Shown: positions 1-44,509 of the stretch, piece by piece
Layout of the letters: each line of letters starts with the position of its first letter
How positions within the stretch are numbered: the stretch's first letter is position 1
Source of the DNA: Candidatus Nomurabacteria bacterium RIFCSPHIGHO2_01_FULL_37_25
GTDB taxonomy: Bacteria; Patescibacteriota; Minisyncoccia; Phycocordibacterales; UBA9973
Direction of reading: 5' to 3'
NCBI GenBank assembly: GCA_001786765.1
Contig: MFTH01000003.1
Location: 1 to 44,509, forward strand
Length of the DNA stretch: 44,509 bases
Translations under genes and position numbers: made by a program
Notes under the pieces: model-generated
Seen by the model: only the letters and a program-made list of their open reading frames with translations
Told to the model about the DNA's origin: nothing
Database searches by the model: none

Positions 1-30
1 TTTAATGCTTTCGGGGGAATTCAATTTTTC

Positions 31-53
31 TTTTTAAGAATTAGCAATATAAA
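31..53 (+). repeat. 23-bp direct repeat, copy 1 (flanks the 79..777 gene)
   Basis: TTTTTAAGAATTAGCAATATAAA, 22/23 identical to 781..803. Confidence 0.85.
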
Positions 54-78
54 ATAAATAATAATATAATAAATTTAT

Positions 79-777
79 ATGTTGGAGCAATTACCGAATA
101 TATTAATATGGGCGACTATTTGGATTGTATCTTGGGGAATTTTTTTTTGGTTCGTACATAAAAAGAATGTTGATTATATAAAATATTTTGTTTTGACTGC
201 TGCATACTTTTTATGTGTTGCAATAATTACTTCTTTGGTTTTTAGAGACCACATCGCTAGAGCCCTACAAAATTTTACAGCTATACCCTTAATCGTTCTT
301 GGACTTGTAATTCTGGTGCATATTATTTTGTATATTTATCTTCCTAAATATCTTCAGGAACCAAAAGATTATTTTGAAAAATATCCCAAAAGACAGTATT
401 TGAAAATTGATCGAAGGCGTTTGTTATCAAAATCAATAGATATTTTATCTCAGCAAGTATTTGTTGTTCTACTTGTGATATTTTTACAAGATGCTGGTCT
501 AGCTCTCAATCAAATAATAATTGCCTTTGCAGTCATTTTTGGTCTTGTTCACACGCCGTTAATTTTAGTTGAGCGTGGGACATGGCCATCTTGGTACTTT
601 ACTGTATTTTCTATTTTATCCGCTATTATTTTCCCTATCTTAATTATCAAAGTTCAATATGGTTTTGTATATAGCTATATTGTTCATTGGGTGTTTTATA
701 CATTCACCGCTATTGGTTTTTGGATTGTTTACGCAAAGCGTAAAGAAAATAAAAATTATGATTTTCCAAAAGCTTAA
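79..777 (+). CDS. Multi-pass membrane protein, possibly CPBP (Abi/CAAX protease)-like
   Basis: 232-aa hydrophobic ORF; DILSQQ, FGLVH and HWVFY segments resemble degenerate CPBP motifs. Confidence 0.55.
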   Translation: MLEQLPNILIWATIWIVSWGIFFWFVHKKNVDYIKYFVLTAAYFLCVAIITSLVFRDHIARALQNFTAIPLIVLGLVILVHIILYIYLPKYLQEPKDYFEKYPKRQYLKIDRRRLLSKSIDILSQQVFVVLLVIFLQDAGLALNQIIIAFAVIFGLVHTPLILVERGTWPSWYFTVFSILSAIIFPILIIKVQYGFVYSYIVHWVFYTFTAIGFWIVYAKRKENKNYDFPKA

Positions 778-780
778 ATT

Positions 781-803
781 TTTTTAAGAATTAACAATAT
801 AAA
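781..803 (+). repeat. 23-bp direct repeat, copy 2 (leader of the recombinase remnant)
   Basis: TTTTTAAGAATTAACAATATAAA, followed by TTTATG at 804-809. Confidence 0.85.
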
Positions 804-806
804 TTT

Positions 807-869
807 ATGAACATCAAAAATTGCGCTATTTATACTCGTGTCTCAACCGATAACCAAGCGGAAGCATAA
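807..869 (+). pseudogene. N-terminal remnant of a serine recombinase (resolvase/large serine integrase family)
   Basis: Translates MNIKNCAIYTRVSTDNQAEA*; the Y-x-R-V-S-T-x-x-Q catalytic-serine motif is intact, then the sequence switches into the att-like repeat. Not in the ORF track. Confidence 0.75.
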
Positions 870-950
870 CTTACGAACGATAAAATGGGAAGAGGTGTTT
901 CCGCATTTCTTTCTGTTTCTTTGCAACAAATCAAGCAACTACTCATTATT
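860..950 (+). repeat. att-like repeat copy 1 (hybrid: recombinase 5' arm plus shared right arm)
   Basis: GGAAGCATAACTTACGAACGATAAAATGGGAAGAGGTGTTTCCGCATTTC...TCTGTTTCTTTGCAACAAAT matches 3921-3990 and 6256-6325. Confidence 0.85.
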
Positions 951-1045
951 ATTTAATTAGGGGCTACACTTACAAGTTAAACTTATGATTAAAAAGCAGG
1001 CATGGAAAAAGTAGAACAAAAAAACCACTTTGACTCAAATACCGT

Positions 1046-2644
1046 TTATTTAAATAATTCCATAAAAGAAGCAAGGACAAGACCAAGTATATTTGTGGTT
1101 GGTATTCGCGAGTGGGGTTGCAATTCAGGAGGAGGTTGCAAATTTTCACCTGATGGTATTTGGTAACTTCCCTCATTAGGCATCAATGTGTCTGAAGTTG
1201 GTGGAGTCATTTCCCATGGTGTACGAAATTCTTCCATTGGTTGCTGAAACTGATGTTGGTATTGTTGATTATATTCTTGCTGATATTGCAGATCGTATTT
1301 TTGATTCAAATCTTTCGGTGGTAGAAATTCCCCGTCTTTAAATTTCATCATTTGGTTTCTCTCAATATTTTCACCACCATTTGCTCCTTCTTCCTTGTTA
1401 CTTTCTCTTTTTAATTCACCTCTATCATCGATATCTATATTCATTTCTCTTTGCGGTGGAGAAAATTTCTGACATTCCTCCATATGATCTTTACAGTAAG
1501 TCATACACTCGTCTGGTCCCTTGCACCCTCCTGGACCGCTAAAATCCTCTCTGTCTCCTCGGCTTTCTGTATTTTCTTTATCCCTTTGTTCGCCGGCATT
1601 AAAATCACCACCCATTTGAGTCATAAAACCTTCAAAGCATGTATGCATTTTTTCTCCCATTGCTTCTCCGCCAAAAAACTCTCCGGACTGCATTTTCTCC
1701 AATCCTCCCGGACCAAGCGCTTCTTCGAGACACGCGATTACCTCGGGTGGAGCGTCTTCAAAAACTTTTTCTATTTGTTTTCGACCTTCTTCCATACGAC
1801 GCAGATCATCTTCTTTTAAAACTCCGTTTTCTTTGGCCCATTCGAAACATACTTGCTGGTTGCCGGCTTGTTCACAAAAAGCTTGGCATTGTCGGCCCTT
1901 ACACCCTCCCGGACCCCGTCCGCCTGCTTTTTTAAAAGCTTCAATGTGTTTTCTTTCTTCTTCATGTATCATGCCGTGTTTTTCGGCAAATGAAATACAT
2001 TCGTCAAAGTGTTCATCTGACTCACAGTAAGCTTCGCATTCGTCTTTGGACTTACATCCACCGGGAGTTTCTCCACTCTTCATTAATGGCATAAATTTTT
2101 TTGCTTGTTCAAGTTCTTCTGGAGGTAAGAACCCGCTTTCTTCGGCAAAGGCTAGACATTCTTCCATGTGATCTGGATTTTGACAATAATTCTCGCAGGC
2201 ATTTTTATTACGACAATCACCCGGCATTTTTTTACCACTTTGTATTATGGCGCGCACTTTTTTGGCTTCTTCTAAATCCTTGCCTTTCATTAAGCCATTC
2301 TCTTCTGCAAAAGCAACACATGTTTCAATATTGGCTACGTCGTCACAATAATTTTCGCAAGAAGCTTTAGAATTACACCCCCCTGGCCCACCCTTAACCC
2401 CGAGCACTTTTTCTGAAATACGAATTTCTTCCTCTGGTAGAAGCTGGTATTTTTTGGCGAAAGCCAAACACTGCGTTGCATTTTCATCAAGTTCGCAATA
2501 GGCGAAACACTCCGCCTTGTCGCTACATCCACCGAGTTCCATCACAGGAAAAACAATTTCCGACGCTTCATTCTGAGCTAACACAAAAGAAACAGAAAAT
2601 ATTCCCAAAGAGATAAGTAAAATTGTAAAAAGTTTCTGTTTCAT
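1046..2644 (-). CDS. Secreted/membrane-anchored protein with six Cys-rich repeats (PGGC-x5-C-x3-C-x8-C)
   Basis: 532 aa; signal peptide-like N-terminus, repeats such as GPGGCNSKASCENYC, Q/P-rich tail, C-terminal hydrophobic segment. Confidence 0.85.
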   Translation of the reverse strand: MKQKLFTILLISLGIFSVSFVLAQNEASEIVFPVMELGGCSDKAECFAYCELDENATQCLAFAKKYQLLPEEEIRISEKVLGVKGGPGGCNSKASCENYCDDVANIETCVAFAEENGLMKGKDLEEAKKVRAIIQSGKKMPGDCRNKNACENYCQNPDHMEECLAFAEESGFLPPEELEQAKKFMPLMKSGETPGGCKSKDECEAYCESDEHFDECISFAEKHGMIHEEERKHIEAFKKAGGRGPGGCKGRQCQAFCEQAGNQQVCFEWAKENGVLKEDDLRRMEEGRKQIEKVFEDAPPEVIACLEEALGPGGLEKMQSGEFFGGEAMGEKMHTCFEGFMTQMGGDFNAGEQRDKENTESRGDREDFSGPGGCKGPDECMTYCKDHMEECQKFSPPQREMNIDIDDRGELKRESNKEEGANGGENIERNQMMKFKDGEFLPPKDLNQKYDLQYQQEYNQQYQHQFQQPMEEFRTPWEMTPPTSDTLMPNEGSYQIPSGENLQPPPELQPHSRIPTTNILGLVLASFMELFK

Positions 2645-2961
2645 TCAAAAGGATTTTTTGTTTTAAAGGGATTAATTTTTTCTGTTGGACTAAGATCCGG
2701 CACATTCTTTACCGGGTTTGTCTCTACCTGCACTTTAGGTGGCTGACTTAACACTTCTACTGCTTCTTCGATAGTTTTCACACTAGTATCTTTTTCTTCG
2801 ATATCTCTTCCTATAAAATACCAATAAAACCCCACAGTAATTATAATAATTGCTGTAATCACTCCGACTAAAACATTTTTATTTATACTATTTGTATTGT
2901 CCACTAGATTTAAGTATACACCTAAGTTAATTGTCAAACAATATATTGTATAGATACTCAC
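2641..2961 (-). CDS. Small single-TM hypothetical protein (true start may be GTG at 2904)
   Basis: ORF between co-oriented genes, one TM helix VLVGVITAIIIITVGFYWYF. Confidence 0.7.
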   Translation of the reverse strand: MSIYTIYCLTINLGVYLNLVDNTNSINKNVLVGVITAIIIITVGFYWYFIGRDIEEKDTSVKTIEEAVEVLSQPPKVQVETNPVKNVPDLSPTEKINPFKTKNPFE

Positions 2962-3881
2962 CCGTCAATTAAATCTAGGGTTAAACAACCAGGAATGCTG
3001 GTTGACTCTTCGTAAAGTGATTGATCGCCGACGTATTCTTCCCAGGATTTAAAAAGAGAAACAATCTTCTTTTCTGTTTCTTGCTTGATGCTCGGATCAA
3101 GATAAAGAAACGGGCAAACATGTTGCGGAGCGCTTCCTCCCTTCAAAATCCCGATTTCTACAGCGCCGAATCCAGCAGGCGCTCCTCGATCAAAATTGCT
3201 TACCTCTCCGAGAATTTGACCCGCTTTTACTTTATCACCGACTTTAACCCTAGGATTCAGTATGTGCTCTGTTTCATAAATCCATTTTTCTAATTTACCG
3301 TTGGCAGTTACTTGAATAGAATAATCACCACTCCAGAGGGTAGGCATACTAACTACTACTCCGTCTACTAAAGAATGTACCGGAGTGCCTAGAGGCAGAA
3401 TGAAAGTAGGTTGCGGGTTATATTTATCAGGGGACGCGCTACTCGAGGGTATAAAAAAACCATAAGGCATAAATAAGCGATTAAAAGATAATTTTTGTTT
3501 TGTAAAAACAAAATCGCCTGCTGTATTTGACCCCGGATCATAATAACCCAAATTTACGCCAATACTTTTGAGAAGTAATGGTGGGACATCGTTGATATTT
3601 TCCTGAACAACTAGAACTGGAGGTTGAGCTGGTGGATTATTTTTAATTGTGACAGAAGAAGTGGATTCGGGTTTTACGATTTCTAGTTTTTTGATTTTCG
3701 ATGTATTTGCAATTCTAGTTTCAGAAGCTGGCAATTGATCAGTTTTATCTAAGATTATATCTGCGTCAGGTATTCCAATAGATGGATCCTTTTTGAAGGA
3801 ATAATAGACAAGACTGAGCAATATGGTAACTGCTACTACTATGTTTACCACATAGAAATTCAAAAAACCTTTTTTATTCAT
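2958..3881 (-). CDS. Membrane-anchored M23/LytM-like fold protein lacking the zinc motifs
   Basis: GTPVHSLVDGVVV and VKVGDKVKAGQILG are M23-type segments; HxxxD and HxH not seen. Confidence 0.65.
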   Translation of the reverse strand: MNKKGFLNFYVVNIVVAVTILLSLVYYSFKKDPSIGIPDADIILDKTDQLPASETRIANTSKIKKLEIVKPESTSSVTIKNNPPAQPPVLVVQENINDVPPLLLKSIGVNLGYYDPGSNTAGDFVFTKQKLSFNRLFMPYGFFIPSSSASPDKYNPQPTFILPLGTPVHSLVDGVVVSMPTLWSGDYSIQVTANGKLEKWIYETEHILNPRVKVGDKVKAGQILGEVSNFDRGAPAGFGAVEIGILKGGSAPQHVCPFLYLDPSIKQETEKKIVSLFKSWEEYVGDQSLYEESTSIPGCLTLDLIDG

Positions 3882-3912
3882 AAAATTATTTTACCATAGA
3901 TTACCCTGACTG

Positions 3913-3990
3913 GCTCGCTTGGAAGTATAGCTTACGAACGATAAAATGGGAGGTGTTTCCGCATTTCCTTCTGTTTCTTTGCAACAAATT
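3913..3990 (+). repeat. att-like repeat copy 2
   Basis: GCTCGCTTGGAAGTATAGCTTACGAACGATAAAATGGGAGGTGTTTCCGCATTTCCTTCTGTTTCTTTGCAACAAAT. Confidence 0.85.
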
Positions 3991-4057
3991 CGTAAATTAG
4001 TTTCCATTGTTAAAAATGATTAATAGTTATTCTTTTACCCCCACCCCTAAAAGTATA

Positions 4058-4990
4058 TTATACCTCCCAAACTTTATCACCGGGAGCAAAATCAACCTGG
4101 TATTCTGGAATACCTAATTTAAGACCGTATTTTTTAGCATCTTTATAAAGTATAGGGTTTTTCAAATCCACTTTAAATATTTTCCCTTGATAAACTATAA
4201 AATGGTAATGTTTATTTTTAAAATCAGCATACCAATTGTGTTTTTTGTCTAAGTTTTGACTTAATTGTTCAGCAATTTTATCTGCATTTTCTTCTTTAAT
4301 TTCAACAGTATGTAAAGTCCATTGTTTTTCCCAAGGTGTTTTATGTTTTTCTTTGATAGGTTCTATATTAGTTTTTAAGATTTTTATACCTTTCAGAATA
4401 TCTTTATTTTCTAAACTTTCTTCTATTACTACACCTCTATAGTAGAACTTTTGAAACTTAACCATATCAATATTGGAAAATACTCTAGGTATTGAAGACT
4501 CTTTTATCATTCCAAGTGAAGGACTTGAACCAAATCCTATATATTCAAGACTTTTCTTTTTTGCCTTACAAACATATTTAATAGCTGGAATAAGGTCAGT
4601 GTCTGAACTTATCACAATTGCTGTATCGTATAGATTGTCTGTTGCGCCTATTACTAAATCTACTGCTAGTTTTATATCTACACCCTTCTCTCTAATATTA
4701 CCATCATCATACATTATTCTTCCGTGTTTTACTTCAAATCCTTCTGCTTTTAAGCTATTCAAAAATGTCTGCTGATTTTTTACCATCTTTTCTGCTTTTT
4801 CTGAACCATCAACATTTCTCACTATTCCTATGTAGTATCTTTTTGATACCAATACTCTTTCTCCAACTAGATGTTCTATAAAAGCAGAATAATCAATCCT
4901 TGCCAATTTTTCTGGTATTCCTAAATCTTTCAATCTTCTGTAGGTATTACCCCCATCAATATATACAGCGACCCTTTCTTTTTTATCCAT
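4058..4990 (-). CDS. NYN (LabA/DUF88, PIN-like) ribonuclease fused to an uncharacterised C-terminal domain
   Basis: VYIDGGN, EKGVDIKLAVD and SSDTDLIPA acidic motifs in aa 1-180; ~130 extra aa follow. Confidence 0.85.
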   Translation of the reverse strand: MDKKERVAVYIDGGNTYRRLKDLGIPEKLARIDYSAFIEHLVGERVLVSKRYYIGIVRNVDGSEKAEKMVKNQQTFLNSLKAEGFEVKHGRIMYDDGNIREKGVDIKLAVDLVIGATDNLYDTAIVISSDTDLIPAIKYVCKAKKKSLEYIGFGSSPSLGMIKESSIPRVFSNIDMVKFQKFYYRGVVIEESLENKDILKGIKILKTNIEPIKEKHKTPWEKQWTLHTVEIKEENADKIAEQLSQNLDKKHNWYADFKNKHYHFIVYQGKIFKVDLKNPILYKDAKKYGLKLGIPEYQVDFAPGDKVWEV

Positions 4991-5020
4991 AATGCGAGTT
5001 TAGCATATTATTTAGACCAT

Positions 5021-5057
5021 AACAAAAACCGCCTCTGTCCTTGCGGACAGAGGCGGT
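5021..5057 (-). terminator. Intrinsic terminator upstream of the NYN gene
   Basis: Perfect 13-bp stem 5028-5040/5045-5057, GCAA loop on the minus strand, followed by TTTTTGTT. Confidence 0.8.
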
Positions 5058-5072
5058 GGTGTTAGTTAGCCC

Positions 5073-5101
5073 ATTATATACCTGTATTACAAAAAAATCA
5101 A
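5073..5101 (-). promoter_or_regulatory. sigma70-type promoter driving a short RNA
   Basis: TTGATT-17 bp-TATAAT on the minus strand. Confidence 0.7.
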
Positions 5102-5131
5102 TAGACTGTGGAAAACTAAAATTAGCTATAT

Positions 5132-5401
5132 TTAAGCAGTGGATAAGTTCATTTTTTCAAGAAAACCTTTTGACATAAGTTTAAGGGTTTTTTTATCTAA
5201 ATTTTGTAAATTTTCCCATAGCTGAAATGTTTTGTAATTTTTATCCATTTCAATAATTTTCCATTCATTTGGCTCAATTTCTACAAAATCATCATCTTCG
5301 GGTGTATATTCTTTATTCATTACCAAAAACGGGAAATAAAAATCTTTATGCCCATCCAAATATTGCAAAATTTTTATAGCCAATTCTCTACTTATATCCA
5401 T
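5132..5401 (-). CDS. Hypothetical protein
   Basis: 89-aa ORF co-oriented with its neighbours; no motif recognised. Confidence 0.6.
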   Translation of the reverse strand: MDISRELAIKILQYLDGHKDFYFPFLVMNKEYTPEDDDFVEIEPNEWKIIEMDKNYKTFQLWENLQNLDKKTLKLMSKGFLEKMNLSTA

Positions 5402-5435
5402 ATATGATTTTTGATCAAATACAAATAAAAGTCAA

Positions 5436-6224
5436 CTATCGAAGTTTGTATTTACCTTGTCCAACGAAATCAAGATACTGTTTATCACGTGGGAATTGTA
5501 ATTGCTGGCGGATTTTGTCTTTAATATGTTTATTTTCCGGATGAATAACTTTTAAATCAGGTTCAAAATTATAAACATCTTGCAGATAAAATTCCTTTTT
5601 ATTCAAAGAATCAATACAATTCATAATATCCAAAATCCAACCTTTTGCATCTGCTTTCTTAACTTCTTTGAGAAAAATTGTTTTCTGCCATTTGTCTAAA
5701 ACTTGTTTTTTTGAAATTTCTTTTCCGTCTTCAATATAAAATATCTGACCTGCTTTCGGTATCTTTGAAAACAAAATATTAGAACCAACCCAACCTGCTC
5801 TGCGTGCAGTTTTTTAAAGTGGTTTCCTTTTTTCAATAATTTCAGAAATAAAAAAGTGTTTAGGCACAACAAAAAAGTCATTTACATAAAAAGACTCTAA
5901 ATAACCCACAAAGAAGAAATTGGGTTTTGTAGTAGAATTTATTCTTTCAATCATTTTTGAATAAGCTCCCGCAGGCACAGTTTTACCAATTTTTCCTTTT
6001 TTAGATTTTAACTCAAAATCTTCATTACATTTTTTGCAATAGAAATCAGCAACTGGTTTATTATTTTCATATTCATAAATTTTTACCGCTCCACAATTTG
6101 GACAATATATTTGATTTAAAACCCAATCTTCGCTTAAAACACGAATTTTTTGGGAAGCACTTATGTAGTTATCTGTAATATTTTCTGCAAAAGATACATT
6201 GATTTTTCGTTCGGCTACTACCAT
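5436..6224 (-). pseudogene. DpnI/Dam-replacing-family methyl-directed endonuclease with one in-frame TAA
   Basis: SQKIRVLSEDW, YCPNCG, NNKPVADFYC, ELKSKK, then RKPL*KTARRAGW and KDKIRQQLQ; the two track ORFs are in the same frame (stop at 5814-5816). Confidence 0.9.
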
Positions 6225-6247
6225 CTTTATATGATAGCAAATTCTCT

Positions 6248-6350
6248 GCTCGCTTGGAAGTATAACTTACGAACGATTAAATGGGAAGAGGTGTTCTCTT
6301 ATCCGTCTGTTTCTTTACAACAAATGAGGCAATTACTGGCGATTTTTTAG
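6248..6350 (+). repeat. att-like repeat copy 3
   Basis: GCTCGCTTGGAAGTATAACTTACGAACGATTAAATGGGAAGAGG...; open frame reads LLAWKYNLRTIKWEEVFSYPSVSLQQMRQLLAIF*. Confidence 0.85.
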
Positions 6351-6446
6351 TAATTATCTTGGACGGGGGCAGGGTTGTCGTGTCTGCGTATAATGTGTAT
6401 ATATCTTTAGGCATCCCCGCACAGATTGGATTTTAACCAAATTATC

Positions 6447-6818
6447 ATGGAAGAAGAAAAAATAAAAGAAAAAAATAAATTACCCAAAACCAATCATAGG
6501 GTCTTTAAATACTTTAAAGCTCTTAAACAAGGCAAGACAAAAACTGAGGCTTCTATTATAGCTGGTTATCCTGATCCAAACCATACGACAAGAATTGAGA
6601 AGACAAAAGGTTTTCAAGTCCTTGAAAGATATTATAAGCATGAGCTATTAAACCAGATTTCTTTACAGGAAATAGCTGAAGTGAATGCTAGGAATATACG
6701 ACAGGAAAGAGACATTGGAGGGTCTAATACTGCCATCAAGCTGGCTTTGGAGAAAATAGAGCCAGATCAGATAAGAGAAGACGATTTTGATAAGGTAATT
6801 GTAGTTTTGAGCAAGTAA
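6447..6818 (+). CDS. Putative phage terminase small subunit-like / HTH protein
   Basis: KTEASIIAGY followed by IEKTKGFQ resembles TerS N-termini; ATG at 6447 preferred over TTG at 6426. Confidence 0.45.
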   Translation: MEEEKIKEKNKLPKTNHRVFKYFKALKQGKTKTEASIIAGYPDPNHTTRIEKTKGFQVLERYYKHELLNQISLQEIAEVNARNIRQERDIGGSNTAIKLALEKIEPDQIREDDFDKVIVVLSK

Positions 6819-6832
6819 TGGGTTAAAAAAGG

Positions 6833-7273
6833 TTAAACTTTCCCACACACAGACCAGAAACAACCTATCTTGTAGATTATTATTAGAGCAATAATGCTTA
6901 GTATAAATAAAACTATGTCTGGTAAATAACCCATGACCTTTTCCCATTTTGTAGATTCTACATTGGTTTTACCAAGTAATTGGTCAATGGATTTTCTAGA
7001 AGCAATTTCCCAGCTTTTTAATTGATGATTATACAACCATAAGGTTAAGGGGATAAGAAGAACTAGTGTACATATTAAAATACGGACTGTGCTGTCTAGG
7101 GGTAGAATTTTTTCATTGAAAGTAGCAATCACAAGAAAAGTAGCTAATATGCCTGTGGTTGTCGGTACTATCCCTAGTCTTGTACCAATAGCCTCTTTTA
7201 CCATGTTCAAATAGAAGCTTATGATGGGAAATTTTTGATCTTGGGAGAGTTTTTCAAAATCTTCTTTTTCCAT
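6833..7273 (-). CDS. Hypothetical membrane protein
   Basis: 146 aa with about 3 hydrophobic helices. Confidence 0.7.
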   Translation of the reverse strand: MEKEDFEKLSQDQKFPIISFYLNMVKEAIGTRLGIVPTTTGILATFLVIATFNEKILPLDSTVRILICTLVLLIPLTLWLYNHQLKSWEIASRKSIDQLLGKTNVESTKWEKVMGYLPDIVLFILSIIALIIIYKIGCFWSVCGKV

Positions 7274-7337
7274 ATCTAACTATGATACATGTAGTATTCA
7301 ATAATTCCTATTCCTAGTAGTATCGCTAACCAGTCAA

Positions 7338-7637
7338 TCATTTTTCTTTATCATCCATTTTTACTTTTGAGTTGAGTAAAATAATCAAGGACACCCATGG
7401 CATAAAAGGAACCAATGTAGATAAACCAAGTCCCCATGATACAGCCGTTTTCATTTTAAGTTTTAAAGCATACCAAATTGTTAATGCTATTAGTCCGATT
7501 TTTGTAATGATTGTAAGTAATTGTGATAATTCTTCAGATAATAGGATATTCCCAGACATTACTCCTATGCGGACAAGAATAGGTGGCACTATAAGAACCA
7601 CGAACCAAATAATGTATGTCTTTTTATTAGTTTTCAT
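7338..7637 (-). CDS. Small hypothetical membrane protein
   Basis: 99 aa with 3 hydrophobic segments. Confidence 0.65.
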   Translation of the reverse strand: MKTNKKTYIIWFVVLIVPPILVRIGVMSGNILLSEELSQLLTIITKIGLIALTIWYALKLKMKTAVSWGLGLSTLVPFMPWVSLIILLNSKVKMDDKEK

Positions 7638-7842
7638 ATTTTCTAAGTAAATAAAGAATAAGAACAGCTGAAAAGAAATATATAAAAGTTAGGGTTAGAG
7701 AATATTCACAATTACCTCCTAAGCTAAGAATATTATCACAGGCACGACCAATAGAATTGTGACGAAGAAACATTCCGTGAACAGCCCAAACAACAACTCC
7801 TATTTCAGCAATTACTAATAAAATCTTGGTATATCTTTTCAT
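7627..7842 (-). CDS. Small hypothetical membrane protein
   Basis: 71 aa, two TM segments with a Cys pair between them; overlaps the next gene by 11 nt. Confidence 0.55.
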   Translation of the reverse strand: MKRYTKILLVIAEIGVVVWAVHGMFLRHNSIGRACDNILSLGGNCEYSLTLTFIYFFSAVLILYLLRKYEN

Positions 7843-7861
7843 ATAATTTTATTACTACCAA

Positions 7862-8476
7862 TTACCAAGGAAGTAAATACGCAGTAAATGATGTACACTC
7901 ATCTACAGTTCGTAAGTCCATACGGTATTTAGAACCAAGTACAAAATAATCTTGCGGTGTTGTTGTACTGGTAAATAAAGGACCCTGATCATGCCAATTA
8001 ACACCATCATTCGAATAGTGTAAGGCATAAGTAGCTGAAGCTTGATTACTATGAATAGAAATTCTTGAATACTCAGTTGTATCCATTATTTGAGAATATT
8101 CGCCCACCCAACCACCACATTTATTAACGAAAAGAGTTACTTTTTTAGCTTGCGGACCCAACTCTTCAAGATTTCCTGAATCACCCTTATCACCTTTTAA
8201 TCCTTGTGGACCTGTTTCTCCGATTGGACCTCGAGGACCAACATCGCCAGTATCGCCCTTGTCGCCTTTATCACCCTTTATACCAACAACATTCCAAGTT
8301 AATAATTGATCATTTTTTTTACAATCAGCTCTCCTGAAACCATCACCAATAACATAAACCAAGCCACTCTTTTTGGCACAGATAGTAATTTCATTACCAG
8401 TTGCTTGCGAATAAGACCAAATACCAAGAACCAGAGCGAGACTAAAAATTCCAACACCTATAATCTTCATTTTCAT
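7862..8476 (-). CDS. Secreted collagen-like protein
   Basis: Signal peptide plus 13 consecutive Gly-X-Y triplets (GIKGDK...GDSGNL). Confidence 0.8.
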   Translation of the reverse strand: MKMKIIGVGIFSLALVLGIWSYSQATGNEITICAKKSGLVYVIGDGFRRADCKKNDQLLTWNVVGIKGDKGDKGDTGDVGPRGPIGETGPQGLKGDKGDSGNLEELGPQAKKVTLFVNKCGGWVGEYSQIMDTTEYSRISIHSNQASATYALHYSNDGVNWHDQGPLFTSTTTPQDYFVLGSKYRMDLRTVDECTSFTAYLLPW

Positions 8477-8515
8477 ATAATATATTTCAACCTTAATCTA
8501 ATAATAAAATGGTAG

Positions 8516-8660
8516 CAAAAAGCCCACCACAGGTAGAGACCGAAGTCTCTCGCACAGGTTTCCCTGTACGGCAGATCGTGCAACCCCATGATGGGTTTTT
8601 TATTCACGATCTGACTTTTAACCATACCTTAAACTTTGAAATTCAAGGGTTAGGTCTCTA
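8516..8660 (-). ncRNA. Structured cis-regulatory/antisense RNA with c4-like architecture
   Basis: Minus strand has hairpins GTACAGG-GAAA-CCTGTGC and GAGAC-TTCG-GTCTC, closing stem CCCATCAT/GTGGTGGG plus U-tract, and nested complements TAGAGACC/GGTCTCTA and CAGATCGTG/CACGATCTG. Confidence 0.6.
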
Positions 8661-8804
8661 TTAAGTTTTATAATTTAATGCTATCACGGAACTGGCTAAA
8701 AATGAAGTTTTTTCGGTTTCAGACCTTGTAAAATCAGTAAAAAAGTGATATTATGTATATCACCTATACAAAAGAGTGATTTTGAATCAACCAATTCTAT
8801 CCTG

Positions 8805-8876
8805 CTCCGGGGGTAGGGATCGAACCTACGACCAATCGCTTAACAGGCGATCGCTCTACCACTGAGCTACCCCGGA
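8805..8876 (-). tRNA. tRNA-Asn(GTT)
   Basis: 72-nt cloverleaf TCCGGGG...CCCCGGAG; anticodon arm ATCGC-CTGTTAA-GCGAT; T-loop GGTTCGAT; full CCA not encoded. Confidence 0.97.
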
Positions 8877-9119
8877 ATATTTATTTTTTAATTTTTCTTT
8901 ACCATATCCTGATTTCCAATATTTTTCTCTGCTTCTCGCATAAGTTCTATTTGTCCCAGTTTTTTCAAAAAATATCTGAACCCAAGGACGAAAACCTTTT
9001 GTAGAAAAAACTTTTCCATTATTATGTTCCAACAATCTTTTTCCTGGGTTTTGGCTCATACCTACATAAATTCTATCGTCCTTTGTGCTTTTAATAGCAT
9101 AAACAAAAAATTCTTTCAT
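8856..9119 (-). CDS. Stand-alone GIY-YIG nuclease
   Basis: FVYAIKS...IYVGMS...RLLEHN...AR-REKYWK motifs; the last codons (SGVAQW*) lie inside the tRNA 5' end. Confidence 0.9.
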   Translation of the reverse strand: MKEFFVYAIKSTKDDRIYVGMSQNPGKRLLEHNNGKVFSTKGFRPWVQIFFEKTGTNRTYARSREKYWKSGYGKEKLKNKYSGVAQW

Positions 9120-9133
9120 AATTTTATGATATC

Positions 9134-9187
9134 ACAGGCGATCGCTCCCTGCCTGCCGGCAGGCAGGTACCACTGAGCTACCCCGGA
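9134..9187 (-). pseudogene. Duplicated 5' half of tRNA-Asn interrupted by a 20-bp palindrome
   Basis: Identical to the tRNA 5' half up to ...GCCTGT of the anticodon loop once 9148-9167 is removed. Confidence 0.9.
9148..9167. repeat. Perfect 20-bp palindromic element
   Basis: CCTGCCTGCC|GGCAGGCAGG. Confidence 0.9.
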
Positions 9188-9203
9188 ATATTATTTATAA
9201 TAC

Positions 9204-9250
9204 AAACTGAGAGCTGACGTTTCAGTCAGTTTCCCGACCTTGCGTCGGGA
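9204..9250. repeat. Composite hairpin element
   Basis: AAACTGA...TCAGTTT plus TCCCGAC-CTTGC-GTCGGGA, followed by a tRNA-end-like CTACCCCCGGAAT. Confidence 0.65.
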
Positions 9251-9363
9251 CTACCCCCGGAATGTATTTTAATTTATAAAGAACCTAGATTATATTAGCA
9301 GAAATTATCAAAAAAACAAAATAAAGATGGAAACTTTATGAGTTTATGCTAATATGTTTTTAT

Positions 9364-10899
9364 ATGAAGAAAAAAATAAATTTTCAAGAAATCAAATCTT
9401 TTTTATTAAAAAACAAGAAAATATCTATTCCTGTTTTTATCGCAATTATTGTTATCGTTTTTTTTGTTTTTCGCGCTTCGGAATCAGATGTTGCGAGTAT
9501 AGAATCCGTAAAATTCACTGATTTAAAGAAATCTGTGCGCGCGACCGGTCAGGTAGTTTCAGAAACTGACATAAGCCTTTCCTTCAACAAGGCAAGCGTA
9601 GTCAGATCTGTAAGAGCAAAGGTAGGGGACAAAGTTAATTCTGGGATGATTCTAGCGACACTTGACCAAGGACAAGCGTTTGCGACGCTAACAGAAGCCA
9701 AAGGCAAGTTACTAGGAGCAGAAGCAAAATACAATAAAATTTTAGAAGGGTATTCAAATGAAGAAATAATTTTAGCTGAAGTTGCCTTTAAAAATGCGCA
9801 GACAGATTTGGTAAATAAAAAAAATAATCAAATCACAGTCGTAGCGAACGCCTATCAAACATTACTCAATTCATCTATTGCGGCTTTTTCTATTTCCACA
9901 GGAGATACTCAAATCGCTCCGACTATTACTGGCACATATGTTCTAGAGAAAGAAGGAGATATAAGAATTTCCACCTATCAAGGGGGCAGTTGGTATTTCG
10001 ATGGTTTTGGTTTGGTAAATGCTTTTGGAGTTGTGAGTAGTACTACGCCTCAGCCTATTGGAGAATCCGGTTTGTATATACAATTTCCAACCACTTTTAC
10101 TCAAGGTAACTGGATTATTTCTATTCCAAATAAAAAAGCGACAAATTATTTAACAAATTACAATGCATACAAGAGCGCCATTGAAGACCAGACTATCATC
10201 GTCGCAACTGCGCAATCTCTTGTTGACCAAAGACAAGCAGAACTTAACCTTAAAAAAGCAGTTGCTAGAAATACTGATGTGGATATTGCCAAAGCAGAAG
10301 TCTTGTCAGCCGAAGGCGCTTTACAATCCGCGCAGTCTTTGTATGAAGATACTATTATCCGCGCTGGGACTTCTGGCACAATCACCAAAGTTGATATAAA
10401 ATACGGCGAACTTTCTGAGATAGGCAAGCCAGTGATTACTTTAGAGGATGTGGGCAATTTATATATTGAAGCTCTGATTAACGAAGCTAACATCGCTTAT
10501 TTAAAAATGGGTCAAAGCGTCAGTATTACTTTTGACGCTTTTGGTAAGGATAAGAATTTTACTGGAGTAATAGCTCATATAGACCCATCAGCAGAGACAA
10601 ATAATGGCGTTGTTAATTATAAAATTAAAGTTTCTTTGAATGAAAAGGATGAAACTATTCGTCCCGGGATGAATGCTAATATTGATATCTTGGCGGGGCA
10701 AGTATCTAATGTTTTGGCAATACCATATATTGCTATAAATAAAAAAGACGGGAAATATTTCGTGGATTTTATTACTAATGAAAAAAATAAAAAATACGAA
10801 GATAGGGAAGTCCAAATTGGTTTCTTGGGGGACAATAATTTGGTTGAAATAACTTCAGGCTTGAAGGCTGATGATAAAGTAGCTCTTAGAAAAGATTAA
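9364..10899 (+). CDS. HlyD/MacA-family periplasmic adaptor subunit
   Basis: N-terminal TM, VRAKVGDKVNSG lipoyl half, long coiled coil, IRPGMNANIDI and LVEITSGL; start moved to MKKK at 9364. Confidence 0.9.
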   Translation: MKKKINFQEIKSFLLKNKKISIPVFIAIIVIVFFVFRASESDVASIESVKFTDLKKSVRATGQVVSETDISLSFNKASVVRSVRAKVGDKVNSGMILATLDQGQAFATLTEAKGKLLGAEAKYNKILEGYSNEEIILAEVAFKNAQTDLVNKKNNQITVVANAYQTLLNSSIAAFSISTGDTQIAPTITGTYVLEKEGDIRISTYQGGSWYFDGFGLVNAFGVVSSTTPQPIGESGLYIQFPTTFTQGNWIISIPNKKATNYLTNYNAYKSAIEDQTIIVATAQSLVDQRQAELNLKKAVARNTDVDIAKAEVLSAEGALQSAQSLYEDTIIRAGTSGTITKVDIKYGELSEIGKPVITLEDVGNLYIEALINEANIAYLKMGQSVSITFDAFGKDKNFTGVIAHIDPSAETNNGVVNYKIKVSLNEKDETIRPGMNANIDILAGQVSNVLAIPYIAINKKDGKYFVDFITNEKNKKYEDREVQIGFLGDNNLVEITSGLKADDKVALRKD

Positions 10900-12179
10900 T
10901 GGATGAAAAAATAATAAAAATAGAAAATTCTTTTTCGCAAAATTTTAGCGTTGGATGGTTTTTAGCATGGCGGGACATAAAGCATGCGAACAAGTGGACG
11001 ACATCTCTTATTGTTTTCGTGATGACTTTAACTTTTCTGAATCTGATAGTTGTTTCTGGTATCTTGATAGGTTTAATCCAAGGTTCCGAAGATGCCGCCA
11101 AGAGATATGCCATCGGTGATGTCGTCATATCTCCTTTTTTGAATCGTTCAGCCATCGAACAGACTCCAAGGGTGGAAGAAATTATCAAAACTATTTCAGG
11201 ATATGAAAAACACACTGTTCGGTATTCTGGTTCAGCGACTGTTTCTTCAAATTATAGAGAAACGATAAAGCCGGGAGACAAGCCTGATAACATAGGAGCA
11301 ATACTAATGGGTATTGACCCGGCGCAAGAAGAAGAATTTTCTGGTATTTCAAAATTTGTTGTTCGTGGTCAATATTTACAAAACACTGACCAAGACAGCG
11401 TCCTAATTGGCAAGAATCTCTTGTATGAATTCACACCGATTGAAGCTCCCGGTTTCCAAACTTTAAAAAATGTAACCATAGGACAGAGAGTAGAAATAAC
11501 TGTCGGTGGTTATGCTAAAGAGTATTTTATTAAAGGCATAATTATGAGTAAGGTAGATGATTTTGATACTTCGATAGTAGCGCTCGCGAGCGAAGTGCGG
11601 AAGCTCACCGGCAGGACGGATTTGAATGCTGGAACAATAGCCATAAAATTGATGCCAGAAGCTGATCCTATTTTAGCGCGAGATTTTCTTTTGAAATCCG
11701 GAGTCGGCGCGTACGCTCGAGTCCAGACAGCGGAAGAAGCTTTTCCAAAGTTTTTGAAAGATATCAAGGCGACTTTCGGTATTCTCGGCACCGCTATCTC
11801 TAGCATTGGTCTTGTCGTAGCTTCGATTACGATATTTATCGTTATCTTTGTGAATGCTATCACTAGTCGCAGGTATATAGGTATTTTGAAAGGTATTGGC
11901 ATAAATCAAAAAGCGATACTTTATTCTTATATGTATCAAGCTTGCATTTACGCTTCCTTTGGAATTATTTTCGGAATGATATTGATTTTCTTTTTTATCA
12001 AACCTTATTTTTACGCTCATCCGATAAACTTTCCTTTTTCTGACGGTATATTGGTTGCTACGATGCCTTCTTCACTTTTACGAGCTGGAGTTTTACTCAT
12101 CACGACAATAATCGCGGGATATATTCCAGCGCGCATTGTTATTAAACAAAATACCTTAAGCGCTATTTTAGGAAGATAA
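10899..12179 (+). CDS. ABC transporter permease (MacB/FtsX family)
   Basis: TM1, large extracellular domain, YIGILKGIG motif, three C-terminal TMs. Confidence 0.9.
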   Translation: MDEKIIKIENSFSQNFSVGWFLAWRDIKHANKWTTSLIVFVMTLTFLNLIVVSGILIGLIQGSEDAAKRYAIGDVVISPFLNRSAIEQTPRVEEIIKTISGYEKHTVRYSGSATVSSNYRETIKPGDKPDNIGAILMGIDPAQEEEFSGISKFVVRGQYLQNTDQDSVLIGKNLLYEFTPIEAPGFQTLKNVTIGQRVEITVGGYAKEYFIKGIIMSKVDDFDTSIVALASEVRKLTGRTDLNAGTIAIKLMPEADPILARDFLLKSGVGAYARVQTAEEAFPKFLKDIKATFGILGTAISSIGLVVASITIFIVIFVNAITSRRYIGILKGIGINQKAILYSYMYQACIYASFGIIFGMILIFFFIKPYFYAHPINFPFSDGILVATMPSSLLRAGVLLITTIIAGYIPARIVIKQNTLSAILGR

Positions 12180-12185
12180 AAATAT

Positions 12186-12875
12186 ATGTTAGAAATAAAA
12201 AATCTTACAAAAATATTCAAGAGTGGAGATGAAAAAATTATTGCAGTTAATAATTTATCTTTTTTTGTTCCGGCTGGTCAATTTTTAACAGTTACCGGCA
12301 GATCCGGTTCAGGCAAATCCACTCTTTTATATCAACTCGGACTGCTTGATATGCCGACTTCGGGGCAAGTCTTGATTGATGGTATAGACTTGGTGGCTAT
12401 TCCTGAAAAAGAACGTACTACGATACGCTTGAATGACCTCGGATATATCTTTCAAGATTATGCTATTCTGCCTTCTCTTTCGGCGTTAGAGAATACTATG
12501 CTTCCGCTTTTAATGCAGGGTTATGATTTTGAAAAAGCGAAATTAAAAGCCCAGAAAGCTATCTCTAAAGTCGGTCTTTCTGATCGTGAGAATAATTTAC
12601 CGAGCCAGCTTTCTGGCGGGCAACAACAGCGTGTTTCTATAGCTCGAGCTATTGCTCATAATCCAAAAATAATTTTCGCAGACGAACCGACAGCCAATTT
12701 GGATTCGGAAACTTCCGAGCAGGTGATGCGGGTATTTTTGGAATTAAACAGAGAAGGGCAGACTATAATAATGGTTACTCACGAAGAAGGTTATGCTCAT
12801 TTGTCACATCGTACTATTACTATGGTTGACGGTTCTATTACCAGCGACATTTTAAATAAAAAAAATATCACTTAA
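12186..12875 (+). CDS. ABC transporter ATP-binding protein (LolD/MacB type)
   Basis: Walker [10 protein letters not shown], signature LSGGQQQR, Walker B IIFADEP, H-loop VTH. Confidence 0.95.
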
Positions 12876-12904
12876 CTTTATTAAATTTGTTGTATAATAT
12901 AAAT

Positions 12905-13441
12905 ATGGAGAAATTAAAATTTTTATTGTTTTCAATTCTTACCTTATCATTGATGGGGTTCGCGGGATATTGGGCTGTCGTTACTTTGCAGTCGGGGACT
13001 GAACATGTGGCAGATCAAAAAATAAAACAATTAGAGAAAGAAAATAAAGATTTAAAAAGTGAAATAGAAAAATATAAAAACGAACTTAGCGTTTTTCAAT
13101 CTAAATTAGGAGAATCTATAAATAGCGTGAAAAAAGAGCCAGAACCGGAGCCAAAACCAGAAGCGGTTATCTATAAATATCAAGATATTATTACTGAGCT
13201 TCAAAAACTAATAAATGATAATGTTTCTCTAAAACAGAAGTCTAGTGGTTCTAGTGTTGGTATTGTGCAGAAATTCCTAAATATTTATAATAATACTTCA
13301 AATAAAGTGGACAATGATTATGGCGCAAGCACAGAGAAAGCTGTGATGGCCTTTCAGAGAAAAGAGGGATTAAATGCGGACGGTGAAGCTGGTCCTAATA
13401 CTTTTAAAAAAATGATAGATTGGCTAAAAAAACAGAAGTAG
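12905..13441 (+). CDS. TM/coiled-coil protein with a C-terminal peptidoglycan-binding domain
   Basis: VGIVQKFL...DNDYGASTEKAVMAFQRKEGLNADGEAGPNT is PG_binding_1-like. Confidence 0.85.
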   Translation: MEKLKFLLFSILTLSLMGFAGYWAVVTLQSGTEHVADQKIKQLEKENKDLKSEIEKYKNELSVFQSKLGESINSVKKEPEPEPKPEAVIYKYQDIITELQKLINDNVSLKQKSSGSSVGIVQKFLNIYNNTSNKVDNDYGASTEKAVMAFQRKEGLNADGEAGPNTFKKMIDWLKKQK

Positions 13442-13493
13442 TTTTTCCTAATGAACATTATACATAAGTTAGTAAATATGCTATACTGACATC

Positions 13494-13619
13494 ATGGCAA
13501 AAAGAAACACTACACTTAGTCCTAGAAATAGATCTAGACATTCTCATAAAACCAAGAAGCGACTTGGAATTAAAAAATTGATGCTAGACAAGAAAGCTCT
13601 ACGCAAGAAATTTAGATAG
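13494..13619 (+). CDS. 41-aa highly basic small protein (not in the ORF track)
   Basis: MAKRNTTLSPRNRSRHSHKTKKRLGIKKLMLDKKALRKKFR*; TGcTATACT lies 6 nt upstream of the ATG. Confidence 0.6.
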   Translation: MAKRNTTLSPRNRSRHSHKTKKRLGIKKLMLDKKALRKKFR

Positions 13620-13640
13620 TTTTATTTTCTATAAGAAAAA

Positions 13641-14003
13641 GTGTTTAAAAATAAATTAACACCAGAAGAAGAAAAGGTAATAATAGACAAAGGTACAGAG
13701 ATGCCTTTTGCGGGGGAGTATTGTAAAAATACTGAAAATGGCTTGTATGTCTGCCGACAGTGCGATGCTCCGCTCTATACTTCCAAACAAAAATTTGAAT
13801 CTACGTGTGGCTGGCCTTCTTTTGATGATGAAATTTCCGGCGCAGTGCATAAGAGTGTGGATGCCGATGGTATGCGTACTGAGATAACTTGCGCAAAATG
13901 TGGCGGGCATCTAGGACATTTATTTACTGGAGAACATTTAACAGAAAAAAATATTAGACACTGCGTGAATTCAATATCAATGAAATTTATTCCGGGAAAA
14001 TAA
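13641..14003 (+). CDS. msrB: Peptide-methionine (R)-S-oxide reductase
   Basis: [34 protein letters not shown]. Confidence 0.95.
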
Positions 14004-14007
14004 AAAT

Positions 14008-14496
14008 ATGACAAAAAAAATCGTACTAGCGGGAGGGTGCTTTTGGGGACTGGAAGATTTAATAAGGAAACAGGTGGGTGTGGTAAACACTACCGTCGGC
14101 TATACGGGTGGGAGTGTTTTAAACCCGACTTATGAGAATCATGAAGGTCATGCGGAGGCGGTGGAGATAGAATATGATAGCGAAAAAACCTCATACCGAA
14201 AATTGCTTGATTTCTTTTTTCAAATTCACAATCCCACTACTTTAAATCAACAGGGTAATGACCGAGGCGCTTCATACCGTTCGGCAATATTCTATGCTAA
14301 TGAAGAAGAAAAAAAAGAAGCTCTGAATTTTATAGATATTGTGAATAAGTCTCTGCGTTGGAAGGATAGAGTAGTCACGACTTTAGAACCTTTAGAAAAA
14401 TTCTATCCTGCGGAAGATTATCATCAGGATTATTTAGAGAAAAACCCGGGCGGATATACTTGTCATGCCATATACTTTGATAGTTATTTAAAATAA
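14008..14496 (+). CDS. msrA: Peptide-methionine (S)-S-oxide reductase
   Basis: [31 protein letters not shown]. Confidence 0.95.
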
Positions 14497-14507
14497 ACGT
14501 ATGGTAT

Positions 14508-14777
14508 TCACTTTTCGGTTTTTTTTGAATATACATCTATAATATCTTTGAGTGTTTTTCTTGCTATGGGTTCAGTGATTACATTTTCATCTAAATATCT
14601 TTGTGCTTCCCTCATGTAAAAATCCCTTATATTGTTTCCTTTTTCATCTTTACATGGCTCCATTATATGTCCACTGATAAATAAAACAATTTGCATATCA
14701 GTTGGTTTTTCAGGTCCAGGATTTTTCTCCATAGATGACATAATTTTAATTATATATGATATGATAAATATATACAA
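14508..14777 (-). CDS. Hypothetical protein (likely start at 14741)
   Basis: ORF fills the intergenic gap; no motif recognised. Confidence 0.55.
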   Translation of the reverse strand: MYIFIISYIIKIMSSMEKNPGPEKPTDMQIVLFISGHIMEPCKDEKGNNIRDFYMREAQRYLDENVITEPIARKTLKDIIDVYSKKTEK

Positions 14778-14826
14778 ATAAATTTATCATGGAATAAATA
14801 GAAAGGTAATATAATGGTTATATATT

Positions 14827-16221
14827 ATGAACAGAAAATCTTTACCTAGAAAATCTAAAAAAAATACTGCTTTCGATTCGACAATTTTTCTCGCGTATGA
14901 TATCCGGGGAATTTATCCAGAGCAGATTAATCCTGAGATAGTTTATAAAATTGCCCAGGCTTATGCCAAGTTTCTAAATCCTAAGACAATAGCTTTAGGT
15001 CGCGACGTTAGACTTTCTGGTCCCGAATTATTGGCAGCGGTAAAACAAGGACTGCTTGATCATGGTGTGGATGTAATTGATATTGGTGTAGTTAGTACCG
15101 AAATGCTTTATTTTGCGGTTGCTGATTTAGGGTTGGATGGTGGGATTACAATTTCGGCTTCACACAACGTTATGGAATATAACGGACTGAAAATTACCCG
15201 AGAAAATGCATTACCCATTTCAGTAAATTCTGGACTTGAGGATATTAAGAGAATTGTTCTTGACAATTATAATTATAACAGTGATGTGAAAGGAATGGAA
15301 ACCAGTAAGGATATCACCAAAGATTATTTGGAGAAATGTCTATCTTTTGTTGATATTAGCAAAATTAAAAAACTGAAAGTCGTAGCTAATGCTATGTTTG
15401 GTCTAGCTCTTCAGAATATTAAAAAAATAAATCTACCAATAGAATTAATCCTCCTAAATGATATTCCAGACGGACATTTTCCAAAAGGTCAACCAAACCC
15501 TCTGCTTCCCGAACAACAGATCGAAATAATTGAAACTATAAAAGCAACTCGTCCAGATTTTGGAGTTGCTTGGGACGGCGACGGGGATAGATTTTTTATT
15601 TTTGATGAAAAAGGTCGCTTTATCCCGCCGTATTATGTATTGGCATTTCTAACACGATATTTCTGCTCCAAATTTTCTAATGCCAAAGTTGTGCATGATT
15701 TGCGGCTGGCTTGGGCTATTGAAGACGAAGCTCGGGCAGTGGGAGCAAAAACTATTCAAAGTAAGGCAGGTTATCCATATGTACGAAAACTCATGCGCGA
15801 CAACGAAGCCTTAATAGGCTGTGAGACTTCAGGACATATGTTTTTTAAAGATTTTTTTTATACAGATAACGGTCTTATACCATTTTTAATAATGCTGGAG
15901 ATTGTGTCAGAATTAGGGGAGAAAACTTCAAAACTATTTGATAAATATTTTGAAAATTACCCGATTTCGGGCGAGATCAATATAAAGATTATGGGTCATA
16001 ACCAAGTTCAACTAATTTTAGAAAGACTAGAGCAACATTTCGTTCAAAATTCTGATATTAGCGTCAATAAAATTGATGGAATAAGTTTTGAGCATCCGAA
16101 ATGGCGGGCGAACATTAGGGGGTCAAATACAGAGCCATTTGTGCGAATGAACGTAGAAGCAAAAACTCAAGAAATTTTAAAACAAAAAACGGAAGAGCTG
16201 CTGGAATTAATAAGAAAGTAA
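14827..16221 (+). CDS. Phosphomannomutase/phosphoglucomutase
   Basis: AYDIRG, SASHN, WDGDGDR, GCETSGH, RGSNTEP. Confidence 0.95.
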   Translation: MNRKSLPRKSKKNTAFDSTIFLAYDIRGIYPEQINPEIVYKIAQAYAKFLNPKTIALGRDVRLSGPELLAAVKQGLLDHGVDVIDIGVVSTEMLYFAVADLGLDGGITISASHNVMEYNGLKITRENALPISVNSGLEDIKRIVLDNYNYNSDVKGMETSKDITKDYLEKCLSFVDISKIKKLKVVANAMFGLALQNIKKINLPIELILLNDIPDGHFPKGQPNPLLPEQQIEIIETIKATRPDFGVAWDGDGDRFFIFDEKGRFIPPYYVLAFLTRYFCSKFSNAKVVHDLRLAWAIEDEARAVGAKTIQSKAGYPYVRKLMRDNEALIGCETSGHMFFKDFFYTDNGLIPFLIMLEIVSELGEKTSKLFDKYFENYPISGEINIKIMGHNQVQLILERLEQHFVQNSDISVNKIDGISFEHPKWRANIRGSNTEPFVRMNVEAKTQEILKQKTEELLELIRK

Positions 16222-16247
16222 AATTTTGGTATAATTATCTTTGATAT

Positions 16248-16649
16248 ATGATTAAAGGATTTACATGTGGAGCGCTCGATTTACTGCATGCGGGACATGT
16301 CTTGATGTTGAAAGAGTGCAGGGCTCAGTGCGATTATTTAATCGTGGGTCTTGAAATCGATCCATCAGTAGATAGATCTTGGAAAAAGAAGCCTATTGAA
16401 ACTCTAGAAGAAAGAAGAATCCGACTAGAGGGTTGTAAATATGTGGATGAAATAATTACATATACTGATGAAGTTGATCTTTATAACCTTTTAAAGAAAC
16501 TAAATCCCGATGTACGCTTTATGGGCGCGGACTGGAAAGACAAGCCGAATTACTCCAGAGATAAATTGCCTGATATGAAAGTTGTTTATAACAGTCGAGA
16601 TCACAAATTCAGCAGTAGTAATTTAAGGGAAAGGATAAAAAACCAATAA
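16248..16649 (+). CDS. HIGH-motif nucleotidyltransferase (TagD/RfaE-C cytidylyl/adenylyltransferase-like)
   Basis: GALDLLHAGH, MGADW, FSSSNLR. Confidence 0.85.
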   Translation: MIKGFTCGALDLLHAGHVLMLKECRAQCDYLIVGLEIDPSVDRSWKKKPIETLEERRIRLEGCKYVDEIITYTDEVDLYNLLKKLNPDVRFMGADWKDKPNYSRDKLPDMKVVYNSRDHKFSSSNLRERIKNQ

Positions 16650-16701
16650 ATAGAAACAGGACGGATTGTTTCTCTGGTTTAAAAATGCTATATTTATTAA
16701 T

Positions 16702-17277
16702 ATGGATAAAGCTTTTGCGGTACGCACACAAGAGGAAATGCTGGATGTTTTGATGACTCCGGAATCTAGCGGACCGGATGTTCACTATTTTATGATTCGG
16801 GGAGGCAGTGAGAAAAAAAATATTACTATCTGGCAAGCCGGATTAGTCGGCGAAGAATATATTAAAACTTACGGGCATTATCATGTTAGTGATTTTATAG
16901 AAACTTACACAGTGCTTGCGGGTGAGGGAATAATTCTTTTACAAAATAGAAAAATAAATGAGAAAGGAATTTTAATTGATGACGAGGTGGAAGAGGCGCG
17001 GGCGATTTTTGTCAAAGCCGGTAGCGTTGTGCAAATACCTAAAAATGCTGGGCATCTTGCTGTAAACACAGGGGAATCATGGCTGGTAACATCAGACGAT
17101 AGTCCAGTTAATTTAAATAAAATGAACGAAGCCGCTTGGCCTGTGCATGCGGATTATGAGCCAGTCAGGAAACTCCACGGTTTTGCTTATTATGTCGTGA
17201 AAAAAAATGGCAAGCCTTTTTTTATTAAAAACGAAAACTATAAAAATGTTCCCGAAATCATTATAGAAAACGCATAA
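16702..17277 (+). CDS. Cupin-type (archaeal-like) glucose-6-phosphate isomerase family protein
   Basis: EYIKTYGHYH...ETYTVLAGEGIILLQ and GHLAVNTG. Confidence 0.8.
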   Translation: MDKAFAVRTQEEMLDVLMTPESSGPDVHYFMIRGGSEKKNITIWQAGLVGEEYIKTYGHYHVSDFIETYTVLAGEGIILLQNRKINEKGILIDDEVEEARAIFVKAGSVVQIPKNAGHLAVNTGESWLVTSDDSPVNLNKMNEAAWPVHADYEPVRKLHGFAYYVVKKNGKPFFIKNENYKNVPEIIIENA

Positions 17278-17395
17278 TCCCGTTAGAAGTCGCGATCGCG
17301 TTTAATTAATATAAATATGAAAGAAGATATAAATAAAATTAATAGCATAATTTATCAGATGCGAAATACGATCGCGATCTGCTTCTAAACGGGAT
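17277..17395. mobile_element. CCCGTTAGA/TCTAACGGG miniature element, copy upstream of glgA
   Basis: TIR ATCCCGTTAGAAG...CTTCTAAACGGGAT overlaps the glgA ATG; internal uORF at 17317..17388. Confidence 0.85.
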
Positions 17396-18896
17396 GAAAA
17401 TATTTTCCTCCAATATCCATAAAAAAATCCGGCCGCTGAAAATTTTATTTGTTGGAAGCGAGATAGCGCCTTTTATAAAAATCGGAGGATTGGGAGAAGT
17501 TTTGCAAGCCTTGCCGAAAGCCCTTTCAGAGCTTGGGCATGATATAAGGACGATGACGCCTAAATATGCGTCAATAGACGAGAAAGAATTTCCTATGACT
17601 GTAATTTTAGACGGGCTTTTGGTTCCAAATTCGGATAGCGAAGATCTAATATGTAATGTGAAAAAATATAAAAATGGCGAGAGCCCAGTAAACTATTTTT
17701 TAGAAAACCAAGAATATTATGAAAAAAGAGGCAGCGTCTATGGCTATGATGACGACCCTGCTCGTTGGGCGCTACTTGCAAAGGGCACTTTGGAATTTAT
17801 AAGGCATAAAATGAATGAATGGAAGCCTGATATAATTGTCGCTAACGATTGGCAAGGGGGATTGATACCAAATTATATGAAATGTGAATACAGCAAAGAC
17901 CCCATAATTTCTAAAATCGCTTCCACTTTTATCATTCACAATATTTATTATCAAGGAATGTTTGACCATAAACATACGAGTGAACTCGACTATGATGATG
18001 GACAGTCCCAAGTTCCTTCCATTACTGATCCAAGGCTACTTAAAATAAATTTTATGCGTCGGGGGATTCGTTATGCGGATGTAATAAATACTGTTTCTCC
18101 AAATTATGCGCGGGAGATTACTACTCCTCAGTACGGAGAAGGTTTAGACCAACTATTGCAAGAAAGGCGAAGCAGACTTTTTGGAATTCTGAATGGTATA
18201 AATTATGAGAATTATAATCCGGAGACAAATCCTTATGTTGAATTCAAATATAACGAGGATAATTTAGACGAACGGATAAAAAATAAAAAAATATTGCAAC
18301 AAAAATTTAATTTACCAGAAAAAAAAGACGCTTTTTTGGTAAGTATAATCGGCCGTCTGGCGGAACAAAAGGGTATTAATTTGGTAGCTGATACAATCGA
18401 GCCTCTGCTTGAGAATTTTGATTTTCAATTCATAATATTAGGAGCGGGAGAATCGCATTTTGCCGATTTTTTTGGCGAGCTTGATAAAAAATACAAAAAT
18501 GTGGCTACGCATCTTTCTTTTGACAATATTTTACCACATAGTATTTACGCTGGAGCCGATGCTATCCTCATTCCTTCTCGATTTGAGCCATGCGGATTGA
18601 CCCAGATGGAATCAATGCGCTACGGAGTCGTGCCGATAGTGCGAAAAACTGGAGGACTCGCTGACAGTGTCAAAGATCATACTTCCAGAGAGGATCCAGG
18701 TACTGGCTTTGTCTTTGAACACTATGATAAATATGCCTTTTTAGGCACTTTTATGCGCGCTTATGAAATATTCAAATACCCAAAAATTTGGCAAGAAATA
18801 CAGAAACGCGCAATGAAGGAGAATTTTTCTTGGGAAAAATCAGCCAAGGAATATGAGAAACTTTTTATGCGAGCCCTTAATCAACTTAATTCCTAA
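17394..18896 (+). CDS. glgA: Glycogen synthase (GT5)
   Basis: KIGGLGEV, ANDWQ, TIHN-like IIHN, VSPNYA, PSRFEPCGLTQM, RKTGGLADSV. Confidence 0.95.
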   Translation: MKIFSSNIHKKIRPLKILFVGSEIAPFIKIGGLGEVLQALPKALSELGHDIRTMTPKYASIDEKEFPMTVILDGLLVPNSDSEDLICNVKKYKNGESPVNYFLENQEYYEKRGSVYGYDDDPARWALLAKGTLEFIRHKMNEWKPDIIVANDWQGGLIPNYMKCEYSKDPIISKIASTFIIHNIYYQGMFDHKHTSELDYDDGQSQVPSITDPRLLKINFMRRGIRYADVINTVSPNYAREITTPQYGEGLDQLLQERRSRLFGILNGINYENYNPETNPYVEFKYNEDNLDERIKNKKILQQKFNLPEKKDAFLVSIIGRLAEQKGINLVADTIEPLLENFDFQFIILGAGESHFADFFGELDKKYKNVATHLSFDNILPHSIYAGADAILIPSRFEPCGLTQMESMRYGVVPIVRKTGGLADSVKDHTSREDPGTGFVFEHYDKYAFLGTFMRAYEIFKYPKIWQEIQKRAMKENFSWEKSAKEYEKLFMRALNQLNS

Positions 18897-18907
18897 AAGT
18901 AAATATG

Positions 18908-19028
18908 ATCCCGTTAGAAGCCACGATCACAATTTATAAAATAAAAATTATGAAAATAAATTTAGATAATATTACTAATTTAACTTATCAGATGCAAAAC
19001 ATGATTGCGATCTGCTTCTAAACGGGAT
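18908..19028. mobile_element. CCCGTTAGA/TCTAACGGG miniature element, copy upstream of GH57
   Basis: Same TIRs; internal uORF at 18950..19021, extendable to ATG 18905. Confidence 0.85.
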
Positions 19029-20514
19029 GAAATGGGCTAACTTTTTACATTTTTACCAACCAGCTGACCAGCAACCAGATATTTTGGAGGCAATCGTTAC
19101 GCAAAGCTATCGGCCGATTATCGAGGGTATAAAAAAAAATAAAAACGTTCATCTGACGATAAATATTAACGGCGCGCTTTTTGAATTGTTGAATAAATTT
19201 GGGCACAAAGACATAATTGAAGATTTGAAAAATTTAGTAAAAGAAGGCCGTATTGAAATAACAGGATCGGCAAAATATCACCCTCTCTTGCCGCTTCTAT
19301 CTGAGGAGGAAATAGAAAGACAAATAACATTAAACACAGAAACGCTAAAAAAATTTTTAGGAGATTACACTCCTAACGGATTTTTTTCTCCAGAAATGGC
19401 CTACGACGACAGAATCGGAAAGATTATAGAAAAACTTGGCTTTAAATGGCTTATTTTAGATGAAATTTCCTGTGGCGGAGAGGTGGGAGGTGTTGATTAC
19501 AATCAAATTTATAAACTAAAAGACACTGATTTTAAAGTTTTTTTTCGTAATCGAAGACTTTCTAATTTAATCATGAGCGCAGTCGTTCGATCTCGTGATA
19601 CTTTATTGGAAGCGATGCAAGACGAACTGAAAAGTGATGATTATATCGTGACTGCTATGGACGCGGAGACTTTTGGGCATCATCGACCAGGACTTGAAAA
19701 AATGCTTTTTGAAGTTTTTGACACTCCAGAATTTGAACTTGTAAAAATTTCCGATATTTCAAAATTTTACAAAGAAAAAAAAGAAATTTCTCCTGCCAAG
19801 GCTACTTGGGCGTCGAGTAAAGAAGATATAGACAATGGCATTCAATTTCTTTCGTGGAATGACCCAGAGAATATGATTCATGGCTGGCAGTGGAAATTTA
19901 CAAAACTCGTTTTGAATGAAGTTTATAGTATGAACAAAAATAATGAGCGTTATGAACTTGTGCGCGAGAAAATGGACAAAGCGCTAGCGTCAGATCATTT
20001 TTGGTGGGCATCCGCCAAACCCTGGTGGAGCCTAGAGATGATCGAAGATGGGTCATTTAATTTGCTTGACACTTTAAGGCATATTCCTGATGTAAAATTG
20101 GAAATCTTGTCTGAAGGAAGGGATTATTATGAGAAAATAATTACAACGGCTTTTAACTGGCAGCGCACTGGCAAAATAAGGATGATGATGCAATCACAAA
20201 GAGACATATTAAGGATTCCATTCAAAGACCGTACTTTGGGCCGTCCGGGGGCGGAAAATGTGTATTATGCTTTTCTAGCAATGATGGAAAAGCTAAAAAA
20301 AGAAGCAGCAAAACGCGGAGAATACGAGCAAGCAATTCTTTGGCGTGATGCGATTTATAAACTTAAACATAAATTGGATATTTATGACACTATGAATGCT
20401 ATCGATTTAGTGCGTGTGAAAATTCCCCACGAGGAGGTTGAGAAAACTATTATTGAATATGAAGAGAAATATCGTCGCATGCGTGGCGGGCAACCCGAGC
20501 AACGCGGAGGGTAA
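19027..20514 (+). CDS. Glycoside hydrolase family 57 protein
   Basis: HFYQP, GSAKYHPLLP, FSPEMA, DAETFGHH, SDHFWW. Confidence 0.9.
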   Translation: MKWANFLHFYQPADQQPDILEAIVTQSYRPIIEGIKKNKNVHLTININGALFELLNKFGHKDIIEDLKNLVKEGRIEITGSAKYHPLLPLLSEEEIERQITLNTETLKKFLGDYTPNGFFSPEMAYDDRIGKIIEKLGFKWLILDEISCGGEVGGVDYNQIYKLKDTDFKVFFRNRRLSNLIMSAVVRSRDTLLEAMQDELKSDDYIVTAMDAETFGHHRPGLEKMLFEVFDTPEFELVKISDISKFYKEKKEISPAKATWASSKEDIDNGIQFLSWNDPENMIHGWQWKFTKLVLNEVYSMNKNNERYELVREKMDKALASDHFWWASAKPWWSLEMIEDGSFNLLDTLRHIPDVKLEILSEGRDYYEKIITTAFNWQRTGKIRMMMQSQRDILRIPFKDRTLGRPGAENVYYAFLAMMEKLKKEAAKRGEYEQAILWRDAIYKLKHKLDIYDTMNAIDLVRVKIPHEEVEKTIIEYEEKYRRMRGGQPEQRGG

Positions 20515-22209
20515 TTGAAGAGAATTTTTATGATACAAGATAAGGAAAACGATTGGTTCACAGAATTTAAAAAAGGCGAAGAATACAAAGCATTCCTAAA
20601 AAATCCAGTCGCTTATTTTTGCGCCGAATATGCGCTTGAGTCCACACTCCCAACTTATGCCGGAGGATTAGGTGTGTTGGCTGGAGATTTAGTTAGAGAA
20701 GTGGCTTTACAAAAATTTCCATTGATATCAGTGGGGCTTTTTTATAAAAAAGGGCAAAATATATTATCCACTGAAAAAATTTTGCCAAAAAATAAATTAA
20801 AACCAGTGCTTGACGAGAGTGGTAAAGAAGTAATTGTTTCTTTACCTATGGAGAATCGGCCGGTTAAGGTCAGAGCATGGCAATGGGAAGACGGTGGGGC
20901 GAGGGTTTATTTGCTGGATACTGATATCCCGGAAAATCGCGCAGAGGATAGAAAAATTACTGAACAGCTTTACAACGAAGATAGAGATATGCGCCTTAGA
21001 CAAGAAATTCTTTTAGGTATTGCTGGGTTTCGTCTGCTCGCGCAATTAGGTTATCATCCTTCGGTTTATCACTTAAACGAAGGACATTCCGCTTTTTTAG
21101 CTCTTGAACTTATTAAACACGAAATGGAACATCAGCAAGTTGACTTTAAAGAGGCCTGCGAATATGCAAAAAAACATATTGTTTTTACCAACCACACCCT
21201 CCTTATGTCCGGGCAAGAAAGATTTTCTTCAGATAAAGTGAAGCTCTTTATAGATCCCTGCGCTAAGGAAATATGTCTTAATCAGAATGAAATCGCCGAA
21301 CTTGGCACTTTAGAAAATAATCCAGATACTTTTTCTATGACAAATTTTTCCTTTAAGCTATCTACTAAGTCAAATGCAGTCAGCAGACTGCATCAAGAGA
21401 AATCCATAGAAATCTGGCCTAATAAAAACATTGAAAATGTAACCAATGGAATTTTTATATCAAGGTGGGATAAAGTAGACGGAGTTTCCGAAAAAAATAT
21501 TTGGGCGACGCATTTAAAAAACAAGAAAAAACTATTGGATTTTATCAGAGAAAAAACTGGAGAAATTTGGAATGAAACAGACTTGATATTTGTATGGGCG
21601 AGAAGGTTGGTTGAATACAAACAGCCGTTATTTTTTCTGGACAATATTGAAAAACTGCTTGAAATTTCAAAAAATTCTCCGATTCCCATCAGAATAGTTT
21701 TCTCGGGACCTATTACTACAGAAGATAACCCTTTTGTTTTGGAAATCAAGAAAATAATTAAAGAGAAATTAAAAGGAATTGTTGTTTTTATTCCTGATTA
21801 TAATACTGACATAGCGGAAATCTTAACATCAGGCGCAGATATTTGGTTGAACACTCCAATGGTTGGTTTTGAGGCTTGTGGAACTAGTGGTATGAAGGCT
21901 GGGTTAAACGGAGTGCTTGCATTATCTACCCAAGACGGCTGGGTATATGAGGTGGAAGAAGAAGATATCGGCTGGGTGATAAATGATTCACAAAATAGTG
22001 AAGAAATCTTTACTTTAGTAAAAGAAAAGATTATTCCAATTTATTATGCTCACTTAAAAAATCTACAAAATTCTATGTGGCTAAAAAAAATGATGCGAGC
22101 AAGAAATTTGATTTTGGAAAATTTTTCAACTTCGCGAGTTCTGAGAGAATATATAGAAAAATTATACATACCAATTATGAAACAAAAACATACCCACAAG
22201 ATCGACTAA
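20515..22209 (+). CDS. glgP: Alpha-glucan phosphorylase (GT35), compact form
   Basis: AYFCAEY, YAGGLGVLAGD, HLNEGH, ARRLVEYKQ, EACGTSGMKA. Confidence 0.9.
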   Translation: MKRIFMIQDKENDWFTEFKKGEEYKAFLKNPVAYFCAEYALESTLPTYAGGLGVLAGDLVREVALQKFPLISVGLFYKKGQNILSTEKILPKNKLKPVLDESGKEVIVSLPMENRPVKVRAWQWEDGGARVYLLDTDIPENRAEDRKITEQLYNEDRDMRLRQEILLGIAGFRLLAQLGYHPSVYHLNEGHSAFLALELIKHEMEHQQVDFKEACEYAKKHIVFTNHTLLMSGQERFSSDKVKLFIDPCAKEICLNQNEIAELGTLENNPDTFSMTNFSFKLSTKSNAVSRLHQEKSIEIWPNKNIENVTNGIFISRWDKVDGVSEKNIWATHLKNKKKLLDFIREKTGEIWNETDLIFVWARRLVEYKQPLFFLDNIEKLLEISKNSPIPIRIVFSGPITTEDNPFVLEIKKIIKEKLKGIVVFIPDYNTDIAEILTSGADIWLNTPMVGFEACGTSGMKAGLNGVLALSTQDGWVYEVEEEDIGWVINDSQNSEEIFTLVKEKIIPIYYAHLKNLQNSMWLKKMMRARNLILENFSTSRVLREYIEKLYIPIMKQKHTHKID

Positions 22210-22232
22210 AAAAGATATGATATAATGAAGTT

Positions 22233-22631
22233 ATGCAAATAAATTTACAAGGCAAAAATATTGAATTAACACAGGCTATAAAAGACTATATTTCAAAGAG
22301 GGTTACTAATTTAGAAAAATTACTCCTAAAGATTGAGCAAGGGCACGGGAAAGTAAGGGTAAATTTTGAAGTAAGTAAATCTACTAATCATCACAAATCA
22401 GGCGAGATTTTTCATGCGGATTGTTTAATCAAAATAGACGGAAAAGAATTTTATGGGAGCGCGGATAAAGAGGATTTATATGCCGCGGTGGATGCGGTAA
22501 AAGACAGTCTTTACAATGAAATAAATAAAAATAAAGATCGCTCGCAGACGCTCTTTAAGCGTGGAGCTTCTAGCGTTAAAAAGATGTTGAAAGGTCTCTC
22601 CAAAAGAAATCCTTTTACTTCGAAATACTAA
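22233..22631 (+). CDS. hpf: Ribosome hibernation factor (HPF/RaiA)
   Basis: NIELTQAIKDYISKR and EDLYAAVDAVKD. Confidence 0.9.
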   Translation: MQINLQGKNIELTQAIKDYISKRVTNLEKLLLKIEQGHGKVRVNFEVSKSTNHHKSGEIFHADCLIKIDGKEFYGSADKEDLYAAVDAVKDSLYNEINKNKDRSQTLFKRGASSVKKMLKGLSKRNPFTSKY

Positions 22632-22714
22632 AATATTAGCAAGTCTAGCGACAGCAGAGCTTATCATTGCTAAAAATAAGAACATGTATAATAGCAACGG
22701 TCGTGTCTATTATG

Positions 22715-23644
22715 TTAGTTTTGTTTCTGGAATTCTGTGTAAGATATTTCTTTTTTGCCTTCCGGTAAGACTTTTTCTATAACGAATTTACTATTTTCTA
22801 ATTTAGCTTTAGTGATTATGATACGCCTAGTTTGAAACCCGCCTTCGCCAAGGCTTCGGCGGGCAAGAAAGAAAGTCCTAGGCCAAACGGCGTATGCTCT
22901 AAATTTGTTGTAATTTAAAATTCCATCGTCATTTAAATTAATAAGTCCCTCTTCTTTTTTTATTTTTTTACAAAACGTTACTTCTTTTTCATCTTGCGGT
23001 ATTGTCTTGATTTTACCTTCAATAAATTCTGGCAGAATTTTTACTAAAAGTTCTCCACCAATTTTTATTAAGCGCTTGCGTAAATCTCCCGCTTTTTCAT
23101 CATTACCTATTTCAATTTTTTCTTGCGCGATGATATCGCCAGCATCCATTTTATATATCATCTTTTGAATAGTTATTCCTGTTTCTGTATCTCCATTCAA
23201 TATAGCGGACTCTACCGGCGAAGCTCCGCGATATTTTGGCAACAGAGAATAATGCGCATTTATTGAACCTAATTTGGGAATATTTAATATATTTTCGGGA
23301 ATTATTTTTCCATACGCGACAACTAAGAAGAAATCTGGAATATTTTGCTCACCACGAAAATTTTTTGCTAAAAATTTTCTCTGTCCGTCGCCGCCCTTCC
23401 TACCAAGGGTTCTCAAAACATTCCAGATTTCTTCTTTCTCTAATTTTTTTGGTTTCAAACAGGTGATATTATTTTGCTCAGCAAAAAGAGCAACGGGTGA
23501 AGCTTCTACGCGCAAACCTCTACCTTTAGGAGCGTTAGGCGAAGTGACAATAAGCGATGGTATAAGCCCATTTTGTTTTAAAATCTCCAAGGTTTCGCTT
23601 GCTACATCCGGCGTTCCCCAAAATATGAAATTTATTTTATTCAT
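22715..23644 (-). CDS. fmt: Methionyl-tRNA formyltransferase with two in-frame palindromic inserts
   Basis: FWGTP, VVAYG, HYSLLPKYRGASP, TGITIQKM..MDAG. Confidence 0.95.
   Translation of the reverse strand: MNKINFIFWGTPDVASETLEILKQNGLIPSLIVTSPNAPKGRGLRVEASPVALFAEQNNITCLKPKKLEKEEIWNVLRTLGRKGGDGQRKFLAKNFRGEQNIPDFFLVVAYGKIIPENILNIPKLGSINAHYSLLPKYRGASPVESAILNGDTETGITIQKMIYKMDAGDIIAQEKIEIGNDEKAGDLRKRLIKIGGELLVKILPEFIEGKIKTIPQDEKEVTFCKKIKKEEGLINLNDDGILNYNKFRAYAVWPRTFFLARRSLGEGGFQTRRIIITKAKLENSKFVIEKVLPEGKKEISYTEFQKQN
22838..22863. repeat. 26-bp in-frame hairpin element in fmt
   Basis: CCCGCC-TTCGCCAAGGCTTC-GGCGGG; encodes ARRSLGEGG. Confidence 0.7.
23331..23430. mobile_element. ~100-bp in-frame MITE-like element in fmt
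   Basis: TIR AAATCTGGAAT/ATTCCAGATTT with inner hairpins GAAAATTTTT-TGCT-AAAAATTTTC and CCCTT..AAGGG. Confidence 0.75.
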
Positions 23645-23662
23645 AAAGCTATAATATATAAG

Positions 23663-24244
23663 CTATTTTCTAGGAATTTCTTCTTTTATATCTTTTGCGT
23701 GGTCGATAAATAATATACCATTCAAATGATCTGTTTCATGTTGGAAAATTTGCGCTAATAATCCAGATGCTCCTCTCTTAAATTTCTCACCATTTTCATC
23801 ATAAGCTGTAATTGTTGCTTTGGTAGACCTAAATGTTTTCCCATAAAGAGGGCGGACTGAAAGGCAACCTTCTGGCATCCATTCTTTCGTACGGGAAAGT
23901 TTCAAAATTTTTGGGTTAATAAAAACTAGGTCTTTTGGGGTAGGGTCTTCCTGCGCGGGGTTGTTTTCTGTGATTATTTTCGTAATGTTATCTTTTTGGC
24001 TGTCGTCTTGCGAGACACTTTGCCTAAGGAATCCTGCATTCAAAACTTTGCCAGAAACTAAAAAAATTCTTAAAGAGTATCCGATTTGAGGCGCTGCTAT
24101 AGCCACACCATCATTTTGGCTTTGAAGCGCGAGAGACATTTCTTTCAGCGCTTTTTTTATTTTTATTGTTTTAATGTCGGAGATAGGTATCTCTTTAGAA
24201 ATTTGGCGTAAAACTTTTTCATTTTTCTGAAGAATTTTCTTCAT
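23663..24244 (-). CDS. def: Peptide deformylase with a ~30-aa insertion
   Basis: GVAIAAPQIG, EGCLSV, QHETDHLNG; start at 24244 supported by TATAAT 6 nt upstream. Confidence 0.95.
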   Translation of the reverse strand: MKKILQKNEKVLRQISKEIPISDIKTIKIKKALKEMSLALQSQNDGVAIAAPQIGYSLRIFLVSGKVLNAGFLRQSVSQDDSQKDNITKIITENNPAQEDPTPKDLVFINPKILKLSRTKEWMPEGCLSVRPLYGKTFRSTKATITAYDENGEKFKRGASGLLAQIFQHETDHLNGILFIDHAKDIKEEIPRK

Positions 24245-24290
24245 GGTTATATTATATTGCTCCAACTCTGAATTCTGAATTCAGAAAGAG

Positions 24291-25598
24291 TTATTTAAGT
24301 TTCTTTAAGTATTCCAAAAGTTTATTTAGTTTTACCGTTTCTTGAGACCTATTGCTCATATCTCGCACTATTACAGTATTATCTAATGCTTCCTTAACTC
24401 CAAAGATAAGGCTATAGGGTATAGCTAGTTTTTCTGCTATGGCTAATTGTGAACCCAAACTATCTTTAGAAAGTGATTGAGCGATAGGGATGTGCGCCTT
24501 GCGCAGTATTTCAATTACATTTAAACTTTTTAATTTTGCTTCAGAGCCAAGCTGGATGAAATAAATTTTTGGTTTTTTCAATATTCGTGGCGCCAATTTC
24601 TTATACCATGGCGACCCTACAACTCTATCTACTCCAACCGAAAAGCCCACCGCTGGAACATCTTTTTTACCTCCTAATTGTCGCGCTAGGTAGTCATAGC
24701 GCCCTCCAGAAGCAATTTGTACTGGCAATCCGCCTTCCTCTTTGTTTTCTGTATATACTTCAAAAACAGTGCGAGTGTAGTAGGAAAGCCCTCGCACTAA
24801 ATTTTTATTTATATTATACCCAATATTCATTTCTTCTAAATATTCTAATACTTCTTTGAAATGCTTCTTGCAAGAAGGGCAGAGAAATGAAACCGAGTCT
24901 GGAGCGTTCTCATTTATTTCTTTTGTTTTTTCTTCTTTGGAATCTAAGATACGAAGCGGATTTATTTTTAAACGTTCTCGATCAACACTTGGAAGTTGGT
25001 TTATATGTTTCCTGTAGTAACTCGTGAGTTCTTTGATGTATCCATTTCGACATTCTTTATCTCCTATTGAATTAATTTCAACAGAAAGATTTTCTGCGCC
25101 AGCTTCTTCTAGAATACTAATGCCAGTTTTTATAACGAGAGCGTCCATTATGCTTTTTTCGTTTCCCAATGAATCCAAATCAAATTGCCAAAACTGTCTG
25201 TAGCGCCCAGCTTGGGGTCTGTCATGTCTAAAGACTGGACCATATTGATATAACATGACTGGCTGAGGTGTGTTTTGCATACCATGTTCAATATAAGCTC
25301 GCATCAAAGGCGCAGTATGTTCTGGTCGTAATGCCAAGTGATCTCCGCCCTTTGTTTTGAGTGTGTACATTTCCTTGTCTATGATGTCGGTGCCTTCGCC
25401 AATAGTGGAAGTAAAAATTTCTTCATATTCCAGTATCGGAGTTTCAATTGGTTTGAAACCATAATACACCGCTACTTCTTGCGCTTTTTCAAAAAATCCT
25501 TGGAAGGAATAATACTCTTCATTCATTATGTCTCTCATTCCTTTGGGTGAAGATATTTCTGCCCCTTTATTTTTGTTTATTTGGGTTGTTTTTTTCAT
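24291..25598 (-). CDS. hisS: Histidine--tRNA ligase
   Basis: KGMRD, LRPEHTA, RPQAGRYRQFWQ, RGLSYY, SGGRYD. Confidence 0.95.
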   Translation of the reverse strand: MKKTTQINKNKGAEISSPKGMRDIMNEEYYSFQGFFEKAQEVAVYYGFKPIETPILEYEEIFTSTIGEGTDIIDKEMYTLKTKGGDHLALRPEHTAPLMRAYIEHGMQNTPQPVMLYQYGPVFRHDRPQAGRYRQFWQFDLDSLGNEKSIMDALVIKTGISILEEAGAENLSVEINSIGDKECRNGYIKELTSYYRKHINQLPSVDRERLKINPLRILDSKEEKTKEINENAPDSVSFLCPSCKKHFKEVLEYLEEMNIGYNINKNLVRGLSYYTRTVFEVYTENKEEGGLPVQIASGGRYDYLARQLGGKKDVPAVGFSVGVDRVVGSPWYKKLAPRILKKPKIYFIQLGSEAKLKSLNVIEILRKAHIPIAQSLSKDSLGSQLAIAEKLAIPYSLIFGVKEALDNTVIVRDMSNRSQETVKLNKLLEYLKKLK

Positions 25599-26179
25599 TG
25601 TGTTTTTAATTCTTGCTTATATTGGCCTGGTAATATACTTATATTATTTATTGGCAGTAAACGTAAAAATACTCTACCTGTAAAAAACTCTTTTTTTACT
25701 GCTCCCCAATATCTGGAATCAGAACTGCCACTTCTATTGTCGCCCATTACAAAATATTCATCATCCTTCAATTTAACATGCATAGTGTTATTTGAAATAT
25801 TTTTTACATAAGGCTCATCAAGTGTAAATCCCAGAGGATATTTTTCATTGATTATGGTCACAACGCTACCTTTTATATCCACAGTTTCATTTGGAAGTCC
25901 TATAACTCTTTTTATAAAGAACTTTGCTGGGTCGTTTGGATATCGAAAGACTGCAATGTCATCTCTTTTTGGGTCATTTAGCTCATAAGATATTTTGTCT
26001 ATTATTAAATAATTGCCGTCTTCAAAAGTAGGAATCATAGAACTTCCTGAAACGACAAATGGTTCCGCTATTAAAACACGAATTGGAATAACGATGGCTA
26101 ATGCTAGTATAGTAAAACGCGCGAGCTCCCAAAATGATTGTTTGAAAGATTGTGGTTGTTTTGATATTTGAATTTGCAT
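25595..26179 (-). CDS. lepB: Signal peptidase I
   Basis: SGSSMIPT, FIKRVIGLP, MGDNRSGSSDSR; start moved to 26179. Confidence 0.93.
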   Translation of the reverse strand: MQIQISKQPQSFKQSFWELARFTILALAIVIPIRVLIAEPFVVSGSSMIPTFEDGNYLIIDKISYELNDPKRDDIAVFRYPNDPAKFFIKRVIGLPNETVDIKGSVVTIINEKYPLGFTLDEPYVKNISNNTMHVKLKDDEYFVMGDNRSGSSDSRYWGAVKKEFFTGRVFLRLLPINNISILPGQYKQELKTQ

Positions 26180-26241
26180 AAACGCAAGTATAACATAAAA
26201 AACTCTTGACATAGTGTTATAATTTGTTTTGTAATAAATTT

Positions 26242-26288
26242 ACCTCACCCTTCGCCCTCTCCGAAGTTCGGAGGGTTGGGGAGAGGTT
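26242..26288. repeat. REP-like hairpin in the lepB/pth divergent region
   Basis: ACCTCACCCTTCGCCCTCTCCGAA-G-TTCGGAGGGTTGGGGAGAGGT imperfect stem. Confidence 0.6.
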
Positions 26289-26310
26289 CCTTTTGTGCTA
26301 TCATATAGAA

Positions 26311-26862
26311 ATGAAAATTGTTGTTGGTTTAGGAAATCCTGGGAGCGAATATGAAAATACCAGACATAATACTGGACGGATTATAGTTGGGATGATACAG
26401 AAAAAATTATCCGCCAAAGGCGGACCCGCCTCTGTCGGGAGTAAAATTAAATTTGTTACGCCGGATAACTATATGAATAATTCCGGGAAGGCTGTGGCTC
26501 CTTTGATAAAAACAAAAAAAGATTTAAAAGACCTCGTCGTTGTTTATGATGATATTGATTTACCACTGGGGAAAATTAAAATTTCTTTTAATCGCTCTTC
26601 AGGTGGTCATAATGGTTTGAATTCTATAATCAAAGCTCTAAAAAGCGAGGAGTTTTTACGTATAAGGGTTGGTATTTCTCCTGCTACTACAAAAGGTATT
26701 GTGAAAAAACCAAAAGGGGAGAAAGCAGTCTTGAGTTTCTTGCTCGGTGAATTTAAAAAACCAGAACTAGAGATAATCAAAAAACTTTCAAAGAAAGTAA
26801 GTGAAGCGGTGGAAACTATTTTTAATGAAGGTAGAGAAAAAGCTATGAGTTTATATAATTAA
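26311..26862 (+). CDS. pth: Peptidyl-tRNA hydrolase
   Basis: VGLGNPG..Y..TRHN, YMNNSG, SGGHNG, RIRVGI; start moved to 26311. Confidence 0.95.
   Translation: MKIVVGLGNPGSEYENTRHNTGRIIVGMIQKKLSAKGGPASVGSKIKFVTPDNYMNNSGKAVAPLIKTKKDLKDLVVVYDDIDLPLGKIKISFNRSSGGHNGLNSIIKALKSEEFLRIRVGISPATTKGIVKKPKGEKAVLSFLLGEFKKPELEIIKKLSKKVSEAVETIFNEGREKAMSLYN
26410..26440. repeat. In-frame double-hairpin element in pth
   Basis: TCCGCC-AAA-GGCGGA followed by CCCGCC-TCT-GTCGGG; encodes SAKGGPASVG. Confidence 0.7.
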
Positions 26863-26883
26863 ATTTATGAATGAAAGTTATCA

Positions 26884-29800
26884 TTAAATTTCTTTTACCG
26901 CTTCAATAATAATACTCTTTTCGCCATTGCGTAAAGATATTTTACCTGAGAAAGCGATACATTTTTCGGGAACGAGTATTTCTATAGATTCTTTGAAAAT
27001 AGATGGAAAAGCTACAACTTCTATTGAATCAGTCAAATCTAAAATTTTCAAGAAGGCCATTCGTTCATTGTTTTTTGTGACGACTTGTCTCGTAGTTTCT
27101 ATTATTCCAGCAATGGTTATTTGCGCTCCGTTACCTAGAGTATTGTTTTTATCTTCTTTTATTTTTTTAATGTTTATATCTCGACTTTCTAATTTCTCGC
27201 GAATACGGTCAAGCGGGTGTCCAGAAATATAAAGTCCCAATAATTCTTTTTCCCAAAGCAGTTTTTCTGTTTGTGTGGCTTCATTTGCATTTTGTAATTT
27301 AAATTTTTGAACTGATATTTCTTCTTTTCCGCCAAAAAGCGAATTTTGATTTTCATTTTGTTTATTTACTTCATGATTATATAAGAGCATAGCTTCTAGA
27401 TTTACGAGCATTACTCCTCTATCACCCCATTCATCCATACATCCTGATTTAATCAACGCTTCCATAGATTTTTTATTTAAGTTTTTATGTTTGATTCTAT
27501 TTAAGAAATCAGAAATTGATTTAAATTTACCATTTAATTTTCGTTCAGCTATTATACTGTCAGCAATATCAGTACCTAAGTTTTTAATTGTGTAAAATCC
27601 AAATCTTATTTTTCCTCGGCTCGCTGTAGCCTCTGGTGTAGGTGGTTCATTTCCATTTTGATGTCCTATTACCGTAAAACCGCCGTAACTTTCATTGATG
27701 TTTGGAGGAAGAACCGGAATATTCATATTTTTACATTCCTTGATTATTTCGGATATTTTTTCAATATCGCCAGATTCAGCTGTGAGTATCGCTGTCATAT
27801 ATTCGACGGGGTAATTTGCTTTCATATAAGCTGTCTGATAAGCGACTTTACCATATGAGGCTGCATGCGCTTTATTAAAACCATATGCTTGGAAAGGTTC
27901 AAAAAGTTTCCAAAGTTTTTCAGCAAACTGAAGAGTTTGTCCATTTGAAACAATTCCCTTAGTAAATTTTTCTCTTTGCGCCGCCATCTCGGCTGGTATT
28001 TTTTTACCCACAGCTTTTCGGAATTTGTCGGCTTCTTCCCAGTTGTAACCAGCTAGCTCAATAGCGGAAAAAAGCAGATCGTCTTGGTAGACAATGAGCC
28101 CATAAGATTCTCCTAAAAATTTTTTCATTCGCGGGTCCAAATATTTTACTAATTTCGGATTATGTTTTCTTTTTATATATTCTGGTATAGATTCCATCGG
28201 ACCTGGACGATACAGGGCAACCATAGCGTTTATGTCGTGGATTGATGTGGGTTTTAATTCTTTTAAATATCTGGTCATCCCAGAGCCATTCAATTGAAAA
28301 AGACCTTCAGTTTGTCCATTTGCTAAAAGTTCAAAAGTTTTTTTATCGTCGAGTGGGATGTTTTCTATGTCTATATTTATATTGTAAAATTTTTTTACTA
28401 AGGCTACCGCATCAGCCAAAATTGATAAATTTCTAATACCTAGGAAATCAAATTTTAAAAGTCCTGCTTCTTCAATAGAGTACATATCATATTGTGTGAT
28501 GATTCTTTTTTCACCTTTTGGATCATACTGGAGCGGAACATATTCTATAAGTGGCAGAGGAGAAATAACAACTCCGGCGGCGTGTACAGAAATGTGCCTC
28601 ACACATCCTTCAAGTTTTTTTGCCAAGTCTATTATTTTTTTTGTATCTTTTTCTGTTTCGCGCGCTTTTTTGAGTTCTGGCACTATTTCCATTGCATAGT
28701 CTATTGTCATCGGCATACCTTGTGAGCCCATAGGAATCATTTTAGAAAGTCTATCGCCTACAGTATATGGATATGATAATGCTCGAGCGACATCGCGGAC
28801 TGCGCCACGCGCCATCATCGTGCCGAAAGTTCCGATTTGAGCCACCTTATCTTCGCCATATTTTTTTTTCACATACTCGATCATTTCATCTCGTCTATTG
28901 TCGGCAAAATCCATATCAATATCAGGTGGTGATGGGCGAAAAGGGTTTAGAAATCTTTCAAAAGGAAGTTTGTATTTTATCGGATCTATAGTAGTAATAC
29001 CGAGCAGATAAGTTACTATTGACCCTGCGACTGAACCTCTAACGGCGGTTAAAATATTATTTTCCTTCGCATATTTTAAAAGGTCGCCGACCACTAGAAA
29101 ATATGGGGCATATCCTTTATTTTTTATAATTTTCAATTCATATTCTATTCGTTCTTTTATTTCTGGTGTTTCTTCTAGTTTAACCCTGTTTAATCCTGCA
29201 TAAGACAGCTCGCGAAGTTTTTCATCATAATTTTTTCCATCCTCAACTTTAAAATCAGGGAAAACCCATTTTCCAAGAGGAAGTTCTAAATCGCACATAT
29301 CTGCTACTAGCATCGTGTTTGCGACTGCTTCTGGAATGTCCTTAAATATTTCCAGAGCTTTTTCTGTATCAAAAAAAGAAAAATCATCATTGGAGAATTC
29401 AAATTTAGCGCCATCTTTCACATCGCCTTGGGTGTTTATCTGAAGCAATGTGTGGTGCGCCTCATGGTCATCACTGCATGGATAGTGCGAATCTTGCGTT
29501 CCGACGATTTTGATATTGTGTTTTTTTGCAAGTTCTACGAGCGCTGTTCGTACGATTTTATCATTTTCAACTTCTGGGTGGTATTGGATTTCTATAAAAT
29601 AATTTTCTTTTCCAAAAATATCTTGGTATTCACGCACAAGCTCGTCTGCTTTATTCATATCGCTCCGCAAGACTGCTTGTGATAATTCTCCGCCTAAACA
29701 TCCGGACAAGGCAATAATTCCCGCAGAATTTTCTCTTAGTATTTCTTTATCCATTCTCGGCTTGTAATAATATCCTTCCAAGTTTGCGAGAGTTACTAAT

Positions 29801-30129
29801 TTAATTAAATTTTTATATCCTTCTAGATTTTTAGCCAGTAAAGTTAAATGGTAATAACGTTTTACACCTCCGGCTTCTGCTATTCTGTCTTTACGATTTC
29901 CAGCTGTTATGTATGCTTCCACTCCGATAATAGGTTTGATTCCTTCTTTTTTAGCAAGTTTATAGAATTCAATCGCGCCATACATATTGCCATGGTCAGT
30001 GAGAGCCATAGCTTTCATATTGAATTTCTTTGCCAACCTCACCAAATCTTCAAGCTTCGAAAGCCCGTCTAGGAGAGAATAGTGTGAATGAGTGTGGAGA
30101 TGTATGAATTTTAATTCTTTTGTTTCCAT
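26884..30129 (-). CDS. dnaE: DNA polymerase III alpha subunit
   Basis: PHP HLHTHS/TDHGN, RGSVAGS, PDIDMDF, KFDFLG, YGFNKAH, C-terminal OB fold; start at METKEL (30129). Confidence 0.97.
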   Translation of the reverse strand: METKELKFIHLHTHSHYSLLDGLSKLEDLVRLAKKFNMKAMALTDHGNMYGAIEFYKLAKKEGIKPIIGVEAYITAGNRKDRIAEAGGVKRYYHLTLLAKNLEGYKNLIKLVTLANLEGYYYKPRMDKEILRENSAGIIALSGCLGGELSQAVLRSDMNKADELVREYQDIFGKENYFIEIQYHPEVENDKIVRTALVELAKKHNIKIVGTQDSHYPCSDDHEAHHTLLQINTQGDVKDGAKFEFSNDDFSFFDTEKALEIFKDIPEAVANTMLVADMCDLELPLGKWVFPDFKVEDGKNYDEKLRELSYAGLNRVKLEETPEIKERIEYELKIIKNKGYAPYFLVVGDLLKYAKENNILTAVRGSVAGSIVTYLLGITTIDPIKYKLPFERFLNPFRPSPPDIDMDFADNRRDEMIEYVKKKYGEDKVAQIGTFGTMMARGAVRDVARALSYPYTVGDRLSKMIPMGSQGMPMTIDYAMEIVPELKKARETEKDTKKIIDLAKKLEGCVRHISVHAAGVVISPLPLIEYVPLQYDPKGEKRIITQYDMYSIEEAGLLKFDFLGIRNLSILADAVALVKKFYNINIDIENIPLDDKKTFELLANGQTEGLFQLNGSGMTRYLKELKPTSIHDINAMVALYRPGPMESIPEYIKRKHNPKLVKYLDPRMKKFLGESYGLIVYQDDLLFSAIELAGYNWEEADKFRKAVGKKIPAEMAAQREKFTKGIVSNGQTLQFAEKLWKLFEPFQAYGFNKAHAASYGKVAYQTAYMKANYPVEYMTAILTAESGDIEKISEIIKECKNMNIPVLPPNINESYGGFTVIGHQNGNEPPTPEATASRGKIRFGFYTIKNLGTDIADSIIAERKLNGKFKSISDFLNRIKHKNLNKKSMEALIKSGCMDEWGDRGVMLVNLEAMLLYNHEVNKQNENQNSLFGGKEEISVQKFKLQNANEATQTEKLLWEKELLGLYISGHPLDRIREKLESRDINIKKIKEDKNNTLGNGAQITIAGIIETTRQVVTKNNERMAFLKILDLTDSIEVVAFPSIFKESIEILVPEKCIAFSGKISLRNGEKSIIIEAVKEI

Positions 30130-30157
30130 TTTTCTTATAATATCATATAATATAGTT

Positions 30158-31198
30158 ATGAAAAAAATTAAAGTTGGGATTAATGGCTTCGGGAGAATTG
30201 GTAGAGCTTTTTTGAAGGTCGCATGGGAGAGACCAGATATAGAAATAATAGCGGTAAATGATTTAGGAAGTGTGGAAAACATGGCATATCTATTAAAATA
30301 CGATACAGTTTATAGAAAGTGGAAACATGAAATAAAAGTAGAAGGTCAGGAAATAATAATTGATGGTAAAAAAATAAAAGTTCTAGCAGAAAAAGAGCCG
30401 AGCAAGCTTCCTTGGAGAGATTTGGGGATTGATGTTGTGGTGGAATCAACTGGACTTTTTGTTACTTATGACAAGGCCAAAATGCATTTGGATGCGGGCG
30501 CAAAGAAAGTAGTTATTTCTGCTCCCGTAAAGGATGGTGATGGCATAGCGCAAGGTGAAACTATTTTGCTCGGCGTAAATGAAAATAAATTTGGCACTTG
30601 CGATATTACTTCAAACGCATCTTGCACCACTAATGCCGCTTCACCACTCATTGCTATTTTAGATGAAACTCTGGGAATTGAAAAAGCGATTTTAAATACT
30701 GTTCACGGGTACACCGCTAGTCAATCAATCGTGGACGGACCCGTGAAAACAAACGGTAAGCAAAAGGATTTTCGAGAGGGAAGAGCTGCGGCGCAAAACA
30801 TCGTGCCGAGTTCCACTGGCGCGGCTATCGCAGTAACCAAAGCGTTTACAAAACTTTCCGGACTTTTTGACGGTATTTCAATGCGGGTGCCTGTGCCGGC
30901 TGGTTCTATCGTGGATATTACTTTTATTTCCAAAAGAAATACCACAGTCGAAGAAGTGAATGCTATTCTTAAAAAAGCGTCAGAAGATAAAAGATGGGAA
31001 AGTATTTTCAATATCACCGAAGAAGAACTCGTTTCCTCTGATATTCTAGGAAGTTCGTATGGGTCTATTGCCGATCTAAATCTTACTCGTGTTGTCGGAG
31101 GGAATTTAATAAAAGTTATGGGTTGGTATGATAACGAAATGGGGTACACATATACATTGGTCGAACACGTAATTAAAACAGGGGAAACTGTAAAATAA
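30158..31198 (+). CDS. gap: Type I glyceraldehyde-3-phosphate dehydrogenase
   Basis: GINGFGRIGR, SNASCTTN, WYDNEMGY; start moved to 30158. Confidence 0.97.
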   Translation: MKKIKVGINGFGRIGRAFLKVAWERPDIEIIAVNDLGSVENMAYLLKYDTVYRKWKHEIKVEGQEIIIDGKKIKVLAEKEPSKLPWRDLGIDVVVESTGLFVTYDKAKMHLDAGAKKVVISAPVKDGDGIAQGETILLGVNENKFGTCDITSNASCTTNAASPLIAILDETLGIEKAILNTVHGYTASQSIVDGPVKTNGKQKDFREGRAAAQNIVPSSTGAAIAVTKAFTKLSGLFDGISMRVPVPAGSIVDITFISKRNTTVEEVNAILKKASEDKRWESIFNITEEELVSSDILGSSYGSIADLNLTRVVGGNLIKVMGWYDNEMGYTYTLVEHVIKTGETVK

Positions 31199-31204
31199 AT
31201 TAAC

Positions 31205-31690
31205 ATGAAAATTTTTATTGGAACAGATCATGCTGGTTATGTGCTCAAAGAGCGTCTTGTGTCTTCACTAAAAGCTCAAGGTTATGAAGTTATAGATAAG
31301 GGCGCTTTTGAATATAATGAGGGTGATGATTATCCTGATTTTGTTGTTCCAGTTGCAGAGGAGGTTTCCAAAGATCCAGACAAAGTTAGAGGTATTATTT
31401 TAGGCGCGACTGGAGAGGGTGAAGCTATCACCGCAAATAAATTCCCTCACGTTCGAGCAGTTGCTTATTATGGAGAATCGAAATGCGTAGTGGATGACCA
31501 CGCGGACATTATCATTCGTTCCAGAGAGCATAATAATACAAATATTTTATCTTTGGGAGCTAGATATCTCACTGAAGAAACAATGATGAATGTGGTTAAA
31601 CTTTGGCTTAATACTGCTTTTAGCGAAGGTGAAAGACATGTTCGTAGGCTGGCAAAGATAGATAAGATAAGTATTAAAAAAAATATTTAG
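31205..31690 (+). CDS. rpiB: Ribose-5-phosphate isomerase B family
   Basis: GTDHAG, DDYPD, REHNNTN, GERHVRRLAKI. Confidence 0.9.
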   Translation: MKIFIGTDHAGYVLKERLVSSLKAQGYEVIDKGAFEYNEGDDYPDFVVPVAEEVSKDPDKVRGIILGATGEGEAITANKFPHVRAVAYYGESKCVVDDHADIIIRSREHNNTNILSLGARYLTEETMMNVVKLWLNTAFSEGERHVRRLAKIDKISIKKNI

Positions 31691-31702
31691 AATATATACG
31701 GA

Positions 31703-32419
31703 ATGCGTTTTATGAATAAAATAGTCCCAGCAATTTTAGAAAAAAATTTTAGCGAAATAAAAAATAAACTTTCAGCTTTGCGCGGGCTCGCGAAGTGCGC
31801 GCATATTGATATTTGTGACGGTGTGGCTGTGCCTAGTCAAAGTTGGCCTTTTGGCTCAGGTCACTTGGGCGGTTTTGATGATTTTGATTTTCAGAAAATT
31901 ATGAACGAGCAAGAGGGGATGCCATTTTGGGAAGAATTTGATTTTGAATTTGATTTGATGGTAGCGGACGCGGTGGAGAATTTTGATTTGTATATGAAGT
32001 TGGGACCCAAGAGATTGATTTTCCATCCCGAAATAAAAGTGGATATAGAAGAATTTAAAAATTTTTTGGAAGGGTTAGATATGTATATACGAGATGTTAT
32101 GGAAATCGGTATTGCTTTTAAGCCGAGTGATGATATGTCAATCGTGTCTCAATTCTCTCATAAAGTTGATTTTCTACATTGTATGGGTTCTGACAGGATT
32201 GGTTTTCAGGGTGAGAATTTTTCAGAAAAAGCTCTGGAAAACATAAAATTTCTTAAAAAAAATCTGCCCGGCGTAATCGTATCAGTGGATATTGGTATCA
32301 ATTTAGAAAATGCGCAGAGTATATTAGAGGCAGGAGCAGATAGACTTATCATAGGTTCTGGTATCTGGAAAAGTTCCGATCCAATTGGCGCGCTCAAAAG
32401 TTTTCAAAATTTGGTATAA
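31703..32419 (+). CDS. rpe: Ribulose-phosphate 3-epimerase-like protein
   Basis: HIDICDG, FDLMV, MG...GFQGE, VSVDIGI, GSGIW; some metal ligands diverge. Confidence 0.8.
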   Translation: MRFMNKIVPAILEKNFSEIKNKLSALRGLAKCAHIDICDGVAVPSQSWPFGSGHLGGFDDFDFQKIMNEQEGMPFWEEFDFEFDLMVADAVENFDLYMKLGPKRLIFHPEIKVDIEEFKNFLEGLDMYIRDVMEIGIAFKPSDDMSIVSQFSHKVDFLHCMGSDRIGFQGENFSEKALENIKFLKKNLPGVIVSVDIGINLENAQSILEAGADRLIIGSGIWKSSDPIGALKSFQNLV

Positions 32420-32426
32420 TTGAGCG

Positions 32427-33299
32427 ATGTTTCTAACTGAAGAAAAAATAAAAGAATTAGAAATAAAAGCGAATGATATCCGCACCAGTATTATTGAAAT
32501 GCTTTTAGAAGCTGGAAGCGGACATACGGCTGGCCCCTTGGGGATGGCTGATATTTTTACGCTTTTTTATTTTCATGTTTTAAAACACGACCCAAAAAAT
32601 CCAGAGTGGGAAGAGCGAGACAGGCTAGTGCTTTCCAATGGCCATATCTGTCCGGTTTTATATGCGACGATGGCGCGCGCTGGATATCTTTCATTAGAAG
32701 AATTAAAAACATTGCGTAAATTTGGCACGAGACTTCAGGGTCATCCGCATCGTGAATATATGCCATGGCTTGAAAATTCTTCTGGTCCACTTGGCTCTGG
32801 TCTTTCGCAAGCAGTCGGTATGGCTATCGCTGACAGAATTGATGGTAAAGACAAAGACAGATTTATTTATTGTTTTATGTCAGATGGCGAACATAATGAA
32901 GGTAACACTTGGGAAGGAGCTATGCTCGCAAGCAAGAATAAACTGCGAAATTTAATCGTGGTTGTTGATAGAAATAATATTCAGATAGATGGTTTTACAG
33001 AAAATGTAATGCCTCTTGAACCATTAGCAGATAAATGGCGAGCTTTTAATTTTCATGTGATAGAAGTGGGAGGGCATGATTTCAAAGCTTTAAATGAGGC
33101 GGTAGGGGAGGCGCAAGCAATTTATGAAAAGCCGACGGTTATCATTGCGCACACTATTCCTGGCAAAGGCGTGCACGAATTTGAGCGGGATTATAGATGG
33201 CATGGTTATGATCCGAATGTTAAAACAACAAAAGAGGATTACAATATGGCTCTGAAAGAATTGCGGACGCTTGGCGGTAAAATTAAAAGTGAGTATTAG
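32427..33299 (+). CDS. Transketolase N-terminal (TPP-binding) subunit
   Basis: GSGH, LSNGH, LQGHP, SDGE...EG..WE, NNIQIDG. Confidence 0.93.
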   Translation: MFLTEEKIKELEIKANDIRTSIIEMLLEAGSGHTAGPLGMADIFTLFYFHVLKHDPKNPEWEERDRLVLSNGHICPVLYATMARAGYLSLEELKTLRKFGTRLQGHPHREYMPWLENSSGPLGSGLSQAVGMAIADRIDGKDKDRFIYCFMSDGEHNEGNTWEGAMLASKNKLRNLIVVVDRNNIQIDGFTENVMPLEPLADKWRAFNFHVIEVGGHDFKALNEAVGEAQAIYEKPTVIIAHTIPGKGVHEFERDYRWHGYDPNVKTTKEDYNMALKELRTLGGKIKSEY

Positions 33300-33329
33300 T
33301 ATTTTATTTCAAAAAATTAATTAATAAAA

Positions 33330-34328
33330 ATGTTAAATCCAAATTTAAAATTAAATCCGAAAATTTTCAATGAGGACGTTGAGCAAGTGCCGATAAGGAA
33401 GGGTTTCGGTCAGGGGTTGCTTATAGCCGGCGAGATAAATAAAAATGTCGTGGCGCTTTGCGCGGATTTGACAGAGTCTACCATGATGAATTTTTTCAAA
33501 GAAAAATTCCCGGAGCGTTTTGTGGAAGTCGGTGTGGCAGAGCAAAATTTAGTTACGGTTGCTTCTGGTATGGCGGCTATGGGGAAAATCCCATTTTGTT
33601 CTTCTTACGCTATGTTTTCTCCGGGCAGGAATTGGGAGCAGATACGGACGACTATAGCTTATAATGACCGACCGGTAAAAATAGTCGGTTCGCACGCAGG
33701 TATTTCTGTCGGGCCAGATGGTGGCACACATCAAGCGCTTGAAGATATTGCTTTGATGCGAGTACTTCCAAATATGGATGTGTTTAGTCCATGCGACAGC
33801 ATAGAAGCCAAAAAAATGACGCTTGTTTTGGCTAAGACTAAGAGACCGGCATATTTGCGTTTAGCTCGTGAAAAGACCCCGGTAATAACAACAGAAGAAA
33901 CTCCTTTCACATTAGGCAAAGCAGAGATTTATTGGATGCCGGATGTGGGGTTGGTGCAAGTGGGGATAATTGTCACAGGAGGCCTGATGCACCGCGCATT
34001 GCTTGCGGCGAAAGAATTAGAAATGGAAGGAATAAAAACAAAAGTGCTAAATTTATCTTCCATTAAGCCGATAGATAAGGACGCCATAATATCTCTAGCA
34101 AAAGAAACTAAAAGAATTGTAACAGTAGAGGAACATCAAGTAGCTGGGGGAATGGGTTCCGCAGTCGCAGAAATTCTAGCTCAAAATTATCCAGCGCCAA
34201 TAGAGTTTATCGGAGTGCAAGATAAATTTGGCCAGAGTGGCACACCAGATGAGCTCGTAGAACATTACGGTATGGGTAAAGATTCTATCAAGAAAGCTGT
34301 GAAGAAAGTGTTAATCAGAAAAATCTAG
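33330..34328 (+). CDS. Transketolase C-terminal subunit
   Basis: GVAEQN, GPDGGTHQ, VEEH..GGMGS. Confidence 0.93.
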   Translation: MLNPNLKLNPKIFNEDVEQVPIRKGFGQGLLIAGEINKNVVALCADLTESTMMNFFKEKFPERFVEVGVAEQNLVTVASGMAAMGKIPFCSSYAMFSPGRNWEQIRTTIAYNDRPVKIVGSHAGISVGPDGGTHQALEDIALMRVLPNMDVFSPCDSIEAKKMTLVLAKTKRPAYLRLAREKTPVITTEETPFTLGKAEIYWMPDVGLVQVGIIVTGGLMHRALLAAKELEMEGIKTKVLNLSSIKPIDKDAIISLAKETKRIVTVEEHQVAGGMGSAVAEILAQNYPAPIEFIGVQDKFGQSGTPDELVEHYGMGKDSIKKAVKKVLIRKI

Positions 34329-34470
34329 AAAATTGAATTTTTTCAACACGCATATTTGCCAGCTGGCAAATTGCTATGCTCGTCGCTCAAGAAAATAATA
34401 AATGGAATACCATTTTTATTTTCTAAGCTTCTGCGCAATGTTTCAAAAACTCAATTTTCTAGATTTTTCT
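34317..34470. mobile_element. 154-bp MITE-like element whose TIRs supply both convergent stop codons
   Basis: Perfect 20-bp TIR AGAAAAATCTAGAAAATTGA (34317-34336 / 34451-34470) with internal hairpins. Confidence 0.85.
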
Positions 34471-35472
34471 AGCCTTATAATCTTCCGGAGCGTTTTTTAG
34501 ATATTCTTCTAATTTTTCTCTAAATAAAAGTCCTTTTTGCGCCCCGATTTCTTGGACAACGGACATAGAATTAATTGGTCCCCAAGTGAATGCTTCAAGG
34601 GGAGATTTACCAAGGGCTAAAGCAGCGGTGAAAGTTGAAGAGAAAGCGTCTCCGGCTCCTGTGCGTTCAAGTGGTGGAGTAATATCAGGGTATATAGGAA
34701 GATACCAAAGTTCTCCGTTGTTATAAAAATATGATCCTTTTGGTCCGTCACTTATTGAAACCATTTTAGGGCCTAAAGCTTGAATACCTTTTGATAATTC
34801 TAAGATATCTTTATTTTCAGTTCTATTTTCTTTTTTCAAAATCATTTCTGCCTCTTCAACATTACAAAAAAATATTTCTGTGCGCGCGTAAATTTCTTTT
34901 AATTTTTCTACGCCAAGTTTTATCTGAAAAGTTCCCGGTTGGAAAGCGAGCTTTGTATCTACATTATTTTTTAAATATTCCAATATTTCTTTATGGTAAG
35001 AAAGAGAATTGTCTGCTAGAGAACTCAAATATATCCAAGACACTTTTTTTAATGATGGAAGTTTATAATCAAAATCAGTGTGTTTAATTAAAATTGTGCG
35101 ATCAATGTCATACCAAAGCACATAATGATAATTTGTAAGTTTGTTTTTTTCTGTCGTGACATAATCAGTGATAACTTTATTACTTTTTAAACTGTCAAGA
35201 CATTCTTTGCCATGTCTATCATCTCCAATATTTGTGACGATAGCAGAATTTAATCCAAGGCGCGCCGCAGAGACAGCGGCATTTGGGCTATTTCCTACTG
35301 CAGGCACTACTGTTACTGATTCGTAAGGAATTTTATCTCCAAAACGCATACATAATTCACAAGCATCAGAATCTATTTTGCAATATACGTGAGCGTCTTT
35401 TAACCTTATAAATGCATCTATAACGATATCCCCAATCGCCAAGAAATCTATTTTATTTTTATTTTCGCTCAT
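34459..35472 (-). CDS. PfkB-family carbohydrate kinase
   Basis: GNSPNAAV, FQPG, CNVEE, DGPKG, ERTGAGDAF; start at 35472 (the track's longer N-terminus is repeat-derived). Confidence 0.9.
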   Translation of the reverse strand: MSENKNKIDFLAIGDIVIDAFIRLKDAHVYCKIDSDACELCMRFGDKIPYESVTVVPAVGNSPNAAVSAARLGLNSAIVTNIGDDRHGKECLDSLKSNKVITDYVTTEKNKLTNYHYVLWYDIDRTILIKHTDFDYKLPSLKKVSWIYLSSLADNSLSYHKEILEYLKNNVDTKLAFQPGTFQIKLGVEKLKEIYARTEIFFCNVEEAEMILKKENRTENKDILELSKGIQALGPKMVSISDGPKGSYFYNNGELWYLPIYPDITPPLERTGAGDAFSSTFTAALALGKSPLEAFTWGPINSMSVVQEIGAQKGLLFREKLEEYLKNAPEDYKARKI

Positions 35473-35515
35473 GATAATATTGTAGCATATATTTTTAAAT
35501 ATAATACTTTGAATT

Positions 35516-35640
35516 ACGAAACTCTTTCTAGGCATGTCTTTTTCTAGGGTACGGATTTTTTTAAGCTTAAAAAATCCTGAAGTTCTCGGCTCGACAGCCT
35601 CGAAACCCCCTAAAAAAGACATGCCTTCGACGAGTTTCGT
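35516..35640. mobile_element. 125-bp nested-hairpin element, copy A
   Basis: TIR ACGAAACTC/GAGTTTCGT flanked by AATT; 124/125 identical to 41014..41138. Confidence 0.9.
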
Positions 35641-35664
35641 AATTCACGATATAATAACAATAAT

Positions 35665-37143
35665 ATGTCTAAAAAAATAATTCTGTTTTTGGTTGGTCTT
35701 GTTTTATTTTCTTCTTATAATTTAGCATACGCTGGTCTTGTCATAAATGAAATCATGTATGATTTAGAGGATGCTGATACTGGTCGCGAATGGGTTGAAA
35801 TTTATAATAATTCTGATACGGCAGTTGATGTATCGGCTTTCAAATTTTTTGAAGCAAATACGAATCATGGACTTACTTTGGTAGAGGGCGATGCGAATAT
35901 AGGAGCTTATGGTTATGCGGTGATTGTTTCTGATAGTGAAAAATTCAAAATTGATTGGCCTAATTTTCCCGGAACTATTTTTGATTCTAGTTTTTCATTA
36001 AGTAACGATGGAGAGGCTTTAGCCATAAAAGACGAAAGTTTGAATATTGTTGATGAATATACTTATAGTTCATCTCAAGGCGCAAACGGGGACGGCAATT
36101 CTTTACAAAAAATATCAGGTTCTTGGAGCGTGGCGACATCGACACCTGGAATAGCAAATGAAACTGTGCTTCCACCTTCACCTCCACCAATTGTACCTAA
36201 TAACAGCGAAGGAAGTAGTGGAGGTGGTGGTTCTTCTCCAAATGTAACAGAGAATAAAACCAAGGCGGAAATACCAAAGATTAAAACTAAAATTATAACT
36301 AAAACGATTGCTTTTGTGGGTGTTCCTGTTTCCTTTGAGGCTTTAGCATTTGGATATAACGGGGAAAAACTTTTTTCAGGAAAATATTTTTGGAATTTTG
36401 GAGATGGCGATTCAGTAGAATTAAAAGGAAGTGATATAAATAATCAAAAATTTACTCACACTTATTTTTATCCGGGTGAATATGTTGTTAATTTAGAATA
36501 TTACACAAATCATTATGGAGATGTGCCTGATGCTTCTGATAAGGTAATAATAAAAGTAGTGTCGGCGGATATTTTGATATCTGGGGTGGGGGATGAAAAA
36601 GATTTTTTCATAGAATTATCAAACAACACTAACTATGACGCTGATATTTCAAAATGGATTCTTTCGAGTGATAAGAAAAGTTTCGTTTTGCCAAAAAATA
36701 CTATTATCGGTTCAAAAAAGAAAATAATTATTTCTCCAAAAATAACTAATTTTTCTATTTTAGATAAAGAAACTTTAAAATTAATGAACTCACAGGGGAA
36801 TAAAATATTTGATTATCAATCTCCCATTGCCCCAGTTGTCACAATTCTTCCAACCAAAACTGCAGATGAAATTATAGTTCAACCAAAGATATCTGCCAGC
36901 GAAAACTCTAAAGTGGTTGAACCGTTGGGAATAGCGCCTGCTCCAGCCGACCAAATTCCTGTTGAAAATTTACCAGCTTTGGCTATCCAAAGTGATATTG
37001 TAAAAAACGAATGGAATGCAACAATAATTGTTTATTTTGTTTCAATTATTTTTATTGGCGCTAGCGCTAGCGCAGTTTATTTTCTTCGCCGAAAGAAAGT
37101 TGTTTCTAATGCTGGAGATGACTTTAATATTTTGGACGAGTGA
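35665..37143 (+). CDS. Secreted lamin-tail-domain (LTD) / PKD surface protein with C-terminal TM
   Basis: INEIMYD..EWVEIYN, FSLSNDGE, WNFGDG..HTY..PGEY, FIELSN, TM near the C-terminus. Confidence 0.85.
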   Translation: MSKKIILFLVGLVLFSSYNLAYAGLVINEIMYDLEDADTGREWVEIYNNSDTAVDVSAFKFFEANTNHGLTLVEGDANIGAYGYAVIVSDSEKFKIDWPNFPGTIFDSSFSLSNDGEALAIKDESLNIVDEYTYSSSQGANGDGNSLQKISGSWSVATSTPGIANETVLPPSPPPIVPNNSEGSSGGGGSSPNVTENKTKAEIPKIKTKIITKTIAFVGVPVSFEALAFGYNGEKLFSGKYFWNFGDGDSVELKGSDINNQKFTHTYFYPGEYVVNLEYYTNHYGDVPDASDKVIIKVVSADILISGVGDEKDFFIELSNNTNYDADISKWILSSDKKSFVLPKNTIIGSKKKIIISPKITNFSILDKETLKLMNSQGNKIFDYQSPIAPVVTILPTKTADEIIVQPKISASENSKVVEPLGIAPAPADQIPVENLPALAIQSDIVKNEWNATIIVYFVSIIFIGASASAVYFLRRKKVVSNAGDDFNILDE

Positions 37144-37202
37144 TATTCATTTTTTAGAATTTTTAAGTTTCTTTTTATCTCTCATTCTGTTATATTCTTT
37201 TT

Positions 37203-38033
37203 ATGTCAAAGCTCAAAATCGGAATTGTTGGTCTGCCGAATGTGGGGAAGTCCACGCTTTTTAACGCGTTGACTAAAAAAAGCGTGCCGGCGGAGAATTA
37301 TCCTTTTTGCACGATTGATCCATCGGTCGGTATCGTTTCCGTTCCAGACGAGCGTTTGATTAATCTTTCAGAAATTTCTAAATCCAAAAAAACAATTCCC
37401 GCAGTAATTGAATTTGTAGATATTGCGGGGTTGGTAAAAGGCGCATCTCTAGGCGCAGGACTTGGCAATAAATTTCTTTCTCATATTCGTGAAGTGGATG
37501 CGATTATTGAGATGGTGCGGATTTTTGAAGATAAAGATATGATCCATGTCCACGATAAAGTTGATCCATTATTTGATATTGAAGTTATAAATTTTGAGCT
37601 TGACCAGGCGGGAATTAAGAAGCCGACGCTATATGTCCTGAATACTTCCGCTGTAGCCGAAAATGTGAAAATAGATTTTGCAGAATTTCTTTTGAAAATT
37701 CCGGGTCCGTATATAGAGGTAGATCCTATTTTTGGCACGGGTTTGGATAATCTAATAAAAGCGAGTTATGACTTACTCAACCTCATTACTTTTTTTACAA
37801 CCGGGGAGGACGAATCCAGAGCTTGGACAACTCTTCGCGGAGCGACTGCGCCATATGCGGGGCGTTCAATTCATACAGATTTCGAGCAGAAATTTATCCG
37901 AGCAGAAGTTGTGTCGTATGGACGATTAGTGGAAGCCGGTTCTTTTGCTAAAGCTCGCGAGAAAGGTTGGGTTCGCACCGAAGGCAAGGAATATATAGTC
38001 AAAGACGGCGATGTTATAGAATTTTTAATATAA
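37203..38033 (+). CDS. ychF: YchF/Ola1 ATPase, short form lacking most of the helical insertion
   Basis: GLPNVGKST, NYPFCTI, DIAGLV, FIRAEV, EGKEYIVKDGD; only 276 aa. Confidence 0.9.
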   Translation: MSKLKIGIVGLPNVGKSTLFNALTKKSVPAENYPFCTIDPSVGIVSVPDERLINLSEISKSKKTIPAVIEFVDIAGLVKGASLGAGLGNKFLSHIREVDAIIEMVRIFEDKDMIHVHDKVDPLFDIEVINFELDQAGIKKPTLYVLNTSAVAENVKIDFAEFLLKIPGPYIEVDPIFGTGLDNLIKASYDLLNLITFFTTGEDESRAWTTLRGATAPYAGRSIHTDFEQKFIRAEVVSYGRLVEAGSFAKAREKGWVRTEGKEYIVKDGDVIEFLI

Positions 38034-38038
38034 ATAAA

Positions 38039-38074
38039 TATCTAAGATTTTCGCATATGCGAAAATCTTAGATA
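38039..38074. repeat. Perfect 36-bp palindrome
   Basis: TATCTAAGATTTTCGCAT|ATGCGAAAATCTTAGATA with no loop. Confidence 0.9.
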
Positions 38075-38083
38075 GACTTCATT

Positions 38084-39040
38084 ATGCAAAATCAAATTAA
38101 AATTTTTTGTTTAAAAGAATGGTCAGCTGATTCTATTCAGGGTAAAAAAGATTATGAACTTTTGGATACCGGAGAAGGGGAGAAGTTAGAGAGATTTGGT
38201 CCGCATATTTTCGCGCGACCGTTTGAAGACGCAGTTTGGCCGAAGGCGCTGACAGAGGAATTGCAGAAAACTTGGGAGAATGCAGATGGTAAATTTTGGA
38301 GTGGAAAGACAGGCGCCAAAGCTGGATGGAAGATGTCAAAGAGACACTTTGACAAGTGGGAGATGGAATACAAAGGCATAAAGTTTTGGGCTATGCCGAC
38401 GCCGTTTAGGCATTTAGGATTTTTCCCGGAACAAGCGAGCCATTGGAATTTTATAGAAGATAAAATTTCCGCCTTGACCAGGTCAAGGCGGACAAAAAAT
38501 TCCTTACCAAACTTGCCCGATAGACCAATAAAGTTTTTAAATCTATTCGGCTATACTGGCGTAGCGAGCCTTTTTGCTTTGCGCGCCGGCGCGGAAGTGA
38601 CGCATGTGGACGCTTCAAAACAAGCTCTCACTTGGGCAAAAGATAATCAGAAATTGTCTAATTTAGAAAAATTACCAATGCGCGTAATCGAAGATGATGT
38701 TCTAAAATTTTTAGAAAGAGAAATAAAAAGAGGCAATAAGTATGATGCCGTTATCATGGATCCGCCCAAGTTCGGCCGAGGACCCAAAGGTGAGACTTGG
38801 AAAATTGAAGAAATGTTGCCGAAACTTCTTTCACTTGTGAAAAAAGTTTTAAATAATAAACCGCTTTTTGTAATTCTGACTTCCTATTCGACAGATTCTT
38901 CTGCGCTTTCTTTAGGATATGCGCTTGCTGAGATAGTAACCGATTATGGTGGAAAAGTAGAGGTGGGTGAGCTTTGCGCGCTAGAAAAGTCTAATAATCG
39001 TTTTATCTCGCTTGCTAATACAGCGGTGTGGGGTGTATAA
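38084..39040 (+). CDS. Class I SAM-dependent methyltransferase (RlmI/RlmK-like)
   Basis: LGFFPEQ, LNLFGYTG, HVDAS, IMDPPKFG. Confidence 0.85.
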   Translation: MQNQIKIFCLKEWSADSIQGKKDYELLDTGEGEKLERFGPHIFARPFEDAVWPKALTEELQKTWENADGKFWSGKTGAKAGWKMSKRHFDKWEMEYKGIKFWAMPTPFRHLGFFPEQASHWNFIEDKISALTRSRRTKNSLPNLPDRPIKFLNLFGYTGVASLFALRAGAEVTHVDASKQALTWAKDNQKLSNLEKLPMRVIEDDVLKFLEREIKRGNKYDAVIMDPPKFGRGPKGETWKIEEMLPKLLSLVKKVLNNKPLFVILTSYSTDSSALSLGYALAEIVTDYGGKVEVGELCALEKSNNRFISLANTAVWGV

Positions 39041-39047
39041 TACAGAT

Positions 39048-39653
39048 ATGAAAGAATTTATAAAAAAGAATTTTGCTATATTATTGGCTTTTGTTTTACC
39101 GATCTTATTAATAGTAATTGTTGCCTTGAATGTATATCTTCCGTCCCTTTTTATTTCTACTAGTTATAATTTTATTTATACATCTTGTATCGATGGGGAA
39201 AATTATTACCGTTCATATAATTGCAATAATTATCTCCAAAAACGCTATTCAGTTGTAGATAATAAATTGCTTGCCAATAATATAGACCCAACTTTAGATT
39301 CAGATAATGACAAGATACCTGATATTAACGAAAATTATACTGCCCGTATTTTTTTGCATGATACAGAAAAGAACGAAAGTAAAGAAATCACACTTGAAGA
39401 TGCGCAGAAACTCACACTTAATAGTCTTTTAACATCGCCTGAAGGTGTCACAGTTTCTAGTAATTACAGTTATCGCGGAGGTGATTTTTTCTTTCTTCCT
39501 TTTGGAGGCAGTTCTTCTTCTTATGGTTACTATTTAACGAAAGGAAAAAGTAAAACTAAACTCAATCTTATAAATGACAACGATCGATATTATTACCAAA
39601 ATAATTTCCAATTTATTGGCTGGGTTTTACCCGGTAGAGATGAAGCGAAATAA
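39048..39653 (+). CDS. Hypothetical membrane-anchored protein
   Basis: N-terminal TM; start at 39048 with TATAAT 6 nt upstream. Confidence 0.75.
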   Translation: MKEFIKKNFAILLAFVLPILLIVIVALNVYLPSLFISTSYNFIYTSCIDGENYYRSYNCNNYLQKRYSVVDNKLLANNIDPTLDSDNDKIPDINENYTARIFLHDTEKNESKEITLEDAQKLTLNSLLTSPEGVTVSSNYSYRGGDFFFLPFGGSSSSYGYYLTKGKSKTKLNLINDNDRYYYQNNFQFIGWVLPGRDEAK

Positions 39654-39679
39654 ATATAATTTATCATTAAATATTTTTT

Positions 39680-41029
39680 ATGACTAAAGAAGAATTATTA
39701 CAAGAGCTTTCTATTAAAATAAATAGTGGAGAAATAAGTAAAGGAGAGGTATTAGGTCGTTTAAACTTATCCACAATAGCTTCGTCCATAGAAGCAAAAT
39801 TAAGAATTCCTTCTAGCTTTTCTGTCACTAAACTTTTATACGTTTTAGGAGCTATTATCGCAATAGCGGGAATGTTTCTTTTTTCTTATCAAATTTGGAA
39901 TGATATAGGCTCTATCGGTAGAATTTCCATCACTTTGGGTCTAGGTTTGATGCTTACGGCTATTGGGTCAGTATTATCCAGAAATAAAACAGAAGAGGAG
40001 GGAGACACTATCGGAACAATTTTTCATTTTATGGGTGGATTGCTCATTCCTGGTGGATCTTTGGTTGCTCTCTTTGAATTTAGCACAGGCATGGATCCTT
40101 CATGGCCACTCGCACTTACATTTGGAACTATCTTTTTGTTTTATTTATTAATAAACTACATACACAAAAATGCTGTCTTAACTTTCTTCACCATAGCAAA
40201 TGGCACAGCCTTTATCTATCTTCTAGTTGAAGCAATTACCGGTGGTTTATTTTATGATTATGTTAACTTATATGCTTACCTCACTATGGTAATAGGGGCA
40301 TGTTATATTTTACTCGCACATTCTTTTCGCGATAGTTGGAATAGCAAACTCGTTCCAGTACTATACTTCTTTGGTTTTATTGGCGTAGAGTCTGCCGTAT
40401 TTGTTCAATATAACAATGTTACTTCTTGGGGAAGTCAGCATTCTATGTGGCCGGTTGTATTTTCTTTAGGGTTAATATTTATATTTTATTTGTTTTTGAA
40501 CTTCTCTCTTAAAAATGTTTTTCTGACACTTCTGACTATTATGAATGGCACAGCGTTCATTTATGTATTGGTGGAGGCATTAATAGGTGGTTCGTATTCT
40601 TTTGACACAGATATATATATGTATTTAACCATGGTTATAGGCTTGGTTTACATGTTATTATCTTATTCATTCCGTGATGGTCCAAATAGTAAGTTGGTTG
40701 AAATTCTAAATTTTTTCGGCATTACCGGTTTGCTTGGAGCAGCGTTCTCTCAGATTTATGGATCACTGCCTTGGCAGTTGTCCTTCCTTGTTTTAGTCAT
40801 AGGAGGATTTGTTTTTTCTATATACGCTAAAAGTCGCGCCATATTGGTAATTAGCACTCTTTTTCTTTTAGCTCATGTTTCTTATATTACTAGTGAGTAC
40901 TTTGCCGACTCGCTTGGTTGGCCTATCTCTCTTGTGATTCTCGGTTTTATATTTATAGGGCTTGGTTATCTCTCAATTAATATAAATAAGAAATATATTA
41001 AAGATCGTGAATTACAAAACTCTTTCTAG
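39680..41029 (+). CDS. Polytopic membrane protein (DUF2157-like) with an internal duplication
   Basis: More than 12 TM segments; the NGTAFIY...YLTMVIG...SFRD..NSKLV block occurs twice. Confidence 0.75.
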   Translation: MTKEELLQELSIKINSGEISKGEVLGRLNLSTIASSIEAKLRIPSSFSVTKLLYVLGAIIAIAGMFLFSYQIWNDIGSIGRISITLGLGLMLTAIGSVLSRNKTEEEGDTIGTIFHFMGGLLIPGGSLVALFEFSTGMDPSWPLALTFGTIFLFYLLINYIHKNAVLTFFTIANGTAFIYLLVEAITGGLFYDYVNLYAYLTMVIGACYILLAHSFRDSWNSKLVPVLYFFGFIGVESAVFVQYNNVTSWGSQHSMWPVVFSLGLIFIFYLFLNFSLKNVFLTLLTIMNGTAFIYVLVEALIGGSYSFDTDIYMYLTMVIGLVYMLLSYSFRDGPNSKLVEILNFFGITGLLGAAFSQIYGSLPWQLSFLVLVIGGFVFSIYAKSRAILVISTLFLLAHVSYITSEYFADSLGWPISLVILGFIFIGLGYLSININKKYIKDRELQNSF

Positions 41030-41138
41030 GCATGTCTTTTTCTAGGGTACGGATTTTTTTAAGCTTAAAAAATCCTGAAGTTCTCGGCTCGACAGCCTCG
41101 AAACCCCCTAAAAAAGACATGCCTTCGACGAGTTTCGT
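41014..41138. mobile_element. 125-bp nested-hairpin element, copy B
   Basis: Same internal orientation as 35516..35640, one mismatch at 41016; provides the TAG of the upstream gene. Confidence 0.9.
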
Positions 41139-41182
41139 AATTCAAAGTTAAAGAATAATTAAAAAATAATAAAAAATCACTT

Positions 41183-41211
41183 TTGCAAAAAAGTGGTTTT
41201 TTATGTATTAT
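41183..41211 (+). promoter_or_regulatory. sigma70 promoter for leuS, embedded in a hairpin at 41171-41202
   Basis: TTGCAA-17 bp-TATTAT, then 6 nt to ATG 41218. Confidence 0.7.
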
Positions 41212-41221
41212 AAAAGAATGA

Positions 41222-41304
41222 ATCCCGTTAGAAGCCGCGGTCGCAATAATTATAAGGTTGAATTAAGTAGTCACGGTATGACCGCGACCTGCTTCTAACG
41301 GGAT
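41222..41304. mobile_element. CCCGTTAGA/TCTAACGGG miniature element at the leuS start
   Basis: TIR ATCCCGTTAGAAG/CTTCTAACGGGAT; ATGAA direct repeat at 41218-41222 and 41303-41307. Confidence 0.9.
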
Positions 41305-44300
41305 GAAAGAATACGACCATAAAAAATTAGAGAAGAAATGGCAATCTATTTGGGAAAAAAAGAAAATATATCAAGCTCAAAACTCTTTTAAAAAACCCAA
41401 GTATTATAGTCTAATCGAGTTTCCTTATCCTTCTGGTGATGGGCTTCATGTCGGTCATCCGCGACCTTATATTGGGATGGATGTTATTTCTAGAAAAAGA
41501 AGGATGGAAGGTTTTAATGTCCTTTATCCTATAGGTTGGGATGCTTTTGGTTTGCCGACGGAAAATTATGCTATCAAGACAGGCAAGGACCCGCGAGTTG
41601 TCACTAAAGAAAATACTGATACTTTTCGTGGGCAAATAAAATCACTTGGCATTTCTTTTGATTGGTCGCGGGAGATAAATACGACTGACCCAAAATATTA
41701 CAAATGGACGCAGTGGATATTCTTGCAATTTTTAAAAAAAGGTTTGGCGTATAAAGCCAAAATGACGATCAATTGGTGTCCGAAATGTAAAATTGGTCTT
41801 GCTAATGAAGAGGTTGTCAATAATTCTTGCGAGCGTTGCGGAACGACAGTGGAGAAACGCAAAAAAGAACAATGGATGCTCGCCATTACTAAATACGCAG
41901 ATAGATTAGATAAAGATTTAGATGATGTAGATTATCTTCCTCAAATCAAACTAGGACAAAGGAATTGGATAGGACGGAGCGAAGGGGCAGAGATAGAATT
42001 TAAGATTACTGTGAAACAAAAAAATAATTTTGGCGCCTTCGCCCTCGGAGGCAAAGGACAGGGAACCCACGACGCTCAAAATCATTCTTTTGTTTCGCAG
42101 TCTGTAAAAGTTTTCACCACTCGACCTGATACTATTTTTGGAGTCACATTTATTGCTTTAGCGCCTGAAATCGCGAAAAAACTCACAGGTAAAGATTTTG
42201 GTATTAAGTCAGATGTTGATAGGGAAAATAAACAAAAAATAGGAGTGGATACCGGGCTTGAAGCAAAAAATCCCGCAAATGGCGAAATGATACCTGTTTT
42301 TGCGGTCAATTATGTATCAGCGGAATATGGCACCGGAGCTATTATGGGTGTGCCAGCGCATGACGAGAGAGATTTTGAATTTGCCAAGAAATATAATTTA
42401 CCGATTAAGGAAGTTATTGAACCGGTATTTGTTGATACTGAAGGTATTGACGCGGTGCAAAAAGATAAACCTATGGTAGAACGAGAAGCAATATTGGCTA
42501 TTGTTAAACATTGGTCGGAAGATAAATATCTGGGTCTAAAATGGAAAAAAGTTAATTGGGGAACTTTTATTAGTGGTGGAGTAGAAAAAGGTCAGACATC
42601 TGAACAAGCGGCTAGAGCCGAAATAGAAGAGGAAACAGGCTATTTTAATTTGAAATTAATTAAAACTCTTGGTCGTTATCATAGTAAATTTTTTCATACA
42701 CCAAAAAATGAAAATCGTTTTGGTCATTTTAACACTTTCTATTTTGAGTTAGAAAATGGGAAACAAAATGAAATATCTAAAGAAGAAAAAGAGAAACACG
42801 AAATATTGTGGCTTAGTCCCAAAGAGATAGAGAAATTTTTAACAACAGAAAGTTTGCGTTATAGGTGGAATATTTTACAGGGTTATAAAAAAATATATAC
42901 TGGCAGAGGAATTCTCGTCAATTCAGGTAAATTCTCTGGTATGGATTCGGAGAAAGCAAAGAAAGAAATTATAAAATTTGTTGGCGGGAAAGAAAAAACA
43001 ACTTTCAAACTTCGCGATTGGATTTTTTCAAGGCAAAGGTACTGGGGAGAACCGATACCGGTGATTTATTGTGAAAATTGCCGAGTCGGAAGCCTTGCTT
43101 CCGACAAACGGAAGCAAGGCTTCCGACTGGAAAATGCTGGCTGGATTCCAGTGCCGGAAAAAGATTTACCAGTAGAACTTCCAAAAGTTAAAAATTATCA
43201 GCCGACGGATAGCGGAGAATCACCGCTTGCGAATATTCCAAAATGGGTGAATGTAAAATGTCCGCAGTGTAAAGGTAAAGCTAAAAGAGAAACAGACACA
43301 ATGCCGAATTGGGCAGGTTCTAGCTGGTATTATCTTCGTTATACTGATGATAAAAACAAAAAAGAATTCGCTTCACAGAAAAATCTACGCTATTGGTTAG
43401 GGGTTGACCCCGTTAGAGAAAGGTCGCCCCAAGGTGACCGAAGCACTGCCTCTGGCAGGGCGTTCTCTAACGAGGTTGACCCCGTTAGAGAAAGGTCGCC
43501 CCAAGGTGACCGAAGCACTGCCTCTGGCAGGGCGTTCTCTAACGGGGTGGATTGGTACAATGGGGGAAATGAGCATACGACACTGCATCTTCTATATTCT
43601 CGTTTTTGGCATAAATTTCTTTTTGATTTAAAACTAGTCCCTACTAATGAGCCATATATGAAAAGAACTTCGCACGGACTTATTTTAGCCGAAGGCGGGG
43701 AAAAAATGTCTAAATCCAAGGGCAATGTTATTAATCCGAATGATATTGTGAAAATATATGGAGCAGATACGCTTAGATTGTATGAAATGTTTATGGGTCC
43801 GTTTGATCAGGCGATAGCTTGGAGCGAAGAAGCAATCATTGGCCCGAGGAGATTTTTGGAAAAAGTTTGGAGAATAGGAATGTCAAAGTGTCTCTTTGAC
43901 AAAAAATCACCAATGTCAAAGAGACACTTTGACATTACGAGACTTCTTCATAAAACCATCAAAAAAGTATCCGAAGATATAGAAGAAATGCGTTTTAATA
44001 CAGCAATTTCCGCGCTGATGATACTTGCAACAGAAATGGAAAAAGCTGAAAAGCTAACACCTGAAAGCTATAAGCTATTCCTGCAAATTCTTGCGCCATT
44101 TGCGCCACACATTGCAGAAGAGCTTTGGCAGAATCTGGCTCCCCAAGGTCTCGCCTTTGGCTTTCTTAAAGCGAGACCTTCTTCCTCCAGTATTCATTCC
44201 TCAGCTTGGCCGAAGTGGGATGAGAATTTAATAAAAGATGAAGAAATAAAAATTATAATTCAGATAAATGGAAAAGTTAGAACGGAGATTGTTATACAGG

Positions 44301-44434
44301 CTGATGATAAAGAAGAAGATGTAAAGAAGCAAGCTCTTGCCAATGAAGTTGTTTTGAGACACACAGAAGGCAAAGAAATCAAAAAGACTATTTATGTAAA
44401 AGATAGACTTATTAACATTGTTTTATCAAATTAA
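41303..44434 (+). CDS. leuS: Leucine--tRNA ligase with a Nudix domain insert and several in-frame palindromic inserts
   Basis: FPYPSG, LHVGH, GWDAFGLP, FTTRPDT, RQRYWGEPIP, KMSKS. Confidence 0.97.
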   Translation: MKEYDHKKLEKKWQSIWEKKKIYQAQNSFKKPKYYSLIEFPYPSGDGLHVGHPRPYIGMDVISRKRRMEGFNVLYPIGWDAFGLPTENYAIKTGKDPRVVTKENTDTFRGQIKSLGISFDWSREINTTDPKYYKWTQWIFLQFLKKGLAYKAKMTINWCPKCKIGLANEEVVNNSCERCGTTVEKRKKEQWMLAITKYADRLDKDLDDVDYLPQIKLGQRNWIGRSEGAEIEFKITVKQKNNFGAFALGGKGQGTHDAQNHSFVSQSVKVFTTRPDTIFGVTFIALAPEIAKKLTGKDFGIKSDVDRENKQKIGVDTGLEAKNPANGEMIPVFAVNYVSAEYGTGAIMGVPAHDERDFEFAKKYNLPIKEVIEPVFVDTEGIDAVQKDKPMVEREAILAIVKHWSEDKYLGLKWKKVNWGTFISGGVEKGQTSEQAARAEIEEETGYFNLKLIKTLGRYHSKFFHTPKNENRFGHFNTFYFELENGKQNEISKEEKEKHEILWLSPKEIEKFLTTESLRYRWNILQGYKKIYTGRGILVNSGKFSGMDSEKAKKEIIKFVGGKEKTTFKLRDWIFSRQRYWGEPIPVIYCENCRVGSLASDKRKQGFRLENAGWIPVPEKDLPVELPKVKNYQPTDSGESPLANIPKWVNVKCPQCKGKAKRETDTMPNWAGSSWYYLRYTDDKNKKEFASQKNLRYWLGVDPVRERSPQGDRSTASGRAFSNEVDPVRERSPQGDRSTASGRAFSNGVDWYNGGNEHTTLHLLYSRFWHKFLFDLKLVPTNEPYMKRTSHGLILAEGGEKMSKSKGNVINPNDIVKIYGADTLRLYEMFMGPFDQAIAWSEEAIIGPRRFLEKVWRIGMSKCLFDKKSPMSKRHFDITRLLHKTIKKVSEDIEEMRFNTAISALMILATEMEKAEKLTPESYKLFLQILAPFAPHIAEELWQNLAPQGLAFGFLKARPSSSSIHSSAWPKWDENLIKDEEIKIIIQINGKVRTEIVIQADDKEEDVKKQALANEVVLRHTEGKEIKKTIYVKDRLINIVLSN
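42008..42101. mobile_element. 94-bp in-frame MITE-like insert in leuS
   Basis: Long terminal stem ACTGTGAAACAAAA/TTTTGTTTCGCAGT with inner hairpins. Confidence 0.8.
43084..43128. repeat. 45-bp in-frame hairpin insert in leuS
   Basis: Perfect 20-bp arms AGTCGGAAGCCTTGCTTCCG with an ACAAA loop. Confidence 0.9.
43405..43548. mobile_element. Tandem 2 x 72-bp CCCGTTAGA/TCTAACGGG element in frame in leuS
   Basis: Encodes (DPVRERSPQGDRSTASGRAFSNE/GV)x2; the two units differ by very few bases. Confidence 0.92.
43879..43936. repeat. 58-bp in-frame inverted repeat in leuS
   Basis: Perfect 23-bp arms AATGTCAAAGTGTCTCTTTGACA with a 12-nt loop; the 22-mer also occurs at 38333-38354. Confidence 0.9.
44145..44180. 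repeat. 36-bp in-frame hairpin insert in leuS
   Basis: AAGGTCTCGC...GCGAGACCTT; encodes QGLAFGFLKARP. Confidence 0.8.
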
Positions 44435-44509
44435 TTTTTAATTATGTTATGATATTTATGGTTCACAAAGAAGAATATGCTTAGGCAATTTATTGTAAAA
44501 AAAATTATT

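Follow-up and report, generated by a model that had tools for sequence, protein, structure and literature searches.

leuS, the sole LeuRS gene of a 726-kb CPR genome of Paceibacteria/Nomurabacteria type, carries a 144-bp insert that very likely consists of two head-to-tail 67-bp palindromic, MITE-like elements with their 5-bp repeats. This explanation takes in how the element landed, how the gene survived it and how the element moves, and it builds on the anatomy of the units, their family membership, the flanking repeats, the reading frame, the reality of the junction between the units, and the recurrence of such insertions at the same codon and in other proteins. The window, by which we mean the whole stretch of 44,509 nucleotides that was analyzed, contains the features collected in Table 1.

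Table 1. Features of leuS and its palindromic insert, in window positions
Feature	Position	Strand	Basis
leuS ORF, 1043 aa; only LeuRS gene of the genome; hosts the insert	41303..44434	+	ORF list
Left flanking repeat GTTGA (codons GTT GA-, Val-Asp)	43403..43407	+	sequence, flank table
Unit 1, 67-bp palindromic element C-CCCGTTAGAGAA...TTCTCTAACGAG	43408..43474	+	repeat search, fold
Middle repeat GTTGA between the units, same as left	43475..43479	+	sequence, junction unitigs
Unit 2, 67-bp palindromic element with perfect ends C-CCCGTTAGAGAA...TTCTCTAACGGG	43480..43546	+	repeat search, fold
Right flanking repeat GTGGA (Val-Asp of conserved VDWYNGG)	43547..43551	+	sequence, flank table
Family member, 79 nt, other cargo, abutting the leuS start codon, ATGAA on both sides	41224..41302	+	

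Two 72-bp units lie at 43403-43551, each made of a 67-bp palindromic element and a 5-bp flanking repeat, and they differ at one base, A at 43473 versus G at 43545. Tandem Repeats Finder reports the array at 43402-43548 (period 72, 2.0 copies, 98% matches, score 287), and a repeat search returned copies at 43402-43473 and 43474-43545 with 99% identity. Each unit folds as a 13-bp terminal stem with the inner hairpins GGTCGCC/GGTGACC and CTGCC/GGCAG, the A at 43473 weakening the last base pair of the stem in unit 1. The DNA fold energies are -21.4 kcal/mol (z -6.1) for unit 1 and -25.6 kcal/mol (z -7.2) for unit 2, with 0 of 200 shuffles folding as well; as RNA, one unit reaches -35.2 kcal/mol and the pair -82.6 kcal/mol. 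The preliminary description had proposed two 67-bp units with 5-bp spacers that add 48 aa in frame between LG and VDWY, each with a terminal stem and two inner hairpins. Our boundaries agree with it and the same fold was computed; its coordinates, 43405-43548, pick out the right repeat with an immaterial offset of about 2 to 3 bases, and what it called a 5-bp spacer is the repeat of the target that flanks the element. The outer repeats, GTTGA on the left and GTGGA on the right, are one synonymous base apart. Unit 1 is flanked by exact repeats (GTTGA/GTTGA), and unit 2, as well as the single-unit allele considered below, by GTTGA/GTGGA with one mismatch.

The leuS product contains tRNA-synt_1, LeuRS editing, NUDIX and Anticodon_1 domains (Pfam) and matches the T. 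thermophilus LeuRS 1H3N at E=8e-179; it is the only LeuRS-grade match in this genome (G000), which is 98% complete. The insert amounts to 48 codons, with 43403 a first codon position, and a single open frame spans the repeat in the order ...RYWLG-VDPVRERSPQGDRSTASGRAFSNE-VDPVRERSPQGDRSTASGRAFSNG-VDWYNGGNEH; the protein thereby gains 2 x 24 residues close to its catalytic core, after YWLG and ahead of VDWYNGGNEH. Because the frame is open and the gene unique, we infer that the insert is translated, the element as a 24-residue loop rich in Arg, Ser, Pro and Gly just before the VDWYNGGNEH strand of the catalytic domain, and the enzyme would seem to tolerate it. Tryptic peptides predicted for the insert are SPQGDR, STASGR, AFSNEVDPVR and AFSNGVDWYNGGNEHTTLHLLYSR. 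A likeness to the in-frame Rickettsia palindromic elements (RPEs) had been pointed out before, and it holds in that the insert adds whole codons, with no stop among them, to the only leuS, translation being predicted from these sequence features. Modeling of the site on a LeuRS structure, also proposed earlier, yielded models of too low confidence there to place the loop: the full-length LeuRS (30-sequence alignment) has a mean pLDDT of 60 and the C-terminal half (90 sequences) reaches 69, both with the catalytic half and the insert at low confidence, and the insert itself lies at ~25-43. Since both models are poor around the insert, we draw no claim of surface exposure from them.

Exact unitigs cross the junction of units 1 and 2 in five public runs from at least three studies, spanning 43443-43503 in X1, X2 and X4 and 43443-43544 in X3 and X5. 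The tandem is thus no assembly artefact, an objection that the preliminary description had itself raised. Depth in X1 is 48 for the unit versus ~19 for the flanks, in support of the tandem. Unitig depths, with 13 at the junction versus 22 in the flank in X2, only hint at a mixed population. One public contig (P0001/L009) has a single unit and is identical elsewhere, although it could reflect collapse of the repeat by the assembler. This contig and the single difference in 72 bases fit the earlier proposal that the tandem is recent. The single unit in that assembly and the very stable RNA hairpins are also what can be said for a reading in which faulty assembly created the tandem, or in which the insert is lost before or during translation, be it as an intron, as an intein or by ribosomal bypass. 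We consider this reading highly improbable. The junction unitigs largely refute its first part, and as to the second, the 48-aa peptide has no match to an intein or any other Pfam domain, an Rfam scan gave only sub-threshold matches to miRNA-precursor-like hairpins, and every family copy inside a gene lacks stop codons and has a length divisible by three, which is what translation would require. With its 67 nt, the element is much shorter than any self-splicing intron that we know of.

The leuS units belong to a family of elements with the ends xCCCGTTAGA...TCTAACGGGx' (CCCGTTAGA...TCTAACGGG), present in at least 35 copies in the genome. Both match these ends as C-CCCGTTAGAGAA...TTCTCTAACG(A/G)G-G, and the terminal inverted repeat of 10-13 bp, common to the at least 35 genomic copies, supports the earlier assignment of the insert and the intergenic copies to one family. 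Short (67 nt), non-coding, multicopy and provided with inverted ends and flanking repeats, the element has the properties of a MITE. The outermost pair is complementary in 35/35 copies, T:A in 31 and C:G in 4 (the two in leuS, L4 and dnaG), and the flanking repeat is exact over 4 bp in 22/35 copies and over 5 bp in 16/35. Two parsings were weighed, a duplication of 6 bp whose element ends in bare CCCG...CGGG and one of 4 bp whose element ends in x...x'; the data fit 4-5 bp with a complementary outer pair. Between the ends, the shortest cargo measures 30 nt and the longest is a nuclease gene of 252 nt. As many as 28 of the 35 copies adjoin an ATG that starts an ORF of 70 aa or more, where 0.21 would be expected. 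The leuS copy departs from this position, being internal, at codon 701, on a GTG-GAT that resembles ATG-GAT; it shares the codon phase of the copies at start codons.

We propose that the family usually lands on A|TGNA, exactly at start codons, where the last base of the element would restore the start codon, and that a variant with C:G in place of T:A as its outermost pair lands on G|T(T/G)GA. The leuS copy, a C:G variant, would have landed on the internal GTG-GAT that encodes Val-Asp of the conserved VDWYNGGNEH strand, probably because this sequence resembles the family target. The insert would survive because element and repeat together make 72 bp, or 24 codons, and the GC-rich, two-hairpin cargo is stop-free in that phase, which leaves the sole leuS open. 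Outside leuS, very few copies combine the absence of stops with a length divisible by three. The only other occurrence of the leuS cargo in the genome (C6:950-1017, 85% identity) measures 68 nt, a length that would cause a frameshift. Inserts within coding sequence are exceptional, at 1 of ~34 family loci.

The second unit is probably a recent addition, made either by a second insertion into the regenerated target or by slippage, which would involve the 9-bp direct repeats on either side of the single-unit allele, GGGGTTGAC and GGGGTGGAT. The chance that replication slippage or unequal recombination between these repeats duplicated a single element, with no activity encoded by the element, is in our estimate only a little short of even. 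The units are identical at 71 of 72 positions, compared with 85% for the other cargo copy, and a hairpin of such strength (-25.6 kcal/mol as DNA) should favor slippage. However, metagenomes contain hetero-tandems whose members share one flanking repeat (L070, L107) as well as one homo-tandem (L110), which indicates that re-insertion into a regenerated target does occur in the family. The middle repeat, an exact copy of the left one, is predicted by slippage and re-insertion alike and does not discriminate between them.

Elements with the same ends recur at this leuS codon in other organisms, with exact GTGGA...GTGGA around a 69-nt cargo in one (L040) and a 48-nt cargo in another (L041), in keeping with the earlier suggestion that the ends are conserved and the interior is variable. 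Some insert occupies this loop in about half of 114 CPR LeuRS homologs, and empty sites among these homologs read xPVD in 52 and LGVD (GGG GTG GAT) in 2; the empty site of one relative (L053) reads TTG GGG GTG GAT. In 21 LeuRS alleles the insert has 7 residues, 'xDPxxGG', and at the DNA level is a mini-palindrome, C-CCCGCC-GGN-GGCGGG-G, that keeps the outermost CCCCG/CGGGG (L051, L052) and is accompanied by a Val-Asp ... Val-Asn duplication. That these are excision footprints is no more than a conjecture.

The insertion at the Val-Asp codon may be older than its duplication, with only the latter recent. Taken to its full extent, this would mean one ancient insertion passed on vertically in the 'LG...VD' lineage of CPR LeuRS, its interior replaced repeatedly, by gene conversion from other copies in the genome or by excision and re-insertion, or shrunk to a 15-nt stub. 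'LG' stands upstream in every family-bearing allele and in the 21 with the 7-residue insert, where empty sites mostly read 'TPVD'; this is consistent with such a history, as are the mini-palindromes with their retained outer bases and duplication. An AU test does not reject the five family-bearing LeuRS as one clade (p-AU 0.65), and our first reading of the LeuRS tree as evidence of independent insertions was withdrawn on this account. We nevertheless regard a single ancient insertion as unlikely. None of the same-genus genomes read at this codon has the unit, most being empty with TPVD; a quick tree (249 flanking columns), poorly resolved as it is, implies ~39 state changes, and its well-supported branches force at least two origins of the family state. 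The perfect flanking repeat in L040 suggests a young insertion, and the leuS ends match the family consensus of their own genome perfectly.

The insert might alternatively have been co-opted, with positive selection keeping an Arg-rich loop beside the catalytic strand for binding of tRNA or other RNA or for regulation. Each unit does contribute four Arg per 24 residues at the edge of the catalytic domain, in a loop so often occupied among the CPR homologs. Yet its occupants, from 3 to 48 residues long, are mutually unrelated in sequence and length, close relatives have no insert at all, and copy number varies between assemblies. Moreover, the differences between copies preserve the DNA hairpin (CTGCC/GGCAG versus CTCCCG/CGGGAG) and not the peptide. 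We find co-option, as opposed to mere tolerance of the insert, improbable.

The exact-end pattern was found in 16/41 related genomes, in bursts of 15-27 copies, whereas a reversed-pattern control gave 0, and the ends are specific to Paceibacteria-type genomes. In metagenomes we found 56 complete elements flanked by GTNGAC, with an exact 5-bp repeat in 42/56, and read-through copies in NAD-epimerase, 5'-nucleotidase and endonuclease III. The leuS cargo is rarer: a scan of the genome collection found it in only three other CPR genomes, all copies being intergenic, which accounts for the outcome of the peptide search that the preliminary description had envisaged, the exact PVRERSPQGDRSTASGRAFSNG occurring in no other protein. 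An exact search of JGI metagenome contigs with the left flank and unit start, and a plasmid search with the 144 bp, gave no match.

A candidate for the mobilizing activity lies within the family itself. Two 276-bp members (C5:2321-2596 and C8:59359-59634), which agree at 255 positions when aligned over 302 columns together with their 12-bp flanks, encode an 84-aa GIY-YIG ORF between the same family ends. Residues 3-69 of its 84-aa product match PF01541 (E=3e-18), and the ORF stops at the TAA of the right end; against NCBIfam the protein has weak matches only. At these two loci, a nuclease gene is bracketed by the dispersed hairpin repeat, and movement of the gene-less copies would most likely be effected in trans by this nuclease. 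To our knowledge, GIY-YIG proteins are not established as transposases. There is precedent for small GIY-YIG nucleases that are flanked by, and cut at, their own hairpin repeats, with the repeat on both sides of 42% of ssnA homologs (PMC11893778). The Ssn nucleases are not known to move their repeats.

We tentatively suggest, as a possibility somewhat short of probable, that a class of very small transposons not described before, at work in CPR and other uncultured bacteria, has the leuS insert as a visible by-product. In its autonomous form, such a transposon would have ~276 bp and code for nothing but the 84-aa GIY-YIG nuclease; the base beside a 4-bp target would be paired with, and rebuilt by, the ends (T:A at A|TGNA, C:G at G|TNGA). 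Each insertion would remake the target, leading to tandem pile-up. Where an in-phase Val/Met-Asp codon meets a stop-free cargo, new loops would arise in essential proteins, and the class would be a steady source of many palindrome-derived insertions in CPR LeuRS and other enzymes.

The insert is an RPE-like case, a known kind of event in a new phylum (CPR). As summarized in PMC10969869 from Ogata et al. (2000, 2002), RPEs are short palindromes inserted in frame in unrelated, often essential protein genes and read as extra peptide; they are thought to occupy tolerant surface regions, and there are several families per genome. The leuS units are likewise palindromic repeats of a reduced genome, in frame in an essential gene. 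Their host belongs to CPR/Patescibacteria and that of RPEs to Alphaproteobacteria, and sequence homology is not expected; the unit measures 67 nt, compared with roughly 100-150 for RPEs. Unlike RPEs, the CPR family has clear terminal inverted repeats, 4-5-bp flanking duplications, start codons as its default target and, enclosed by the same ends in two members, a gene for a candidate nuclease. We know of no mobilizing enzyme for RPEs.

The family shares with bacterial MITEs (ERIC/IRU, Correia/NEMIS and cyanobacterial ones; PMC10969869) its small size, inverted ends, target duplication, many copies, hairpin potential and, on occasion, fusion to host ORFs by read-through. IS elements that encode DDE transposases are the source of classical MITEs, whereas the sole coding relative here is the 276-bp GIY-YIG element; the target here is tied to translation starts, and the outermost pair covaries with the target flank (T:A with A|TGNA, C:G with G|TNGA). 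Similar in layout are the Ssn nucleases with their NTS/SRM repeats (Chenal et al. 2025, PMC11893778), in which a small single-domain GIY-YIG gene also lies between hairpin repeats, a likeness in the arrangement of gene and repeats. Those repeats are dispersed in tens to hundreds of copies, and Ssn cuts near its own repeat in single-stranded DNA; the role ascribed to them is the modulation of transformation, and neither transposition with target duplications nor a location within coding sequences is described for them (PMC11893778). The arrangement also resembles REP/RAYT, in that a nuclease gene lies between hairpin repeats on which it acts (here putatively) and many copies are without a gene. 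In REP/RAYT, one transposase gene is reportedly bracketed by hairpin repeats, with gene-less repeats elsewhere. RAYTs, the REP-associated tyrosine transposases, are HUH enzymes related to IS200/IS605, and REPs are extragenic, untranslated and without target duplication.

Protein-coding palindromes, thought to be largely a peculiarity of Rickettsia, are now found in a second, unrelated lineage with reduced genomes. Since the ends of the CPR family are clear, its target is duplicated and follows a rule that can be defined, and a nuclease is available as a candidate, the entry of such elements into essential genes without death of the host becomes experimentally testable. Part of the unusual variation in length among CPR aminoacyl-tRNA synthetases is explained in this way, some palindrome-derived insert being present at this one loop in about half of the 114 homologs, and the natural 0-, 1- and 2-copy alleles provide a test of how far a class I synthetase tolerates a loop of 24-48 residues beside its catalytic strand. 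As a separate observation, leuS holds four further hairpin inserts, for a total of five such inserts in the gene.

The leuS gene carries two copies of a 72-bp direct repeat (window 43402-43548; 98% matches, score 287 in Tandem Repeats Finder), and an independent repeat search recovers the same pair as family D6. The gene product contains class I tRNA synthetase, LeuRS editing, NUDIX, and anticodon-binding domains (Pfam) and matches Thermus thermophilus LeuRS 1H3N with E=8e-179. Each unit is a 67-bp palindromic element plus a 5-bp flanking repeat, and the only base difference between the two is A at 43473 versus G at 43545. As the preliminary description held, the insert is in frame between LG and VDWY: 43403 is a first codon position, the reading frame stays open, and 144 bp add exactly 48 residues, giving ...RYWLG, VDPVRERSPQGDRSTASGRAFSNE, VDPVRERSPQGDRSTASGRAFSNG, VDWYNGGNEH.... 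The fold proposed there, a terminal stem with two inner hairpins, was recovered as a 13-bp stem around GGTCGCC/GGTGACC and CTGCC/GGCAG; the DNA folds reach -21.4 and -25.6 kcal/mol (z -6.1 and -7.2; 0/200 shuffles as good), and the RNA fold is the same.

The tandem is real. An assembly artefact, the outcome that would have undone the earlier reading, is contradicted by Logan unitigs built from raw reads, which contain the junction between the units exactly in five public metagenome runs on groundwater and soil (X1 to X5; at least three studies), as 61-nt unitigs (43443-43503) in X1, X2, and X4 and as 102-nt unitigs (43443-43544) in X3 and X5. Depth in X1 is 48 over the collapsed unit versus about 19 in the flanks; in X2 it is 13 at the junction versus 22 in the flank, a hint, though no proof, of a mixed population. 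A public ENA contig found in four samples (L009) encodes the same protein with a single unit and is otherwise identical, representing either a one-copy allele or collapse of the repeat by the assembler.

The genome (726 kb in 17 contigs, 36% G+C, estimated 98% complete, with the window as one whole contig) is placed by its LeuRS homologs among Paceibacteria/Nomurabacteria of the candidate phyla radiation (CPR). The expectation that the leuS units share their ends with intergenic copies held up: xCCCGTTAGA...TCTAACGGGx' bounds 35 elements of 46-276 nt in this genome, a lower bound, as further copies have small indels in an end (e.g., 17279-17393). The outermost bases x/x' are complementary in all 35 (T:A in 31, C:G in 4), and an exact 4-bp direct repeat (TGAA, TGGA/TCCA, TGCA, TTCA, CTCA, or TTGA) lies directly outside 22, with a 5- to 6-bp repeat in three more. 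The ATG of an ORF of 70-1043 aa is adjoined without a spacer by 28 copies (chance expectation, 0.21), and the interiors fall into several subfamilies. Among 41 related genomes, 16 contain the exact-end pattern, five of them in bursts of 15-27 copies, and the reversed pattern was never found in the same genomes. These end-sharing elements behave as a mobile family. Across the 35 copies and metagenome loci L054-L133, the outermost end pair covaries with the base beside the 4-bp target (T:A at A|TGNA, C:G at G|T(T/G)GA), and the same 5-mer is therefore rebuilt at every junction.

Features of the palindromic element family and of leuS (window positions unless a contig or metagenome locus is named)
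Feature	Location	Description
leuS ORF	41303..44434 (+)	1043 aa; encloses both 72-bp units
Family copy, 79 nt	41224-41302	directly before leuS; one of 28 start-codon copies
276-bp members	C5:2321-2596, C8:59359-59634	each with 84-aa ORF
GTCGCGATC subfamily	17279-17393, 18911-19028, C8:36324-36441, C15:46125-46241	
Further in-frame hairpin insert in leuS	42020-42100	KNNFGAFALGGKGQGTHDAQNHSF
Further in-frame hairpin insert in leuS	43082-43138	RVGSLASDKRKQGFRLENA
Further in-frame hairpin insert in leuS	43877-43942	MSKCLFDKKSPMSKRHFDI
Further in-frame hairpin insert in leuS	44135-44191	APQGLAFGFLKARPSSS
Read-through VDPVR...SNGVD	L064	NAD-dependent epimerase
Read-through VDPVR...SNGVD	L115	5'-nucleotidase
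Read-through VDPVR...SNGVD	L055	endonuclease III, N-terminal tail

Some copies at gene starts have coding features of their own. The GTCGCGATC subfamily has a conserved 23-codon micro-ORF (e.g., MKEDINKINSIIYQMRNTIAICF), whose TAA stop lies inside the right end, 4-5 nt ahead of the host gene ATG, suggesting translational coupling to that gene; the two copies in the window have TCTAAACGGG, with one extra A, and so fall outside the strict pattern. A C:G-ended copy of 117 nt (C8:32886-33002) is stop-free between an upstream ATG AAC and GTG GAA GCA AAA, the start of an L4-like ORF, and could provide a 41-residue N-terminal extension. Another, of 77 nt (C16:62771-62847), stands in front of a DnaG-like ORF whose sole in-frame ATG (ATGAAAATCTCTAACGGG) is within the element.

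Both leuS units are among the four C:G-ended copies. Their flanks, GTTGA, GTTGA, and GTGGA, form Val-Asp codons (GTT GAC/GTG GAT), and because empty sites read GTG GAT (TTG GGG GTG GAT in the relative L053; most commonly ACN CCN GTG GAT, TPVD), the target is G|TGGA|T. This resembles the A|TGGA|T start-codon target of the family and has an identical codon phase; where the family sits on a start codon, the duplicated ATG NAx also runs into CCC GTT AGA (Pro-Val-Arg). The leuS cargo is 61% G+C and stop-free in both orientations, and element plus repeat make 72 bp; outside leuS, very few copies lack stops and also have a length divisible by three. Elsewhere in the genome this cargo has a single copy (C6:950-1017, 85% identical), which sits on a start codon and, with 68 nt between the ends, would break the frame. 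Such a pattern marks a selection filter: an insertion into a coding sequence persists only where the site is tolerant and the frame is kept. As the genome has a single LeuRS gene, the insert-bearing enzyme must work, and we infer that the insert is translated and tolerated.

In the alignment to the T. thermophilus enzyme, the insert separates W-M-P531 from V532-D-Q-Y-I-G-G-V-E-H, just ahead of the conserved strand in the catalytic domain's second half. Two AlphaFold models (mean pLDDT 60 and 69) are too poor near the site to be informative, with the insert unstructured at about 25-43. Among 114 CPR LeuRS homologs covering the region, the loop is empty (xPVD) in 52, reads LGVD in 2, and holds a 7-residue insert (LGxDPxxGGV[D/N]) in 21, a family element in 5, and other inserts of 3-28 residues, mostly palindrome derived, in 34; such hypervariability argues for tolerance of inserts. 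The family recurs at this very codon. In L040 (protein P0014, which P0073 resembles), GTGGA-C-CCCGTTAGAAGTCGTGCTCGCGAC...GCGGCTACTTCTAACGGG-GTGGA shows family ends and an exact flanking repeat around a 69-nt cargo unlike that of the window, and L041 (P0041) has a 48-nt cargo found in start-codon copies of other genomes. None of the same-genus genomes read at this codon has the unit of the window. The codon may have been struck repeatedly: on a quick tree the loop state changes about 39 times, and the family state must have two or more origins if the well-supported branches hold. Alternatively, a single old hit may have been followed by cargo turnover; a tree grouping the five family-bearing sequences is not rejected by an AU test (p 0.65). 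As DNA, the 7-residue inserts are mini-palindromes of 15 nt (C-CCCGCC-GGN-GGCGGG-G) that keep the outermost bases of the family and a Val-Asp/Val-Asn duplication (L051, L052); conjecturally, they may be collapsed element remnants.

At least 120 JGI metagenome contigs match GTNGAC-CCCGTTAGAR; in the 80 loci parsed from them (L054-L133), 42 of 56 complete elements are flanked left and right by an identical 5-bp GTNGA. The two flanks covary at the variable base, so the repeat is a true duplication. Members of the family are also read through in other proteins (see table). Two different members stand back to back in L070 and L107, with one flanking repeat in common, and L110 holds a second two-unit homo-tandem. 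Each insertion recreates its own target, so further copies are expected to land beside resident ones, and the hetero-tandems confirm such re-insertion; the second leuS unit may have arisen locally in this way. Plain slippage between two 9-bp repeats, GGGGTTGAC and GGGGTGGAT, is about equally probable, the 71/72 identity of the units being compatible with both. In L110 (Ga0180007_10004299, ~11160-11250), the GTTGAC-flanked tandem is followed by TTGACA, 16 nt, and TATAAT, with a DUF433-like ORF downstream; many metagenome right flanks read GTTGACA, and the GTTGAC-flanked branch may insert at promoter -35 boxes or generate them.

The 84-aa ORF of the 276-bp members matches the GIY-YIG catalytic domain (PF01541, E=3e-18) and stops at a TAA inside the right end. 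By analogy with the published Ssn family, the leuS element would be moved in trans by this small nuclease. Ssn proteins are small enzymes of the GIY-YIG type, encoded between copies of a dispersed hairpin repeat of their own, next to which they cut single-stranded DNA; transposition or translation of those repeats is not reported (PMC11893778). Between copies, the second hairpin shows paired changes (CTGCC/GGCAG versus CTCCCG/CGGGAG), and conservation probably acts on the DNA hairpin rather than the peptide. In-frame palindromic inserts are a hallmark of Rickettsia palindromic elements (RPEs) and occasional in other MITEs (PMC10969869). The leuS insert works like an RPE but probably belongs to none of the RPE families. 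Phylum, size, clear inverted ends, and the duplicated target set it apart, as do a default target at the start codon and the candidate nuclease. Literature searches in full text gave nothing relevant on palindromic in-frame inserts or MITEs in Patescibacteria/CPR or on GIY-YIG elements at start codons.

LeuRS contains other additions. Three of the four further hairpin inserts have 16-mers in common with other genomic sites, two have perfect 20- to 22-bp stems (-42 and -35.5 kcal/mol), and palindrome-derived residues amount to ~135/1043. The NUDIX domain (PF00293, E=1.5e-12; residues 416-511, window ~42548-42835) follows the editing domain and is common to most Paceibacteria LeuRS homologs listed; other homologs have DUF559/MTES_1575 endonuclease-like or alpha/beta-hydrolase domains instead. 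At residues 798-801 (window ~43694-43705), the T. thermophilus alignment skips from chain residue 581 to 637, and the leucine-specific domain that precedes KMSKS appears to be missing from the enzyme. The peptides SPQPSPERRGG, LSFGEGLGGV/PFGEDIGGV, APQGRTLGSLKVRPFPA, and MSKxxFD turn up at more than one LeuRS loop and in more than one organism (P0010, P0011, P0008, and others), and so several other translated palindrome families circulate in CPR genomes.

Follow-up and report, generated by a model that had tools for sequence, protein, structure and literature searches.

Short palindromic sequences that lie inside genes have been described in several settings. We follow PMC10969869 both for the Rickettsia palindromic elements (RPEs), which it summarises from Ogata et al. 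(2000, 2002), and for bacterial MITEs within genes, ERIC and others, for which it cites Delihas (2007). REP and REPIN sequences are associated with RAYT enzymes (Bertels and Rainey 2011, PMC3116915; PMC3337134), and the structure of one such protein, TnpArep, has been solved (4ER8, PMC3479197). Many canonical REPs carry a GTAG or CGTC tag beside the palindrome, and super-families are defined accordingly (PMC3733652). Coding palindromes are also found in the mitochondrial genes of Nematomorpha (PMC6649704). Among the papers searched, none combines palindromic, in-frame inserts with Patescibacteria or CPR.

We examined a window of 44,509 nt, the whole stretch of DNA that was analysed, from Candidatus Nomurabacteria bacterium RIFCSPHIGHO2_01_FULL_37_25 (GCA_001786765.1, contig MFTH01000003.1). 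The host is an ultra-small groundwater member of the CPR with a genome of 726 kb, 90% of it coding. Near the end of the window lies leuS, the gene for the leucyl-tRNA synthetase (LeuRS). We consider it likely that leuS gathered five separate recent insertions of small hairpin-forming selfish DNA, and that what is seen today are the in-frame survivors, located in tolerant loops and translated.

Five palindromic inserts in leuS

The leuS product combines a class I core, an editing domain, an inserted NUDIX domain and an anticodon-binding domain (Pfam PF00133, PF13603, PF00293 and PF08264) and matches the Thermus thermophilus LeuRS (1H3N) with an E value of 8e-179. An inverted-repeat search recovered in place all five palindromes that a first-pass annotation had claimed for the gene (i1 to i5, Table 1). 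As that annotation held, they are strong hairpins, with RNA folding z-scores of -4.2 to -10.8, they keep the frame (93, 57, 2 x 72, 57 and 39 nt, all multiples of three and free of stops) and they leave the HIGH and KMSKS motifs intact. Its further statement that they share no sequence is essentially right, but i2 and i4 have a common architecture and the ends of i3 are those of an element at the leuS start codon. Aligned with the T. thermophilus enzyme all five are extra, and they are absent in most of about 130 orthologues. The NUDIX domain is distinct from the palindromic inserts and is context here; it is encoded in 118 of 120 LeuRS orthologues, while the Thermus LeuRS is without it.

Table 1. 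Features of leuS and its surroundings, in window coordinates, with AlphaFold confidence where available.
Feature	Position	Strand	Location and description	pLDDT (residues)
Single i4 hairpin	38334..38354	+	Read as MSKRHFD, in frame, inside a neighbouring gene of methyltransferase-like sequence; function named by eye	
Start-codon element	41222..41304	+	Inverted repeat with ends ATCCCGTTAGAAGC of i3 type; family matches; context	
leuS CDS	41303..44434	+	1043 aa, from the ORF list; essential class I LeuRS	
HIGH motif	41447-41458		In leuS, untouched by inserts	
i1	42009..42101	+	Site 1, between EFKI and VKVFTTRPD; 93-nt long hairpin	<50 (244-263)
NUDIX domain	42422..42886	+	Residues 374-528, 3' of the editing domain; PF00293, E 1.5e-12	94-97
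i2	43082..43138	+	Site 2, directly past the zinc-knuckle CxxC; 57 nt, 19 aa (RVGSLASDKRKQGFRLENA)	55 (601-610)
i3	43404..43551	+	Site 3, directly before VDWYNGG; two 68-nt elements, 43408-43475 and 43480-43547	<50 (700-746)
KMSKS motif	43703-43717		In leuS, untouched by inserts	
i4	43879..43936	+	Site 4, loop joining two helices in the anticodon-binding region; perfect palindrome, 23-nt arms, 100%	62 (861-870)
i5	44141..44179	+	Site 5, C-terminal domain junction; about 39 nt, 13 aa	<50 (948-960)

Palindromes of this kind are common in the genome. We counted 144 non-overlapping hairpins (160 before merging) as against 7-8 reaching the same score in order-2 Markov shuffles, which excludes a chance origin. 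Nor are the inserts assembly artefacts, since Logan assemblies of four samples yield contigs that match the window at 100% and cover i1, i2, i4, i5 as well as the place where the two i3 units meet. One MEGAHIT contig (L021) has one i3 unit and the window two, which may reflect a real one-unit allele or an assembly collapse; contigs built with short words prove that the two-unit junction exists. The Logan comparison was made at 99% likeness, as the 85% set is too mixed with related species for insertion polymorphism to be read from it.

The five inserts are evolutionarily recent. Sites 2, 3 and 5 are empty in the nearest relatives of the window on the tree, and the loop at site 4 varies in length across all the species compared.

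Element families and candidate enzymes

REP-type palindromes in this genome are linked to RAYT genes, each with its own gene. In i2, the 17-nt hairpin CGGAAGC-CTT/AAG-GCTTCCG is present as a head-to-head pair (43087-43103 and 43109-43125) within an inverted repeat (43077/43084-43128/43135) that has arms of 27 nt, 89% complementary, and includes a perfect core of 20 nt. The palindrome i4 is likewise a head-to-head pair, here of the 21-nt hairpin TGTCAAAG-N5-CTTTGACA (43881-43901 and 43914-43934), and encodes MSKCLFD..MSKRHFD. The i2 hairpin has 10 copies in the genome, including eight places beyond leuS, and brackets a Y1-transposase gene (C7:13184-13915) within which it is also present. Nine copies of the i4 hairpin were found, against none with the reversed pattern as control, and it brackets a RAYT-like gene (C10:97347-97973). 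Three genes in the genome match PF01797, two of them above the Pfam cut-off; the C7 gene, the one tied to i2, falls just short with 22.1 bits where 23 are required. In the RAYT-like proteins both the HUH motif, as NHFHLL, and the Tyr motif, as SYIHMNAVK, are present, and the best match of these proteins among solved structures is E. coli TnpArep (4ER8, E 0.004).

The association extends to other genomes. In seven of them (G003, G007, G008, G011, G017, G084 and G090) the i4 palindrome borders orthologues of the RAYT gene linked to it, and in G001 and G086 RAYT paralogues have the i2-type hairpin at their flanks. Inverted doublets spaced 25-28 nt from start to start are also encountered in G003, G094, G005 and G084; among the i2- and i4-type copies of the present genome, singlets outnumber doublets. 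At least five i4-type and at least five i2-type copies lie in frame within long ORFs, with hosts that we named by eye as LeuRS, IleRS, PurL, KsgA, TrxR, MurB, a methyltransferase and RAYT itself. Neither a GTAG nor a CGTC tetranucleotide adjoins the i2 or i4 hairpins in the copies inspected. A direct repeat, GAAAAT, flanks i2 (43073-43078 and 43130-43135) and could be due to chance. We suggest that both i2 and i4 are inverted doublets of REPIN-like form, each built from its own REP-type palindrome. The RAYT-like enzymes with which we putatively pair them probably dispersed them in the form of single-stranded hairpins.

The inverted repeat region at i3 (43400-43548) is made up of two 72-nt direct units, for a net gain of 2 x 72 nt or 48 aa. 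Each unit has perfect 14-nt terminal inverted repeats (TIRs), (A)CCCCGTTAGAGAA, with the ends ACCCCGTTAGAGAA / TTCTCTAACGGGGT. The insertion duplicated its 4-nt target, as TTGA at 43404-43407 and 43476-43479 and TGGA at 43548-43551. At the same site one orthologue (P0018) carries i3-type ends around a different interior, with TGGA on either side. Two copies elsewhere in the genome (C8:59382-59582 and C5:2373-2573) have the same ends as i3 and hold, inside ...ATCCCGTTAGAGAT...ATCTCTAACGGGAT..., 87-aa open frames that match the GIY-YIG family (PF01541, E ~1e-17 to 1e-18). The insert i3 is a tandem pair of a 68-nt TIR element and a gene-less relative of the copies carrying GIY-YIG; the nuclease is a candidate for its mobiliser, a pairing suggested by the shared ends. 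Genome-wide, classical target duplications are enriched only in two well-defined TIR families.

The inverted repeat of i1 (42008-42101) has AT-rich arms of 25 nt, 88% complementary, enclosing a GC-rich loop of 44 nt. The insert encodes ..FGAFALGGKGQGTHDAQ.., and its loop contains the conserved core of the family, of which there are copies at C15:2508, C15:3001, C16:37291, C16:46580, C12:10781 and C10:51581; an i1-type core is found in 13 of the 41 genomes of the genus. Relative to orthologues, i1 adds 26-31 residues. An imperfect direct repeat of 8 nt flanks it, CTGTGAAA (42009-42016) and CTGTAAAA (42102-42109), identical at seven of eight positions, which could have arisen by chance. Around the conserved core the outer stems are specific to each copy, so a simple cut-and-paste unit fails as an explanation. 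We regard i1 as a long RPE-like hairpin whose GC-rich core is conserved. We considered fold-back copying of the flank as the source of the copy-specific stems and set it aside, as the expected "direct, inverted, direct" flank signature showed no clear genome-wide excess over displaced controls.

The i5 hairpin spans 36 nt (44145-44180) with arms of 13 nt at 92%. Its family is present in four other genomes, with one copy in frame within IleRS; the pattern search that recovered these missed the window's own copy because one of its arms has a mismatch. A distant orthologue (P0043) has a homologous hairpin at the i5 site that differs by two compensated synonymous changes. We take i5 to represent a low-copy family of 36-nt hairpins.

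All five inserts have relatives elsewhere in the genome or genus, and for three of them candidate mobilisers (two RAYT-type Y1 proteins and small GIY-YIG nucleases) are encoded in the same genome. Both results agree with the earlier proposal that more than one repeat family is active. By sequence the leuS inserts represent five families, and by mechanism three classes or more.

A probable recurrent sink and alternative explanations

Four of the 33 strong intragenic hairpins in the genome are in leuS, where 0.16 would be expected (Poisson P ~2e-5). The gene also holds at least six of 76 i4-type hairpins from 18 genomes and three of 35 i1-type cores. Among 120 orthologues, the same loops are filled in 14-58%, depending on the site, and site occupancy has almost no phylogenetic signal. 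On a 120-sequence tree it changes 31, 23, 27, 30 and 16 times at sites 1-5, compared to 39, 28, 33, 38 and 16 with shuffled labels, though as the topology is from FastTree part of this apparent turnover is possibly tree error. Sites 1 and 4 hold two families in swapped positions in different species, pointing to tolerance of the site rather than targeting by a family. Some of the enrichment in leuS could nevertheless stem from insertion preference beyond tolerance alone.

The first-pass annotation had also proposed that only inserts in surface loops survive. Mapped on the AlphaFold model, the inserts are low-confidence coil around a confident core, and relatives have other palindromes at the same sites, both in line with the proposal. 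Insertions probably land widely, with survival limited to those whose length is divisible by three, which contain no stop and which sit in tolerant peripheral loops. With at least five or six such loops, LeuRS would therefore be a recurrent sink across the genus. The survivors would be transcribed and translated as extra surface loops, mostly disordered. That all five lengths are multiples of three has a probability by chance of (1/3)^5 = 0.4%, the used frame is open throughout, and none of the orthologue inserts that we examined breaks the frame. Where members of a family occur in further genes, they keep the same peptide frame, such as MSK..FD or the FALGxxGQGTH of the i1 family, which is found in LeuRS, HolB and, twice, MnmA; a second palindrome family (GTLGRSGDDGQRKFSAENFRG) is read in one frame in five genes. 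From these patterns we infer that the inserts are translated, and we take them to be neutral.

Large domains are encoded at the same sites in this clade as well (NUDIX, alpha/beta-hydrolase and DUF559). Such domains might have travelled as cargo of hairpin elements, an idea we rejected because no inverted repeats bound the large domain inserts of relatives in the two cases examined. A more far-reaching reading is that leuS is an actively preferred landing site, with Y1/RAYT-driven REPs and other hairpin elements attracted to a small number of places in the gene where the DNA is structured or single-stranded. Intragenic REPINs would then be a general, unrecognised engine of protein-loop turnover in the CPR, perhaps also providing the seed for whole-domain inserts (NUDIX, alpha/beta-hydrolase, DUF559, histidine phosphatase), which this clade has at these positions of its aminoacyl-tRNA synthetases. 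We hold this to be doubtful.

The inserts, or some of them, could instead have been retained as useful, either as LeuRS loops that bind a partner or as hairpins that tune leuS expression. The repeated filling of the same loops, by whole domains as well as hairpins, is compatible with this, as is the hairpin of P0043, which keeps both the i5 peptide (APQGLAFG.LKARP) and the stem through its two paired changes. However, variants of the i5 stem are found elsewhere in the family, so the paired changes can be put down to how the family evolved rather than to selection in place. The near absence of phylogenetic signal, inserted sequences that vary by species, and the nearest relatives that do without i2, i3 and i5 also speak against retention for a function. 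So do the members of the same families in intergenic DNA and unrelated genes, together with the predicted disorder of the loops. On balance, we regard a useful role as improbable.

It is very unlikely that the palindromes were made in place by replication errors, through template switching or snap-back synthesis, and are not mobile elements. Perfect palindromes lacking copies do exist inside genes, such as one of 42 nt at C16:50863, and the copy-specific stems of the i1 family would fit such an origin. Against this, sequences related to every one of the five inserts are found at unconnected loci or in other genomes, both of their arms are extra relative to orthologues, and the flank signature described above showed no clear excess over controls. 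An in-place origin is largely refuted for the conserved parts of the inserts.

There is only the slightest chance that the inserts, though part of the DNA, go untranslated, whether because they are cut out of the mRNA in the manner of hairpin-guided introns or because the ribosome passes over them as it does with the byp elements of Magnusiomyces mitochondria or the gap in gene 60 of phage T4: their RNA hairpins are very stable (-26 to -91 kcal/mol), and the bypassed sequences of yeast mitochondria are GC-rich mobile hairpins in AT-rich genomes, but frame need not be kept in such a case and yet all five inserts and every orthologue insert seen keep it, which makes removal at the RNA level unlikely, and one family reuses one peptide frame in different genes, as expected from translation. 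An Rfam search of the inserts gave no intron or ribozyme match, only sub-threshold matches to generic hairpins (miRNA precursors), and the inserts, of 13-48 aa, lack intein motifs, with Gly as the residue following i2. The sequencing runs that hold the window sequence are DNA metagenomes, with no RNA run among them.

Translated insertions of hairpin-forming selfish DNA are therefore the reading we prefer. Among ultra-small CPR bacteria, one genus at least shows rampant in-frame insertion of hairpins, and likely mobilising enzymes are encoded in the same genome for three of the five families. CPR proteins have often been remarked on for their "unusual insertions", some of which these inserts would account for. 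As they inflate and scramble protein alignments, they should be masked in phylogenomics. REPs and REPINs in coding sequence are also a natural experiment on which loops of essential enzymes tolerate 7-48 extra residues, and the RAYT gene with its 21-nt hairpin offers a tractable system for testing movement of the element.

Comparison with known systems

Like the leuS inserts, the palindromes of Nematomorpha and the byps of Magnusiomyces are hairpins inserted in coding genes of compact, AT-rich genomes. Here, in contrast to both, the inserts are in a bacterial chromosome and come from dispersed families of repeats, for which there are candidate transposases; unlike with byps, the frame is kept.

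With MITEs, i3 has in common the terminal inverted repeats, target duplication, a gene-carrying relative and in-frame insertion. It differs in its association with a small GIY-YIG nuclease instead of a DDE transposase, in its NTGA-like target and in being a tandem pair in the core of an essential enzyme.

The likeness of i2 and i4 to REP/REPIN-RAYT systems includes short palindromes flanking a Y1/HUH gene, a REP family of its own for each RAYT paralogue, and inverted doublets with a short spacer that give long hairpins. REPs are extragenic by definition, whereas about half of the copies here are coding and in frame, including in essential genes and the RAYT gene. Doublets dominate in canonical systems but are outnumbered by singlets here, and the GTAG/CGTC tag was not seen on the i2 and i4 hairpins. 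While one RAYT per genome is typical (PMC5581495), up to 12 paralogues are encoded here in genomes of 0.5-0.8 Mb.

RPEs also comprise several palindromic families, placed in frame in unrelated housekeeping genes of a small genome, with a recurrent peptide per family and insert positions that fit the protein fold. RPEs were compared by their published description, so the likeness means that the inserts work like RPEs, not that they are members. The host is a CPR bacterium of the Paceibacteria group and not Rickettsia, and the elements measure 21-94 nt as against about 100-150 bp for RPEs. Candidate mobilising enzymes are identifiable here, and five families are found in one gene. The general kind of element was already known; what is new is that a CPR bacterium shows behaviour like that of RPEs and has REPs within its genes.

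Five in-frame palindromic inserts in leuS

In LeuRS, Pfam identifies catalytic, editing and anticodon-binding domains and, inserted behind the editing domain, a NUDIX domain. The first-pass annotation had described five inverted repeats in leuS, and all five (i1 to i5, at sites 1 to 5 of LeuRS) were found where it had placed them. Their boundaries were fixed by alignment with the Thermus thermophilus LeuRS, 14 database orthologues, 12 whole-genome relatives and 119 orthologues; the T. thermophilus alignment breaks exactly at all five. As had been claimed, the inserts preserve the frame, all lengths being multiples of three and the reading frame in use open, and they avoid HIGH and KMSKS, both of which are intact. 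Four independent samples gave Logan contigs that match the window at 100% identity and cover i1, i2, i4, i5 and the unit-unit junction of i3, which excludes assembly artefacts. An independent MEGAHIT contig from four samples (L021) has one 72-nt i3 unit versus two in the window and is otherwise identical, reflecting either copy-number polymorphism or assembly collapse of the repeat.

Features of the window and of other contigs (C) of the same genome; i1 to i5 are the inserts in leuS
Feature	Position	Length	Strand	Context
leuS, leucyl-tRNA synthetase	41303-44434	1043 aa	+	last 3.1 kb of window
NUDIX domain, complete	42422-42886 (LeuRS residues 374-528)		+	in 118/120 orthologues; pLDDT 94-97
i1	42009-42101	93 nt	+	between EFKI and VKVFTTRPD
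i2	43082-43138	57 nt	+	directly after CxxC zinc knuckle
i3	43402-43545	2 x 72 nt	+	just 5' of VDWYNGG
i4		57 nt	+	variable-length loop before LLHKTIKK
i5		~39 nt	+	between ELWQNL and SIHSSAWP
RAYT-like gene	C10:97347-97973			i4 hairpin on both sides
RAYT-like gene	C7:13184-13915			i2 hairpin on both sides, one more in frame within gene
GIY-YIG ORF	window 8892-9110		-	TTCCGGGGTAGCTCAGTGGTA on both sides, resembling 5' part of tRNA gene
GIY-YIG ORF	C16:18917-19120			GCCTGGGTAG motif on both sides; tRNA-like stretch 3' of ORF
IleRS gene	C11:530-4135			inserted histidine-phosphatase domain (PF00300, E 6e-32); lone i4-type hairpin in frame (MSKSLFD), directly after conserved WPK
Second RPE-like family	window 23325-23436; C8:62272; C10:29197; C13:42623; C13:97388			genes Fmt, RecG, Dus, UvrC, UvrD (by eye)
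Intergenic palindrome	window 38039-38074	36 nt		perfect, without loop: TATCTAAGATTTTCGCATATGCGAAAATCTTAGATA

To judge from sequence, several features argue for translation of the inserts, since i1 to i5 and every orthologue insert seen keep the frame, copies in different genes reuse one peptide frame, and intein or intron features are lacking. An Rfam search of the inserts gave no matches. The AlphaFold2 model of LeuRS, built from a 95-sequence alignment, has a mean pLDDT of 82 and is confident for the core of LeuRS and for the NUDIX domain. Low-confidence coil coincides exactly with i1 (residues 244-263), i3 (700-746) and i5 (948-960), and pLDDT dips to 55 at i2 and to 62 at i4, a loop joining two helices. 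The earlier placement of the inserts at the surface is supported, as a predicted position, by this model confidence together with the alignment to the Thermus enzyme. In that alignment the Thermus leucine-specific domain (residues ~581-637) has no counterpart, and at residues 798-801 of the window LeuRS (~43694-43705) the chain runs almost straight into KMSKS.

Judged by the source names of its closest LeuRS orthologues, the genome belongs among the Nomurabacteria/Paceibacteria of the candidate phyla radiation (CPR). A hairpin scan of the genome (726 kb, 17 contigs, 36% GC) found 144 strong non-overlapping hairpins versus 7-8 in order-2 Markov shuffles. Most of them fall between genes or at gene edges; 33, in 25 genes, lie deep within long ORFs, which served as gene calls in place of curated annotation. 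With four of the 33 versus 0.16 expected from its length, leuS is the top gene (Poisson P ~2e-5; ~0.02 after correction for 719 genes). Housekeeping genes make up most of the remaining hosts: IleRS, LigA, UvrC, UvrD, RecG, MnmA, TsaD, RsmH, Fmt, Dus, IscS, MurB, PrfB and HolB. Host functions were named by eye, except for LeuRS, the RAYT-like genes, the GIY-YIG open frames and the IleRS insert.

Element families behind the inserts

In both i2 and i4, a short hairpin is followed, after a spacer, by its own reverse complement; the hairpin is CGGAAGC-CTT-GCTTCCG in i2 and TGTCAAAG-N5-CTTTGACA in i4. Such inverted doublets also occur in four other genomes. Three genes in the genome give matches to PF01797, the Y1 transposase family, the i2-linked one scoring slightly below the Pfam cut-off. 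All three have the HUH and Tyr motifs, and the solved structure that they match best is that of TnpArep, the REP-associated transposase of E. coli (4ER8). Two are bracketed by i2 or i4 hairpins and the third by a third palindrome. The internal i2 hairpin of the C7 gene (..KTEARLPFR..) lies just 3' of the HUH motif, and G086:C22, in another genome of the genus, is arranged similarly. This pairing of gene and hairpin is conserved: the C10 gene has orthologues of 61-80% identity in G003, G007, G008, G011, G017, G084 and G090, where the i4 stem again flanks the gene, with genome-specific loops, and RAYT paralogues in G001 and G086 are flanked by i2-type hairpins. For all element families, the assignment of an enzyme is based on linkage, not activity. 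Of the 41 genomes of the genus, 18 have the i4 stem; a search of 60 other genera of the order found it in none. RAYTs usually occur as one copy per genome (PMC5581495); genomes of only 0.5-0.8 Mb (e.g. G003, G014, G007, G008) encode as many as 12 RAYT-like Y1 transposase paralogues.

The i3 insert belongs to the miniature elements bounded by terminal inverted repeats; its 68-nt units each have perfect 14-nt ends. Its flanks TTGA, TTGA and TGGA are a 4-nt target duplication within GTT GAT (Val-Asp), which explains the VD that opens each unit and returns after the pair. The leuS orthologue P0018 has i3-type ends at site 3 around another interior, with TGGA on both sides. Such ends also bound two copies with 87-aa GIY-YIG open frames and an element on the leuS start codon. 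In 14 orthologues, site 3 has a 9-aa LG.DP..GG stretch that looks like the decayed footprint of an i3-type element. Two more small ORFs of GIY-YIG type, 91 and 105 aa long and outside the CCCGTTAGAG element, both adjoin tRNA-like sequence, which suggests a different element that may target tRNA genes.

The long hairpin i1 has copy-specific outer stems around a conserved GC-rich core that is shared by 13 of the 41 genomes in the genus. This genome has six more copies; four are in frame within other genes, and three of these four share a FALGxxGQGTH-type peptide. The 93 nt of i1 are flanked exactly by a 7/8 direct repeat, with CTGTGAAA as the first bases of the insert and CTGTAAAA immediately 3' of it; deleting the 93 nt in silico leaves EFKI-T-VKVFTT. 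A second family resembling Rickettsia palindromic elements (RPEs) has a conserved core encoding GTLGRSGDDGQRKFSAENFRG and copy-specific stems, in five genes and one common frame. No second copy of the 36-nt hairpin i5 was found within this genome. Members of its family are in four other genomes, one in frame in IleRS, and the distant orthologue P0043 has a homologue at the same leuS site. The two paired changes that separate this homologue from the window i5 are both synonymous, and the stem compensates for each.

Recurrence at the same loops across the genus

Relatives have different, equally palindromic inserts at the five sites; site 2 in G003, for example, holds a nearly perfect palindrome of 44 nt. 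The leuS of G015 (L004) has a single hairpin family, CTTGGAAGTCGGACTTCCAAG (peptide LGSRTSKL), at sites 2 and 3 in one frame. Turnover on the tree is almost as frequent as for shuffled labels. In the nearest relatives of the window, sites 2, 3 and 5 are empty and i2, i3 and i5 are therefore recent.

Occupancy of the five LeuRS sites in 120 orthologues (FastTree topology, insert columns left out)
Site	Occupied	State changes on tree	With shuffled labels
1	54/120	31	39
2	32/120	23	28
3	39/120	27	33
4	70/120	30	38
5	17/120	16	16

For such inserts leuS is a sink throughout the genus. It holds at least six of 76 i4-type hairpins and three of 35 i1-type cores while making up ~0.45% of the genome. The window has i1 at site 1 and a REP doublet at site 4; G015 has the reverse, a REP at site 1 and an i1-type core at site 4, and G016 and G018 also have an i1-type core at site 4. 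This swapping of sites favours site tolerance over family-specific targeting; i3, by contrast, clearly has a sequence target.

The palindrome-bearing loops hold whole domains in other species: an alpha/beta-hydrolase, a DUF559 (restriction-endonuclease-like) domain and a 138-aa module, at site 1 (P0066, P0003, P0051/L012) or site 2 (P0104, P0033, P0103, L003, P0070). In some relatives (P0009), site 1 is occupied by a further NUDIX domain. In two cases checked, no inverted repeats bounded the domain insert. Several domain inserts start with an NPSPALPEGEG-type motif, which alone forms a short insert in P0083.

Comparison with known palindromic elements

Like Rickettsia palindromic elements in behaviour, the leuS inserts share one part of their machinery with REPINs and RAYTs and another part with MITEs. 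With their RAYT-like genes, i2 and i4 have the REPIN/RAYT anatomy (PMC3116915, PMC3337134) with one defining feature violated: REPs are defined as extragenic, whereas about half of the REP-type copies here are in frame within coding sequence. The searchable literature yielded no report of such inserts in CPR bacteria. New here are REP-type elements in frame within genes, five families in a single essential gene, and recurrence at the same loops across a genus.
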